Source: Cyanophora paradoxa CCMP329 (lineage: Eukaryota; Plantae; Glaucophyta). From it: a stretch of 64,000 bases of DNA. Below are positions 1 to 64,000 of this stretch, piece after piece (the first letter of the stretch is position 1; every line of letters begins with the position of its first letter). The notes under the pieces are model-generated. The model was not told where the DNA came from and ran no database searches. It saw only the letters and a list, made by a program, of their open reading frames with translations. A program made the position numbers and the translations under genes. The DNA is taken from assembly GCA_004431415.1 (NCBI GenBank), contig QPMI01000062.1, positions 1 through 64,000 of the forward strand. Direction: 5' to 3'.

Positions 1-80
1 AGCTCGAGGCGCCCGGCTGGGCCCCTGCTTGAGCCGGCCGGGCGAGAGTCGCGGGGGCGGGGGCGGGGCGGCCGGGGCCC

Positions 81-2839
81 CTAGTAGGCGTAGGAGAAGA
101 GGGGACGGCGGAGGCCGAGGGGCGCCGGGTCGGCGTAGAGGGAGCGGAAGTGGTCGAGCGCCGAGGGCGGCTGTCCGGGGCGCCCCTCGGCCCCGCCCAG
201 CCCGCCCCCGAGACCACTCGAGAAGGCGGGGCGGGAGGAGAGGGCGGGGGCGGGGCCGAGGCCGGCGTGGAGGCTCCACGCGGAGCCGGAGCGGAGGAGG
301 GGCGAGGAGAAGGGGATGTAGGGGGAGGCGGCGAGGAGGCGGGCGTAGAGGGACGACGGCGGCGCCACGCGGTCGAGCGCCGCCGAGAGGCGTGCCAGGG
401 CGCCCCCCGCGGGGGGGTACGTCGCCGAGGGCCGCAGCGGGTCGGGGTGGCGGAAGAGGCCGGCGGAGGAGGGGAGGTACGCGGAGACGAGGGAGGGGTA
501 CCGGTACGGCGCGGGGCTCGCGGAGGGGGCGGGCCCCGCGCGGAGGGAGGCCGGGGCGAAGGCGGCCGAGGCGGTGGCGGCGTGGCGGGCTGGGGCAGGC
601 GTGTAGAGGGCTCCAGCGGAGAGGGAGCGGCGGAGGGGCGAGGGACGGCTCGGGCCGGCGCCGGCGGGGCGGGGGGCGAGGTCCGACGGCCGCGTCGGCA
701 CGCGGGGCGGGGGCGGGGGGCGGGCCGGGCCGGGGCGGCGGGGGCGGGGCGGGCCTCGTGGGCGGCGGCCATGGCCTGCAGCTGGGCGGCGAGGGAGCGG
801 CGCACGGAGGAGCCTGCGGGGCGTCAGGAGGGGCCCGGGGTGGCGGCGGGGGCCGCCCGCACCGGCGGAGACGTTGAGCAGGTCGCCGCCCCCGCGGGCC
901 CCGGCGGGGCCGGCGGGGAGGGGCGCGGGGGCTCGGGCTCGGAGCCGGCGGGGGCCGCGGCCGCCTCGGGGCCGCGAGATTGGCAGCCGGGACCGGGGCG
1001 GCGAGTCCTCCTCGAGCTGCGGGCGGCGGGGGCGGGTGAGGCGGGGCGGGCGGGCGGACGGGGAGCATTGGGAAGGGCGGGGCGCACGCTGGGAGCCTCG
1101 ACGAGGAGGGCGGGGACGGCGGCGGCCGGGAGGAGCCGCGGCTCGTGTCGAACGCCGGCGACTGCACGTGCACGCTCGGCGAGCTGCTCGGCCCGATCGG
1201 CGAGGCCCCCGCCAGCGTCCCCGCCCGCTGCCCCCGCCCGGCGTCCACTCCGCCCCGCTGCGCCCCGCGTGAGGCCTGGCCCTGGCGGACCCGCGCCGAG
1301 CGCCAAGGGCGCGCACGGGGCGATGGGGAGAGGCCCCAGGGGTGCGGCGAGGGCGGCGCGCGGGGCGGGCGGCCGACGGTGCCGATGGGCGTCCCGGCGT
1401 CGTGGTCGAATCCGATGGAGAGGCCCTGCGCGGCGTCAGGCGGCGCGGCGCGGCGAGAGGCGCGGGCCGCGAGGGCCGCACGCACGTTCGTGAGGAACGG
1501 GGAGTGGGCGGCGGCGGGGTGCGGGCGGAAGAGGGAGGGCGCGCGGCGGGCCGGGGACGGGGAGACGAGGGGCCGGTGCGCGAGGGCGGGCGGGTGCGGG
1601 GGCGTGCCGTCCCCGTCCGACGAGAGGCGGTGCGAGCGGCGCGGAGTCGGCTCCCGCGAGAAGTGCACGTGCACGTCCCGCCGCCCCTGCCCCCCGCTGC
1701 TCTGCCCGCTCCCCGGCGTCCGCAGCTCCCCGCGTGGGGCGGCGGCGACGGCGGCGGCGCGGCGGCGCGGTGCGACGGCTCCTCGGCGGCCGACATGAAG
1801 TACTCCGCGATGCTGCCCCGCACCGAGAGGCGCGAGGGGCTCCCGGGAATCGGCGACACGGGCGGCTCGAGCCGCGCGGGGCGCGCCGCGCGGGCGGCCG
1901 TGCCGGGGACCGCCGGCCCGGCCTTGAGGGCTGAGTGCCGCGGCTTCGCGAGCGGGTCGTGCAGATCGCACTCGATGATGTGCATGTGCTGCGCGGCGCA
2001 CGGTCGGGCGGTCAGGCGCGCGCCGCTGGGGGCCCGCGGGCGAGCCGCACCGAGCCCGGCGGGATGGAGACGGCCGTCTGGGATCCCACCCCGGGCGATC
2101 CAGGCCTGCGGGAAGGGGTAGATGCCGGGTCGGTGGTGCACGAGGGGCCGGGGGCGGGCGGGGGCGGGGCCGCACGAGGCTCTCGTGGGCGGGTCGGGCC
2201 CGGCGGAATGCATGCGCCCGTAGAGGTCCGCCATGCTGACCTTCGGCGGCGGCTCCGCGCTCATCTCCGGCGACCAGTCGCTCCGGTCCCCCGGCGCTGC
2301 GCCCGCGTCGGGGGCGCGCGGGGCGGGGCGCCTCGCGCGGGCGGCGGGCGCACTCTTCGGGGCCGGGGAGAGCGGCCGGCCGCGCGCCGCGGACGAGGGC
2401 GTGCGGGACGAGGAGCCCTCGCCGCCTCCCTCCCGGTAGAGCACCACCGGGCCCTTCGGCACGCCCCGCGCCGGCTGCGCGCAGCCGCGGTTGGAGGAGC
2501 GGCGGAACGCGGGCGCGGGAGGCCGGCGCGCACGCGGTGGGGCGTCGTGTAGGCCGCGCGCTTCTCAAAAAAGTCGCCCGCATCGTCCTCGTCCTCGGGC
2601 TCGCTCTGCAGCGCTGGCGGCTGTCCGGTGCCCGGGCTCCGCAGGCCGAAGCTGTCGCCGAAAATGATGTCCGTGGGAAACAGGGCGGCCAGCGTCCCTA
2701 TGCTAAGGTTCGTCTTGTCGACAGGCGTCGCCGGCGCGCTCGCGAAGACGCCCGCAAAGTCCGGGAAGTTGATGCGGGACGCATCGCCCGCGAACGGGTC
2801 CCGGCGACGAGAGTTGCTTTCGTCGGAATCGTCCATCAT
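81..2839 (-). CDS. Hypothetical low-complexity Pro/Ala/Ser-rich protein (multi-exon)
   Basis: Starts MMDDSDESNSRRRDPF at 2839. A GTGCGC...GCAG intron joins TTPHR to PARGVPKGPVV. Ends ...LRRPLFSYAY* at 81. No recognisable domain, and internal splicing is uncertain. Confidence 0.5.
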
Positions 2840-3455
2840 CGCGCAGCGCTGGAGGGCGTGCGGGGACTCGTTGGCGGTGCTGGGTGCGGCACGCTTGCGC
2901 CGGGGAGCGGCGGCACGACGCTGTCGCTTCCTACGTGCACCGCCGGCTTCGTGCTGACCGCCTCTCGCGTACTGCGCCCCCGCGCGAGCTGCTGACCAAG
3001 ATCGGCGCTTCGAAAAGGTTGGCGCCAAACGGGTTGCAAACTGGCCGACGCCGACGCCGTACCCCAGAAATTGTCAGGTCTTGAACCCGGCGTACGGCCA
3101 GCCTTGCGAGCGGTCCAACGCATTACCGAGCGCACGGCCTAGCTGCTACTTCGCTTTCTGCCCCCACCAAGAAATTTCGTACGGGTCGCGTAGGGAGAGC
3201 TTCTCCCTTGCACACGCGTCGGCCCAGCGCTCCCTGCGCTTCCATTCCAGTCAACTAAGGAGCTCTCAAGGGCAGCGCACGACGGCATCAACGCAACCAG
3301 TGCTGCCCGCATCGGCCTTCCACGGCCGCACCAGCCGCCCGGCATCTGACCTGTCATAACCGGCCTGCCCGCTTGCGTACGACAGCAGCAGAGCGGCTGG
3401 GCCGGCGCGCGGTCGTCCGTCGCACGGGAGGAGCTCGAGTCTAGCTTCCAGCGCC

Positions 3456-4952
3456 ATGGCCACGCAGGAGGACCGCGACGAAGCCCTCGCGCGAGCGCTC
3501 CAGCAGCAGGAATACCAAGCGGCGGGGTACGCAGGCCCGGCCTCCCGCCCCAGCGCACCGCCGGCGCTCGGTGTGCCCGTGGACTCTGCTCCGGCCTACG
3601 GCTACCCAGCGGCGGGCTACCCAGCGGCGGCGGCAGCGCCGTATCCGGGCCAGCCCGTGCGGTCAGCGGCGGCGCCCCCCTCGGCGCAACAAGGCGGCGC
3701 CGGCGCCGCGCTGAGCGGCTTCCTCGGTTCGCCGGCTGGGCGCGCGCGCGCGGGGCTCGCGGCCGCTGACCTCCGGCTGCAGCGGGGAAGCCGTACGTGG
3801 TGATCGCCCTCAGCGTCGTCAACGTGCGCTCCGCCCGAGCGCCGCACGCCGCGCCCCGCGCCTCAGGCGCCTCGCCCCAGGTCGTGATGTTCCTGGTGGA
3901 GCTGTGGGCGGGGCGCGGCTTCGCGCCCCCCGCCGAGAACCCGCTGCTGGGCCCCTCCACGGACGCGATGGTCTCGCTGGGCGCCAAGGACTCCACCCGC
4001 ATGCGCGACGGCGACTGGTCCGCCCCGCCCCGCCCCGCCCCGCACCCCCGCCCCGGCCCCAGCGGGGTACAGGTGGCGCTTCCTGGCGCCGACGTTCCTG
4101 CACGGCGGCGTCATCCACCTCGCCGTCATCCTCTTCTCGCTGGCGCGCCGTACCCCCAGACCCTTGCTCCCCGTACCCCCGGCCCTGATGCCCCCGCAGC
4201 TCGGGTTCGGGATACAGGTCGAGCGCGCCTTCGGGTCGCCCCGCACCGCCGCCGTGTACCTCATCTCGGGCGTGGGGGGTACCCTCGCTTCCGCCCTCAT
4301 GGACCCGGGTCCGGCCACGCCCCTTCCCCCTTCTTTCCCCCCTCGAACGCGCCGTACCCAGCGTCCATCTCGGTGGGGGCCTCCGGAGCGGTCTTCGGCC
4401 TCGTGGGCGCCATGTTCGCCTTCGTTGGCTTCAACGCGCGTACCCCCCAGGCCCCGGCCCCGGCGCCCGCCGGGGGCGAGCGCGCGTGACGGGCGCCTCA
4501 GTGGGGCGCGATCGACGCGCCGCGGCGGGCGCTGGCGGCGCTGCTGGTGACGGCGGCGGTGAACTTCATCATCGGCCTCCTCGTCAAGTTCGTCGACAAC
4601 TGGTGCGCCCCCGCCGCCCGCCGCCCCCGCCGGCTCTTGCTTCCTTCCGGCGCCCCCGACGCCGCGGGGCGGGGCAGGGCGCACCTGGGCGGCTTCTTCT
4701 GCGGCCTCTGCGCCGGCGCCGCCTCCGCCCCGACCGCCGAGAAGCTCCCCGTGCGCGCCCCGTACCCCGCTCCAGCGCGGGCGAGCTGACCGCCGGCGCG
4801 CGCGGGGCGGCGTGCAGGCGCGGCTGGCGCCGCGGTGGCACGGGCCGGTGCGGGCGGCGGGGGCGCTGCTGCTCGTCGCGTACCTCACCCTCTGCTTCGC
4901 CCTCTTCTACGCCGGCATCGCCGGCCCGGGGCCCGTCCACGTCAACACCTAG
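3456..4952 (+). CDS. Rhomboid-family intramembrane serine protease with an N-terminal UIM-like motif
   Basis: Spliced product has the WR motif (DWWRFLAPTFLHGGVIHL), the catalytic GxSG (SVGASGAVFG) and DNWAHLGG. N-terminus is DEALARALQQQE. Eight introns, two of them GC-AG (4143-4199, 4436-4501). Confidence 0.92.
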
Positions 4953-5036
4953 CCCCCCGCCCGCCCCCCGCCGCTGCCCTCTCCTCCTCTCTTACAGTAC
5001 TAGTACACTACACTACGCTACGCTACGGGACCGGCG

Positions 5037-8000
5037 CTAGCCCTGCTCGCTCTGCATGCTCTGCACGCTCTGCCTGCGGGAGGCGGTGGAGTAGGCGCGG
5101 ATGAGGCCCGGCTGCCCCGGGGAACCCGCCCCGGCCCGGGCCCGCCGCCTGCCCCGCCGCTCCGCCCCGCCCCGCCGCCCCCGCCCCGCCCCGCCCCCGC
5201 CCCCGTCGTCGTCGTCGTCGTCGTCGGAGTGGACGTGGAGGAGGCCGACGGAGCCGGCGCGGGAGAGGGCCGAGAAGCCCCCGCGCGACGCCCCGCTCGC
5301 CGCCGAGCCCGGCCGCCCCCCCGCCCCCTCCTCCTCCTCCCGCCGTTTCGCCGCCTCCTCCTCCTCCCGCCGCCGCCGCTCGACGTCGAAGCGGCGGATC
5401 TTCTCCCGGATGGCCTCCCGCCGCGCCCTGCGCAGGGCGAGTCAGGGCGCCGGGGCCCCTCCCGCCGAGGGCCGCACCGGACTGCGCGGAGGATGCGGCG
5501 GATGACGACCTGCGCGCGGGGCGCGGGGCGGGGCCTCGGCCTCAGAAGAGGGGGCGGGGCGAGCGGGCGGGGGCCCAGGGGGGCGCACGGCGTCGTAGTA
5601 GTCGAGGAGGACGTCGAGGTCGCGGCGCACGAGGTAGCCGCGGTACACGCGCTGCAGCGTCACCACCGCCCACACCTCCCGCGCGCTCAGCAGCTGCCGC
5701 GAGGCTCAGAGCTGGACAGACGGGAGATGGGCTGGACGTGGCCGTCACCTTGTACCAGCGCGCGCGGACGCGGGCCCGGTACCAGCGCTGCACGCGCGTG
5801 GCGGCGACGTTGCGCCGCTGCCGCTCGCGCAGCCGCTTCCCGTAGTCCCGCAGGTGCCGCCACGTCTCCTCCTCCAGGCACGCCCGCGCCCAGTACCCTG
5901 CCCACCCCCGGCTTCGCTCGCCGGCCAAACACGCGAAGGCGGGGGCGGGCGGCGGACCGCGCCAGACGCGCTGGATGACGGTGGCGCGGCGGCCCATCTC
6001 GGCGAGGCGGAGGGCGAGGCGGGCGGCGAGCCAGACGCGGGCGTGCCGCTGGATCACCTTGGCCGCCCTGCCGCACCCGTGAACCCGGCCCCGGACGCCG
6101 GCTCGCCGCGCGGGGCGGCACCGGTTGAAGCGGAAGAGGGCGAGGCGGGCGCGCTCGGCGAGCTCCTGGCGGGCGAGCTGCGCGAAGCGGTGCCGCACCG
6201 CCGCCTGCACCCGCACCGCCGCCTCCACCGCCACCTCCGGCTCCAGCCCGTACCGCCGGCCTGCCCCGCCTCAGCCGGCGCGGGCGCGGGGGCGGGGGCG
6301 GGGGCGGGGGGCGGGGGGCGGACAGAGGCGGCGGAAGCGGAGGCCCTGGGCGTACCACCACCAGAACTGGATCGAGCGCGCCGCCCGTTCCCGCCGCGCG
6401 TGGAACTCTGCCCCCCCGCGTGAGCCTGGGCCCCCGAAGACAGGCGCCGCGGGCGGGGGCGCCGCGCACGGGGCATCATGCGGCGGAGCCAGGTCTGGAG
6501 CTTGATGGCGGACCAGAGCATCTGCATGGCGCGCCGCCGCGCCTGCACCCGCGCCCGGTACTTTCGGAACGCTGCGCCCCGTCAGGCCGCTGCCCGGGGG
6601 CGGGGGCGGGGGAGGGGCGGGGCCGGGGCGCGCCGAGCTGGACAACGGAGGCGGCGTACTCGCGGCGGTGGGAGGCCGGGGGGAAGCGGGAGAAGGAGCG
6701 CGGGCGCTCGACCTCGAGCTCCGCCATGAAGCGCCGCCGCGCCTGCTCCCACTCCCGCCGGCTCTTCAGCGCCACCCGCGTCGAGATCGCCCCCGCCGCC
6801 CCGCCGCCACCCCGTCGGGCGGGGGCTCGCGCGGGCGCCCGCCCGGGGCGCCCAGGCGGCGCCGCGCTGCTGGGAGCCCCCGGGGCGGCCTGGAGGAGCA
6901 TCTGCTGCTGCTGCGCGGCGGCGGCGGCGGCGGCGTCGCGCTTGGCCGGGGCGTGGCGTAGTCGTCGCAGGCGGTGACGTCGGGGGGCCGGTGCGCGAAG
7001 GGCGCGGCGCCGAAGTTGAGGGCGAGGGCGGCGGCGCCCGGGCGATGGCGTCGGCCACGAGGGCGTCCAGGCCCGAGCGCGGCGGCGCCGGCCGCAGGCC
7101 CGAGGCGGGCGCGCGCCCCTCCCTGAACGAGGCGGAGCGGGAGGGGCTCTCCGGGGGCGAGGGCGGCAGGGTGGGGCCCATGAGCGCGAAGGCGGGGATG
7201 AGGTGCTCCTTCCGGATGCGCTCCCTGGCCCCCGCTGAGGGGAGGGGCGCAGCGGAGGAGGAGGCGGGCGGGGGCGCACGCGTGCTCGTCGGCGTCGTCG
7301 GGGGCCCAGCAGCGGGCCCCCGGCCCGAAGGCGGCCCCCAGGGCCTCCCCTCCGGCGCCGTAGAAGGAGATCTCCCCCGCCCGCAGGTCCGCCACCACTC
7401 CCAGCGTCGCTGCCCGCTCCGCCCCGCCCGTCCCCAGCCGCGCGGGCTCGCAGTACCTGGGGGAGGTGAGGGGGGGAGAGGGGAGGGGGCAGGGGAGGGC
7501 GCGGACGGGGCGGGGCGCTGGTCGTGCCAGGCGGTGCCGTCGGAGGCGAGGCCGAAGGAGGCGGCGTCGCCCCCGGGCCACGGCGAGCCCGCCACGGGGT
7601 CCGACGTCCACCCCACCATCCACGGCGCCCACGTCGGCACCGTCACCTGCGCCCGCCCCGGCCCCGCCCTCTCAGTCAGGCCCCACGAAAAGCTCCCGTG
7701 CGGGGCGCGGGCCTCGAAGTAGAAGCGGTGGGTGGCGGCGAGGCGGCCCTCCACGAGGCCCAGCACCGCCCGCACGTCCTCCAGCAGCTCCTCGGGGCGC
7801 GCGGGGGGCGCCAGCCGGTTTCCCGCCCGCCCCGGCAGGAAGTACCCCAGCGCCGTCAGCCGCTCCCCGATCGCCTCCCGCGCCTGCGGGGGGCGGGGCG
7901 TCGGGGGCGGGCGCGCAGGGCTCCCAGAGGGGCGGGGCGGGGCGGACGGCGTTGGGGTTGGCGAGGACGAAGGCGTGGAGCTCGTGGGAGGGGTGCACGG

Positions 8001-10030
8001 CGTCCAGCAGCCGGGCGAGGGCCCGCAGCAGCGCGGGGCCCGAGGGCGGCCCCGGCGCCGCCACCTCGCGCCGCACCGAGGCCACCAGGTCGAAGGCGAC
8101 GGCGGTGGCCGAGGAGGTGAGCGCCCAGGGCCCGTCCGTGGCCCGCGTCGTGCCCCAGCGCGGGTGCCGGGAGGGCCGGTCCCCGTGCGTCGCCGTCAGC
8201 TGGTCGGGGGAGAGGGCCACCCAGTCGTCCGTGTCGATGGCGTTGAGCGTGATGAGGCGCTGCAGGCGGAGCGCGGGGTTCCCCGCCGCCCGCACCCGCC
8301 CCAGCAGCACCCCCTGCTCGTGGAGCCGCAGCAGGAGCGCCTCCTTCTGGTCCTGCAGCGTCCGCCGCGCCGCCGCCGAGAGGATCTGCCCGAAGCGCGC
8401 GATGAGGGCGGGGCCCTCCTGGAAGTTCTGGTGGACCTCCCGCTTGCGCCGCTCGCCCCGGTTCCACAGCTCCTCGTGCAGCTCGGCCCGGGCCCGCGCC
8501 GTCGCCTGCAGCAGGCCCCGCTCGGAGCGGAGCACGGACCCCTTGAGGATCTTCTTCAGGCGGTGCCGCTCCCCCCGGCTGCGCCCCCCGGTTGAGCCAA
8601 GCCGAGCGCAGCGCGGCGGGGTGCAGAGCGGGCGGACTTGACGAGGGCGCCGATGGTCTCGTAGCGAAGCTCGGCGAGGCGGCGGTCGGCGTCGAGCTCG
8701 CGGTTGCGCCGCGCGATCTCCGCCAGCTCCCGCTGGTTCCGCAGCAGCGCCTCCTCCCCCCGCGTCGCCACCAGCGCCCGCACCCCCCGCGACCAGCTCC
8801 CCACCAGCGCGCTCTCCCGCGCCAGCGGGCCCGCCGCCTCCGCCTCCGCCGCCCCCGAGACGACCGCCGCCGCCTCCGCCCGCGCCTTCGCCGCCTCGTT
8901 CATCCGCTCCATCTGTCCCCGACCGTCGGCCCCGCGCCGGCTCGATTTGCGGGCGGGGCGGGCACCCAGCGGGGCAGCATCTCGGGGCGGAGGTGCTTGG
9001 GGGGCGCCGGCGCCCGCCCCGGCCCCTTCTTGGCGCGCTTCCCCCCGGCCCCCTTCTCGCCCTTCTGCACGTGCTCGTCCTGCACCGCCGAGACCAGGTC
9101 CAGCAGGCTCTGCGCGGAGAAGGCGAACGCCGTCGGCCCCGGCCGCGCCGGCGGGCGGAGCGGCGGGGCGGGGCCCCACCGTGGGCCGCGCGGCCGCCTC
9201 CGGCGCACGCAGGTCGCCCCCGCTCTGCACGAAGCCCCCCGCCGCCGCCTTCTGCCTGATGCTCCGCCGCAGCCGCTGCCGGATCTCGTCCCGCAGGCCC
9301 GGCCTGCGCCGCGCAAAGCGTGGGGGCCCTGGCGGGGCGGGGCGGGGCGGGGCGGGGCGGGGGGGACACCTGAAGATCCGGCGGCCGGCGCGGGAGCGCA
9401 TCTCGGTGGCCCGCCCGTCGCCCTCGCCCTCGCCCGAGGAGCTGCGCAGCAGGGTCGGCAGGGGCCGCGGGCGGCGCGACGCGGGGCGGGGCGGGGCGGG
9501 GCCGGCGCGCACTCCGACTCGCTCTCCTCGTCGCTGTAGTCGACGCGGTTGGAGAGGTTGTCGACGCCGCGCTTGATGCCGTTGCGGAACTCCGCGAACG
9601 ACGTCAGCAGCGGCGTCGCCTTCGCGTCGCCGCCCCGCACGAGCGCCAGCAGGTACGCCGACGGGCTCCTGAACGAGCCCCCCGCCCTCCTCTCGCCGCC
9701 CTCCGCGGCGGCCGGCGCGGGGCTCACGCTGCGCGAGCCGCGGGGCGAGACGCGCGGGGAGGCGCCCGGCATCATGGACGTGCGGCGCGCCGCGGCGGCG
9801 GCTATCAGGCGCTCCTGGCTTTTGACACGCGACGGGCTCAGCAGGTTGACCTCGCTATTCGCCGGCGAGAGCGAGCTCGTGCTCTGCTGGTGGCCTGCGA
9901 TTGAGCTGCTGCGCCGCGAGTTCAGCGGCTCCGGGGTGCTACTGTGGCTGGCGGGCGCCGCGAGGCTCGCCCCCGAGCTCTGGCGGGACGGCTTGCCGGG
10001 CGGCGCCCCGACCGACATCGTGTTCAGCAT
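5037..10030 (-). CDS. Large protein with coiled coils, a SPRY/B30.2-like domain and multiple IQ calmodulin-binding motifs
   Basis: SPRY-like segments: HRFYFEV, WMVGWT, SFGLASDGTAWHD, LGVVADLRAGEISFY, LIPAFALMG, LALNFGAAPFAHRPP. IQ motifs include IKLQTWLRR, SIQFWW, VIQRVWRG, RVQRWYRA and TLQRVYRGYLVRR. Stop at 5037. Confidence 0.65.
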
Positions 10031-10278
10031 CTTGCTCCCTAGCTAAGAACTACACGTAGCTAAGGCCGGCGCGTGTGTCTAGGGCATTCTCCGTCCGCAC
10101 CGCCCGCGGGCGGCGTTAGCCCCCAGAAACGCTCAGCAGGCTCAGCAAGCGCGCCTTAGCCGGCCTGACCGAGCTGGCTCGCTGCGCATGCAAAACGCGC
10201 CTGGCTCGACTCGACCGCTCCTCAAAGACCACGGTTCGACTCCAGACGACGCGGTTCTGCGCAGCGGCGAAAATCGGC

Positions 10279-13344
<3,066 letters not shown>

Positions 13345-13676
13345 CGTGGCTCGATCGGGTTCACCGACGCGCGCGGGACAATCTGTGATGCGAGAATGCG
13401 AGTGAGCTTTTAGCTAGCTTCGACTGCGGGGCGCAATGCGGGGAGGCTGCGAAGAACTGGTTCTGACTCTGGGCGGCTGTGCCGAATCGACGGCCCGGCG
13501 CGCAGATGGGGGAGGAATATGACCCTAGGCATTCCCGACCCGCTGCGCACCTGAACGCGTGTGCGAGGGTCGGCCGACAGAGATGAAAGGCGACTTTTGC
13601 AAACTGGTACCCAGGCAGGGGGGAAGAAGCAGGGGGGGAAGAAGTCCGTGACGAAGCACGAAGGTTCTCAGCGACG

Positions 13677-15549
13677 ATGGCGGGCGGTCGTGCGCTGCCG
13701 CTCCTCGGAGCGCTGTTGCTGCTGGTGCTTGCAGTCGAAGCCGGCCGCAACTTCTACGATGGTGCGTGTAGCTCGCGCGCGGCCGCCTGCGGATGAGAGG
13801 GTCCGGCGGGTTGATCGGCGTCTCGAACGCGAGATATAAGCGCCCGCTGGCCGCCGCGGACTCTGCGGATGTGCGGCTGAACTCACGGCCCCGCGTCCCG
13901 CGCAGTTCTCGGCGTGTCCAAAGACGCTTCGACAGCGGAGATCAAAAAGGCATATCGCAAGCTCGCACCAAAGTACCACCCAGGTTCGCGTCCAGCCGCC
14001 AGCAGATGGCAGTGCCAGGCCATGGCTGAACCCTCGCGCAGATAAGAACCAAGGCGACAAGCAGGCCGAGAAGATGTTCCAGGAGCTCGCGAACGGTGCG
14101 GTCTCGCCCCGCTCTGGTCGCGCGCGGCGGAGGCGCGATTGCAGCCGAGCCCCCGCTCTCAGCGTACGAGGCACTCTCGGACCCCGAAAAGCGGGCGAAG
14201 TACGATCAGTTCGGCGAGGAGGGCCTGAAGGAGGGCGGCCGCGGCAGCGGCTTCTCCGACCCGATGGACCTCTTCAGCATGTCCGCGCCGCCGCGCCGCC
14301 CAGCGACGCGACGCGCACGCTGAGCCGGGGCGCGCAGGTTCGGCTTCAACTTCGGCGGCCGGCGCAGCGGCGGCGGCCACGGTGCGCGCGCACCCACCCG
14401 CGCCCGTGCGCGGCGCGGGGCCGAGCGGTGCGGGGCGGGTCGGGGCAGACCACGAGCAGGAGATCCCGAAGCGGCCGGACACGACGGTGGACCTGCACGT
14501 CAACCTCGAGGACCTCTACCTCGGCCGCGAGATGCCCGTGCGCTCCCGTCCCTTCTCCGCCCCGCTCCCGCCGGCCCCCGTGCAGATCCGCGCCCCCGCC
14601 CGCCCCGCAGATCCTCCTCGGCCAGCAGAAGCTCTGCAACAAGTGCCGCGGCACCGGCGCCAAGGACGGTGCGCCGCCCGCACGGGGATCGCCCGCGGCG
14701 CGCCCGCCGCCCACGGCCGGCGGCGCGCGCGCGCAGGGGAGGTGACGACGTGCAAGAAGTGCGGGGGCAAGGGCATGACGGTGCAGGTGCACCAGCTCGG
14801 CCCGGGCTTCATCCAGCAGGTCCAGTCGGCGTGCGTCCAGGCCTCCCGCCCCCCGCGCCGCCGGCCGCCGGGCGCGGCTGACGGGGGCGGGGGCAGGTGC
14901 ACGGAGTGCGGGGGCAAGGGGAAGGTGATCAAGAGCAAGTGCAAGAAGTGCGGGGGCACCAAGGTCATGTACGACGAGGACGAGGTCACCGTCACCATCG
15001 AGCGCGGCATGCCCGACGGCCACGTCATCGTCCGCCCCGCCCCGCCCCCCCGCAGCTCGTCCGCTCTGCCCCGCCGACGGGCTGTGGGCGCGCCGCAGAA
15101 ATTCGGGGGCCAGGGCGAGGAGGCGCCGGACACGACGCCGGGCGACCTGCTCTTCCGCGTCGTCACCAACGCGCACCCCAAGTTCTCCCGCAAGGCCCGC
15201 CCCGCCCCGCCCCGCCCCGCCCCGCCCCCGAAGCCGAGGGGCGGGGGAGCGAGCGGGGGCGGGGGCGCAGAACGACGACCTGTACCACGCGATGACGATC
15301 ACGCTGCTGGAGGCGCTCGTCGGCTTCTCGCGCAACATCACGCACCTGGACGGGCACACCGTGGAGCTCGTGAAGGAGTCGGTGACGAAGCCCGGGGAGG
15401 TGATGGTGGTGCGGGGCGAGGGGATGCCGGTGCACACGACGCCCTCGGAGCGGGGCAACCTGCACGTCACCTTCACCGTCAAGTTCCCCGAGAAGCTCTC
15501 CGAGGAGCAGCGCACCGCCATCCGCTCCATCCTCACCGGCGTCTCCTAG
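13677..15549 (+). CDS. Signal-peptide-bearing type I DnaJ/Hsp40 (ER-luminal Scj1/ERdj3-like)
   Basis: Signal peptide [22 protein letters not shown], then GRNFYDVLGV, HPD motif, four CxxCxGxG/K repeats and a DnaJ C-terminal domain ([15 protein letters not shown]). No KDEL/HDEL; ends ILTGVS*. Confidence 0.9.
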
Positions 15550-15803
15550 CCCGCCCCGCGCCCCCCCGGGCCCCGCCCCTCCCCCCTCCCCCCGCGGCGG
15601 CCGCTCAGCATGGCCCACCCTTATTTCAGATAGCTTCCGTAGGCTCAGTCTTTGAGTGCGAAGAGAACGACACCCGCACGCCCCCTGGGTCGCCCCGACA
15701 CGCACACGCAGCCGCGGCTTCAGTCCGGACCCCCCACACACAGAGAGGAAAGCCGACGATAGAATTCAGAGGCTAAATAAGCGCATGTACAGGGGGCGTG
15801 CGG

Positions 15804-18523
15804 CTAGACGGGGGCCGGGGGCGCGACGCGGGAGGATCTCCTCGCGGAGCCCGGGCCGTCCTCGATGGAGGAGAAGGCCTCCCGGGGGGACCCCGCGCGC
15901 CGCCGCCGCCGCCACGCCCAGAGGGCCACCCCCGCGCCCAGCAGCGCGGCGCAGCCGGCGGCGATGCCCGCCGCGAGGGGCGCCACGGGGAGCTGGGAGC
16001 CCGGGCCGGGGAGGAGGGGCGGGGGCGGGGGCGGCGATGGCGGCGGAGGCGGCGGCGAGGGCGGCGGCCTCGTCGTCGGCGCGCTGCGCGGCGGCGAGGA
16101 CGCCGAGGGAGGCGGCGGCGAGGCGGGAGCGCTTGACGGTGCCGACGGCCTCCGAGCGGGAGACCGAGTCCCCGTTGGCGTCCCGCAGGTCCACCACGGG
16201 CAGGCCTGCGCCGCCGCCGCCGCCGTCAGGGGCGCAGCCGCGCAGCCGCGGGGCGCGCGGGGGCACGGGCCCATGAAGGTGCTGGGGAATCTCTTGAAGA
16301 GGGCGAGGGCGACGGAGGAGAAGGTCGCGCGCATGCCCAGCGTCAGCAGCACCGACCCCGCCGACACCGACTCCACGTTCCACGGCGCCGCCGGGTCCTG
16401 GCCCCGCCCCTCAGCCCCCCGAGGGCGGCAGGGGCCGGGGCCGGGGGCCGGGGGGAGGCGGGACCTGGTCGGGGTTGGAGTACTTGCCGCCCTCGGCGAG
16501 GGAGTTGAAGAGGGCGTCGAGCTGCGCGTAGACGACGTCCCGCGCCCGCGCCTCCTGCGCCCCCGGCGCGAAGATGTCGCGCTTGCCTGCACCCCCGCCC
16601 CCGCCTCAGGCCGCGCGCCGCGCCCGCAGGGCCCGGGGCGGGGGCGGCGGGGGCGGACCGCCGTAGGCGTCGAGGAAGGACATGAAGTCGGCGGTGAGCT
16701 TGATGCTCATCGTCACCTTCTTGACCGTGCGCTGCGGGAAGACCTCCGCCCCGTCCGCCCCGAAGCAGCGCGCGCTCACCACGTCCCCCAGGCTCGCCCC
16801 CGGCGTGCAGCTCCACGTCGCCCCCGACGGGCACCACGGCACGCGGTTCTCCGGGCACGTCGTCAGCCGCGCCGCCCACACCGTGTCCGAGAAGGTCAGC
16901 GCCAGCGCCGGCTGCCTCGCCGCCGAGACGCTCACGCCCGAGGCCGGCAGCAGCGGCGGCGACTCGGTGAGCGTGATGTTCGCGCAGCCGGCCCGCAGGT
17001 ACAGGCACGTCGCCCCCGACGCCGCCGCCGTCCCGTTGCCCGCCGTGGCGGCGGCGGCGCCGGCGGAGAGGCAGCCGAGGGGGATGCACTGGCCGTCGAC
17101 GTTGACGGGGATGGCGGCGCCGACGCAGGAGCCGCCGCCCGACTCGAAGAACTGCACGTCGAAGACGCCCCGGATGAGGCGCCCCGGGAGCTTCTTGCAG
17201 ACGGCGCGGAAGGAGCCGGTGGTGATCTTGCCCAGCGCCTCGAGCTCGCCGGCGGCGCGGCCGGCCACGAGCGCGTCGAAGTACGTCTGCATCCCCGCCG
17301 CCTCGAGCAGCGACGACGTCGCCGTGCACTGCCCGCGCCGGTCGAGCCGGGCGCGCGGGGCGGGGCGGGGCGGGGCGGGGGCCGCACGGTGTCGCGGTCG
17401 ATCTCGGTGAAGGCGGGTCCGAAGGTGGGGAAGCGGGCGAGGAGGGTGCCGTTGCGCAGGCGGGAGGCGGCGGGGCAGCCGGGGGCCGTGAAGAAGCCCT
17501 CGAGCGTGCTCGTGAACTCGGGCCAGACCTCCTCGACGACGGGCGCCGGCGTGGGGCTCGGCGTCGGCGTCGGCGGCGGCGTCTCGACGACGCGGTCCAT
17601 GCCCCCCGCGACGAGCTTCGTCGTGTGCGTCAGCGCGTTCGTCACGTTGTAGCAGCCGACGCGCGCGTAGAGGCAGCCGTAGCTCTCCAGGCACCCGTAC
17701 GGGATGCACTGGTTGATCACGGCCGCCTGCCCGATGTCGATGACGCGCGTCGCGTCCGAGCAGGCGCCCCCGGAGCCGAACTCGTAGAACGTCGGCACCA
17801 GCTGCCCCGCGATCATCACGCCGTACGGCGGCCTCACGCACCGCGCCTGCCGCGGCGCGATGAGCAGGCGGCGCGCGGCGCCGGCGGGGAGCGGTGCGGG
17901 GCGGCCGCGCGCCTGCATCCAGCCGGTCTGGTACGCGAAGAGGTAGCCGAGGGAGCCGTCGTTGCGGCGCTTGAAGTTCACCTCCGCCGACACGATCGCC
18001 GGCTCCAACCCGGCGTGAAAGTGGACGTCCGCCGGCCTGCGCCCCCCGCCCCGTTCGCCCCGCTCGCCTTGGCGGCGCGGGGCCCGGGCACCTCAAGCAG
18101 TCCGTCGGGGACTCTGATGATGAGGACAAGGTCAGAGGCGCATTTATAAGAGCGATAAAACAGCAAGAGCATGTGATTTTACCTATTTCAAAGAACATTG
18201 GACCAAAGCGCGGCATGATCTTGAGCAGGCTCGGGTTAGTGACGGAGCTGGCATTTGTGCACTGCGCGTTCGTGTAGAACCTAGACAAGGGGCGTCAGAG
18301 AGCGGGGGGCCAGGTGCGATGCTCCGCGCTCACCCTTGTATCTGAGGGGCCGCGCGTCAGATCGAGCAGGCAAAGCAGGCGGGAGCACGGCAACCCAGCG
18401 CCCAGACAGGCGGCGCACCGTGAAAGTAAACGCGTTGGCCGAGCTTGCTAGCACCGCTATCAGCGATAGCGATATCAGCAGCCACCGCTGAGCCACCGCC
18501 CGCGAGCTGCCGCTGAGCCGCAT
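15804..18523 (-). CDS. Type I membrane protein with two tandem Cys-rich extracellular domains
   Basis: Signal peptide (WLLISLSLIAVLASSANA), two ~155-aa 8-Cys repeats separated by a PTPT linker, then a C-terminal TM helix (LAAGIAAGCAALLGAGVALWAW) followed by RRRRR. One apparent 1-nt indel near 16020. Confidence 0.7.
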
Positions 18524-18886
18524 CGTGCTGCTTAGCTGGGGCACTCCAACGAAGTGGCTCAGCTAGAACGCATGCGCATGAGCTGAGCTGATATCGCCTG
18601 TCCCCGAGTGAGTCGGTCAAGATGCCCGACAACGTGGCAAGCCAGGACCCTCGGGAGGCTGGGACAGTTCGCACAGCTTGCTGTGATCTATGCTCGTTAA
18701 AGACGCAGGATACCTTCAAGCAGCTGTATTTGCTTTGTGTTTGCTCGCAGCGATGTGACGCTCTACCCCCCATCCATGCCCAGGCTGAGCAGCCCAGCCC
18801 TCCCCTCAGCTCTGAGCCCCTTCGGATCCTGCTGTGAACTTCGGAAACCTCGCGTACGCGTGCGCCATGCACAAGTGAGCCAGAGG

Positions 18887-20648
18887 CTAGCGGCGCGGGG
18901 GGCTCCTGCTTCGGGGCGTCGACTTGCCGCGGCGCCTCCGCCGCCGCTCCAGCTCTTCCCTCCGCACCCAGCGCTGCCCGCGCTTCCGCTCGTGCTCCTT
19001 CAGCTTCTGCGCAGAGCGCGCGCTCGAAGGCCCGGACGCGAGGAGGCGGCGCGGGGCGCCGGCGCACGTGGAGGCGCCCGTAGAGCTGCGGGTCGTCCTC
19101 GTAGGCAGCGATGTCCTCGAGGTGGTCCCGCTTGTTCTGCAGCGGCCTCATCGCCTGCGGCGCCGCATCCCTGCCGCCCCCGCGCCTCGGCCGCGAGCTC
19201 GCCGGGCAGTGGGGCGGGGCGGGGCGGGGGCGGACCCGTCCTCGTCGCCCGGGGCGAGGTGCTTGGCGAAGGGCGTGCGCGAGTCGTCCCGCTGCGGCTC
19301 CATCTCCTGCACGTAGGACGCCCGCTTGCCCCGCACCGTGTCCTCCGGCTGCCCCCACCTCAGCGGCGGGGCGGGGCGGGGCGGGGCGGGGGCGGGGCGG
19401 GGCGGACTGTGACGGTGGTGGTGCGCGTGGCGACGAGGTGCGGGTCCCCGAAGAAGTTCTTCACGTCCTCCTCCGTCAGATCCGGCACCTGTCCCGCACG
19501 GCCCGCTGTCAGCCCGCGGCGCCGGCGGGCGGGGCGGGGCGGGGCGGGGCGGGGCGGGGCGGGCGGGCGGGCCTGGCCGTCGTCGTCGTCGTCCCACTCG
19601 TCGTCGGCCTCGTCGTCCTCGTCCTCGTCCAGGGGCCGCAGGCCGCCCTTCCGCCGGGGCGCCACCTTCGCCAGGAACGCATCGATGTCCCTGCCCCCCG
19701 CCCCGCCCCGCTCGCCCGCGGCCCCGCGGCTCTGGCAGGCGGGCGGGGGGGCGGGGGGGCGGACTCGTCCTCCTTGGGGGCGGCGCGGCCCTGGGAGATG
19801 GCGAGCCACTCGGCCTCGAGGGCCTTCTCGATGGCGTCGAAGTCGGCGCGCTCGCCGGGCGTCAGCCCGTCCTCGTCCTCGTCGCTGCTGCTCGTGCTCT
19901 CCGACGTCTCCCCGCCGCTCTCGCTCGTGCTCTCCTCGTCCTCCTCCTCCGCGAGCTCGCCCCCGAAGCGCACCTCGTCGCCCAGCTCCACCAGCAGCTG
20001 CTCCTCGTCCACCTCCTCCTCGTCCGGCACCAGCCGCTCCTCCTCCCGGTCGAAGTGCTGCACCGCCCCCTGCTCCTGCTGCGCCAGCGCCCCGCTGTCG
20101 CTCGCAACCAGCTCTGCGCACGCACCGGCATTAGCGGGTAACGCAGGGACGCGGCGCGGGGCGGACGTACGCTTTCCGAACGGCGTGATGGGCGTACCGC
20201 CCGCCATGGCACGATCGCGGAAGCTGTGGAGCTCTCGTTCGAGCTCCTCGGCGTCTACGGGAGACCCAGACGTTAGCTAAAGCTCACGAAGCGCCACGAC
20301 GCCGCGCGCGCCTTCTTCCGAGAGCTCGTCCATCCGCCGGCGCGCCTCGGCGCCCTTGCCGCGCGCCATCAGATCGATCACCTCTGGAGCGGTGATGCGC
20401 GTGCGGATCTTGAGCTTGGCCTGCATCTTGTCGTCGAACATCGCGTCGAGGTCGTCGTCGTCGTCCTCGTCGTCGCGCGGCGGCGGCGGCGGCGCGTTCC
20501 GCTTCGTCGCCAGTCCGCGGTGGCGCACCCCGGCGAGGCTGAACCGCTCCAGATGAGGGATCGCATGCCGCACGCTCAGACGCGGCGCACACAGCCGCGC
20601 CGCCGACGCTTGTCGCAGCGCCGGCGCGATTCGAAAGAGGCCGAGCAT
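18887..20648 (-). CDS. Hypothetical acidic protein, likely mitochondrion-targeted
   Basis: The Arg/Leu/Ala-rich N-terminus MLGLFRIAPALRQAS...RGLAT looks like a presequence. It is followed by D/E-rich tracts and a basic C-terminus ending SRSPPRR*. Confidence 0.55.
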
Positions 20649-21146
20649 GTCGGCCGCAGCACTGCGTCGAACGCCCGCGATCTATAGCTAGTACGCCGCG
20701 AATCAATCCGAAGCTCCTATAGCTATAGATCTGCAGCTGTCAACGTCGCCCGCCAGTCGTCCAACGTTAACCCTGCGGCCAGCTGAGGCTCCAGTACCCT
20801 TCGAATTCAGCCGAACTTCGGAAAGTTCTGAGGTCGAGCTACCTTGAGCTTTGCATGCGCAGTCCCGGCCCTGCTGTAGCTGGGCACTGGCCCCTGGGTC
20901 TTGAGTCTCTATGCACTGCGGCATTGGAATCGCCTGGTTAAAATGCCCTGAACGAACACGGCCTGTGACACGCGTCTACGGTATACTCGACGGTATACGT
21001 GGATCGCTTTCGCCTTAAAATGCTGTCTGTTCCATGCCCCTACCTAGCCCCTCGATCTGCCTGCCTACCGCCGCCCAGATGCCTGCCTAGTCGCTGCAGC
21101 GGGGTCAGCAGGGGCGGGCGAGCTCGAGGCGGGCTCGGCGGGGCGC

Positions 21147-23231
21147 TCACTTGTACACTTGGGAGAAGAAGGGGTGCTTGAGGGCGTCGCGGGCGGAGAT
21201 GCGGCGCCGCGGGTCGTACTCGAGGAGCTCCGTCACGAGGTCGAGGAAGAGGCGGTGCTCCTTCGCGACGAGGCTCTGCGCGCCCCGCCCCCGCGGCCTC
21301 AGCGGCGCCGGCGCCGGCTCAAGCGCGAGGGTGGGGGCTTGACGCGGACCCGGAGGCGGTGCATGCGGCGGACGTGGCGGACGGAGGAGGAGGAGGAGGC
21401 GCCCTCGGGCCAGCGGAGGGTCCCGTCGGCGAAGAAGTACTTCCGCGCCGACCGCCTGCCGCCCCGTCACGCCCACGGCCGGCGGGGCGAGGGGGCGGGC
21501 GGGCGCACGAGGCGGAGCGGGACATGGAGGTGGGGATGCGCCCGCTCACGCGCTCCATCATCGCCTGCCCCGCGCGCGCCCGTTAGGTGGCACGCGGAGA
21601 GCTGCTGGCCGAGCGGCCGCGCACGAGGTGCTCGAGGTTCTCGTGCGTCTGGTACAGCGCGTCTCCCGTGTAGAGCTCGATCTGCGCCGGCGTGAGGCGG
21701 CGCGCCCGGGCCCGGGCGGGCGGGCGGGGGGCGCACCGCAATGCAGCCCACGGACCAGATGTCGCAGGGGTATGACCTGCCTCCGAGCGTCAGCTCCGGC
21801 TGGGGCGGCGGGCGGACGGGGGCGGGCGCGCCAGCCGAGGCCGAGGATGACCTCCGGGGCGCGGTAGTGGCGGGTGCAGACGGTGCTCGTGTGGTGCTGG
21901 TCCTCGAACGTCGCGCTCCCGAAGTCGATGATCTTGACGGCCGTGTCCTGCCCGCCAGCCGCCCCGGCGTGGGCTCGGGGCTGCGGCGGGCGCGGGGGCG
22001 GGGCGGGGCGCGCACGACGGGGACGCGGTACGGGTGCGGGGTGGAGGTCGTGCCCGGGTCGGAGACGTAGCCGCCGTTGACGAGGAGCACGTTCTCGGGC
22101 TTCAGGTCCGTGTGCACCAGCCGCAGCGTGTCGTGCAGGACTGCGCCCCCGTGAGCCGCCGCCCGACGCCTCGGGCGCCCCCGGAGCGGGCGCGAGGGAG
22201 CGCACAGGCGAGGGACTGGAGGATCTGCCGGGTGATGTGCTGCGTGTCCCGCATCGAGAAAGGCCGGTACAGGTTTTTCCTCAAGAAGTCGTAGAGGGAG
22301 AGCCCTGCGCGGCCGCTCGCCCGAGGGGCGAAGGAACGCCGCGGGCGCCCACGCACCCAGCTTCTCGAACACCATGCAAACGTGCCCGCGGTAGTCGAAC
22401 CAGGACAGCAGGTTCACACAGCCGCTCCTGCGCAAACGTCATTGGGGGGCTCAGGGCGGGCTGCGGGGCGCCGCGGACCGTTTGCCGTCGGGATCCGACT
22501 TGCTAATCTCCTTTAAAATGTCGATCTCTATGAGCGCGGCCTCCCGGTACTTGTCGACCGCCCTGATAATCTTGACCGCGACGTAGTCCTTCTTCTCGCG
22601 GTCCCAGCATTCCTGCGGGAGCCCAAGTGAGCCCCTGGGCTCTCTCAGCGGCAGATGCATTCACGAACCACGCATTTGCCGAACGTCCCCTCCCCCAGCA
22701 GCGACAGAATCTTGTCTGCGCGGGCCGATTCAACGGCTGGGACGGAGGGCGCCGCGGAGGCGCACAGCGTGGCGTCAGGCTTTCGCCCAGGTAGAAAACG
22801 TAATGGCCGTCCTTGTCGTCGTAGTTGTTGCTGTAGTCCTTCTTCGCCGACTCTCTGCTCTCTGAGCGCGATCCTGACCCGCTCGCGCTCCGGCTCTTGC
22901 TGCGGCTGCGGCTGCGGCTCCGCGAGGCTCGTGCTGACGACCGCCGCCGAGAGCGAGACCTATCCTGCTCCCCGCCATCCTGTCTGGAGCGCCTCCGCCT
23001 CCGCTTGTCCCTGTCGGTGCTGTCGGCATCCCGCCGCTGTGAGTCGCTCCTCCGTCGACGGCTGCCGTTGCTTCTGCTGCTTCTGCTTCGCGCGTCGCTG
23101 CTATGCTTCCTCTTCTCACGCTTCGCGGCGTACTTGTCGACAGTGCTCGAATCGCGCTCGCCGCTAGACCTCCGATACCGCCTGGGCTCTCGACTGTCCT
23201 CGCGGTCGCGCTCCCGTCCCCGGTCTCCCAT
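21147..23231 (-). CDS. LAMMER/CLK-family dual-specificity kinase with an RS-rich N-terminus
   Basis: [36 protein letters not shown], and the EHLAMMERV signature (split by an intron). The N-terminus is Arg/Ser-rich. Confidence 0.95.
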
Positions 23232-23361
23232 TGCGCTCCGCTCGAACGACGGTATTGTGCACTGTACCCGTCACCGGGACCGCCGCTTGCCTTTCCGCGA
23301 GCTAGGGAGCCCCAAGAGCGATGCCAAAGTGCAGTAGCTTGCAGGCCGAGACGATCTTAGC

Positions 23362-25714
23362 ATGATTCTTGCTGCCGCCGGGGTGCGTACCATTCGCGCT
23401 GCCGCCGCTGCCCGGCTCACGCCCGCTAAGCCTCAGGGACGGCGGCCCGGCGCTCGCCGCGGCGCGAGGTGGTCGGCGCTGCTCGCCGCCCTCGCCCTCG
23501 TGCAGCTACAGTGGCTGCCCGCGCTGGCCGAGCAGCCAGGCGGGGCCCCGAGCGCCGAGGGGGAGCCCGCGGTCTCGGGACCGCTGTCCCCTGTGCCAGT
23601 TCTGGGCATCGTGGCGTCGGACTGCGACGCGCGCTGCCTGCTGGACAGCGTCGCCAGCGTGGACTATCCCGTCGAGCGCGTGGTCATCGTGCGCGGCGAC
23701 TCCATCGCGTACGTGACGGAGGCGACGGCGGAGCAGCTGCACGACGCGATCCCGCAGCTGGAGCTGCTGGACGTGTTCCGCGAGGGGAACGCGACGGGCG
23801 CGGAGGAGCGCGGTCGGGCGGTCGTCGCCGGCTGGAACCGCGTGCTGGCGTACCTGACGCAGGGGGAGGAGGAGGCGCCGGAGGAGCGGCTGGACCCGGA
23901 CGCGCCAGCCGGGGACGAGCGGTACGCGGTGATCGTCGGGGGCGGCGGGGAGCTCTCGCCTGGCACGCTCTCCCGCCTCGCCGGCTTCATGGAGGAGAAC
24001 CGCGGGGCCGGCCTCCTCGCCTGGCTCCGCATGCCCGCCGCTGCCTCCCCGCACGGCTACGGCTTCGCCGTCTCCGCCTCCGCCGCCCGCCGCGCCGGCC
24101 CCATGGACGAGTCAGCCCCGGGCCCCGCCTGCGCGGCGGCCGAGTTCCGGCAGCGCGCCTGGCGGCACCGCGTCGCCCAGCTGAACATCGCCGACTCGGA
24201 GGCGGGGCGGCCGCCGGCCCCGGCCCGCATCGACGCCTGGCTGCGGGACGGGCGCCCGCTGCCCCCGACGCCGGCATCTCCCCCGCCTGCGCCGCCCACC
24301 TCGCCGCCGCCCGCCGCCGGCCGGTGGCCCCGGCCGCGGAAGCCGTCGGGGTCAAGGCGGACGGGGCGGGGGGCGGCGCGCCGGCGCTGCGCGTGCTCTT
24401 CGCGAGCGACAAGTTCCTGGGGCACCGGGACCACCGGCTGCTGCGGTACGAGATCGCGGCGGCGCACGGGGTGCTGGACGTCACGGGGGTGCGGGTGCCG
24501 CACGAGCAGCTGGCGCGGCTGCGGGCCTCGGGCGCCCTCTTCGAGCACACCGTGACGATGTGCTACCCGGGCCTCGTCTTCGCCTGGCGCGCCGACTTCC
24601 TCCTCTCCCTCGACTCCCCGCCCCACGCCCCCAACGTGCCCCGCCCCGCCCGCCCCCCCGCGCCCCTTCCAGCCGCCCCCGACGCCCCCCGCAGCTCACG
24701 CGGGCGATCCTGGAGGAGTACGACGTCGTCATCACGATCTCGCCGCTGGCGCTGCCGCCCGTCTCCCGGCCCCAGGTGCCCCGCCCCGCCCCGAGAGCGG
24801 GGCCCGCTCTCGCGGGCGACGCCCCCGCAGGTGCGGCTGATGATGCCCTCGGAGCCGATCTTCGTGGACGAGTGGCGAGAACAGGCGCCGCCCCGCCCAC
24901 CGGCCCCGCCGCCCGGCGCCCCAACCCACCTGGCGCCGCCCCGCAGATGCCTGCCGACTACTGCCCCGTCATCCTCGACAACTTCAGGTGCGCCGGCCCC
25001 GCATGCGCACACCTCTCCTCGCCCCCCTCGCCCCGCCCCGCCCTCGCTCACGCGTACCCAGCAACGACCGCACGTACCCCGCCGTCGCCATCTGGTGCGA
25101 CCTGTGCCCTCCCGCCACGCATGCCGCCCCGCGCGCCTCACGCGGGACAGGTATCGGTACCTGATCAAGGAGATGCGGGCCTTTGCGGAGGGCGAGAAGC
25201 GGCGGGCCGTCCTCATCGGCAAGGCCGACAACCGCACCGCCCTCGAGGCCCGCCCCAGCCCGCCCCCTCCCCGCCGCGCACCCCTTCCTCACGCCCGCGG
25301 CAGGCGGAGCTGCGGGGCCGCGGCTACGAGGTTTTCCAGCAGGGCGCCTTCGCGTCGGTGCCGTACTCGCGCTTCTACGGGGCCTTCGCGCGCTGCAAGT
25401 ACGCGATCCACGTGGACACGTGGCCCTCGGCCGGCCAGATCCTCGCCGAGTCCGCCGTCCTGGGCGTCATCGCCTTCGCGCCGCCGGAGCGGCTCTACCA
25501 ACGGCTGCTCTTCCCGCGCTTCTGCCGGGTGGCGAGCGTGGAGGAGGCGGTGGCGAAGATCGAGCAGGTCGAGGCGAACGCAACGCTCTACTGGGAGCTG
25601 CGCGCCACCATCGAGGCCCGCGTCCGCAAGCTCGACCACGAGAACCTCTACCCCGTCTCCGACCTCCTCGACTCCATCCCCTCCCGCGACCCCCGCTGCG
25701 ACCTCCAGCGCTAG
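23362..25714 (+). CDS. Secretory-pathway glycosyltransferase-like protein (degenerate GT-A/GT2-like domain plus GT-B-like domain)
   Basis: Hydrophobic signal/anchor. VPVLGI...LLDSVASVDYPVERVVIV and VAGWNRVL resemble a GT2 fold. C-terminal CKYAIHVDTWPSAGQILAESAVLGV resembles a GT-B nucleotide-sugar-binding segment. Apparent indel near 24263. Confidence 0.6.
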
Positions 25715-25992
25715 CTGTAGCGCGGCCGCGGCCAGCTAGCGCCAGCGCCGGCGCCAGCTAGCGCTTCATCCCTTTCCCTCCCGGGCGTCAGATTGAGACC
25801 TGTGTGAACTGCTTATTTCATTTGCTAAGCTCGGGCTCCAGGCCTAGGACAGCGCCGGCGCCGCGCGGCCGGCGCCGCGCGCGACTGCTGGAGCGCGTAC
25901 GTTAACCCCCCCCCCCCCCCCGCGTTTGCCGCCGGGGTAGGCGCACTGCCGAAAGTTCCAGCGCCGGAAGTAGCAGGCGCGCGCGTGGAGCC

Positions 25993-27987
25993 ATGCAGCG
26001 CGGCGGCGGAAACAACACTAAGTTCTACGAGGTGCTCGGGGTCGACAAGAGCGCATCCGAGGATGAGATCAAGAAGGTTCGCTGCCGGCTCTCGACCACC
26101 CGACGCACGCCCCCGCCTTCCCTCCGGAACTGACGCACTTCTTTGCGCGTTGCGCCCAGGCGTACCGCAAGCTCGCCGTGAAGCTCGTGCGTCGCTCACG
26201 CGCATTTTGGCTCGGCCCACCTGACGCACGCGACTGACGCTGCCGAACAGCACCCGGACAAGAACCCGAACAATCCTGAGGCGGAAGCCAAGGTGCGCAG
26301 CCGCCGGAGGGCAGGCAAACAGCGCTGCCCTGAGCCTATGCATCTTCGCGCTCTCTCATGCATCGGCGAGCAGTTCAAGGAGATCAGCGCGGCCTACGAG
26401 GTTCTTTCCGATGCGGAGAAGCGCAAGATCTATGATATGTACGGCGAGGAGGGCCTCGAGGGTGGAGGCGCCACGCACAACCCCTTCGATATCTTCGAGT
26501 CGTTCTTCGGCGGCGGCGGCGGCGGCTTCTTCGGTTCGCGACATTACCGCGCCGCTTCCTTTTCCATGTTCCCTTCTTGCTGAAAGCCTCGGCGTTCAGG
26601 CGGCGGCGGCCGTGGCCGTGGCGGCCCGCGCGGTCCCCGCAAGGGCGAGGACGTCGTTCACCCCCTGGCCGTCAACCTCGAGGATCTCTACAAGGGCAAG
26701 ACCACTAAGCTCGCGCTCAACAAGCACGTTATCTGCACAACTTGCGAAGGGTGCGAGGCTTTCGAGGCTTTCTGTTTCTTCGCCGCGCTCTCCAAGTAGC
26801 TGGCGTGCGCGCGGAAACGCTCACGCTTTCCTCGATGCGCAGCAAGGGGAGCAAGGGCCAGGGCGCCGTGCAGAAGTGCTATGCTTGCCATGGCTCCGGT
26901 GTGAAGATCACCATCCGCCAGGTGATAGCGCGCGCGCGCCGAATCTTTCCTGCGCAAGGAACTCATTTCGTCCTTGTAGCTTGGACCCGGCATGGTCCAG
27001 CAGATGCAGTCGACCTGCCCGGAGTGCAGAGGAGAAGGTTCGGGAATGTGTGGCGGCTCCGCGTTCCTTTCTGAGCAGCAGCCCGCAGGCGAGGTCATTG
27101 CGGACAAGGACCGCTGCCAGTCCTGCAAGGGCAAGAAGGTGGTGCAGGAGCGGAAGGTGAGCCGCGCCGTACCCGCCGCGCGGAACGTCGCTGACCGTTC
27201 CCCAACCTTCAGGTGCTCGAGGTGCACATAGACAAGGGCATGCAGCACGGGCAGAAGATCCAGTTCACCGGCGAGGCCGATCAGGCGGTGCGCTGCGCCG
27301 CTGGCGTGTCGCGCGCGCCCCGCTGAGGCGCCGGCGCAGCCGGACATCGTGCCGGGCGACATCATCATCGTCCTTCAGCAGAAGGAGCACGCGCGCTTCA
27401 AGCGCGTGAACGTCGACGACCTGTACGTGGAGCAGACGATCACGCTGAAGGAGGCGCTGTGCGGTGCGGAGTTCATCATCGAGCACCTGGACGGGCGCAA
27501 GCTGGTCGTCAAGACGGCGCCGGGCGAGATCATCAAGCCGGGCGACCTCAAGGCGATCCCTGACGAGGGCATGCCGCACTACAAGCGCCCGTTCGACAAG
27601 GGCCGCCTCTTCGTCAACTTCACCCTCAAGTTCCCCGAGAAGGGGCAGCTCACCGCCGACCAGCTCTCCGTCCGCCCTCCCCGCGCCCCCGTCCCTTTGT
27701 GCGGCGCTGATCCCGCCCCGCCCCTGCGCAGGCCCTGGAGAAGGTGCTCCCGAAGGGCCCGCCGGTCAACTACAACCCGCAGGACGTGGAGATCGTCTCT
27801 CTCATCGACGTCGACCCCGCACAGGCGCGCCCTCCCCCTCGCCCTCGCTCGCCGCGCTGTCGGTCGGGGCCTGACGGGCGCGCAGGAGCGGGAGCGGAAC
27901 CGCGGCCGCCGGGGCGAGCACTACGAGAGCGACGACGAGGACGGCGGCGGCCACCGGCGCGCTGGCGTCCAGTGCGCCCAGCAATGA
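25993..27987 (+). CDS. Cytosolic type I DnaJ (YDJ1/DNAJA-like), farnesylated
   Basis: [14 protein letters not shown] region, four Zn-finger repeats, [20 protein letters not shown] and a C-terminal CaaX motif (CAQQ*). Confidence 0.96.
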
Positions 27988-28265
27988 TTTTTCAAGCGTA
28001 GACAGTTCAGCGCAGGCCGTAGTTCGCGTATCGCACACCGTCAATCACAAACAGTGTCGTTGCGTCGCCCGCTCGCGCGCGCACGTCGCTCTTCAGCCGC
28101 ATGCTCGGGGGCGACGGGTTGAATTCACTTTATTTCCTTCTTCAAAAATGCCTACATGTACACTAGCGACATATAGGCATGCATGGACATCTCTTTCCCA
28201 CCAAAATTACATCTGCTGTGGTCCGGCGTTCACCGCGCTGCACTGTACGTCTCCAAGGCTTCGAC

Positions 28266-31112
28266 CTAGAGCTCGAAGTCGTCGCTGTAGGGCTCGGGGG
28301 CGGCCTCGGGCAGGTCGATCGCGTCCGCCTCGCCGAACGCGGCCCCGCAGGCGCCCGCCTCCGCCGAGGCGAAGCCGGCGGGGGTCTGCGGCGGGGCGGG
28401 CCTCGATGAGGGCACGCCGGCGGGGCGCGGGGAGGGGCCGGGGCGGGGCGCACGGCGAAGTCGGCGGGGTCGTCAACGAAGTCGGCGTAGTCCGCCTCGT
28501 CGTTCGCCGCCGCCTGCGCCCCGGCGTCGGCGGCGGCGGCGCCGGCGGGGCGGCCGGCCCGCTGAGCCGCGTCTTCCCGCGCACCGCGAGGGCCGGGGCC
28601 TTGGGCTGGTTGAAGAAGGCGCCGAAGGCTGCGAGGCGGGCCCTGCGTGAGGCGGAAGGCCGGAGCCGAGCGGGCGAGGGCGGGCGGGCGCACAGTCTTC
28701 GCCCAGGGCGACGACGGCCGAGTCGAGCTCGTAGGAGACCGCTGCGCCCGCGGGCGGCGTGAGGGCGCGTCGCGCGGCGGGGGCTCTCCGGGGCTCGGGC
28801 GCACCGGCGCGGTCCTCGGGGGCCGGGGGGCGGCCTCGGCCTCGGCGAGGGCCTCGGCGAGGGCCTGCTGCGTCCACGAGGCCGGCAGCGGGCCCGGCAG
28901 CGCCAGCTCCGCCAGCGACCCCGCCCCCGCGCCGGCGGCGCCCTCCCCCCCTTCCTCCTCCTCCTCCTCCTCGGACTCCCCCTCGGGCGTCGCCTCCGGC
29001 GCCTCGGGGGCCGCCTCCTCGCCCTCCTCCTCGGCGGGCTCCGCCGCGGCCTCCGCCACCGCCGCGGCCTCCGCCACCGCCTCGACCTCGGGCTCCTCGG
29101 GCGCCGCAGGCTCGGCCTCGGCGTCCTCGGTCTCCTCGGTGTCCGCCGCCTCCTCGGCCTCGGCTCCTGCAACCTCCGCCTCCGCCTCCTCCGCCTCGGG
29201 CTCGTGCAACTCGGCGGGCCCCGGCGCGACCTCGGGCTCAGGCTCAGACTCCGGCTCCTCCGGCTCGGCCTCGGGCTCCGCCTCGGCCTCGGGCTCAACC
29301 TCCGCCTCGGGCTCGGGCTCGGGCTCGGCCTCATGCTCGGCTTCGGGCTCGGCCTCGGGGGCCGCATCGGCGGGCTCCTCGGACTCCTCCGCCGGCGCGG
29401 CCGAGGCCGGGGCCGGCCCGCTGTAGTAGTTGATCACCACCGACGCCGCGCTCGCCGGCACCGGCGCCTCGGGGGCAGCCGCCGCATCCGCCGGCAGCGC
29501 CTCGGGCTCCGCCGGCAGCGGGCCCGGCTCCTCCTCCCCCTCCTCCTCTGCCTCCTCCTCCCCCTCATCCTCGGCGCCCTCCTGCCGGCCCCTCAGCGCC
29601 CTCGCCGCGCGGGACGAGCGGGGCGCTCACGTGGTAGCCCCAGGGGCGCTCCTCGGCGACGGCGGGGGCGGGGGGCACGAAGGTCGTCTCGACCTGCGGC
29701 TCGGGCGGGGGCGCCACGAACGTCACCGGCGCCTCCCGCGGCTCCCCCGCCTGCCCCGGCCCCGCCCCCTCGGCGAGGGCGCCACGGAAGGGGGGGGTCG
29801 GCGCCGCGCACCGCGGGGCGGCCGGCTCGCCGCGGATGCTCGCCAGGCTCTGCCGCAGCGCCTCGATCGCCTCCTGCGCGCCCCCGCCGTTGCCGTCAGC
29901 TGCCGCCGCTCCGCCCGGGCGGCTCTCGCCGCACCTGCGCGCTTTGGATCGCCGAATTCGTGCTCCCGGCGCCGACCGGGGCGGTCGGCACGACAGGGGC
30001 AGCGAGCTCTGCCGGCACCGGGGCCGGCGGGAAGACGAAGGGCGCCGGTGGGGCTGCCGGCACAACCGGAGCCGCGGCGACCACCGGGGCCGCCGGAGGA
30101 GCGGCGACCGCGGGGGCCGCCGAAGGCACAGCAACCGCAGGGGCGGCCGGGGCGGCGACGACAGCCGGGGCGGCGGCGACAGCCGGGCGGAATGCCGTCG
30201 CGGGGGCCACGGGGGCCGCTGGGAGCGCGTCAGCGGCAGCGTCCTCGTCCTCTGCAGGGCCCGCGTCGGCGTCGGCCTCCTCCTCCTCCTCGGCCTCCTC
30301 GGCCTCTGCGGCATCATCCGCAGCGGCCTCCTCGCCCCCCGCTTCCTCCCCCTCCTCGTCCGCCCCGCTCTGGGCGTGGCCGGCGCCGAAGCGGAGCCCG
30401 TCGGCGTGGTCGGAGGAGAGGTGGTGCATGATGTCCGGGCTCGGCATCGAGGGGCCTGCTCGCCCCGCTCGCCCGCCCCGCGCGCCACTGGGCCGCGCGG
30501 GAGGCGCGGGGCCGCACCGAGCTCCTGGCCGAGGGACCCCAGCTCGTAGGGCCCGCCGGCCACCGCCGCCTCCTCCCCCTCGCCCTTGTCCTCGCCCTCT
30601 CCGGCGGATCCCTCCTCCTCCTCCTCCTCCTCCCCGCCGTCTTCGACTGCGCACCGCGTATCCGCCTCCGCCACGCCACCGCAAGGCGCGGCTGCGCGGC
30701 GCACCGTCGGCGGCCGCTTCGGGCACCTCCGACTTGCCCGCCGTCCTCGCCGCCAGAGCGTCCCTGGGGTCGACCTCGTCCTCGTCCTCGTCCGCTGCGT
30801 AAAAGCCGGGTGAGGCGCCCCTGCTGGCGCCGAACGAGGCTGGGCGCCCGCGCCAACGGTAATTGTCGCACTTTTCGCACCCGGAGGAGGCGTCACTACG
30901 GCGGCCGCGCCTGCAATGCGAGATCAGCGGCCATTGGATGTGTCTGAGAGTCACGCACGTGGGGGCGCATGTACGACAGGCGCCGGTTGCCGAGAGGGGG
31001 CTGCCGGCGGTGCGGCGGCGGCCGTGCGCTCCGCGCCGACCAGCTCGTGGCCGCCCAAGTCAACGCACATGACTTGTCCATGCACTTCGAAGCAGTTCAG
31101 CTTGCTCGACAT
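28266..31112 (-). CDS. Hypothetical Ala/Glu/Pro-rich protein with small N-terminal CxxC motifs
   Basis: Predicted splice gives MSSKLNCFEVHG...ACRTC...GCEKC, then long AP and EPEPE/EEE low-complexity tracts. Ends YSDDFEL*. Confidence 0.5.
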
Positions 31113-31351
31113 CGCGTCCAACCTTTTCTAGCGGCCCGCAGAGCGCAACTGCCGCACTCCGGTAAACGCTGCGAAGCTCTGGCTCGGAGGCTGAGCGCTC
31201 AGCGGTTCAGCTGTTCGAGTGATGCACACGCCGAGTACGTCGAGTGCACCGAGGCGGGCACCCAGGCGAGTGGGGGAATGAACGCTGGCAGGGTACGGCG
31301 TTGCGAGATCTCCTTTGTTCACGCCTAGATTTTTAGGCGTCTTCTCTCGAC

Positions 31352-32944
31352 ATGGAGACCGCCTTCGCGACAGCGGCCCTCCCGGCCGTTCAGGGCACCG
31401 TTCAGTCCTTCCAGACGGCCCGCGTGGCCCGCCGCCCCGCGCGCGCCGCCCATGCCAGCCTCACCAGCAGCTTCGAGGGCCGGAAGGGGTTCTCCAGCTC
31501 GTTCGGCGGGCGCAAGATCTTCATGCAGTCGGCTCAGCGCACGTTCGCGGCTGTCCAGACCCGCATGAGCTTGATCGAGCAGCAGGAGGAGGCTGAGAAG
31601 GCCGCGCGTGTGAAGTCCGCTGGCTTCTCGTACGACGACTTCTCGAAGCTCCTGGATGAGACTGGCTACACCTTCAAGGTTGGCCAGATCGTCTCGGGCG
31701 TGATCGTGTCGCTGGAGAAGAACGGCAGCTTCGTGGACATCGGCTCGAAGGCCGCGGCCTGGCTGCCGCTCACCGAGACTTCCATCCGGAAGATCTCGAA
31801 GCCGGAGGAGGCGGTTACTGAGGGCGAGACCCGCGAGTTCTTCATCCTGAAGGTGCGATCGCGGAAGATATCTTCGAATTCGATCTCACCCCCAGCGCAG
31901 GAGGAGGATGCTGATGGCCAGCTCACTCTTTCTATTCGCCGCATGGAGTACCAGGCTGCGTGGGAGCGCTGCCGCGCCCTCCAGGTGCGACGCTCCGCCT
32001 GCCCCGCGCGTCCTGCAGATATTTTGTCCGGGCGCCCGCGCATGCGGCCCCCTAGACGCGGCGCAACACTATTCTCTTTTGAGTGCTCGGAGACGCGCAT
32101 CCGCGCAACTAGATCGCCGCTCAGCGCGTCCCCGCATGTGACCATCCCCGCATACGACCTTCGCTGACGCATGCGCGGCCGTCGTGCAGGCTGAGGACCA
32201 GACTGTCGAGGCTGAGATCATCCAGGTCAACCGTGGCGGTGCCATGGTCAACGTTGAGGGCCTCCGTGGCTTCGTCCCCGGCTCGCACCTCGGCATGCTG
32301 GCGACGATGGAGAACATCGGCCAGCGCATCCAGCTCAAGTTCCTTCAGGTCGACGAGGAGCAGAACCGCCTCGTTCTGTCCAACCGCCGGGCGATGCTCG
32401 AGTCCCAGGTCAAGCAGATCGATGTCGGCCAGGTCGCTATCGGCCTCGTCAAGTCGATCAAGCCGTACGGCGCTTTCGTCGACATCGGCGGCATCAACGG
32501 CCTGCTCCACATCTCCCAGATCTCCAGCGACCACATTGACAACGTCGCGGCGGTCCTCACGCCTGATGAGAAGATCAAGTGCATGGTCCTCCACGCCGAC
32601 ATGGACCGCGGCCGCATCTCGCTGTCCACCAAGCACCTCGAGCCCGAGCCTGGCGATTTCATCAAGAACCGCGCGCTCGTGTGGGACAAGGCCGAGGGTC
32701 CGCGCGTCGCTTTTGAAAATAGCAGCCCTCAGCCAGTCAGGCGCCTTACTTACGCCTGCTGTTCCTTTTCGCAGAGATGGCCGAGCGGTACCGGCTCGCG
32801 CAGGAGCAGCGCGCTGAGGCGAAGGCTGAGGTCGACCAGCTTCTCGGTGCGCTTTCCTTCTGTGAGACCCGTTTCCTGCTCCTGCTCATCCTCCGTGCAG
32901 GCGAGGCGACCGACGCCCCCGCCATCCCTGAGGAGCCGCTGTAA
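31352..32944 (+). CDS. rps1: Nucleus-encoded plastid 30S ribosomal protein S1
   Basis: Transit peptide METAFATAAL..., then three S1 domains (FVDIGSKAAAWLP, VEGLRGFVPGSH, KPYGAFVDIGGINGLLHISQIS) and RISLSTKHLEPEPGDFIKN, typical of cyanobacterial/plastid S1. Confidence 0.93.
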
Positions 32945-33538
32945 TCGCACCGGCCATGACTAGTCTGCGTCCACACGTCGGCGGACAGCAGGCCGCGACG
33001 AGTGAACGCCGAATTTCTCGTACTGCACCCACAGTCGTTAGCTAGCCTTATTCGGGTTCATCCTGTTGCTCCTTTTTCCTCTTAGGCAGATTCACTTCAC
33101 CCTCTTTCAATCGCGCATTGTATTTCAGGACACAAAGAAAATTGCGAGGTACAAACATTCGATTCCAGAAGCTTAAGACACTCATATGCATCTAGATCTA
33201 GACTGAGATTTGCCAGGCTGGCCATGGGGCTTCGGTGAGGCCCGGGGGCCGGGCCCTTCGCTGGTCCGCGAAGCGGCTTTCGAGCTATCATAGGACGCCC
33301 GTGGCCTCGGTGATAACGTTCAATTGCAATTTACAATGCGCATGCACATGCATATGCGTGATCTCCAAGTTCCCAGTTCGCAAGCCGCCGAGCCCCGGAC
33401 GTGCCGCGGCTGCGGCCGCCCCCTCGCTAGCGCTGCAGCTGGCTATGCTTGCCGCTTCGGACGGTTCGGAAAAAGTTTCATTATGCGCCCAGATACACAG
33501 AGCGTGCCGGGCCGTGAGCGGAGGAGGCGACTCCGGGC

Positions 33539-36500
33539 TCACTTCTTGCGCTTGGAGGCCGAGGAGCCGGAGGCGGAGGCGGCGTCGGATGGCGAGTACG
33601 GGGCCCCCGCGCTCCCGCTGGGGGCCGGCGAGCTGCCCGGCGAGTAGGCCGGCGAGCTCGGGCTGTAGGACGGCGTGCCCGGCGTGTAGCCCCCAGCCGC
33701 GGGGCTCGCCCCGGCGCCCGTCGGGCTGTGGCAGTGTGAGCGCGCGGCGACGGGGGGAGCAGGGGCGGGGCGGACCTGTACGCGGAGCCGGAGGCCTGGC
33801 CGGGCGAGTAGGCGGGGCTGCTCCCCGCGGGGCTCGGGCCGCTGTACGAGGCGCTGGCCGAGGGCGAGTAGGCCGGGCTCGACGGGCTGTACGACGGGCT
33901 GCTCGGGCTGCGCGCGCCGCTCAGCCGCGCGCCGGCGCAAAGCGCGGAGGCAGGGCGGGGGGGTGGCGGACCTGTAGCTGGGCGAGGTCGGGCTGTAGCT
34001 GGGAGAGGTCGGGGAGTAGGAGGGGGAGGTAGGGCTGTAGGAGGGCGAGTTCGGGCTGTACGAGGGGGAGGTGGGGCTGTAGGACGGGGAGGTGGGCGAG
34101 TAGGAGGGTGATGTCGGGGAGTAGGAGGGCGACGTGGGGCTGTAGGACGGGGAGGTGGGGCTGTACGAGGGGGAGGTGGGCGAGTAGCTGGGCGAGGTGG
34201 GCGAGTACGAGGGGGACGTCGGGGAGTAGGAGGGGGACGTTGGGGAGTACGAGGGCGAGGTCGGGGAGTAGGAGGGCGAGGTGGGCGAGTAGCCCGGCGA
34301 GGTGGGCGAGTACGAGGGCGAGTTGGGGCTGTACGAGGGGGAGTTGGGGCTGTAGCCGGGGGAGGCGACGCCGTAGCCCGGGCTGGTGGGGCTGTACGTG
34401 GGCGAGCCGTACCCCGCCCCGCCGGGGCTCCCCGGCTGGTACTGCGGCGAGTGCGGCGAGAGCATGGGGCTGAAGGCGGCGACGTAGGGGCTCTGCGCGT
34501 TGAAGGGGCTGAACTGGCCCTCGAAGGGCGTGTTGGGGCCGGGCGAGTTGCCGCCGAGGTGCGGGGTCATGCCCGAGTCGTAGGGGGTCATCTGCGGGCT
34601 CCGCCCGGGGCTCTCGGAGGCGAAGAACTCGGGGGCGCCGCCCTCGCCGACGCCGGGGCCCTCGACGGCGTTGGAGAGGGCGTCGACGTTGAGGAGCATG
34701 TCGAACGAGGCGGTGCCGAGGCGCGCGAGCTGCCCCAGCATGATGTTCTGCGTCACCCCCCGGCAGTTGTCCGCCTCTGAGAAGACCGACGCGTCGTTGA
34801 GGATGTCCACCGTCTCCTCGAAGGAGGAGCGCATGAGCGGGCCCGTGGAGATGCGGTTGATGCCGTGGCGGGTGATGGACATGAGGTAGCCGCGGCAGGT
34901 CATCACGTCGGCGAGGGTGGAGAGGTGGCGGTAGTTGACGTAGTTGCCGTCGAACTCGATGACGCCGCGCAGCTCCTTGAGCAGCGCCGCGCGCACCGCC
35001 TCGATGCCGAGCACCTGGATCACCTCCACGATGTCGTTGGAGATGGTGCGCGTGTGGTCGACGCCCTCCATCGACATGATCCGCAGCAGGTTCGTCCCCT
35101 CCGCGTCCAGCACGTACTCCGTGTGGTACTTGTACTTCCCGTTCCTGTCCGGCTTCTGCTCGAGGCGAGGGGGGCCGGTCAGGCCGGCCGGGGCGGCGGG
35201 GCGGAGCGGGGGCGGCGGGGCGGACCTTGTACTTGTACTCGCGCATGAAGACCTTCTTGATGTCGGGGATGCCCTTGAGGGTGAGCTTGTTGAGGAGGTT
35301 CGCCTCGATCTGCTTCAGGAACTCGAGGCCGTCCTCGCCCGTGCTCGCCTCCTCGCCCAGCTCCTTGCTCGCCTCCTCCGCGTTCTTCACGCGGATGCGG
35401 AGGATGAGCTGGTCGGCGTTGTCGTCGTTGTAGATGACGTGCAGGTCGTTGCCGAACTCGGCCGAGATCTTCTCGTCGATGTCCGCCATGGAGAGCTTCT
35501 TGTCGACCATCATCTCGCGGTTGAGCTCGATGCGGAGCAGCCAGGGGCTCATCTTGTCGAACTGCAGGTCCTCGTCGGGCATCTCGTAGTACGCCTGCAC
35601 GAACTCCTTGTCCTCCGGGACGACCGTCTCCTGCGGGTTCGGGTCGAAGTAGATCTCCGTCGCCGCCGTCACCGTCCGCAGCGTCGTGTGCTCCAGCTCG
35701 CACTGCACCAGCTTCGCGTGCTCCGCCTTCTTCTCCAGGCTCATCTCCCCCTCCGGGTTCGTCAGGTTGTCCTTGGGGTACGCGATGAAGATGGTCGTGA
35801 GGGGCGTCTTGAGCTTCTTGGCGATGTTGATGATCTCGCGGAGGCGCGGCACGCCGAGGGTGACGTTCTTGGCGGAGACACCGGCGTAGTGGAAGGTGTT
35901 GAGGGTCATCTGCGTCGCCGGCTCGCCGATCGACTGCGCCGCGATGGCCCCGACCATCTCGCCCGGGTGCGCGATCGCCTGGTTGAAGCGCGACTCGATC
36001 TCACCTGCGCGCGCCCGCCGTGAGCCCGCGCCGGGGCGGGGCGGGGCCGGCGGGGGGGCGGCGGGGGGCGCACCGAGGAGCCACACGAAGGCGTCGGTGG
36101 AGAGGCGGTACTCGGCGAGGACGCGCTTGGTGGCGAGCGTGGAGCGCAGGTGGATTTTGAAGAGGCGCGTCGCGTTCTCCTGTGCCTCGCGCGACAGCGA
36201 GTCGTCCCCCGCGATCACCACCAGCTCCCGCGCCAGTTTCTGCGCAGGGGCGCCCGGGGTCGGCGCGCGGCGCGCAGCGCGCGGGGGCCCCGAGGGGCGG
36301 GGCGGGCGCACGTCGACGCCCTCGAGGATCTGGTCGGGGTGGAGGTCGGAGGGCTTCGAGGTGTCGACCTTGTAGATCTTCTGGGCGTTCCAGATGAGGC
36401 GCTTGAGGTTGACGGGGAGGTGGACGGCGCTCTCCCCCGAGGTGACGATCTCGGAGCGGAGGAGCTCGCGGTCGCGGAGGAGCTGCTCGAACTCCTTGTC

Positions 36501-39500
36501 GAGCTGGTGGCGGATGACGGCCGAGCCGCGCATCTCGGCGGCGACGTCGGGGTCGAGGAAGCCCTGCCCGAAGTTGCGGTCGTCGAGGTTCAGGCGGAAC
36601 CGCTTCTCCATCTCCTTGTCGTCCAGCTCCAGGCTGTCCAGCCGCTGGCCCTCGATGAACTCGCCGGCCATGCCGTCCTCGCCGTACAGGAACTGGATGA
36701 TGTCGCCCATGCTGTTCCGCGTCGTGTTGTCGTAGTGCACCATCACGTCCTCCATCGCCTTGATCAGGCGGCGCTGGATGTAGCCCGTCTCCGACGTCTT
36801 GACGGCCGTGTCGATGAGCCCCTCGCGGCCTCCCATGGCGTGGAAGAAGAACTCCTGCGGCGTGAGGCCGCGGAGGTACGAGTTCTCGACGAAGCCGCGC
36901 GACTCCGGGCCGTAGTCGTCCTTGGTGAAGTGCGGGAGGGTGCGGTTGCGGAAGCCGAAGGGGATGCGCTTCCCCTCGACGTTCTGCTGGCCCACGCAGG
37001 CGACCATCTGCGAGATGTTGATGAAGGAGCCCTTGCTCCCGCTCGTCACCATCGTCTTCACGTTGTTGGAGCGCTGCAGGGAGCCCTGGGCCGTCTTGCC
37101 GGCGGCGTCACGGGCCTGGTTGAGCGCGCGGTTGACCTTGTTCTCGAACGACTCGAGGAAGGAGCGGCCGGGCTGCAGCTCCATCTTGCCCTGCTGCGCC
37201 TGCATGATCACGGCGTCGACCTCCTCCTTGGCCTTGCGCAGCGTGCTGTTGATGCTCTCCATCGTCATGGCGTCGGCGATCGTGTCTCCGATGCCCACCG
37301 AGAAGCCGACGTTGATGAGCCAGTTGTTGATCACCTTCTGGGTCATGTTGAAGAAGATGCGCGCCGTGTCCGGCCCGTGCTCGTTCATGATCACGTGGAT
37401 GAGCGAGCCGGCCGACGTGCCCAGCGTGCGCTTGCAGACGATGCCGCAGAGGAGCTCGCCGTTCTCGATGCGGACCTGCGTGTCGCCGGGGGAGATGTCC
37501 GTCGACTCGCCGTCGGGGTGCGTGGAGTGGAAGCGGATGATGTTGACGTTGGGGAGGAAGGTGGAGAAGAGCTGCTTGCCGGACCAGCGGGGGCCCTTGG
37601 GGCTCTTGACGATGGCGGGGATGGGGAGGCGCCCGTCGAACGAGTCGAGGTGCATCACGATGTTCATGATGTTGTCCCGCTCGATGAACGTGTCCCGCAG
37701 CGTCATCTTCTGCGCCGCCATCAGCGTGTCCTGCGCAGCCCCCCGTGTCAGCGACAGCGGCGCTCGGCGAGCGCTCCGCGGGGAGCTCGCCTGCACGATG
37801 CCCATGACGGGGCGGTTGGACTGGGGCGAGACGATCTGGCGCGGCACGGCAATGATCTCGGAGGCCTCGGCGCGCGTCTCGAAGCTCTGGGGCACGTGCA
37901 AGTTCATTTCGTCGCCTGCACGGGCGGTCAGCGCGGGGGCGGAACGCGGGGGGCGGGAGGAGGAGGGACGGGCCATCGAAGTCTGCGTTGTAGGGGCTCG
38001 TGACGGAGAGGTTCAGGCGGAATGTGGAGTAGGGCATGACCTGCGCGCCGGCCCGCGTCAGACGAGGGCCGCCAGGCGCGCTCAGGCGGGATGCGCGCCT
38101 TGATGCGGTGGGCCATGATGGACATTTTGTGAAGGGACGGCTGCCGGTTGAAGAGCACGTAGTCGCCATCCTGCGCCTCGTCAGACCTCCGTCCGGCTGG
38201 CCCCGCGGCACACCGGCGGACCTGGATGTGGCGCTCGACCCTGTACCCCGGCTCCAAGTGCAGGTCGCTCGCCTTCGGCACGTAGCGCAGATCGAAGCTG
38301 CGGCGCTGTCGGCAACGCGCCCAGTCGCAAGAGGAGCCGCACGCGCTCACCGAGTGCCGTCCGAGCGGATGATGTAGCGGGCTCCGGGGTACTCGGTCGG
38401 GCCCGCTCGGATCAACTGGTACATCCTGCGATCGATGGAGGTTAGCAAGCATGACAACGAGGGGCCAGGGGCTAGGAAGCGCTGCTAGTCCCGGGGCGGA
38501 TCAGTTGCAAGAGTAAAGGAGTCGATCACAATGGATCAGAAACTTAGTACGAGATTTTGCGATTGGTCTCATCATATTGGCGCGCGGGAATGGGCATTGT
38601 GTATGGCTGCATCCGCACCGGTCCATGTTGTACGGGGTAACGATCTCCGGGGTAGTGAGGTTGAGCGCAATCGAACGCGGAACGCCGACCTGCGCGGGGC
38701 CGGTCGCACACCGCGCGGTATACTGGCCAAGCGGGCCGGACCTGATCGATGCCGAGATTGGGGTCGGCCGTGATGACAGTACGGGCGCTGAAGTCGACGC
38801 GCTTCCCCATCAGATTGCCGCGGATGCGGCCCTCCTTGCCCTTGAGGCGCTGGCAGATTGACTTGAGGGCACGCCCCGACCGCTGCTGGGCGGGAGGGAT
38901 GCCAGGCAGCTCGTTGTCCATGTAAGTCGCGATGTGATACTGCCCGCGCGTCAGAAGAGCTCATGGCTATCGAGAGAAAGCACGCCCATTACCTGCAGCT
39001 GAGTGACGAGCTCGTTTATGTGGTGGGCGGGAGCAGCGTTCTGCTCGTTCTTCCTAAGCTGTGCATTTGCCCTAACGATATCCATCAATTTTGAGGTAAG
39101 GTCGTCCTGCAAGGGGGCGTGAGCAAGATAACTTGAACAAGGAAGCCGAGACAAGGACCTCCGCGCGCTGAACAGAGTTCATTGCGATGCCAGGACGAAC
39201 GGCGGCAGGCGGAACCGGAAGGTGCGTGATGCAGAACCAGTCCGGGCGCGCCCAGCGGGGATCCAGGCCCATATGCCTGCAATCCTCATCGCTGATTCTC
39301 TTAAATATGTTATAAACCTGGAGACGACGTCGGAAGCAGAAGAACGGGAAAGGGCATGATGCTTCGAACCTGTTCAGGCATAAGAATGATCTTCTTCTCC
39401 TGGTTCTCGTCCAAAGTTTTCTTGAACTCGGCAGTGAGCTTCAGCCCGTCCTTCATGATCTTCGGCTGAGGATTGCCGCATCCGACGCGCCTGCAACGCA

Positions 39501-40166
39501 AAGAGATTCTAAGCGAACGCGACGAAGGCGCATCAGCGGCAACCCACTCACTTGGGCACGCCAGCCTTGTCGGCGGCCGCTGGGTCAAGGGAGACGTTCA
39601 TGTCGAGCTCCTCACCGCCCTCGCACATGGACTTCGACTTGCAGATGTCCATGACAGCCCGCAGCTTCGCTTCCGGGCGCTTGATCCGCTGCGCCGCCTT
39701 GAAGCGCACATCGTTCTGGCGGGACCATCTGACTTCCGGCGCGAAACGCAAGCGCGCGTTCTCGCTACCTTGTCGCAGAGGATCTTCGAACAGTTGAAGC
39801 ACACACAGCGGAGAACTTTCAGGATGGTGTTGAGGAAGCCGATGTGAAAGACAGGCTTCGCGAGCTCCAGATGGCCGAAATGACCAGGGCACTCCTGCAT
39901 TGTGCCTTGGCAAGTCTGGCACTTGTACTGCTTGTCGATGCTGCCCATGCGAGGGTCCATGAGCCCGCCGAGCTTCGGGCGCCCCGCCTCGAAGCACTCC
40001 GGGAACTCAATCTTCGCGACAGACATCCGCCGCTACACGAACGCGTTACCGCTGTGATTCCTAAGAGGCGAAGGGTGCTCACGACTTCATCGGGCGAGAG
40101 AACGCCGAACTGGATCTCTCGCACACGCTTCAGCTCGGCCGGGCTGAACGGATAGACGGTCGCCAT
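33539..40166 (-). CDS. RPB1: RNA polymerase II largest subunit
   Basis: [39 protein letters not shown], catalytic NADFDGD (split by an intron), [13 protein letters not shown], and YSPTSPS heptad CTD. Confidence 0.99.
33972..34398 (-). repeat. RPB1 CTD heptapeptide (21-bp) tandem repeats
   Basis: About 20 tandem [14 protein letters not shown] units, with further degenerate heptads downstream. Confidence 0.95.
38497..38580 (-). ncRNA. Intronic box C/D snoRNA (candidate 2'-O-methylation guide for the LSU rRNA sarcin-ricin helix)
   Basis: Lies in the 193-nt RPB1 intron 38426-38618. Box C ATGATGA (38575-38569), D' CTGA (38539-38536), C'-like GTGATCG, D CTGA (38504-38501). The D' guide TCTCGTACTAAGTT is complementary to AACUUAGUACGAGA. 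Confidence 0.85.
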
Positions 40167-40568
40167 CTGCGAGAATTGGCGTTCACGTGAGTTCAGCGCG
40201 TCGTCCGGTGCGGGCGCCGCGCGGCGAAGGCGATGTGAACGCGCTTTCGTCCTCCGCGTCGCCCGCGAACGCACGAACCTTGGCGGACTGTCCCCCGCGT
40301 TACGCGGGTAACGTGCGAGTAGGCCTGCTTGCGCTCGGCTGGTTCCAAGAGCCGATCGATGCGGCGACCCAAATTTCAGGTAGCCCCCTCGACTGACTTC
40401 GGACTTCCAACTGGGCTCCGGAGCCAGCAACCCACGAGAATCTGAGCCCACTCGCTCAGATCAGCAGTCGAGGCCACGCAGAACGCGTTCCATGCGCTAG
40501 CGGCCGAGTTCCAGCGCGCTCGCTTCGTCCGCCAACGCGACCGACCTGGGTCGGCCACGGTGTGGAAA

Positions 40569-42091
40569 ATGTTTCGAATCACGTGCCTGCAAGGGTGCGC
40601 AACCTTTGCTGCGCGTCGGTCGCGCTACGGGGCTGGGGTCGGTTTTGCTGGCGGGCGTTAAGCAACGCTGAGCGGATCCGCCGCTAGCTAGCGAGGAGCG
40701 ACGGCCGCGGCCGGCACGCGCGTCCAATGCGATAGGCAGTTGCTAGCTTTTTGTTCGGACCGCAATCGACCCGCGCGCGTGGGTGGCCGCGAGGGACGCT
40801 GCGCGGCGCGCTCACAGTCCGTCCGCCCTTCGCAGGCTGGTTTGGGTGTTCATCGGCTGGGTGTACACCGTCACCACTATCTATGGCATTATTCACGAAT
40901 TCGGCGTGTCCGTGGTGCGGTCGCGCGCCCCCATCTCTGTGTGTGGCCGGTGTTGACCCTGCCGCCACCGCAGTTCGGCGCCCTGCACTTTATCCTCTAC
41001 ACAGCGCTCTTTGCTCTTATATCTCTGGCATTCGTGCGGTGCTGCTACGCCGACCCGGGCGAGGTGCCGCCAGACACGGGCGTCCCTCTGCGGGACCCCG
41101 AGAGCGGCGACGCGGACGGCGCCACGCGCACTTGCACGAAGTGCCAGCCGCCGCGGATCAAGCCGGCTCGGACGCACCACTGCAGTCACTGCATCAACAG
41201 TTCGGGAACGAAGGGCCGCTGCGTTCTGAAGGTGCGCCGCCACAGCGCGCTCTGTCCTCGCAATGTAGATGGGCGGCGCGCGCGACTGTGCGGGCAGATG
41301 GACCACCACTGCGTGTGGATGGACAACTGCGTGGGGTGGAAGAACCACAAGGCGTTCATCCTGTTCCTGGTGTACGTGACGGTGTGTGAGCGTGGACGCC
41401 GTCTGCAAGGGCGAGCTGCACGGGCTCACCCTCGCCGGCGCCTGCGGCCAGGTGGCGGCGGTGTACAGCTTCGCGCTGCTCGCCTACCGCTTCTCGACCA
41501 TCGTGATGTACATGGGGCCCAGCGAGTTCTCCTCCGCCCCCGCCTCCTTCCTGTCCGCCCTGCCCCCCCCCCCGGCCCCGCCCCCCCGCGCCCCCGCGCC
41601 CCGCCGCCCCCGACGGCCGGCGGCAGGTGGCTGATGGGAGTTGACCTCATGGTTGTGGTGCCGGTGGGGGCGGGGGTGGGGAGCCTGCTCTCCTGGCACT
41701 GCTACCTGATCGCGCGCAACGTGACGACCATCGAGTACCTCGCCGAGGAGGTCAGCCGCCTCGAGGAGGACGGCGGCCGCAAGGACTGGCGCTTCCCCTA
41801 CGGTACCCCCCGCCCTACCCGCCCCGCCTCCCTCGCTGAGGCGCCCGCCCCGCGGGGCAGACGAGGGGAGGGCCAAGAACCTGCGGGAGGTCTTCGGGGA
41901 GGGCCCGTGGTACACCTGGCTCCTCCCCACGCTCGCCCCCGACGTGCCCCTCTCCTACTGGAGCTCCAGGCAGCGAGGTCCGCGCCGCCCCCGCTCCCAT
42001 AGACGGCCGGCCGGCGGTGATCGGGGCGGGCCATGCAGCCGCGCCGGCGGCGCCGCAGCGGACCCCGGGCTCCTACGCGCGTCTCCCCTGA
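40569..42091 (+). CDS. DHHC-type protein S-acyltransferase
   Basis: DPG motif, [53 protein letters not shown] and NLREVFG. First and last exons are less certain. Confidence 0.92.
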
Positions 42092-42329
42092 CGCGCGCCG
42101 CCCCCGGCAGACACCGCGCCGATTCTAGTCGACGACGAAGAGTTCGAGCGCCGATAGCGGCACGCCGGGGCGCGCGCTGCGTGACTCGCTATCGCGCCTT
42201 CCGCATGTACTTTTCACCGCCCCAAACCGAATACCGTATACTTAGGCCTGCGCTGCCCCCTCCCGACCCCCCTTCCCGTAGGCCGTGTCGACCGCCTTCG
42301 ATCACCGAATACTATGCGATGCAGCCGCT

Positions 42330-43133
42330 CTACTGGGAATCAGAGCCCTTCTTGCGCATCTTCTCCGTGCGCTTCCGCTTCCGCTCCTCGTCCTCCGCCA
42401 CCAGCTTGGTCCACTGCTCGTCCGTCAGCTGCTCGTACCTGCGCGCGGGGCCGGGGTCAGTGCGGCATGCGCCCGCGCTCGCGCAAGGGACGGCACCGCT
42501 TGCGGATGACCTCCTCCTCGTACTCGCGGCGCTGGCGGAAGTAGATGAGGTCGCCGCCCGCCCACTTGGTCAGGTAGCTGGCCGTCCAGCCGAAGACGAC
42601 GAACACGGACACCGCCACTTGCGTCCAGATGCCCGCCTGGATCTCGTCCAGGCCCGCCGCCTGCAGGATGTAGTACAGGCCGAAGCCCGCGACCAGTATG
42701 CTACACGAGAGAACGACCACGCCTGTCCGCGTGTCCAGGAAGCCCGCCTCGCCCTCCTGTGCAGGCGCGCGCATCTCAACTGGCGATTCAAGAGCACAGC
42801 AGCCAGGCGCAGACGTGCACGAGGCCGCGCGTGCACCTCCGAAGGCTCGAAGATCCGGCCGGGGGTCGGCTGCTTCGCGGCACTCGGCACGCGGATGGGA
42901 TTCACGCTAGTGGTGGGCTGCTCGGACTGTTCTCCGTCATTGCCGGCCTCCGCGTCGTTCCGGATGTGGAAAGTTCTCCGGCTAACGAGTGCGCGCGGCT
43001 CGGCGTGGCACCGGAACTGCACAGCTGGCCGCCGCAGACTGTGATGTGCGCGCTGGCTAGCTGTGTGCGGAATCACGGGGGCCCGCAGCTGGGCCGGCGT
43101 GCTGAGCGCGACTGTGAATCCGAGCGCGGCCAT
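42330..43133 (-). CDS. Plastid-targeted DUF3007-like membrane protein (cyanobacterial origin)
   Basis: Transit peptide MAALGFTVAL.... Core GFGLYYILQAAGLDEIQAGIWTQV...GWTASYL...YFRQRREYEEEVIRKRYEQLT matches my recollection of the cyanobacterial DUF3007 pattern. Confidence 0.8.
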
Positions 43134-43384
43134 GCTGCGAAAGCGTGTCAGCGAGTCGCGCTAGCGCAGCGGCACCGGCGGGCGCCGCACCTGCGACGAC
43201 TTCTGCCGCGAAGTTCTGCGCGACGACGGGTACGGGATTGAGAAAGTTGCACCAAAAGCGAAATCACTGCGGATCAGCGTGAAGGCATCCCAACCACTTG
43301 CTCGGCACCGGGATGCAGTGTAGCTAGCGCGAGAAGGCAGAGGACGGCAGCCCAGAGAGCGCGTTTAGCTCTCGGCTCGCCCCT

Positions 43385-46300
43385 ATGGCGGGGCACGTGG
43401 ATGCGTTCCTGGCGCTCAAGCGGGCCGGCGCAACGCAGCTTCCCCGCATTGGGACCGCCAACTTCGTCTTGCCGCCCGCACCGGACCCCGCGCAGAAACA
43501 TGTGCCTGGTGCGCACAAGCTGCCTCGCCTAGCTATTCTAGCACCCGTACTGCACCTGGCTAGGTGGAGTGCTTTAGCTGTGCACCGTGGACCTGGCTGC
43601 TGCCAAAGCCCGCCGGCGCCCAATGGGCCTTCCTCTGATCCACTCCTCCCCGTGCGCAGCGCTCGCCCGCAAGGGGATGGGGAGGGTGGCGAGCAACAAG
43701 GACGTCTCGGGCGACGAGATGGGGCCCGGCCACGGCCTGACGAGGCAACACTCGACGCCCTCGCCGGACATGCTCGGGCGGCAGTCGCCCACCAAGCGGC
43801 CGCCGCACCCGCGCAGGGCCTCCGGGCACGAGTCGCCGGACGCCGCGGGGCTGAGGCGGCAGCGCTCCTTTGACGCCGGAATGCTGCGCCTCCCGAAGCG
43901 GGACATCAGCAGCCTGCAGGACCGCCCGGGGCACGGCCTCATCTCGCGGACGCCGCCGCCGGGGCTTCCGGGCCCCGCGGTGCTCGAGGGGAGCGGGTCG
44001 GAGGAGGAGGAGGACTCCGGGGGCGAGGGGGCGTCGGGCCCCGAGGGGGAGGCGGTGGCAGCGGTGGACCTCTCCGTGGCGAACTGGATCCAGCGCGCGA
44101 TGGGCGCCTTCGACAAGCGCGTGCCGGCCAACCGCCGCGACGTCATGCTCCTCGAGAACTGGATGCGCGAGCAGCTCAGCCGCGTCGAGCTCATCGGGGA
44201 CGACGAGCGTGCGCCCCGCCCCGCCGCCCCGCCCCGCCCCGCCCCGGACTCAGCCTGCGGGGCAGGGCTGGCGCAGCAGGCGCACGCGGTGTACTCGGCG
44301 TGCATGGCGGAGATCGCGAAGCAGGTCGGGGTGCAGTGCGTCGAGCGCGGCGCCCTCCTGGAGTCCGTGTGGAAGAACTACACCGAGATGGCGCGCCCGG
44401 GCCCGCCCCGCGCCTCCCCGGCGGGGCCTGACGGGGCGCGCGGGGCAGGTGTCGAGGACGCAGGGGGCGCAGCTGGAGCGGGTGCGGCGGGGGGCGGCGG
44501 CGGAGGTGGCGGCGATGCAGGCGGCGCACCGGACGGAGATGGCGCAGACGCGCGCCCGCTACGAGCAGGAGCTCGCCGACCTGGCGCGCCCCGCCCCGCC
44601 CCGCTCGCGGCGCCCCCTCCCAGGGGCGGCTCTGAGGCGGGGCGCAGCGGGAGAGGGACGGGGAGCGGATCCGGGACCTGGAGCACATGGCGCGGGACCT
44701 GCAGACGGCGGCGGCCTCGCGGGCGGCGCGGATCGAGGCGCTGCAGGGCGAGCTCGAGCGGACGCGGCAGGAGCTGGAGCAGGCCTCGGCGGACAAGCGC
44801 TGGCTCGAGTCCGAGAACGGCGAGCTCAAGGCCCGCTTCGACGCGGAGAACGAGGAGGTCGACGCCCAGGCGACGATCTCCGTCGCCGAGCGCCGCGAGC
44901 GCGCGCTGCTGGAGGAGCGCCTCGGGGCGGCCGGGCGCGAGCTGGCGGCGGCGCGCGTGGAGCTGCGGCGGCAGGAGCGGCACGCGGGGGCGGTGCGGGA
45001 GCGGGCGGTGGAGGCGGTGACGGCGCTGCAGGCGCAGGCGGCGCGCAGCCGGGACGAGCTCGCCGAGCTGAAGAACAGGAGCGCGCACGAGCGCCTCGTC
45101 CTCGCCCGCGCCGTCCGCGAGGTCCGCCCGCCTCCGCCCTCGCCGCTTCGCTTCGCTCGGCCCGCCCGAGCCCCCCGCCCTCGCCCGCGCAGATGGTGGA
45201 GGCGGCCGAGCGCGGCCTCAAGCGGCCGGACGCGAAGAAGAAGTGGGCCGCGGGGCGCGCCAAGGTCGCCGAGGTGCTGGGCCTGCAGCTCCCCACGGCG
45301 GCGGCGCGGGCCGGGGCCCAGACGACGAACCGGCCGGACTTCGCGGCGGAGAGCTCGCGCTCGATGCTGGTGCCCGCGGAGAGCTCGCGGACGCTGCGGG
45401 CGGGGCTCGAGTCGGCGCGCTCGACGGCGACGGGCCTCGGGCAGGACGACGCCTCGACGGAGCGGACGACGGCGCCCAGCACGGGCCGCCGCCTCGCCAA
45501 GGCCAAGAGCGGGCGCTGGGGCCCCGCGGGGAAGAGCCCCTCCAAGGCCACCGTCACCAGCGCCGGCGAGCCCGAGAAGGAGGAGGCGACGTCGCGCTCG
45601 CGCACGCCCGAGCCTGGCGCCGAGGGCGGGGAGCGGGAGCGGGAGCGGGAGGAGGGGACGCCCTCGCTGGCGTCGGCCTCGATGGCGCGCACGGCGTCCA
45701 GCGTGGGGGGCTTCGGCTTCGGGGCCTCCCCCTCCTTCGCCGTCTCCGTCTCCGAGGGCCTGCCCCCCGTGCCCCCGACCCCGGGCTCCGACGCCCCCTC
45801 CGGCTCCCTCGCCGCCACCCCCGCCCCGGGCGCCTCCGCCCCGCCCAGCCCCACCCGCGGGCCCGACCGCAGCGACATGGCCGTCGAGGCGCTGATGGCG
45901 GCCCTGGGGCAGCGGGCGGCCCCGCGCGGGGGTCCCTTCCGCAGCCCCGTGCGCACCCTCCACGAGCACCTCGAGCCGCCGCCGCCCCTAGGCGCCCCGC
46001 TCCCGCCCCCCTCGGGCGCCGCCACGCCGCCCAGCGCCCCCACGCCGACGGTCGACGGGGTGCCCATCGCGGCGGCCCCGCCCGACTCGGCGGCGTCCGG
46101 GGCGGCGGGCCCCGCGGCGCTGGAGGCCGGGGCGAGCTACCGGTCGATGGCGAGCTCGCGGCGGGGCTCGCAGGGCGCCATGTGGGCCCCGCCACCCTCG
46201 TCGACCGCGCCGTCCAGACCGAGGCCGACGAGGCCGACGGCGACCCCGAGGCCGCCCACGGCCCCGGCCCCGCGCCCGCGCCCGAAGCCTCGCGCCCCCG

Positions 46301-47976
46301 GCACCGCCGCCGGCGCGAGCCGCTCGGGGCCGCCTCGCCGGCGCCGAGCGCGCGGGCGGGGCCGTGGCCGGGGCCGGGCGTGGGGGTGCCCGGGACGGGG
46401 AGCTGCTGGAGCGGGCCTCGGGGCGGGCCTGCGGGCGCTGCTGGAGGCCGGCCTGCGCGGCGACGGGGCGGTCGCCTCGGCGGGGCGCCCCCGCCCCAAG
46501 AAGGCCACCATGAAGACCATCTACGCCGTCTACGCCGAGAAGCTCGGTCCGCCCGCCCCCTCGCCCCTCTTCCCGAGGCGGGGCGGGGCCGACTGGGGCG
46601 GGGGCAGCGGCGGACGCGGTGGAGGACGTGAGCGGGCGGCCGCGGGCGTCGCTGCGGGACTTCCTCTGCGACTGGCTCGCCTCGACGTACACGTCGCGGC
46701 CGCTCGCGCAGACGGCCCTCCTCGACCTTCTCGCCTCCCTGCGGCCCCTCGCCCGCGCCGGCGAGGAGCGCCCCCGCGCCTTCCTCCGCTTCCTCGCCGC
46801 CCGCGACGCCCCCGCGTCAAACCCCTCCCCGTCCCCCGGCGGCCGCAGCGCCCGCGGCGGGGTGCTGCCGGCGCCGGGGGCGGCGGCGGGGGCGGCGGAC
46901 ACGCTGGCGCTCTTCCTCTTCGGGTTCCAGGTGGCGCTGCGGGCGATGCCGGGGCGCAAGCTCGCGCCCCTCCTCAACGCCCCGGACAACGCCTCCACCG
47001 TCGCCGTCGACACCGCGCACGAGATCGCCACCTCCGCCCTCCCGCGCCTCCCCAGCGAGGCCCGCCACCGGCTGGCGGACCAGATCGACGCCCTCGCCGG
47101 CTCGACGGGGCGCGCCGACCTCGACGCCGTCCTCGCCCGCGTCATCGACGAGTACTCCCTGCGGGAGGCGCCGCGCCTCACGGCCGCCGCCCTCGCCGCC
47201 TTCCCCGAGGCGGCGCCGCTGAGCCCCGGGCGGCGGCGCCCGGCCGCCCTCCCGGTCGCGGCCTTCGCGGAGCTGGCGGGGCGCCTCGGGGTCCTCCCCG
47301 AGGGGCCCCCCGGGGAGGAGGCGGCGCGCCGCGCCTTCCGCTTCGCCGCGGCGGCCCTCGGCGAGCGCAACGAGATCGGCTTCGAGGGGACCCTCCTCGC
47401 CCTCCGCCGCCTCGCCTACCCCTGGTACCCCGCCAACAACGCCCGCCTCGCCCTCGCCGCCGCCGCCGCCGCCCCCCCGCCGGCTCTGGCGCAGCCCTCC
47501 TTCAGCGTCCGCCACTTGCCCCCCGCCTCGCCCTCCGGCGTCTTCCTGCCGCCAGCCGCCGCCCCCGCCGGCGGCCCTTCCCTCTCGCGCCTCCCGCCGG
47601 GGATCGCGGCCCCGGCGCCCCCCGTCCCGATTGCCTCGCCCTCCCTCTCGGGTTTCCGCCTCTCCCTGCCCCCCGACGAGAGCGTACCCCTCTCCCTCCT
47701 CCTCTCCTCCCCCCCCGACGCCCCTCCCCGCCCCCGCCCGCCGCCGGCCCACGAGGAGCCGCTCGCCGCCGTGCCCGAGGAGGCGCCGGCCGCGCCGGTG
47801 GCGGGGGCGGGGCGGGGCGGGTGCCCGTGGCGCTGGCGGCCTCGAGCCTGCGGCGCTCGCAGTCGCACTTCCTCACGGCGGCGGTCTTCGCGAGCCGGGA
47901 GGCGGCGGAGGCGGCGAGCGACGCGGAGGCCCTCGCCGGCGCCCCCGGCGACGACGACGAGCCCCTCGACGACTGA
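43385..47976 (+). CDS. Large coiled-coil protein with an axonemal dynein light chain (p28)-like domain, probably flagellar
   Basis: PANRRDVMLLENWM and YSACMAEIAKQVGVQCVERGALL resemble the p28/AXDND1 motif. A coiled coil follows, then a helical block TIYAVYAEKL..AD..ED...SLRDFLCDWL. Start uncertain (43385 or 43623). Confidence 0.6.
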
Positions 47977-48370
47977 TGCGCCCCGGGCCCCGCCGGCGCC
48001 CCTAGATCTCGATACACCTAGTACTAGTCGGGCGTGCGCGCGCGCCCCTGTATGTAAATGCTAACGTAAGACGCCTCCCGTTCGAGCGCCGCCGGGCTGC
48101 TCCCGTGCCGCGTGCCGCGATACGACGAAATACGCTTGAAGATACCAACCCATATGTACCTAGATAAAAGGCAGAAATAGAACGCTGGGGCTGGGGTGAG
48201 GGTGTCGGTGGCCGGTGGGATGGGAAGGGTCGGGGCGGGGGGGGGGCGTCGGGGAGCAAAGGCGGCGCGGCGAGCGGTGTGGACGAGGAGGGGCGAGCGG
48301 AAGGGAAAGAAAGAGGGAGGGAAGCGGGGCGGGGTGGCGGGGGCGGGGGGAGGGCGGGGAGGGGCGGGCG

Positions 48371-49574
48371 CTATCGGGGGCCGAGGCAGGCGAGGACCGC
48401 GTGCACTGCCGCCCGACCCCGGCCGGCGTCAGTCGGGCCGGCGGGCGGCGGGCCCGGCCGGGCCCGGCTGGGCGGGCGCGGAGGGGGAGGGGGGTGCGCA
48501 CGGCGCTCGAGGAGGCGGGCGGCGGAGGCGACGGCGGCGGCGGTCGATGCGGCCGCGATGCTCTTCCTGCACACCACCACCAGCACCCTGCGCCCCGCTC
48601 GGCCCGGCGCGAGGGGGCGGGGCGGGGGCGGGGGCGGGCGCGCCCGCAGGCGATGCGGCGGAGGAGGGTGCGGGCGCGGTCCCCCTCCAGGGTCACGACT
48701 GCGGCTCGTCCCCGCACGCCTCCACTGCCCCGCCCGCCGCGTCAGAGGCGGGGCCGGGCGGGGCGGGGCGGGCGGGGCGGGGCGGGGCGGGCGGCGGGCG
48801 CACTGGCTTCGGCGGCGAGGTCGAGGAGGGCGCGGACGTTGGAGGCGACGGCCTGCGGGTCCACCAGCGCCGTCGCCTGCGCGCTCCAGTCCCGCCCACG
48901 AACACCGCCAGCTGCACGCCCCGGTGCCCGCTCACTGCGCCCCGCGCGGGACCCCTCAGCGCGGCCCGCGGGGCGCGGCGGGGCGCGGGGCGGGGGCGGG
49001 GCGCGCGGTTGTCGAGGATGGGCTTGACGGCGCCGCGGAGGACCCCCGGGATCTGCGCGGGGGTGAGGCGGGCGGGAGGGCGCCGCGCGGAGGGCGCGCC
49101 TTGGCGTGGAAGCCCTCAAAGTCGCGGAGGTTGAGGTGCCGGACCTCCAGGTCCTTCCCGTGCTCCGCGACGAACGAGCGCACGAGCTCGTTCGCGATGA
49201 GCCGCCCGAAGTCGGGGCCCTGCGCGCCTCGCGTCGGCGGCAGCTTTGCGCGTGGGGCGGGCGCCGCACGTCGTCCACGTCGTGGAACAGGGCGCAGGTG
49301 GCGCGGTACTCGTCCGAGGTTACGATGGAGACCGCAACCTTCTCCAGCTCGATGTAGGCGACCGGGAGGCCCACGCTTTGGATCGCGAACTCGGTCATCA
49401 CTGTGAGCAGCGGGCCCACGAGCCGCGAGGGCTGCCCAGCTGGCGTTAGCCAAGCTCGACGCGAGGAGAGCGGAGGCGCCACACCTGCCCGTTTCCAGTG
49501 AAATCCTTCTGGAAGACAACGAGGCCGCTCGAGGAGATGATCATGAACGAGCGCAAGGATCGCATCGTGTTCAT
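48371..49574 (-). CDS. Longin-like plus roadblock-like two-domain protein
   Basis: Starts MNTMRSLRSFMIISSSGLVVFQKDF (longin beta1-beta2 pattern) and continues LIANELVRSFVAEHG. The second half LSGHRGVQLAVFV...VLVVVCRK has a roadblock-like pattern. Two apparent 1-nt indels. Confidence 0.6.
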
Positions 49575-49921
49575 CGTGCCCGGGCGAGCCTCCCGGGCTG
49601 CTGCCCGCCGCTCAGGAACCCGGAGTCAATGCTGGAGCGAAGCTAGACGGCCTCCTGCAGCTCCGCCGCATCGCGCGGCCTCCGCGAGGGCGGCGAGGCG
49701 TGCGCGGGAGACTCGACCTGTAACGAACTCTTTCACCGCTTCGCAACAGAGCTCGTTTCGCCAGATATCGATGCAGGCCGGCGCCTCTCTGAGCCAACCG
49801 TTGAGCCGGCGAACGAAGTGCACTCTACCCGGCAAGGCCCTTCTTAAAGGCTTCTTTCAATGCGGCGTTGAACGCGATCGGCAGCCCTCTACAGGATCGC
49901 GCTCGGCCAAGCGCTAGCGGA

Positions 49922-52211
49922 ATGCGCCCGGAAAAGCGAGCGCGCGTCGCAGGGACGCTTGTTCAAGCGGCAGCGGGATCGGCGCCGGTAACCGGGCATA
50001 CGCCGGCGGTTTTCGATGTGCTGCCAGACGCGGTGATGAGCGACGTGTTCAACGCGCTCGGGCTGCGTGCGAGCTGGCCCCTGCGCGCCGTGTGCAGGTC
50101 CGCAGGTCCGCAGGTCCGTCCGCGCGCTGCTTTCGTGACGAGGGTGTTGTGTTGCAGGCGGTGGCGGCGAGTGGTCGAGGAGACTGAGTGGGCCGTCGTC
50201 GAGCTGCGGCTCAAGGGCGGGGAGGTTTCGAGCGCGGCCGGCCATTCGGAGAGCAAGAGGAGCGCCGAGCATGTGTGTGGTGCACTATCCGCGCTCTTCG
50301 ATCGCAAGACTGGAAAGCTGCGGCTCGGCAATGGCGCCAGCGTCACAATCAAATCCGAGTTTTGTCACTTCAGAGGGATGTGCGCTGCCGCAGCGAAACA
50401 GAGCCACAGGAGCACTGTAGATTCGGCTTGCAGCCTCCTCTCAGCTATTGCCTGCGCCAACAGCGGTCCGCCGCAGCCTCGGGCAGTGACAGTCGAACTA
50501 CTCGGAGGCTCGGTAGATCTCAGCGCATACAGCGAAAGCGATGAACGCTTCATTACGTGGTACCTGCTCAGCGTGCTGTGGGCTCTGCGCCCCTTGGATG
50601 GAGCTTCGAGCGATCTGGGGGGCCTCAGCGTCGGCCTCACGGGCAGACGGCGCGCGCGCCAGAGCCCCAGCTTTGGCCTCGCGGGGAGACCGCCGGCGTT
50701 TGTCTGGCCGCCGCACGACGCGCTGCGAGCCGCCCTCGCCCCGTTCGGCAAGCTACAGACCCTCAATCTCTCCTTCGGTCCATCTGCGGGAGTCGCCCCC
50801 AAGGCGGCAGCCGCCATCGCCGCCGCCTGCCCCCATCCTCCGCTCCCTCCGCATCCGCCCCGAGTTGGCTCTCGCGGTGCTGGCGGCCCTCGCGCCGCTG
50901 GCCCGCCTCGAGGAGCTGGCCCTCGAAGTCGACAGCGCGTTCTGCAGCGCGGACGCCGTCGCCGGCGGCCTGTGGGCCCTCGCCGTCGTCGCCGCGGACG
51001 GGCTGCACGAGTCCATGCAACTCCCTGCCCCCTCCTCCTCCCCGCGCCGCTGTCGGCACTGCCACCGACCCCCACCTCCGCCTGCGAGCGCAGGGAGGGT
51101 CAGTTCCCAGCCCCGAATGCAGGCGCCGACCCCCCGACCATCGTCCTCGTCGAGATACCCGAGCCCCTGCAGGTTCCCGGCGAGAGCACCGGCCCCGCCC
51201 CTCCCCGCCCGCGCCGACGGCCCCCGTGCCCGTACCGCAGCGGAGTCTCGACACCGCCGTCCTCGCCCCCGTCTCCCCCGTCAAGCTGCACTTCAACTGT
51301 GCGCCAGCCGCGCACGCGGACGCGTGCACCTCGCAATCGGCGCTCATGGGCGGGGCAGGCCACGCGGCGCGCCCCGAGGATGCGGCGGTCTTCCTGGGGA
51401 GCAGACTCGCGCGGGAGGCCCTCGCCGGCCTCCGCCTCCGTATCGACTTGGACGAGGAGCCGGACAGCCCGCGCCTCTTCTCCGACGCCCTCGCCGCCCT
51501 GCCCCCCGGGGCGACGCTCAAGCTCGCCTGGCGCGGTGCGCCGCCCGCGGCGCGCCGACCTCTCCGCGCGCTCCGCTCGTCTCACCGCTGCCGCCGCGCG
51601 CAGAGTCCAAGGGGTACGCCTCCCCACGGGCCCTCGGATGCGGGCGGCGAGCTTCACCCTCTTCCTGGAGACCCCGGGCGTGAGGCGCGCCCTCGCGGAG
51701 CTCGACGTGAGCGTGGGCAGGCCCCTGAAGGAGGCCGAGGCGAAGGCGATCCTGGCGCTGCCCGCCCTCCGCCGCCTCCGCGTGGGCACGCAGATCCGCC
51801 CGCCCTCCTCCGCCAGAGAGGACCCCGATCCCGACTGGGTGAACGACGCCGTGCACCCCTTCGAGGTGCCCCCCCCTCTCGGACCCCCGCCCTGCCGGCC
51901 CCGCCCCTCGCGATCGCGCCCCGCCCGAGCGCGAGGCCGCGGGCGGGCGCCGGCAGGTGCTGGCGGGCCTGCGGCCTGAGGTGGCCGTCAGCGTCGACCT
52001 CGCGCGGGAGGGCTACGAGTTCGACGGCCGCGGGCCCTTCGACACGGAGCGGCGGTGGCGCGAGGGCAGCGACGGCGGCTCCGGCTCCGGCTCCGGGTTC
52101 GAGTTCGAGGGGGACGCGGAGGCGGCCGCGCACACGCGCCTCTTCGAGTGCGCCAAGTGCGCCATCGAGGGGGCCTTCCGGGGGCGGCCCCCGTGGGGGC
52201 CCCGCGGGTGA
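49922..52211 (+). CDS. F-box protein with an LRR-like C-terminal region
   Basis: F-box motif FDVLPDAVMSDVFNALG....LRAVCRRWRRV, plus LxxLxL segments (LQTLNLSF, LEELALEV, LRRLRV). Apparent indel near 50832. Confidence 0.8.
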
Positions 52212-52494
52212 TGTAGTCGCGCAGTGTCGCCCAACTCCTCCCTATCCAGCCGCCCTGCAGCTTTAGCTTGCCCCCGCACCAGCTCTTTTTTCCAGCCGCC
52301 CCTATCCAGCCCCTCCGCAGCTTGCTCCTGCTCCTGCTCTTGTTCCGGATCCACCTGTCTAGATTTCCTGTGCATGTGCTACCCGGATTCTCTCCCCAAA
52401 CTAACATCAGTCAATTCGCCAAGTTGCCAAAAGTTGCGATTGCAAATTCAATTCCACATCGTCAAACTTAGATCCATGATCGATATCTAAATAC

Positions 52495-53010
52495 AGATGC
52501 CAGCCTGGCAGTGATGCAGGCTAAACCAGCATGGCAGGCCCCCTGAGCCTCATGATTCAACCTGTGGTCATGATCACCGGGTCACACTGTGACTCAGTGA
52601 CACTGTGACAGATGTGTAACTTTGGAAAGGAGTAGGCGCGGCGAGCTCGATCGAGCTTCGGATCATCGGATCCGAGGCCCCTGAGGCCCGGCGGCCCGGA
52701 TCCGGAGGATCGGATGCCTCGGATGTGTACATGTATACGTAGGGCCCGCGGCCGGGGTCCCGGCCCGGCCCACTGGGCCAGTCACACTACCAGCCTGGCA
52801 GGCCCGCAGGGCTCATGATCAGCGCGCTGCTGTCACACTGTGACAGTCACTGAGTGTCTTGGAGCCTCCAGCCACGGGAGGGACCAGCCTGGCAGGAGCC
52901 ACTGCCAAGCTTTGAAGCTCCGACCCCGGCCCTCAGGGCCTGATCATGATCATCGAATCATGAGTCACTGAATAAGCCAGCTGCAGTTCTAGCCTTCATC
53001 ATGGCATTTC
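52495..53010. repeat. Palindrome-rich imperfect direct-repeat island with CpG-poor flanks
   Basis: CCAGC(C/A)TGGCA occurs at about 52500, 52526, 52790 and 52884. GTCACACTGTGAC occurs twice. Many perfect palindromes, including AGCTCGATCGAGCT, TCGGATCCGA, CCGGATCCGG and TGATCATGATCA. Confidence 0.7.
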
Positions 53011-53139
53011 GGCTGCCTGGGCTTTGATCTCAACGATCCACGCTTCTAATGCAGAGTGTATAGAGAAACGAAAGCAGGAAACTAGAGCACGGTGGGAGGC
53101 GCGGAGGAGCCTCGGAGGGTCACCGGATGCGGGCCGGGG

Positions 53140-56100
53140 TCAGGGCTCGCGGGAGCGGGGGCTCAGGGTCTCGCGGGGCCGGGTGTGGGCGTGGGGCGAG
53201 GCGGAGGGCCCGGGGCGCGGGTGCGGGTGCGGGTGGGCGTGGGCGTGCACATGGGAGCGGGAGAGCTCGAACTCGAGGACGGCGATCTGCTCGTCCTGCG
53301 CCGCCAGCTGCCCCGCCCCGAGTCAACTCGAGGGCCGAGGGTTCGACCCCAGGCCCGGGTACCACCCCACCTGGGACTGGGCGTGGCGGAGGGCGGCGCT
53401 CAAGTCCAGGCCGAGGTTCATGGCCTCGGCCTTGGCCAGCACCGCCCGCGCCTCCCGCTCCTCGAAGAGCTCCCGCCGCGCCGCCTCCGCCAGCGCCCGC
53501 GACGCCCGCGCCTCCGCCTCCGCCGCCTCCGCCCGCCGCAGCGCCGCCTCCGCCCCCGCCGCGATGCCCCGAGGAAGCCCCGCAGCTCCCGCGGCCCGCA
53601 GGAGCGCGGCGGCGCCTCGGGGCCCCGCCGGGGCCGCCCCAGCCGCCGGCGCGGGTGGCGACGGCGTGGGCCTCCTCGAGGGCGCGCCGGACGGCCCCGC
53701 GGCGGCCCCCTCGGCGGCCTCCGAGGCCCGCACGAGCTCCGCCACCGCCCGCAGCGCCTCCGCCGCCTCGTCCGAGTCCCCGCCCGCCCCGCCCCGCCCC
53801 GCCGGCGGGAGCGCGGGCGCGCCCTCGGCGAGGGCGCGGGCGCGGGCGGCGGCGGCGGCGCGGCGGGCGCGGGCGGCGACGCGGCGGAGGGCGCGGCCGC
53901 GGGCGTCGGCGAGGGCGATGAGCTCCTCGAGGGCCCCGCCAGCCCCTCCACCTCACTCTGGGCCCCCCGCCCCGTCGAACCGCGCCCCGTCCGCCTGCGC
54001 GGCGCCGGGGCGGCGGCGGGGCGCACTGCGAGTGACGGCGAGGCCGCGCGGCCGCTCTCCCCGGACGTCGTCCCTGAAGAGCGCGGCGGCTGCGGCCCGT
54101 CAGCCGCCGGCCCCCGGGGCGCCGCGGGGAGCAGGGGAGGAGGGGGGCGGACCGACGCCGAGGCCCGCGTGGGCGGCGGCGGCTGCGGGAGGCGGGGCGG
54201 ATCGGGAGGGTGTCGCGGGGGGCGAGGGGCCGGCAGCGGGGCCAGCAGCGGGGGCGGCGGGCTGGCCGTGGGGCGCTATGCGGGAGAGGACGGGGGCGAT
54301 GGTGTGGGAGACGGCAGTGGCGGCGGAGGAGACGTAGGGGGAGAGGGCGGCCGAGGCGGAGGAGACGTAGGGCGAGAGGGCCGCCGAGGCCGACGAGACG
54401 TACGACTGCACCACCGGCGCGTACGACTGCAGAAGCGACGCCGGCGGGGCCGCCGACGCGGAGGAGGAGGAGGAGGAGGAGGGGGCGGAGGGGGCGGCCC
54501 CGGCGGGCAGGGGCGTGCTATCGGGCACGATCTGGAAGCGGTGGAAGACGCGCTATCGGGCGAGAGCGAACGGAGCGGGGAGGCGCGGGCGCGAGCGGCA
54601 AGGGAGGCGCGGAACGGGGCGGCGAAAGGGGCGTGCAATTAGAGGCGGCCCGGCGGCTAGGGGCGCGCCGTGGAGCGCCAAGGGGCGCACCGGGGTGGGG
54701 GGCGCGGCGGGGGGCGCCGCGGGCATCTCCCTCGGGGTCTCCCTCGGGGCCTCGGGCGCCTCCTTGCCCTGCGCCCCCGCCCCCCTCAGAGCTCGCCCCG
54801 AGCAAGAAAGAGAGGAGCGGGCGGACGTTGGGGGCGGGGCCGTCGGGGGCGAGGGCGCCGCGGGTGCGGTTCTTCATGGCGGAGACGAGGGCGTTGAGGG
54901 TGCGCAGCTGCTGCTGCAGCGACGCGTTCTCCGCCCGCAGCGACGCGTTCTGCACCCGCAGCGCCGCCTCGTCCTTCGCGCCGCCCTCCTCCGGCCCCGA
55001 CGCCGACGCCGCCGCCGCCTGCTTCTGCGCCGCCTCCTTCTGCGCCGCCTGCATCGCCGCCAGCTGCGCCGCGAGGCCGGCCGCCGCCGCCTTGCCCTTG
55101 GGGACGGGGGCGCCGGGGGCCGGGGCCGGGCCGGGGCGGGGGCGGGCCCCTCGTGGCCGACGGCGGCGGCGATGACGTCAATGGCGGTGTCGCGCTCCTC
55201 CTTGAGCCCCGCCGCCTCCCGGTCGAGGGAGAGGAAGGCGTGCGCCTTGCGGTCCAGCTCCGCCTGCATCGCCTCCACCAGCTCCTCCTTGCCCCGCAGC
55301 TTCCGCCGCAGCGCCTCCGCCGCCTCCTCCGCCCCCGCGCCCGCGCCTCCAGCTCCGCCGCCGCCTCCTCCCGCCGCCGCAGCTCCGCCGCCGCGCTCGC
55401 CGCCGCCGCCTCGCGCTGCCGCAGCTCGCCGCGCAGCCGCTCGGCCTCGGCGCCGTGCTCCTTCTCCCTCCGCTGCGCGGCGGCCTCGCGCTCCTTGAGC
55501 TCGCCCCGCAGCCGCTCGGCCTCCTTCTCCGCCTTGGCCGCCGCCCCACGCGCCGCCTCCTCCTTCCGCCGCAGCTCCTTCGCCTGCTCCTCGTGCCTGT
55601 GCGCCTCCTCGCGCCGCCGCTCGGCGGCCGCCTTGAGCTCGGCCTCGAGGGCGGCGGCGTGGGCGCGGGCCTCGTCGGCGCGCTTGGAGAGGGCGCGGGC
55701 GCGCTCGGCCTCGGCGTGGCAGCGCGCCTCGGCGCCCCGGGCCTCCTCGAGCCGCCGCTCCGCCAGCGCCTCCAGCTCGCGCCCCCGCGCCTCCGCCCCG
55801 CCTTCTCCCCCGCCACCTTCCGCAGCTGCGCGGGGCGGCGCTCAGGCGAGCAGGCCAGCGGGCGGGCGGGGGGCGGCGGGCCTCGTCGTGGAGGCGGGCG
55901 GCCTCGTCGAGGAGCCGCGCGGAGTGCTCGCCCTGCGCCGCCTCCGCCACCCCGCACCGCCGCTCCGCCTCCTGCCGCCGCCCCGCCTCCCGCTCGAGAG
56001 CGCGCCCCAGGAAGGCGGCGGCGCCCTCGGCGATCGCGCGGTTGCGGAGGAGGAGGCGGTCCCGCAGCTGCTTCACGGCCGCCGTCGTCGCCGTGTTCGC

Positions 56101-59100
56101 GCGCAGGGCGAGCGGGAGGAAGAGGATGTCGCCCGCCGCCCGCCGCGCCGCCGCCAGCGCCCGCCGCGCCAGCCAGCCCCGCGACTCCGTCTGGAGCGAG
56201 ACGACGCGGCGGCAGAAGCGGGTCCAGGCGACGCGGGCGGTGATGGAGCGCCAGCGCCGCTGGATGCGCCGCGCCGCCGCGTGCCGCCGCCGCGCCACCG
56301 CGTACGAGCGCCGCGCACGCGATCCCTTCCAGCCTGCGGGCGCGGGCGGTGAGCTCTCCTCCTGCGGGGCGGGCGTGGGTTCGGAGGGCTGCCGCGCACT
56401 CGCTGCGATGGCGGCGGCGGCGCGGGTGGCGCGGAGGAGGACGCGGCGGCACGCGCGCATGCGGGCGACCGCCTGCAGGCCCCGCGCCGCGCGGTGCGCC
56501 CGCCGGAGGGCGGCGAGGGCGAGGCGCGCCGCCCGCGCGCGCCCCGCCGACTGGATGGCGATCGCGGCGTTGCGCACGCGGAGGAAGGCGCGGCGCAGCT
56601 TCCGCCCGCGGAACGTGGCCTGCGGCGGCGAAGGCCTCAGAGGAGCAGGGGGCGTCGCATCGCGGGGGGGGGCGGGCCTGGAGGGCGGCGGCGGCGTCGA
56701 AGAAGGCGCGGTCGCGGCGCTCCTCCAGCCGCGCCAGCTGCCCGAAGCGCAGGAAGACCTGCGGGGGGCTCGCCGCGCAGCGGGGCGGGCGGGGCGGGCG
56801 GGGCGGGGGGCCTGCCTTGGTCTTGCCGAGCTGGAAGGCCCCCGCGTCGACGCCGAGGGCGGCGACGAGGGCGCGGCAGTCCTCCTTCCGCCTCGACGCC
56901 GGCGCCGAGGCGGGCACGGCGCGCGGCGCGAGCGGCCGGAAGCGCTCCACGAAGTCGGCGAAGGGCATGCGGGAGGGGTAGCCGAGCTGCGCGATCTTCA
57001 CCGCCTCGAGGACCCCGCCGTAGCGCAGCTGCGTGAGGACGTTCGCCGGCTCGAAGCGGTTCGGCTCGCTCGCCGCCGACGCCTTGATGCACCGGATGAA
57101 GTGCGGCGCCGTCGCCGCGAGCGAGCGCATGAGGGCCCCAAGCTGCTCCTTGAACTGGCCCGAGACGGAGACGAAGACGGCCTGGCCCCGCTTGGCGCCG
57201 GGGCGGCCGGCGAAGCTCGCGCGGGCGGAGCCCGGGGTGCCGGGGGGCCCCGGGGCCGGCTCGGGCCCCGAGGAGGCGGAGGCGAGGGTCTCGTGGAAGA
57301 GGGAGCGGGTGAGGTCGTGCCGCGAGGCGCGCATGAGGGAGATCAAATCCGCGGGGAGGAGGTCCCGGTTCTTGTCGAGGAAGGAGGCGGCGGTGTAGAG
57401 GACCTCCCCCGCGAAGTGCCGGAACCCGAAGCCGGCGTCCGCGTCGTACTTCTGCCGCTGCAGCAGCCCGCTCTCCTTGTGCGTCGCCAGCAGCTTACGC
57501 ACGAAGCTCGCGTCGCCGCCCCCCGGGTAGAGGCACTCCTCGTCGAGGAGGGCGAGGAGGCCCATGGGCTTCTCGAAGAGGTCGACGGCCGGCTGGTTGT
57601 CGCGGTAGGCGACCTGGCTGATGTCGATGGCCTCCCGCGCGTACTCCTCCTGCTCCAGCTTGAACATGTGCGCGTTGAAGAAGAGCTGCAGCTTCTCGTT
57701 GCAGTAGTTGATGCACAGCTGCTCGAAGCTGTTCCGCTGCGCCAGGGGGGTTGGCCTCCTCCCTCTCTCTGTGGCTGCGCCGGGCCGGGAGCCCCGCGCG
57801 CACCTCAAAGACCTCGAAGCCGAAGATGTCGAGGATGCCGATCCAGCGGGCGCCGCCCGCGCCACTCCGCAGCTGCTCGTTGACGCGCCCTACGAGCCAG
57901 TCGAAGAGGCGCACGTAGATCGCCTTCGCGAGCGCGTCCCGCGACACCACGCTCTGCGGGGCGGCGGGGCCTCAGCGCCGGGCGGGGCGGGGAACGTCGG
58001 GGCGCGGCCTCGCCTCCTCGACGCTCTGGTTGTGGGTAAAGCTCTGCGCGGGGCGCCTCAGGAGGGCCCTCGGAGGAGGGGGCGGGCGGGCGGGGGTGCC
58101 TCAAAGGCGGCCTTGATCTCGCGCTTGCAGAGGGCGAACTCGAGGGCCGCGGGGGCGACGCCCAGCAGCCCTGCCGCCACCGCCGCCTCTGCAGAGAGCT
58201 GAGGGGGCGGCGGGGAGGGGACGGGACGGGGCGGGGCGGGGCGGACGGTCGGGGTTGGCGACGACGGAGGCGTCGTCGGCGGCGCGCGCCTCGAACTCCA
58301 CGTTGCCCAGGTGCAGCACCTGCCCGCCCCGCCCCCCCTCGAACCCGGCCCCGCCCGGGGGGGCGCGGCTGGGCGGCGCGGGGCGGGCGGACGGCGGCGA
58401 GGATGCGGAGGACGGCCTCGACCTCCTCCCCCGCCAGCCCGATCGTCCGCATCGCCCGCTGCCCCAGCGACGCTCGGCGCCCGGCGGAGGGGCGGGCGGA
58501 GGGCGGGGCGGGGCGTGGCGGACGAGGGTGCGGGCGAGGTCGGCGGCGTCGTCGACGCCGGCGATGCTGAAGCAGCGCCCGCCCCGCAGGTACCGGTACT
58601 CCTCCGCCCGCCCCAGCTGCAGCGCCTCTGCGCCCCGCGCCCGCTCGCGAGGCCCGCCGCGCCCGGGCGGGGCGTGGCGCCAAGGCAGCGGCGCACCGCG
58701 CTGCTCGGCGGAGGCCCCCGCGCAGAGCTGGTAGAAGATGTGGAAGCTGCGCTCGCCCTCCGCCTGGCCCACCACGCGCGACTTCTCCAGCAGGTCTGCC
58801 CCGCCCGCCCCCGTCACGCCCCGCGGAGCCCGAGCGACACCAGGGAGCTCACAGTGCGAGATGCGCCCGCCGGCGATCTGGTTCTTGCTGTCGAACTGGA
58901 TCTCTATGAACTTGCCCTGCGGCGCGCCCCCCGTCGGCGAGGCGGCAGGGTCGCGGCGCGGCGGCGCGCGGCCCGCGCACGAAGCGGGAGGAGTTGTTGT
59001 TGCGGTTCGTGCGGGCGTTGCCGAAGGCCTCGAGCAGCGGGTTCGACTCGAGGAGGGCCGCCTCGAGGCCCCCGACCCCGCCCCGCCCGCCCACCGCCGC

Positions 59101-60200
59101 GATGTACTGCATCACGAACTGCCGCCCGCGTCGGCCGCCGCCCGTGGGGCCCCTGCACGGGTCGCCAGCGGCGCACCTTTGTCGTCTCCGTCTTGCCTGC
59201 ACCGCTCTCCCCGCTGATGATGATGCTCTGGCTCTTGTTCTCTGCGCGCCGCCAGCGGCGAGGGGGACACAGTGAGCATCGCGAGCGGCACGCGCCCTCG
59301 AGCGGCGCCGTGCGCACCGCGGATCAAGCTGCGGTACGCCGCCTCGCCGACGGCGAAAGCGTGAGGCGGTTCCTCCCCTGGCGGGCGGTCAGCGGGAGGC
59401 GGCGCTGCGCCGCCGACGCCGCGCGGACCGAAGCGCTTGGACATGTAGCTGTGCAGTACAGTCTCCGTGTAAATCTTCAGCTTCTTAAAGGGGTTGATCG
59501 CGATGACCTGCGCGGCGCGTTCCGGACGCAAGCAACTGGTGCAACGTCACGGCGAACCAGAGGGCCAGTGTACGTCTGCCGCGGCGCACAGGACGCTCAG
59601 CTATGAGCAAGAATGCAGAAGAAAGAGCGGCGACGCACGTAGATATCGTCTCGCTTGAAGCGGTGGAGCAGATTGTGCAAGAGAGAGGGCTCGTTTCTGC
59701 ACACGGCACGCGGCGCAGCGTTAAACGACCACGCGATATCGATGTACGCGCCACAGCGCACTGTTGGCTAAGCTTCGCCATGTCCGGTGCGCCTGCGCTC
59801 GGGAGTTGACGTTGGCGTGGGTAGAACGGCGCCGGGGCCGTACCGAGGAGGCCGTGGGCGTCGGGGTTCGCAAACTTCCGACGCACCGCGACGTCAGGAA
59901 TTATGATGCGGCTGCGGCCGGCGTACCTGGAGCGTGTCCGCCCGGACTTCAACGGGTTCACCGTCTTCTTCGCCCTCGTCCTCCCACAGAACCTTGACCT
60001 GCTGGGCGTCTGCTGGCGCGTCTTTTGCAATCTTTGCGAGCCGCCATGGAAAAGTCGTCTGCCCCTGATCTGTGTCGACGGGCACCCAGACTCGAGCGTG
60101 CTATGTGGTTGTCAGCCGGCGGCGAGCGGCGGCGCCGCTGCGCGCAACGTCAACGCACCCGCAAGAAGCCCGCGGCGGGCTCCGCGACGGCCGACGCCAT
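53140..60200 (-). CDS. Myosin heavy chain (N-terminal SH3-like region, motor, IQ motifs, coiled-coil tail)
   Basis: RVWVP N-terminus, VIAINPFK, P-loop [63 protein letters not shown]. Several IQxxxR motifs and a long coiled coil. Confidence 0.95.
54325..54425 (-). repeat. 33-bp coding tandem repeat in the myosin tail
   Basis: [11 protein letters not shown] twice, followed by [10 protein letters not shown]. Confidence 0.7.
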
Positions 60201-60440
60201 TCGGGCGGCGCAGACAACTGCCTGTACCCAAGAAGTTTCCCTGTACCCGGACTAAGAGTCGAAAAGCGCTCTTCCGAGACCAGCGAGCCGCGCCGGGGTG
60301 ACGAGCTGTTCGTGAGAAAAGCGAAACGACCTGGACGGATTTCCGGCGATGCCATACCTCTCGAGGCGATCTTTCGCTAGCTAGGCCATCCGCATCCAGA
60401 GAACCGGGCCGATAGTGGCCAGAGTAGCGCGCACAGAGCG

Positions 60441-62482
60441 ATGGACACCGCCAGGATCTTCGCCCCGACGCCGTCGGCGTCTGATGTGCGTCCCCTCGCC
60501 GTCACCGGCCCTCTGCCTCCCCGCGCAGACGAGTGTAGCCGCTCTTACCCACTGATGATCGCCGTGTATAGCGCTCGATGCGGCTACAGCGCGTGAACGG
60601 ACTCGCATAGACGATTCGGGCTAGCGCTCGCCGCATCTGTCGGCATCTAACGATCGGCCCCTCCGCCGCAGTTCGATCCGGGCGCTTTTCGTGCCTACAA
60701 CAAGCGTTGGGCGATTCTCGCCATGTTCTCCACGATGACCTGCTTTTCCAACGTCATCTGCTTCACCTTCGCGTCCGTGAGCCACAGCACGAAGCAATTT
60801 CTGCAGACGGGCACGCTCTACACAAACGCTATGGTACAGATATACTTCGTAAGTTGCATTTCCCCGCATCAACCCTTCGGCCCCCGCCCGTGCTAAGCCG
60901 CTGCAGTTCTCCTACATCCCGCTTTCTTTCCTCGGGACGTACGTGTTCGTGAAGCGCGGCCTCCGCTTCGGGGTGCGCGCTTTGCAGCGCTGCATTTCGA
61001 CCGAGCGGCGCCCGAGCGAGCGCTGCGCGGCAGGTGCTGCTGGGCGGCACGCTGCAGGCGATCGGGGCGTGGGTGCGAGTCGTCGGGTGCTACCACGGCG
61101 GCTTCCCCGTCGTCTTCCTCGGGCAAGCGATCGCGTCCGTCGGGCAGCCCTTCTTCGTCAACTCGCCCCCGCTCGTCGCCGCCAACTGGTTCGGCGACCA
61201 CGAGCGCACGATCGGTGCGCGCTCCGTCGCCCCCGCGCATCCCCTGCGCCGACCTCTGCGCAGCGACGACGATCGGGGTGGACGCGAACGTGCTGGGCGT
61301 GGCGCTGGCGTTCATCATCGGGCCGAACGTCGTCTCGGACGCCTCGGGCATCCCCCGCCTCTGCCTCGTCATCGCCGTGGCGACCACCGTCTTCGCCCTC
61401 ACCGCCGTCCTCTTCTTCGAGTCCACGCCCCCGACCCCGCCCTCCCTCGCCGGTCCCGCCCCTCCCCCGCCCCCGCCCCGCGCCCCGCGGCACGCGGCGC
61501 CCGACGCGGGGCGGCAGCGGTCGTGAAGGAGGCCTCGGGCGAGGCGCACGAGATGCGTTGGTCCGAGTGCATCACCGTCTTCAGGTGCGGCGCCCCGCCC
61601 CGCCCCTCCTTCGCGTCGGTCCCGACGCCGGCCCCCCGCCAGGAACCGGGGGTTCGGGCTCACGGTGATGGGCTTCGCGATCGCCGAGACGGTCCTCAAC
61701 ATGATCCCCATCTTCCTCAACCAGATCCTCCTCCCCGAGGGCTTCTCCCGCGTGCGCGCGTAGCCCCCGTTCGCGCCGCGCCGCGCCGCCCCGGGCGGCC
61801 CCGCTGAGCGGGGCGTGCGGGGGCGGGGCAGCACTTCGTGGGCTGGCTGGGCGCCCTCTTCATCATCGCCGGCGTCGTGGGGAGCGTGCTGATCTCGTAC
61901 GTCGTGGACGGGAACCGGCGCTACAAGGGGACCCTCGTCGGCTGCTTCGGGACCTCGGCGCTCGCGATGGCCTGCTTCACCGTGTGCGTGGACCTCGGCA
62001 ACGCGGTCCCCGTCGTCTTCTCGGTCGCCGCCGTCGGCTTCTGCATCGGCGCCGTCGAGCCCGTCGGCACCGAGCTCGGCGTCGAGTGCGCCTACCCGAC
62101 CCCCGAGGCGACGGTGGCCGGCGTGCAGCAGCTCATGGGGCAGGTCGGCTCGCTCCTCTTCGTGCCCCTGCTGAACCGCCTGGAGGACCCCGTGACGCAC
62201 GACATGGACAACGCCAACTGGTTCCTCACCGCCACCCTCGCCTTCGCCACCGTCGCCTTCCTCTTCTTGTCCGCCTCCCCCGCTCCCCCCCCCCTCGCGC
62301 CCCGCGCCCCGCCTCACGTACGGGGCGGCAGCGACGGGGAGACGAAGCGGCTGGCGCACGAGAAGCAGGTGCTCATCGCCGTGCGCGCCGGCAGCGTCGA
62401 CTACGGCGGCGTCGGCTCCCTCCGCGGCGGCCGCGCCTGGCCGGGGCCCTCCGAGCCCTCGCCGCCCCCGGGCGACCCGTAG
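60441..62482 (+). CDS. MFS transporter, SLC49/FLVCR-DIRC2-like
   Basis: FRAYNKRWAILAMF, FLGQAIASVGQPF, VAANWFGDHERT, FFESTPPTPPS, ELGVECAYPTPE, and many TM helices. Confidence 0.9.
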
Positions 62483-63137
62483 CCCCCGCTCTCCCCCCTC
62501 CTTTCCCCTTTCAAGCCCCCCACGCGCGGCGCCCGGCCCCCGCTCGCTTTTTCAAGTAGGCAGTCTCATGATCACGCTCAGCGGCTCAGGACTAGTACGT
62601 TCGATCCGGCCAGGCGATGCTTCGGGGGCAGCGGGGGGGAGGGAGGGGGGGGGGGGGGGGGGGGGGGGGGAGCAACTTCCAGAACCCTTTCCCACTCGAC
62701 GACCTTCGTCGGCCGCCACCTGACAGCTGCAGGGCTTTGAACATGAGCCTCTACACCCCGGGCCCTCTTTTGCCCATTCATAGATTGCACCTGCGTGGTT
62801 TCCACTGAAAATGCCCTGAATAACTTAGTAAGCATTTATGTCAACCACAATGCAGACATCACGATGTACTACGGTATGAACTTCATCGCTTTCGCTTCCA
62901 TTCGTGCAGGCAGCCCCAGTCACTTCTGCTTTGTACCGATGCAATACCTATCGACCTTGTGGCCACGGCCCGAGGCGGCGTGAAGTGCTGAAACAACGCA
63001 GTATTGAAACAAAGTAAGAGTACAGTGCGGCCACTATGCCGCAGGGGAGTAGAGTGGAGGGGGGTGGAGCGGGGCGGAGTGGAGTGATGAAGGGAGACGA
63101 TGGGGAGGATGGGGCGCGGGGGGAGGGCGGCGCGGGG

Positions 63138-64000
63138 TCAGCGGAGGGCGGGGGAGTACTTGTTGCGGCGGAGGCGCTCGAGGAGCTCGAGGGCGGGGAC
63201 CTTGATCTGGAGGGCCTCGACGGTCAGCTGGAGCAGCTGGATGTCCTCCCCGATCCGCCGCTTCGCCGCGTGCGACGTCCCGAAGCGGTCCGTCCCGAAG
63301 ATCTCCACGAACTTGTTCGTGAAGCGCTGCACGATGGGCGGCACGACCGACTGCCCCCGCGCGCCGTCCGTCAGCTCGCTCGCTCGGGGGGCGCAGGGGC
63401 GGGGCGCCGGGGCGCACGGCGACGACGTCGTGGGGCACGATCGGCTCCAGCTCCGACTGCGCCTTCTTCAGCTGCGCCATGAACGCCCCCATCGGCTCGC
63501 TCGGCGTCCACGCCGGCTCCGCCGGCCCGTCCCACGGCCACTTCTGCTCCCCGCGCTCAGCAAGCGAGCTAACGAAGGGGAGGGGCGGGGCGGAGTGGGG
63601 CGGGCGCGCCATGAGGGCGCGCATGGCGTCGGAGCCAGCGGTGACGAGCATCTCCTCGGCGGCGCGGTGGAGCTCGCGCGCCGCCGCCTCGCACGCCGCC
63701 CGCGCCTCGTCGTAGCGCCGCAGCACCTCCGGCGTCGCCCGGTGCGCCAGCGTCACCTCGAAGTGCGCCCGCAGCCGCGGCGCCACCGCCCCCACCGCCT
63801 CCACGCTCTGCATCGCCACGCCTGCGCCCCGGCTCGCGCCGCGGCCCGGGCCCGGCGGGCGGGCGAGCGAAGGGGGCGGACCGAGCATGCGGTGGGTGAC
63901 CTCGGGGGGCGGCTCGGGGGCCTCCGCCGTCTGCGCCGCCTTCTTCCAGTCGAAGTAGGCCGTCGCCAGCTGCTCCGCCACCGCCCTCGCGAACGTCTGC
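63138..64000 (-). CDS. 3' end of an all-helical protein, possibly a CATCHR tethering-complex subunit (partial)
   Basis: Spliceable open frame running off the window edge (WTPSEPMGAFMAQL...IGEDIQLLQ), ending KYSPALR*. The family assignment is a guess. Confidence 0.5.

Follow-up and report, generated by a model that had tools for sequence, protein, structure and literature searches.

A box C/D snoRNA in an RPB1 intron of Cyanophora paradoxa with a predicted guide to the stem under the sarcin-ricin loop

One intron of the gene for the largest subunit of RNA polymerase II (RPB1) in the glaucophyte Cyanophora paradoxa is several times longer than the introns around it, which raises the question of what this intron carries and, if it carries a guide RNA, which nucleotide that RNA would direct for modification. 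An initial annotation had placed a box C/D snoRNA in the intron, with a guide directed towards the sarcin-ricin region of the large subunit (LSU) rRNA. We followed this up in the window, by which we mean the whole stretch of 64,000 nucleotides of contig QPMI01000062.1 that was analysed. The window has a high GC content, dense genes and many very short introns, and in this it agrees with the published description of Cyanophora paradoxa, whose genome has a GC content of 67.6% and a mean intron length of 86 bp (PMC6704402).

Based on a Pfam search of the reading frames, the host gene lies on the minus strand and encodes Rpb1 domains 1-7 together with the CTD heptad repeat YSPTSPS, so that the initial identification as the Pol II largest-subunit gene could be retained. 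RNA contigs from four independent studies (X1, X5, X7 and X16) joined position 38425 directly to position 38619. As these contigs skip exactly 193 nt, with GT..AG at the ends, the interval 38426-38618 coincides with an intron. This intron interrupts an Arg codon inside Rpb1 domain 2, with the protein reading ..TPYNMDR up to the junction and MYQLIRAGP.. after it. The features of the host gene and its intron are the following.

Minus strand: RPB1 gene with Pfam domains PF04997, PF00623, PF04983, PF05000, PF04998, PF04992, PF04990 and PF05001
38426..38618, minus strand: host intron of RPB1, 193 nt, GT..AG, from spliced RNA contigs
38441..38445, minus strand: CUAAC, a candidate branch site located 16 nt short of the 3' splice site, with box D about 59 nt upstream of it

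The other six introns found within 38000-39200 measured 58, 51, 53, 52, 53 and 52 nt. The snoRNA intron was thus the sole long one of seven, at about 3.5 times the local norm, where the initial annotation had spoken of about three times the usual length. Because the intron lengths are very uniform (51-58 nt in six of the seven), a much longer intron in this genome may serve as a cheap flag for an embedded non-coding RNA. The intron had also been described as richer in AT, and indeed a GC content of 0.45 was found at 38500-38599, over the snoRNA, compared to 0.63-0.72 in the flanks; the snoRNA is an AT-rich island set in a genome of about 67% GC. Judging from the sequence, CUAAC at 38441..38445 is probably the branch site of this intron. 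Box D of the snoRNA lies 75 nt from the 3' splice site, a distance that resembles the position rule for mammalian intronic C/D snoRNAs. The contigs of the mRNA-type runs, which hold spliced mRNA only, included no separate snoRNA contig, and this bears neither way on the accumulation of a small RNA. As an observation on splicing in the same gene, the 58-nt intron at 38041-38098 (minus strand) ends in GC..AG, not GT..AG, and was spliced out cleanly in all four runs.

On the minus strand, which is the sense strand of RPB1, the intron contains a complete box C/D snoRNA with boxes C, D', C' and D and a core of 75 nt. All four boxes were present at the spacing that had been described for them, and both their order and their spacing are canonical. 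From 5' to 3' the parts of the snoRNA are arranged as listed here.

38581..38589, minus strand: 5' arm of the outer stem, UCCCG (38589-38585), one unpaired C and GCG (38583-38581), from RNAfold
38569..38575, minus strand: box C, AUGAUGA, a perfect RUGAUGA
38541..38554, minus strand: D' guide TCTCGTACTAAGTT, 14 nt, complementary to LSU helix 95 (5' strand) and the sarcin-ricin loop (5' half)
38540, minus strand: spacer t between the D' guide and box D'
38536..38539, minus strand: box D', CUGA, perfect
Between boxes D' and C', minus strand: loop tccatt, 6 nt
38523..38529, minus strand: box C', GUGAUCG, 6 nt after D', with the UGAU core kept and the last two bases degenerate
38505..38522, minus strand: D-box spacer of 18 nt, an orphan guide
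38501..38504, minus strand: box D, CUGA, perfect
38489..38498, minus strand: 3' arm of the outer stem, CGC (38498-38496), two unpaired C and CGGGA (38493-38489), from RNAfold

The spacer between box C and box D' is 29 nt long, and its final 15 nt consist of the 14-nt guide and the single t. An external stem closed by TCCCG and CGGGA had been proposed at the outset, and these two segments do pair, 38589-38585 with 38493-38489. RNAfold, applied to a 111-nt context, added the inner GCG/CGC pairing, and the resulting interrupted 5+3-bp outer stem was present in both the minimum-energy and the centroid fold. The stem does not directly adjoin the boxes and stands off from them by 5 nt on one side and 2 nt on the other. 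The folding energy of the same 111-nt context did not surpass that of shuffles (z = -0.02), as is normal for C/D snoRNAs.

We also determined how often such an arrangement of boxes arises. The composite box pattern, defined as ATGATGA, 15-45 nt, CTGA, 15-45 nt and CTGA, had a single occurrence in the 64 kb on both strands and was not obtained in any of 100 dinucleotide-preserving shuffles. When the window was searched with relaxed settings for further C/D candidates, the only matches were GC-rich and resembled coding sequence, and none of them was credible. Rfam, which had been put forward as a check of the snoRNA, lent no support: no family matched at its gathering score anywhere in the window, and the best permissive match in the intron, to snoU25 (SNORD25), reached 13.6 bits compared to a threshold of 50 (E = 7.5), which is chance level, and the snoU25 identity was rejected. 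A permissive match to SECIS_2 in the intron region (38665-38711, minus strand; 16.3 bits, E = 2.5) spans the adjoining exon and a 52-nt intron and was likewise dismissed as chance level. The snoRNA belongs to a very large and well-understood class of RNAs and matches no curated Rfam family.

The absent Rfam match, the unexceptional folding and the lack of a separate snoRNA contig would agree with a chance cluster of short motifs in an unusually long intron, or with the decayed relic of a snoRNA, and in either case no stable RNA would be produced. However, boxes C, D' and D are perfect, the pattern was not reproduced by any of the shuffles, none of the other six introns is long, and the guide is common to an independent canonical snoRNA that is described below. 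We therefore hold a chance cluster or a relic to be highly improbable, and the feature is very probably a real, well-formed intronic box C/D snoRNA.

The next question concerns the target of this snoRNA. By the fifth-nucleotide rule, methylation falls on the rRNA base that is paired to the fifth guide base upstream of box D or D'. The initial annotation had suggested 14 contiguous base pairs between the D' guide and the sarcin-ricin region, and we obtained 14 of 14 Watson-Crick pairs with two eukaryotic LSU fragments, L001 and L002, neither of which is the host's own LSU. Rfam scored both of these contigs as the 3' domain of eukaryotic LSU rRNA, and both contained verbatim a 19-mer consisting of the guide complement extended into the loop. 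In the cmscan alignment to the eukaryotic LSU consensus of Rfam (RF02543) the D' guide formed 13 Watson-Crick pairs and one G.U pair. This consensus reads ..agcu-u-AGUACGAGAGGAAC.. around the target; counted against that string, 12 of the 14 target bases agree with the consensus and a further one pairs as G.U. Its helix 95 is an 8-bp stem, acccagcu/agcugggu, around uAGUACGAGAGGAAC. By rough arithmetic, a perfect 14-nt match in the correct register to an LSU motif that is found throughout eukaryotes has a probability of about 1e-5 per guide, and a chance origin of the match is very unlikely.

Counting upstream from D', the fifth base is the A at 38544, within the guide. The U that pairs with it is the first U of AAC-U-UAG, the same one that had been picked initially, and it is the last U of the 5' strand of helix 95, where it closes the stem under the sarcin-ricin loop. 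In the host's own LSU rRNA, pairing with the guide would call for AACUU, or the AGCUU of the consensus, immediately before AGUACGAGA. The predicted target lies at about consensus position 3029 of RF02543, eight bases 5' of the A that is the target of ricin, and we take it to be position 2652 in E. coli and approximately U3019 of yeast 25S rRNA. In the Rfam consensus this U has as its partner the first a of the stem's 3' strand, whereas in the LSU fragments (L001:84-131 and L002) cmscan placed it opposite a C in a non-canonical pair. As the partner is a C in these fragments and an A in the consensus, the closing pair of helix 95 is variable among eukaryotes. The window contained no rDNA according to Rfam. 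Two other contigs were considered as full rDNA and rejected, one (L008) containing only an LSU 3' fragment and the other (L007) being of bacterial type and carrying tmRNA and tRNAs.

Additionally, metagenomes were scanned with a pattern consisting of TGATGA, a gap, the ten guide bases that face the universally conserved loop only, five free bases, CTGA, a gap and CTGA. The scan led to two loci, L003 and L004. The same pattern gave 0 matches in 596 Gb of bacterial and archaeal genomes, which served as an empirical null. The first of the two loci is the following.

L003:1495-1733, minus strand: intron of about 239 nt with a C/D snoRNA, in an ARP3-like gene on contig Ga0302315_10045764

The host of this second snoRNA is an actin-family gene with exons that read as ARP3. 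Its introns are rich in AT and contain long A/T runs, and the neighbouring intron measures about 68 nt. The boxes are GUGAUGA (C), UGAAGA (C') and CUGA (D), and a 10-bp terminal stem with one mismatch was found. The 14-nt guide, the spacer and the D' box are identical to those of the RPB1-intron snoRNA, amounting to 21 identical contiguous bases, of which 14 were demanded by the search. Both snoRNAs are intronic, and in both cases the host intron has several times the length of the neighbouring one. However, the host gene is another one, the body is shorter, the terminal stem directly adjoins the boxes, and outside the guide region, including the D spacer, the two snoRNAs are unrelated. A common guide with an unrelated remainder fits distant orthology and convergence on one rRNA site alike. 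Since an independent eukaryotic snoRNA carries the identical guide, the D' guide is, on this sequence comparison, under selection. The other locus, L004, was rejected as a second instance and attributed to chance, as only 23 nt separate its C-like box from CTGA and the five variable guide bases are not shared.

The D-box guide had been reported to be without a target, and this remained the case in our searches. The complement of the 18-nt D spacer did not occur in the window besides the spacer itself, no convincing partner was obtained in the three LSU 3' fragments, and the more than 100 matches of a 14-mer from the spacer to viral contigs were random and carried no signal. The spacer is of typical guide length, and its lack of a match in the window and in these fragments would agree with a real snoRNA in which the D' guide matches the host's own LSU poorly and the D spacer is the working guide for some other target, such as an expansion segment, a spacer, an snRNA or an mRNA. 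Such an arrangement is very unlikely in our judgement, as it would leave to chance (about 1e-5 by the same arithmetic) the perfect 14-nt match of the D' guide in the correct register, and as the snoRNA of L003 keeps the D' guide but has an unrelated D spacer.

Based on these results, the RPB1-intron snoRNA most likely guides 2'-O-methylation of the U that closes helix 95 below the sarcin-ricin loop, a prediction that we consider probable. The route to such a mark would begin with splicing of the RPB1 pre-mRNA and debranching of the 193-nt lariat, after which exonucleases would trim the intron down to the core snoRNP. The snoRNP would assemble on the C/D and C'/D' kink-turns with Snu13, Nop56, Nop58 and fibrillarin, with assistance of the outer stem, and the mature snoRNA would have a size of about 80-100 nt. 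In the nucleolus the D' guide would pair with 14 nt of the pre-LSU rRNA, along the 5' strand of helix 95 and on into the 5' half of the loop, and we infer that the host's own rRNA offers this match. Fibrillarin would then methylate the ribose of the U that faces the A at 38544.

Protists commonly have methylation sites that are specific to a lineage. To our knowledge the predicted target U is absent from the methylation maps of yeast and human, and we know of no methylation of yeast 25S rRNA beyond C2959. In Arabidopsis only two ribose methylations have been mapped in LSU domain VI, both in helix 100 (PMC8351944), and a review from 2024 states that the plant sarcin/ricin loop is apparently unmethylated (PMC11542601). 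Human helix 95 has been described as more modified than helix 95 of plants or yeast (PMC8351944). The guide string was absent from the supplements of the snoRNA catalogues of Ostreococcus, of plant families and of Dictyostelium, as well as from the main text of the Entamoeba snoRNA paper, and the text of the fungal snoRNAome paper made no mention of the position equivalent in yeast. Within this literature no earlier record of the target site was found, although a description in some other protist may exist. The predicted target appears to be unmapped in the main model organisms. More tentatively, and with considerable doubt, the U that closes helix 95 may carry a 2'-O-methyl group that is still unmapped in several protist or algal lineages, placed there by an old snoRNA family that is conserved only in its guide and is absent from yeast, human and Arabidopsis.

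Elongation-factor GTPases dock and become activated at the sarcin-ricin loop, which is also the site attacked by ricin and alpha-sarcin. The mark, if present, would be a ribose methylation at the foot of a highly conserved and functionally critical rRNA element, where the standard model organisms carry no modification. A mark on the closing pair could stiffen the base of the loop, tune the activation of translational GTPases or alter the susceptibility to ribotoxins. Our literature search returned no studies on glaucophyte snoRNAs, and within the literature searched the RPB1-intron snoRNA would be the first documented snoRNA for a glaucophyte.

Among known snoRNAs, those acting on the same helix allow the closest comparison of target sites. 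In mammals SNORD62 (Um4620) and SNORD78 (Gm4623) act near Gm4618 of 28S rRNA. Gm4618 itself, on the 3' strand of helix 95, is guided by SNORD91, and for mammalian helix 95 the 3' strand provided the only ribose methylation site that we found in the literature (PMC12288042). All three resemble the RPB1-intron snoRNA in being C/D snoRNAs for methylation of the helix that bears the sarcin-ricin loop. However, their sites are on the 3' strand past the loop, whereas the guide described here pairs along the 5' strand into the 5' half of the loop and picks out the closing-pair U, and there is no sequence similarity between them and the RPB1-intron snoRNA.

A second comparison is with TtnuCD32, a U14-like snoRNA of Tetrahymena thermophila, which is complementary over 15/16 nt to the base of helix 95 on its 5' side (LSU domain VI), while the U predicted from it, U3036, was found unmethylated by RiboMeth-seq; its authors proposed a chaperone role in this region (PMC6315972). 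Together with the unmethylated helix 95 of Arabidopsis (PMC8351944), this example argues for an alternative in which a stable C/D snoRNP base-pairs to the pre-rRNA at helix 95 and the sarcin-ricin loop as a chaperone of folding or assembly and keeps the loop open until late assembly, leaving no methyl mark. Both RNAs are C/D snoRNAs in which a long stretch is complementary to the base of helix 95 on its 5' side. However, the complementarity of TtnuCD32 takes in box D itself, and its phenotype is in 5.8S processing, whereas the RPB1-intron duplex is that of a canonical D' guide, whose 14 bp stop two bases short of an intact D' box. L003 moreover keeps the same register, spacer and D' box included, and this is the outcome expected from selection on a methylation site. 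A chaperone that leaves no mark is accordingly unlikely in our view, and guided methylation of the closing-pair U stays the preferred reading.

Read as a methylation guide, the RPB1-intron snoRNA finds its broadest parallel in the intron-encoded C/D guide snoRNAs, such as the vertebrate SNORDs and the intronic snoRNAs of green algae and plants. It differs from them in having no curated Rfam family and in a target that is off the Arabidopsis map (PMC8351944). In other respects it is built and placed as they are, with a C/D'/C'/D arrangement, a core of about 75 nt and one snoRNA per intron of a housekeeping gene, with a guide that ends two bases upstream of D', and with a position approximately 70-75 nt upstream of the 3' splice site.
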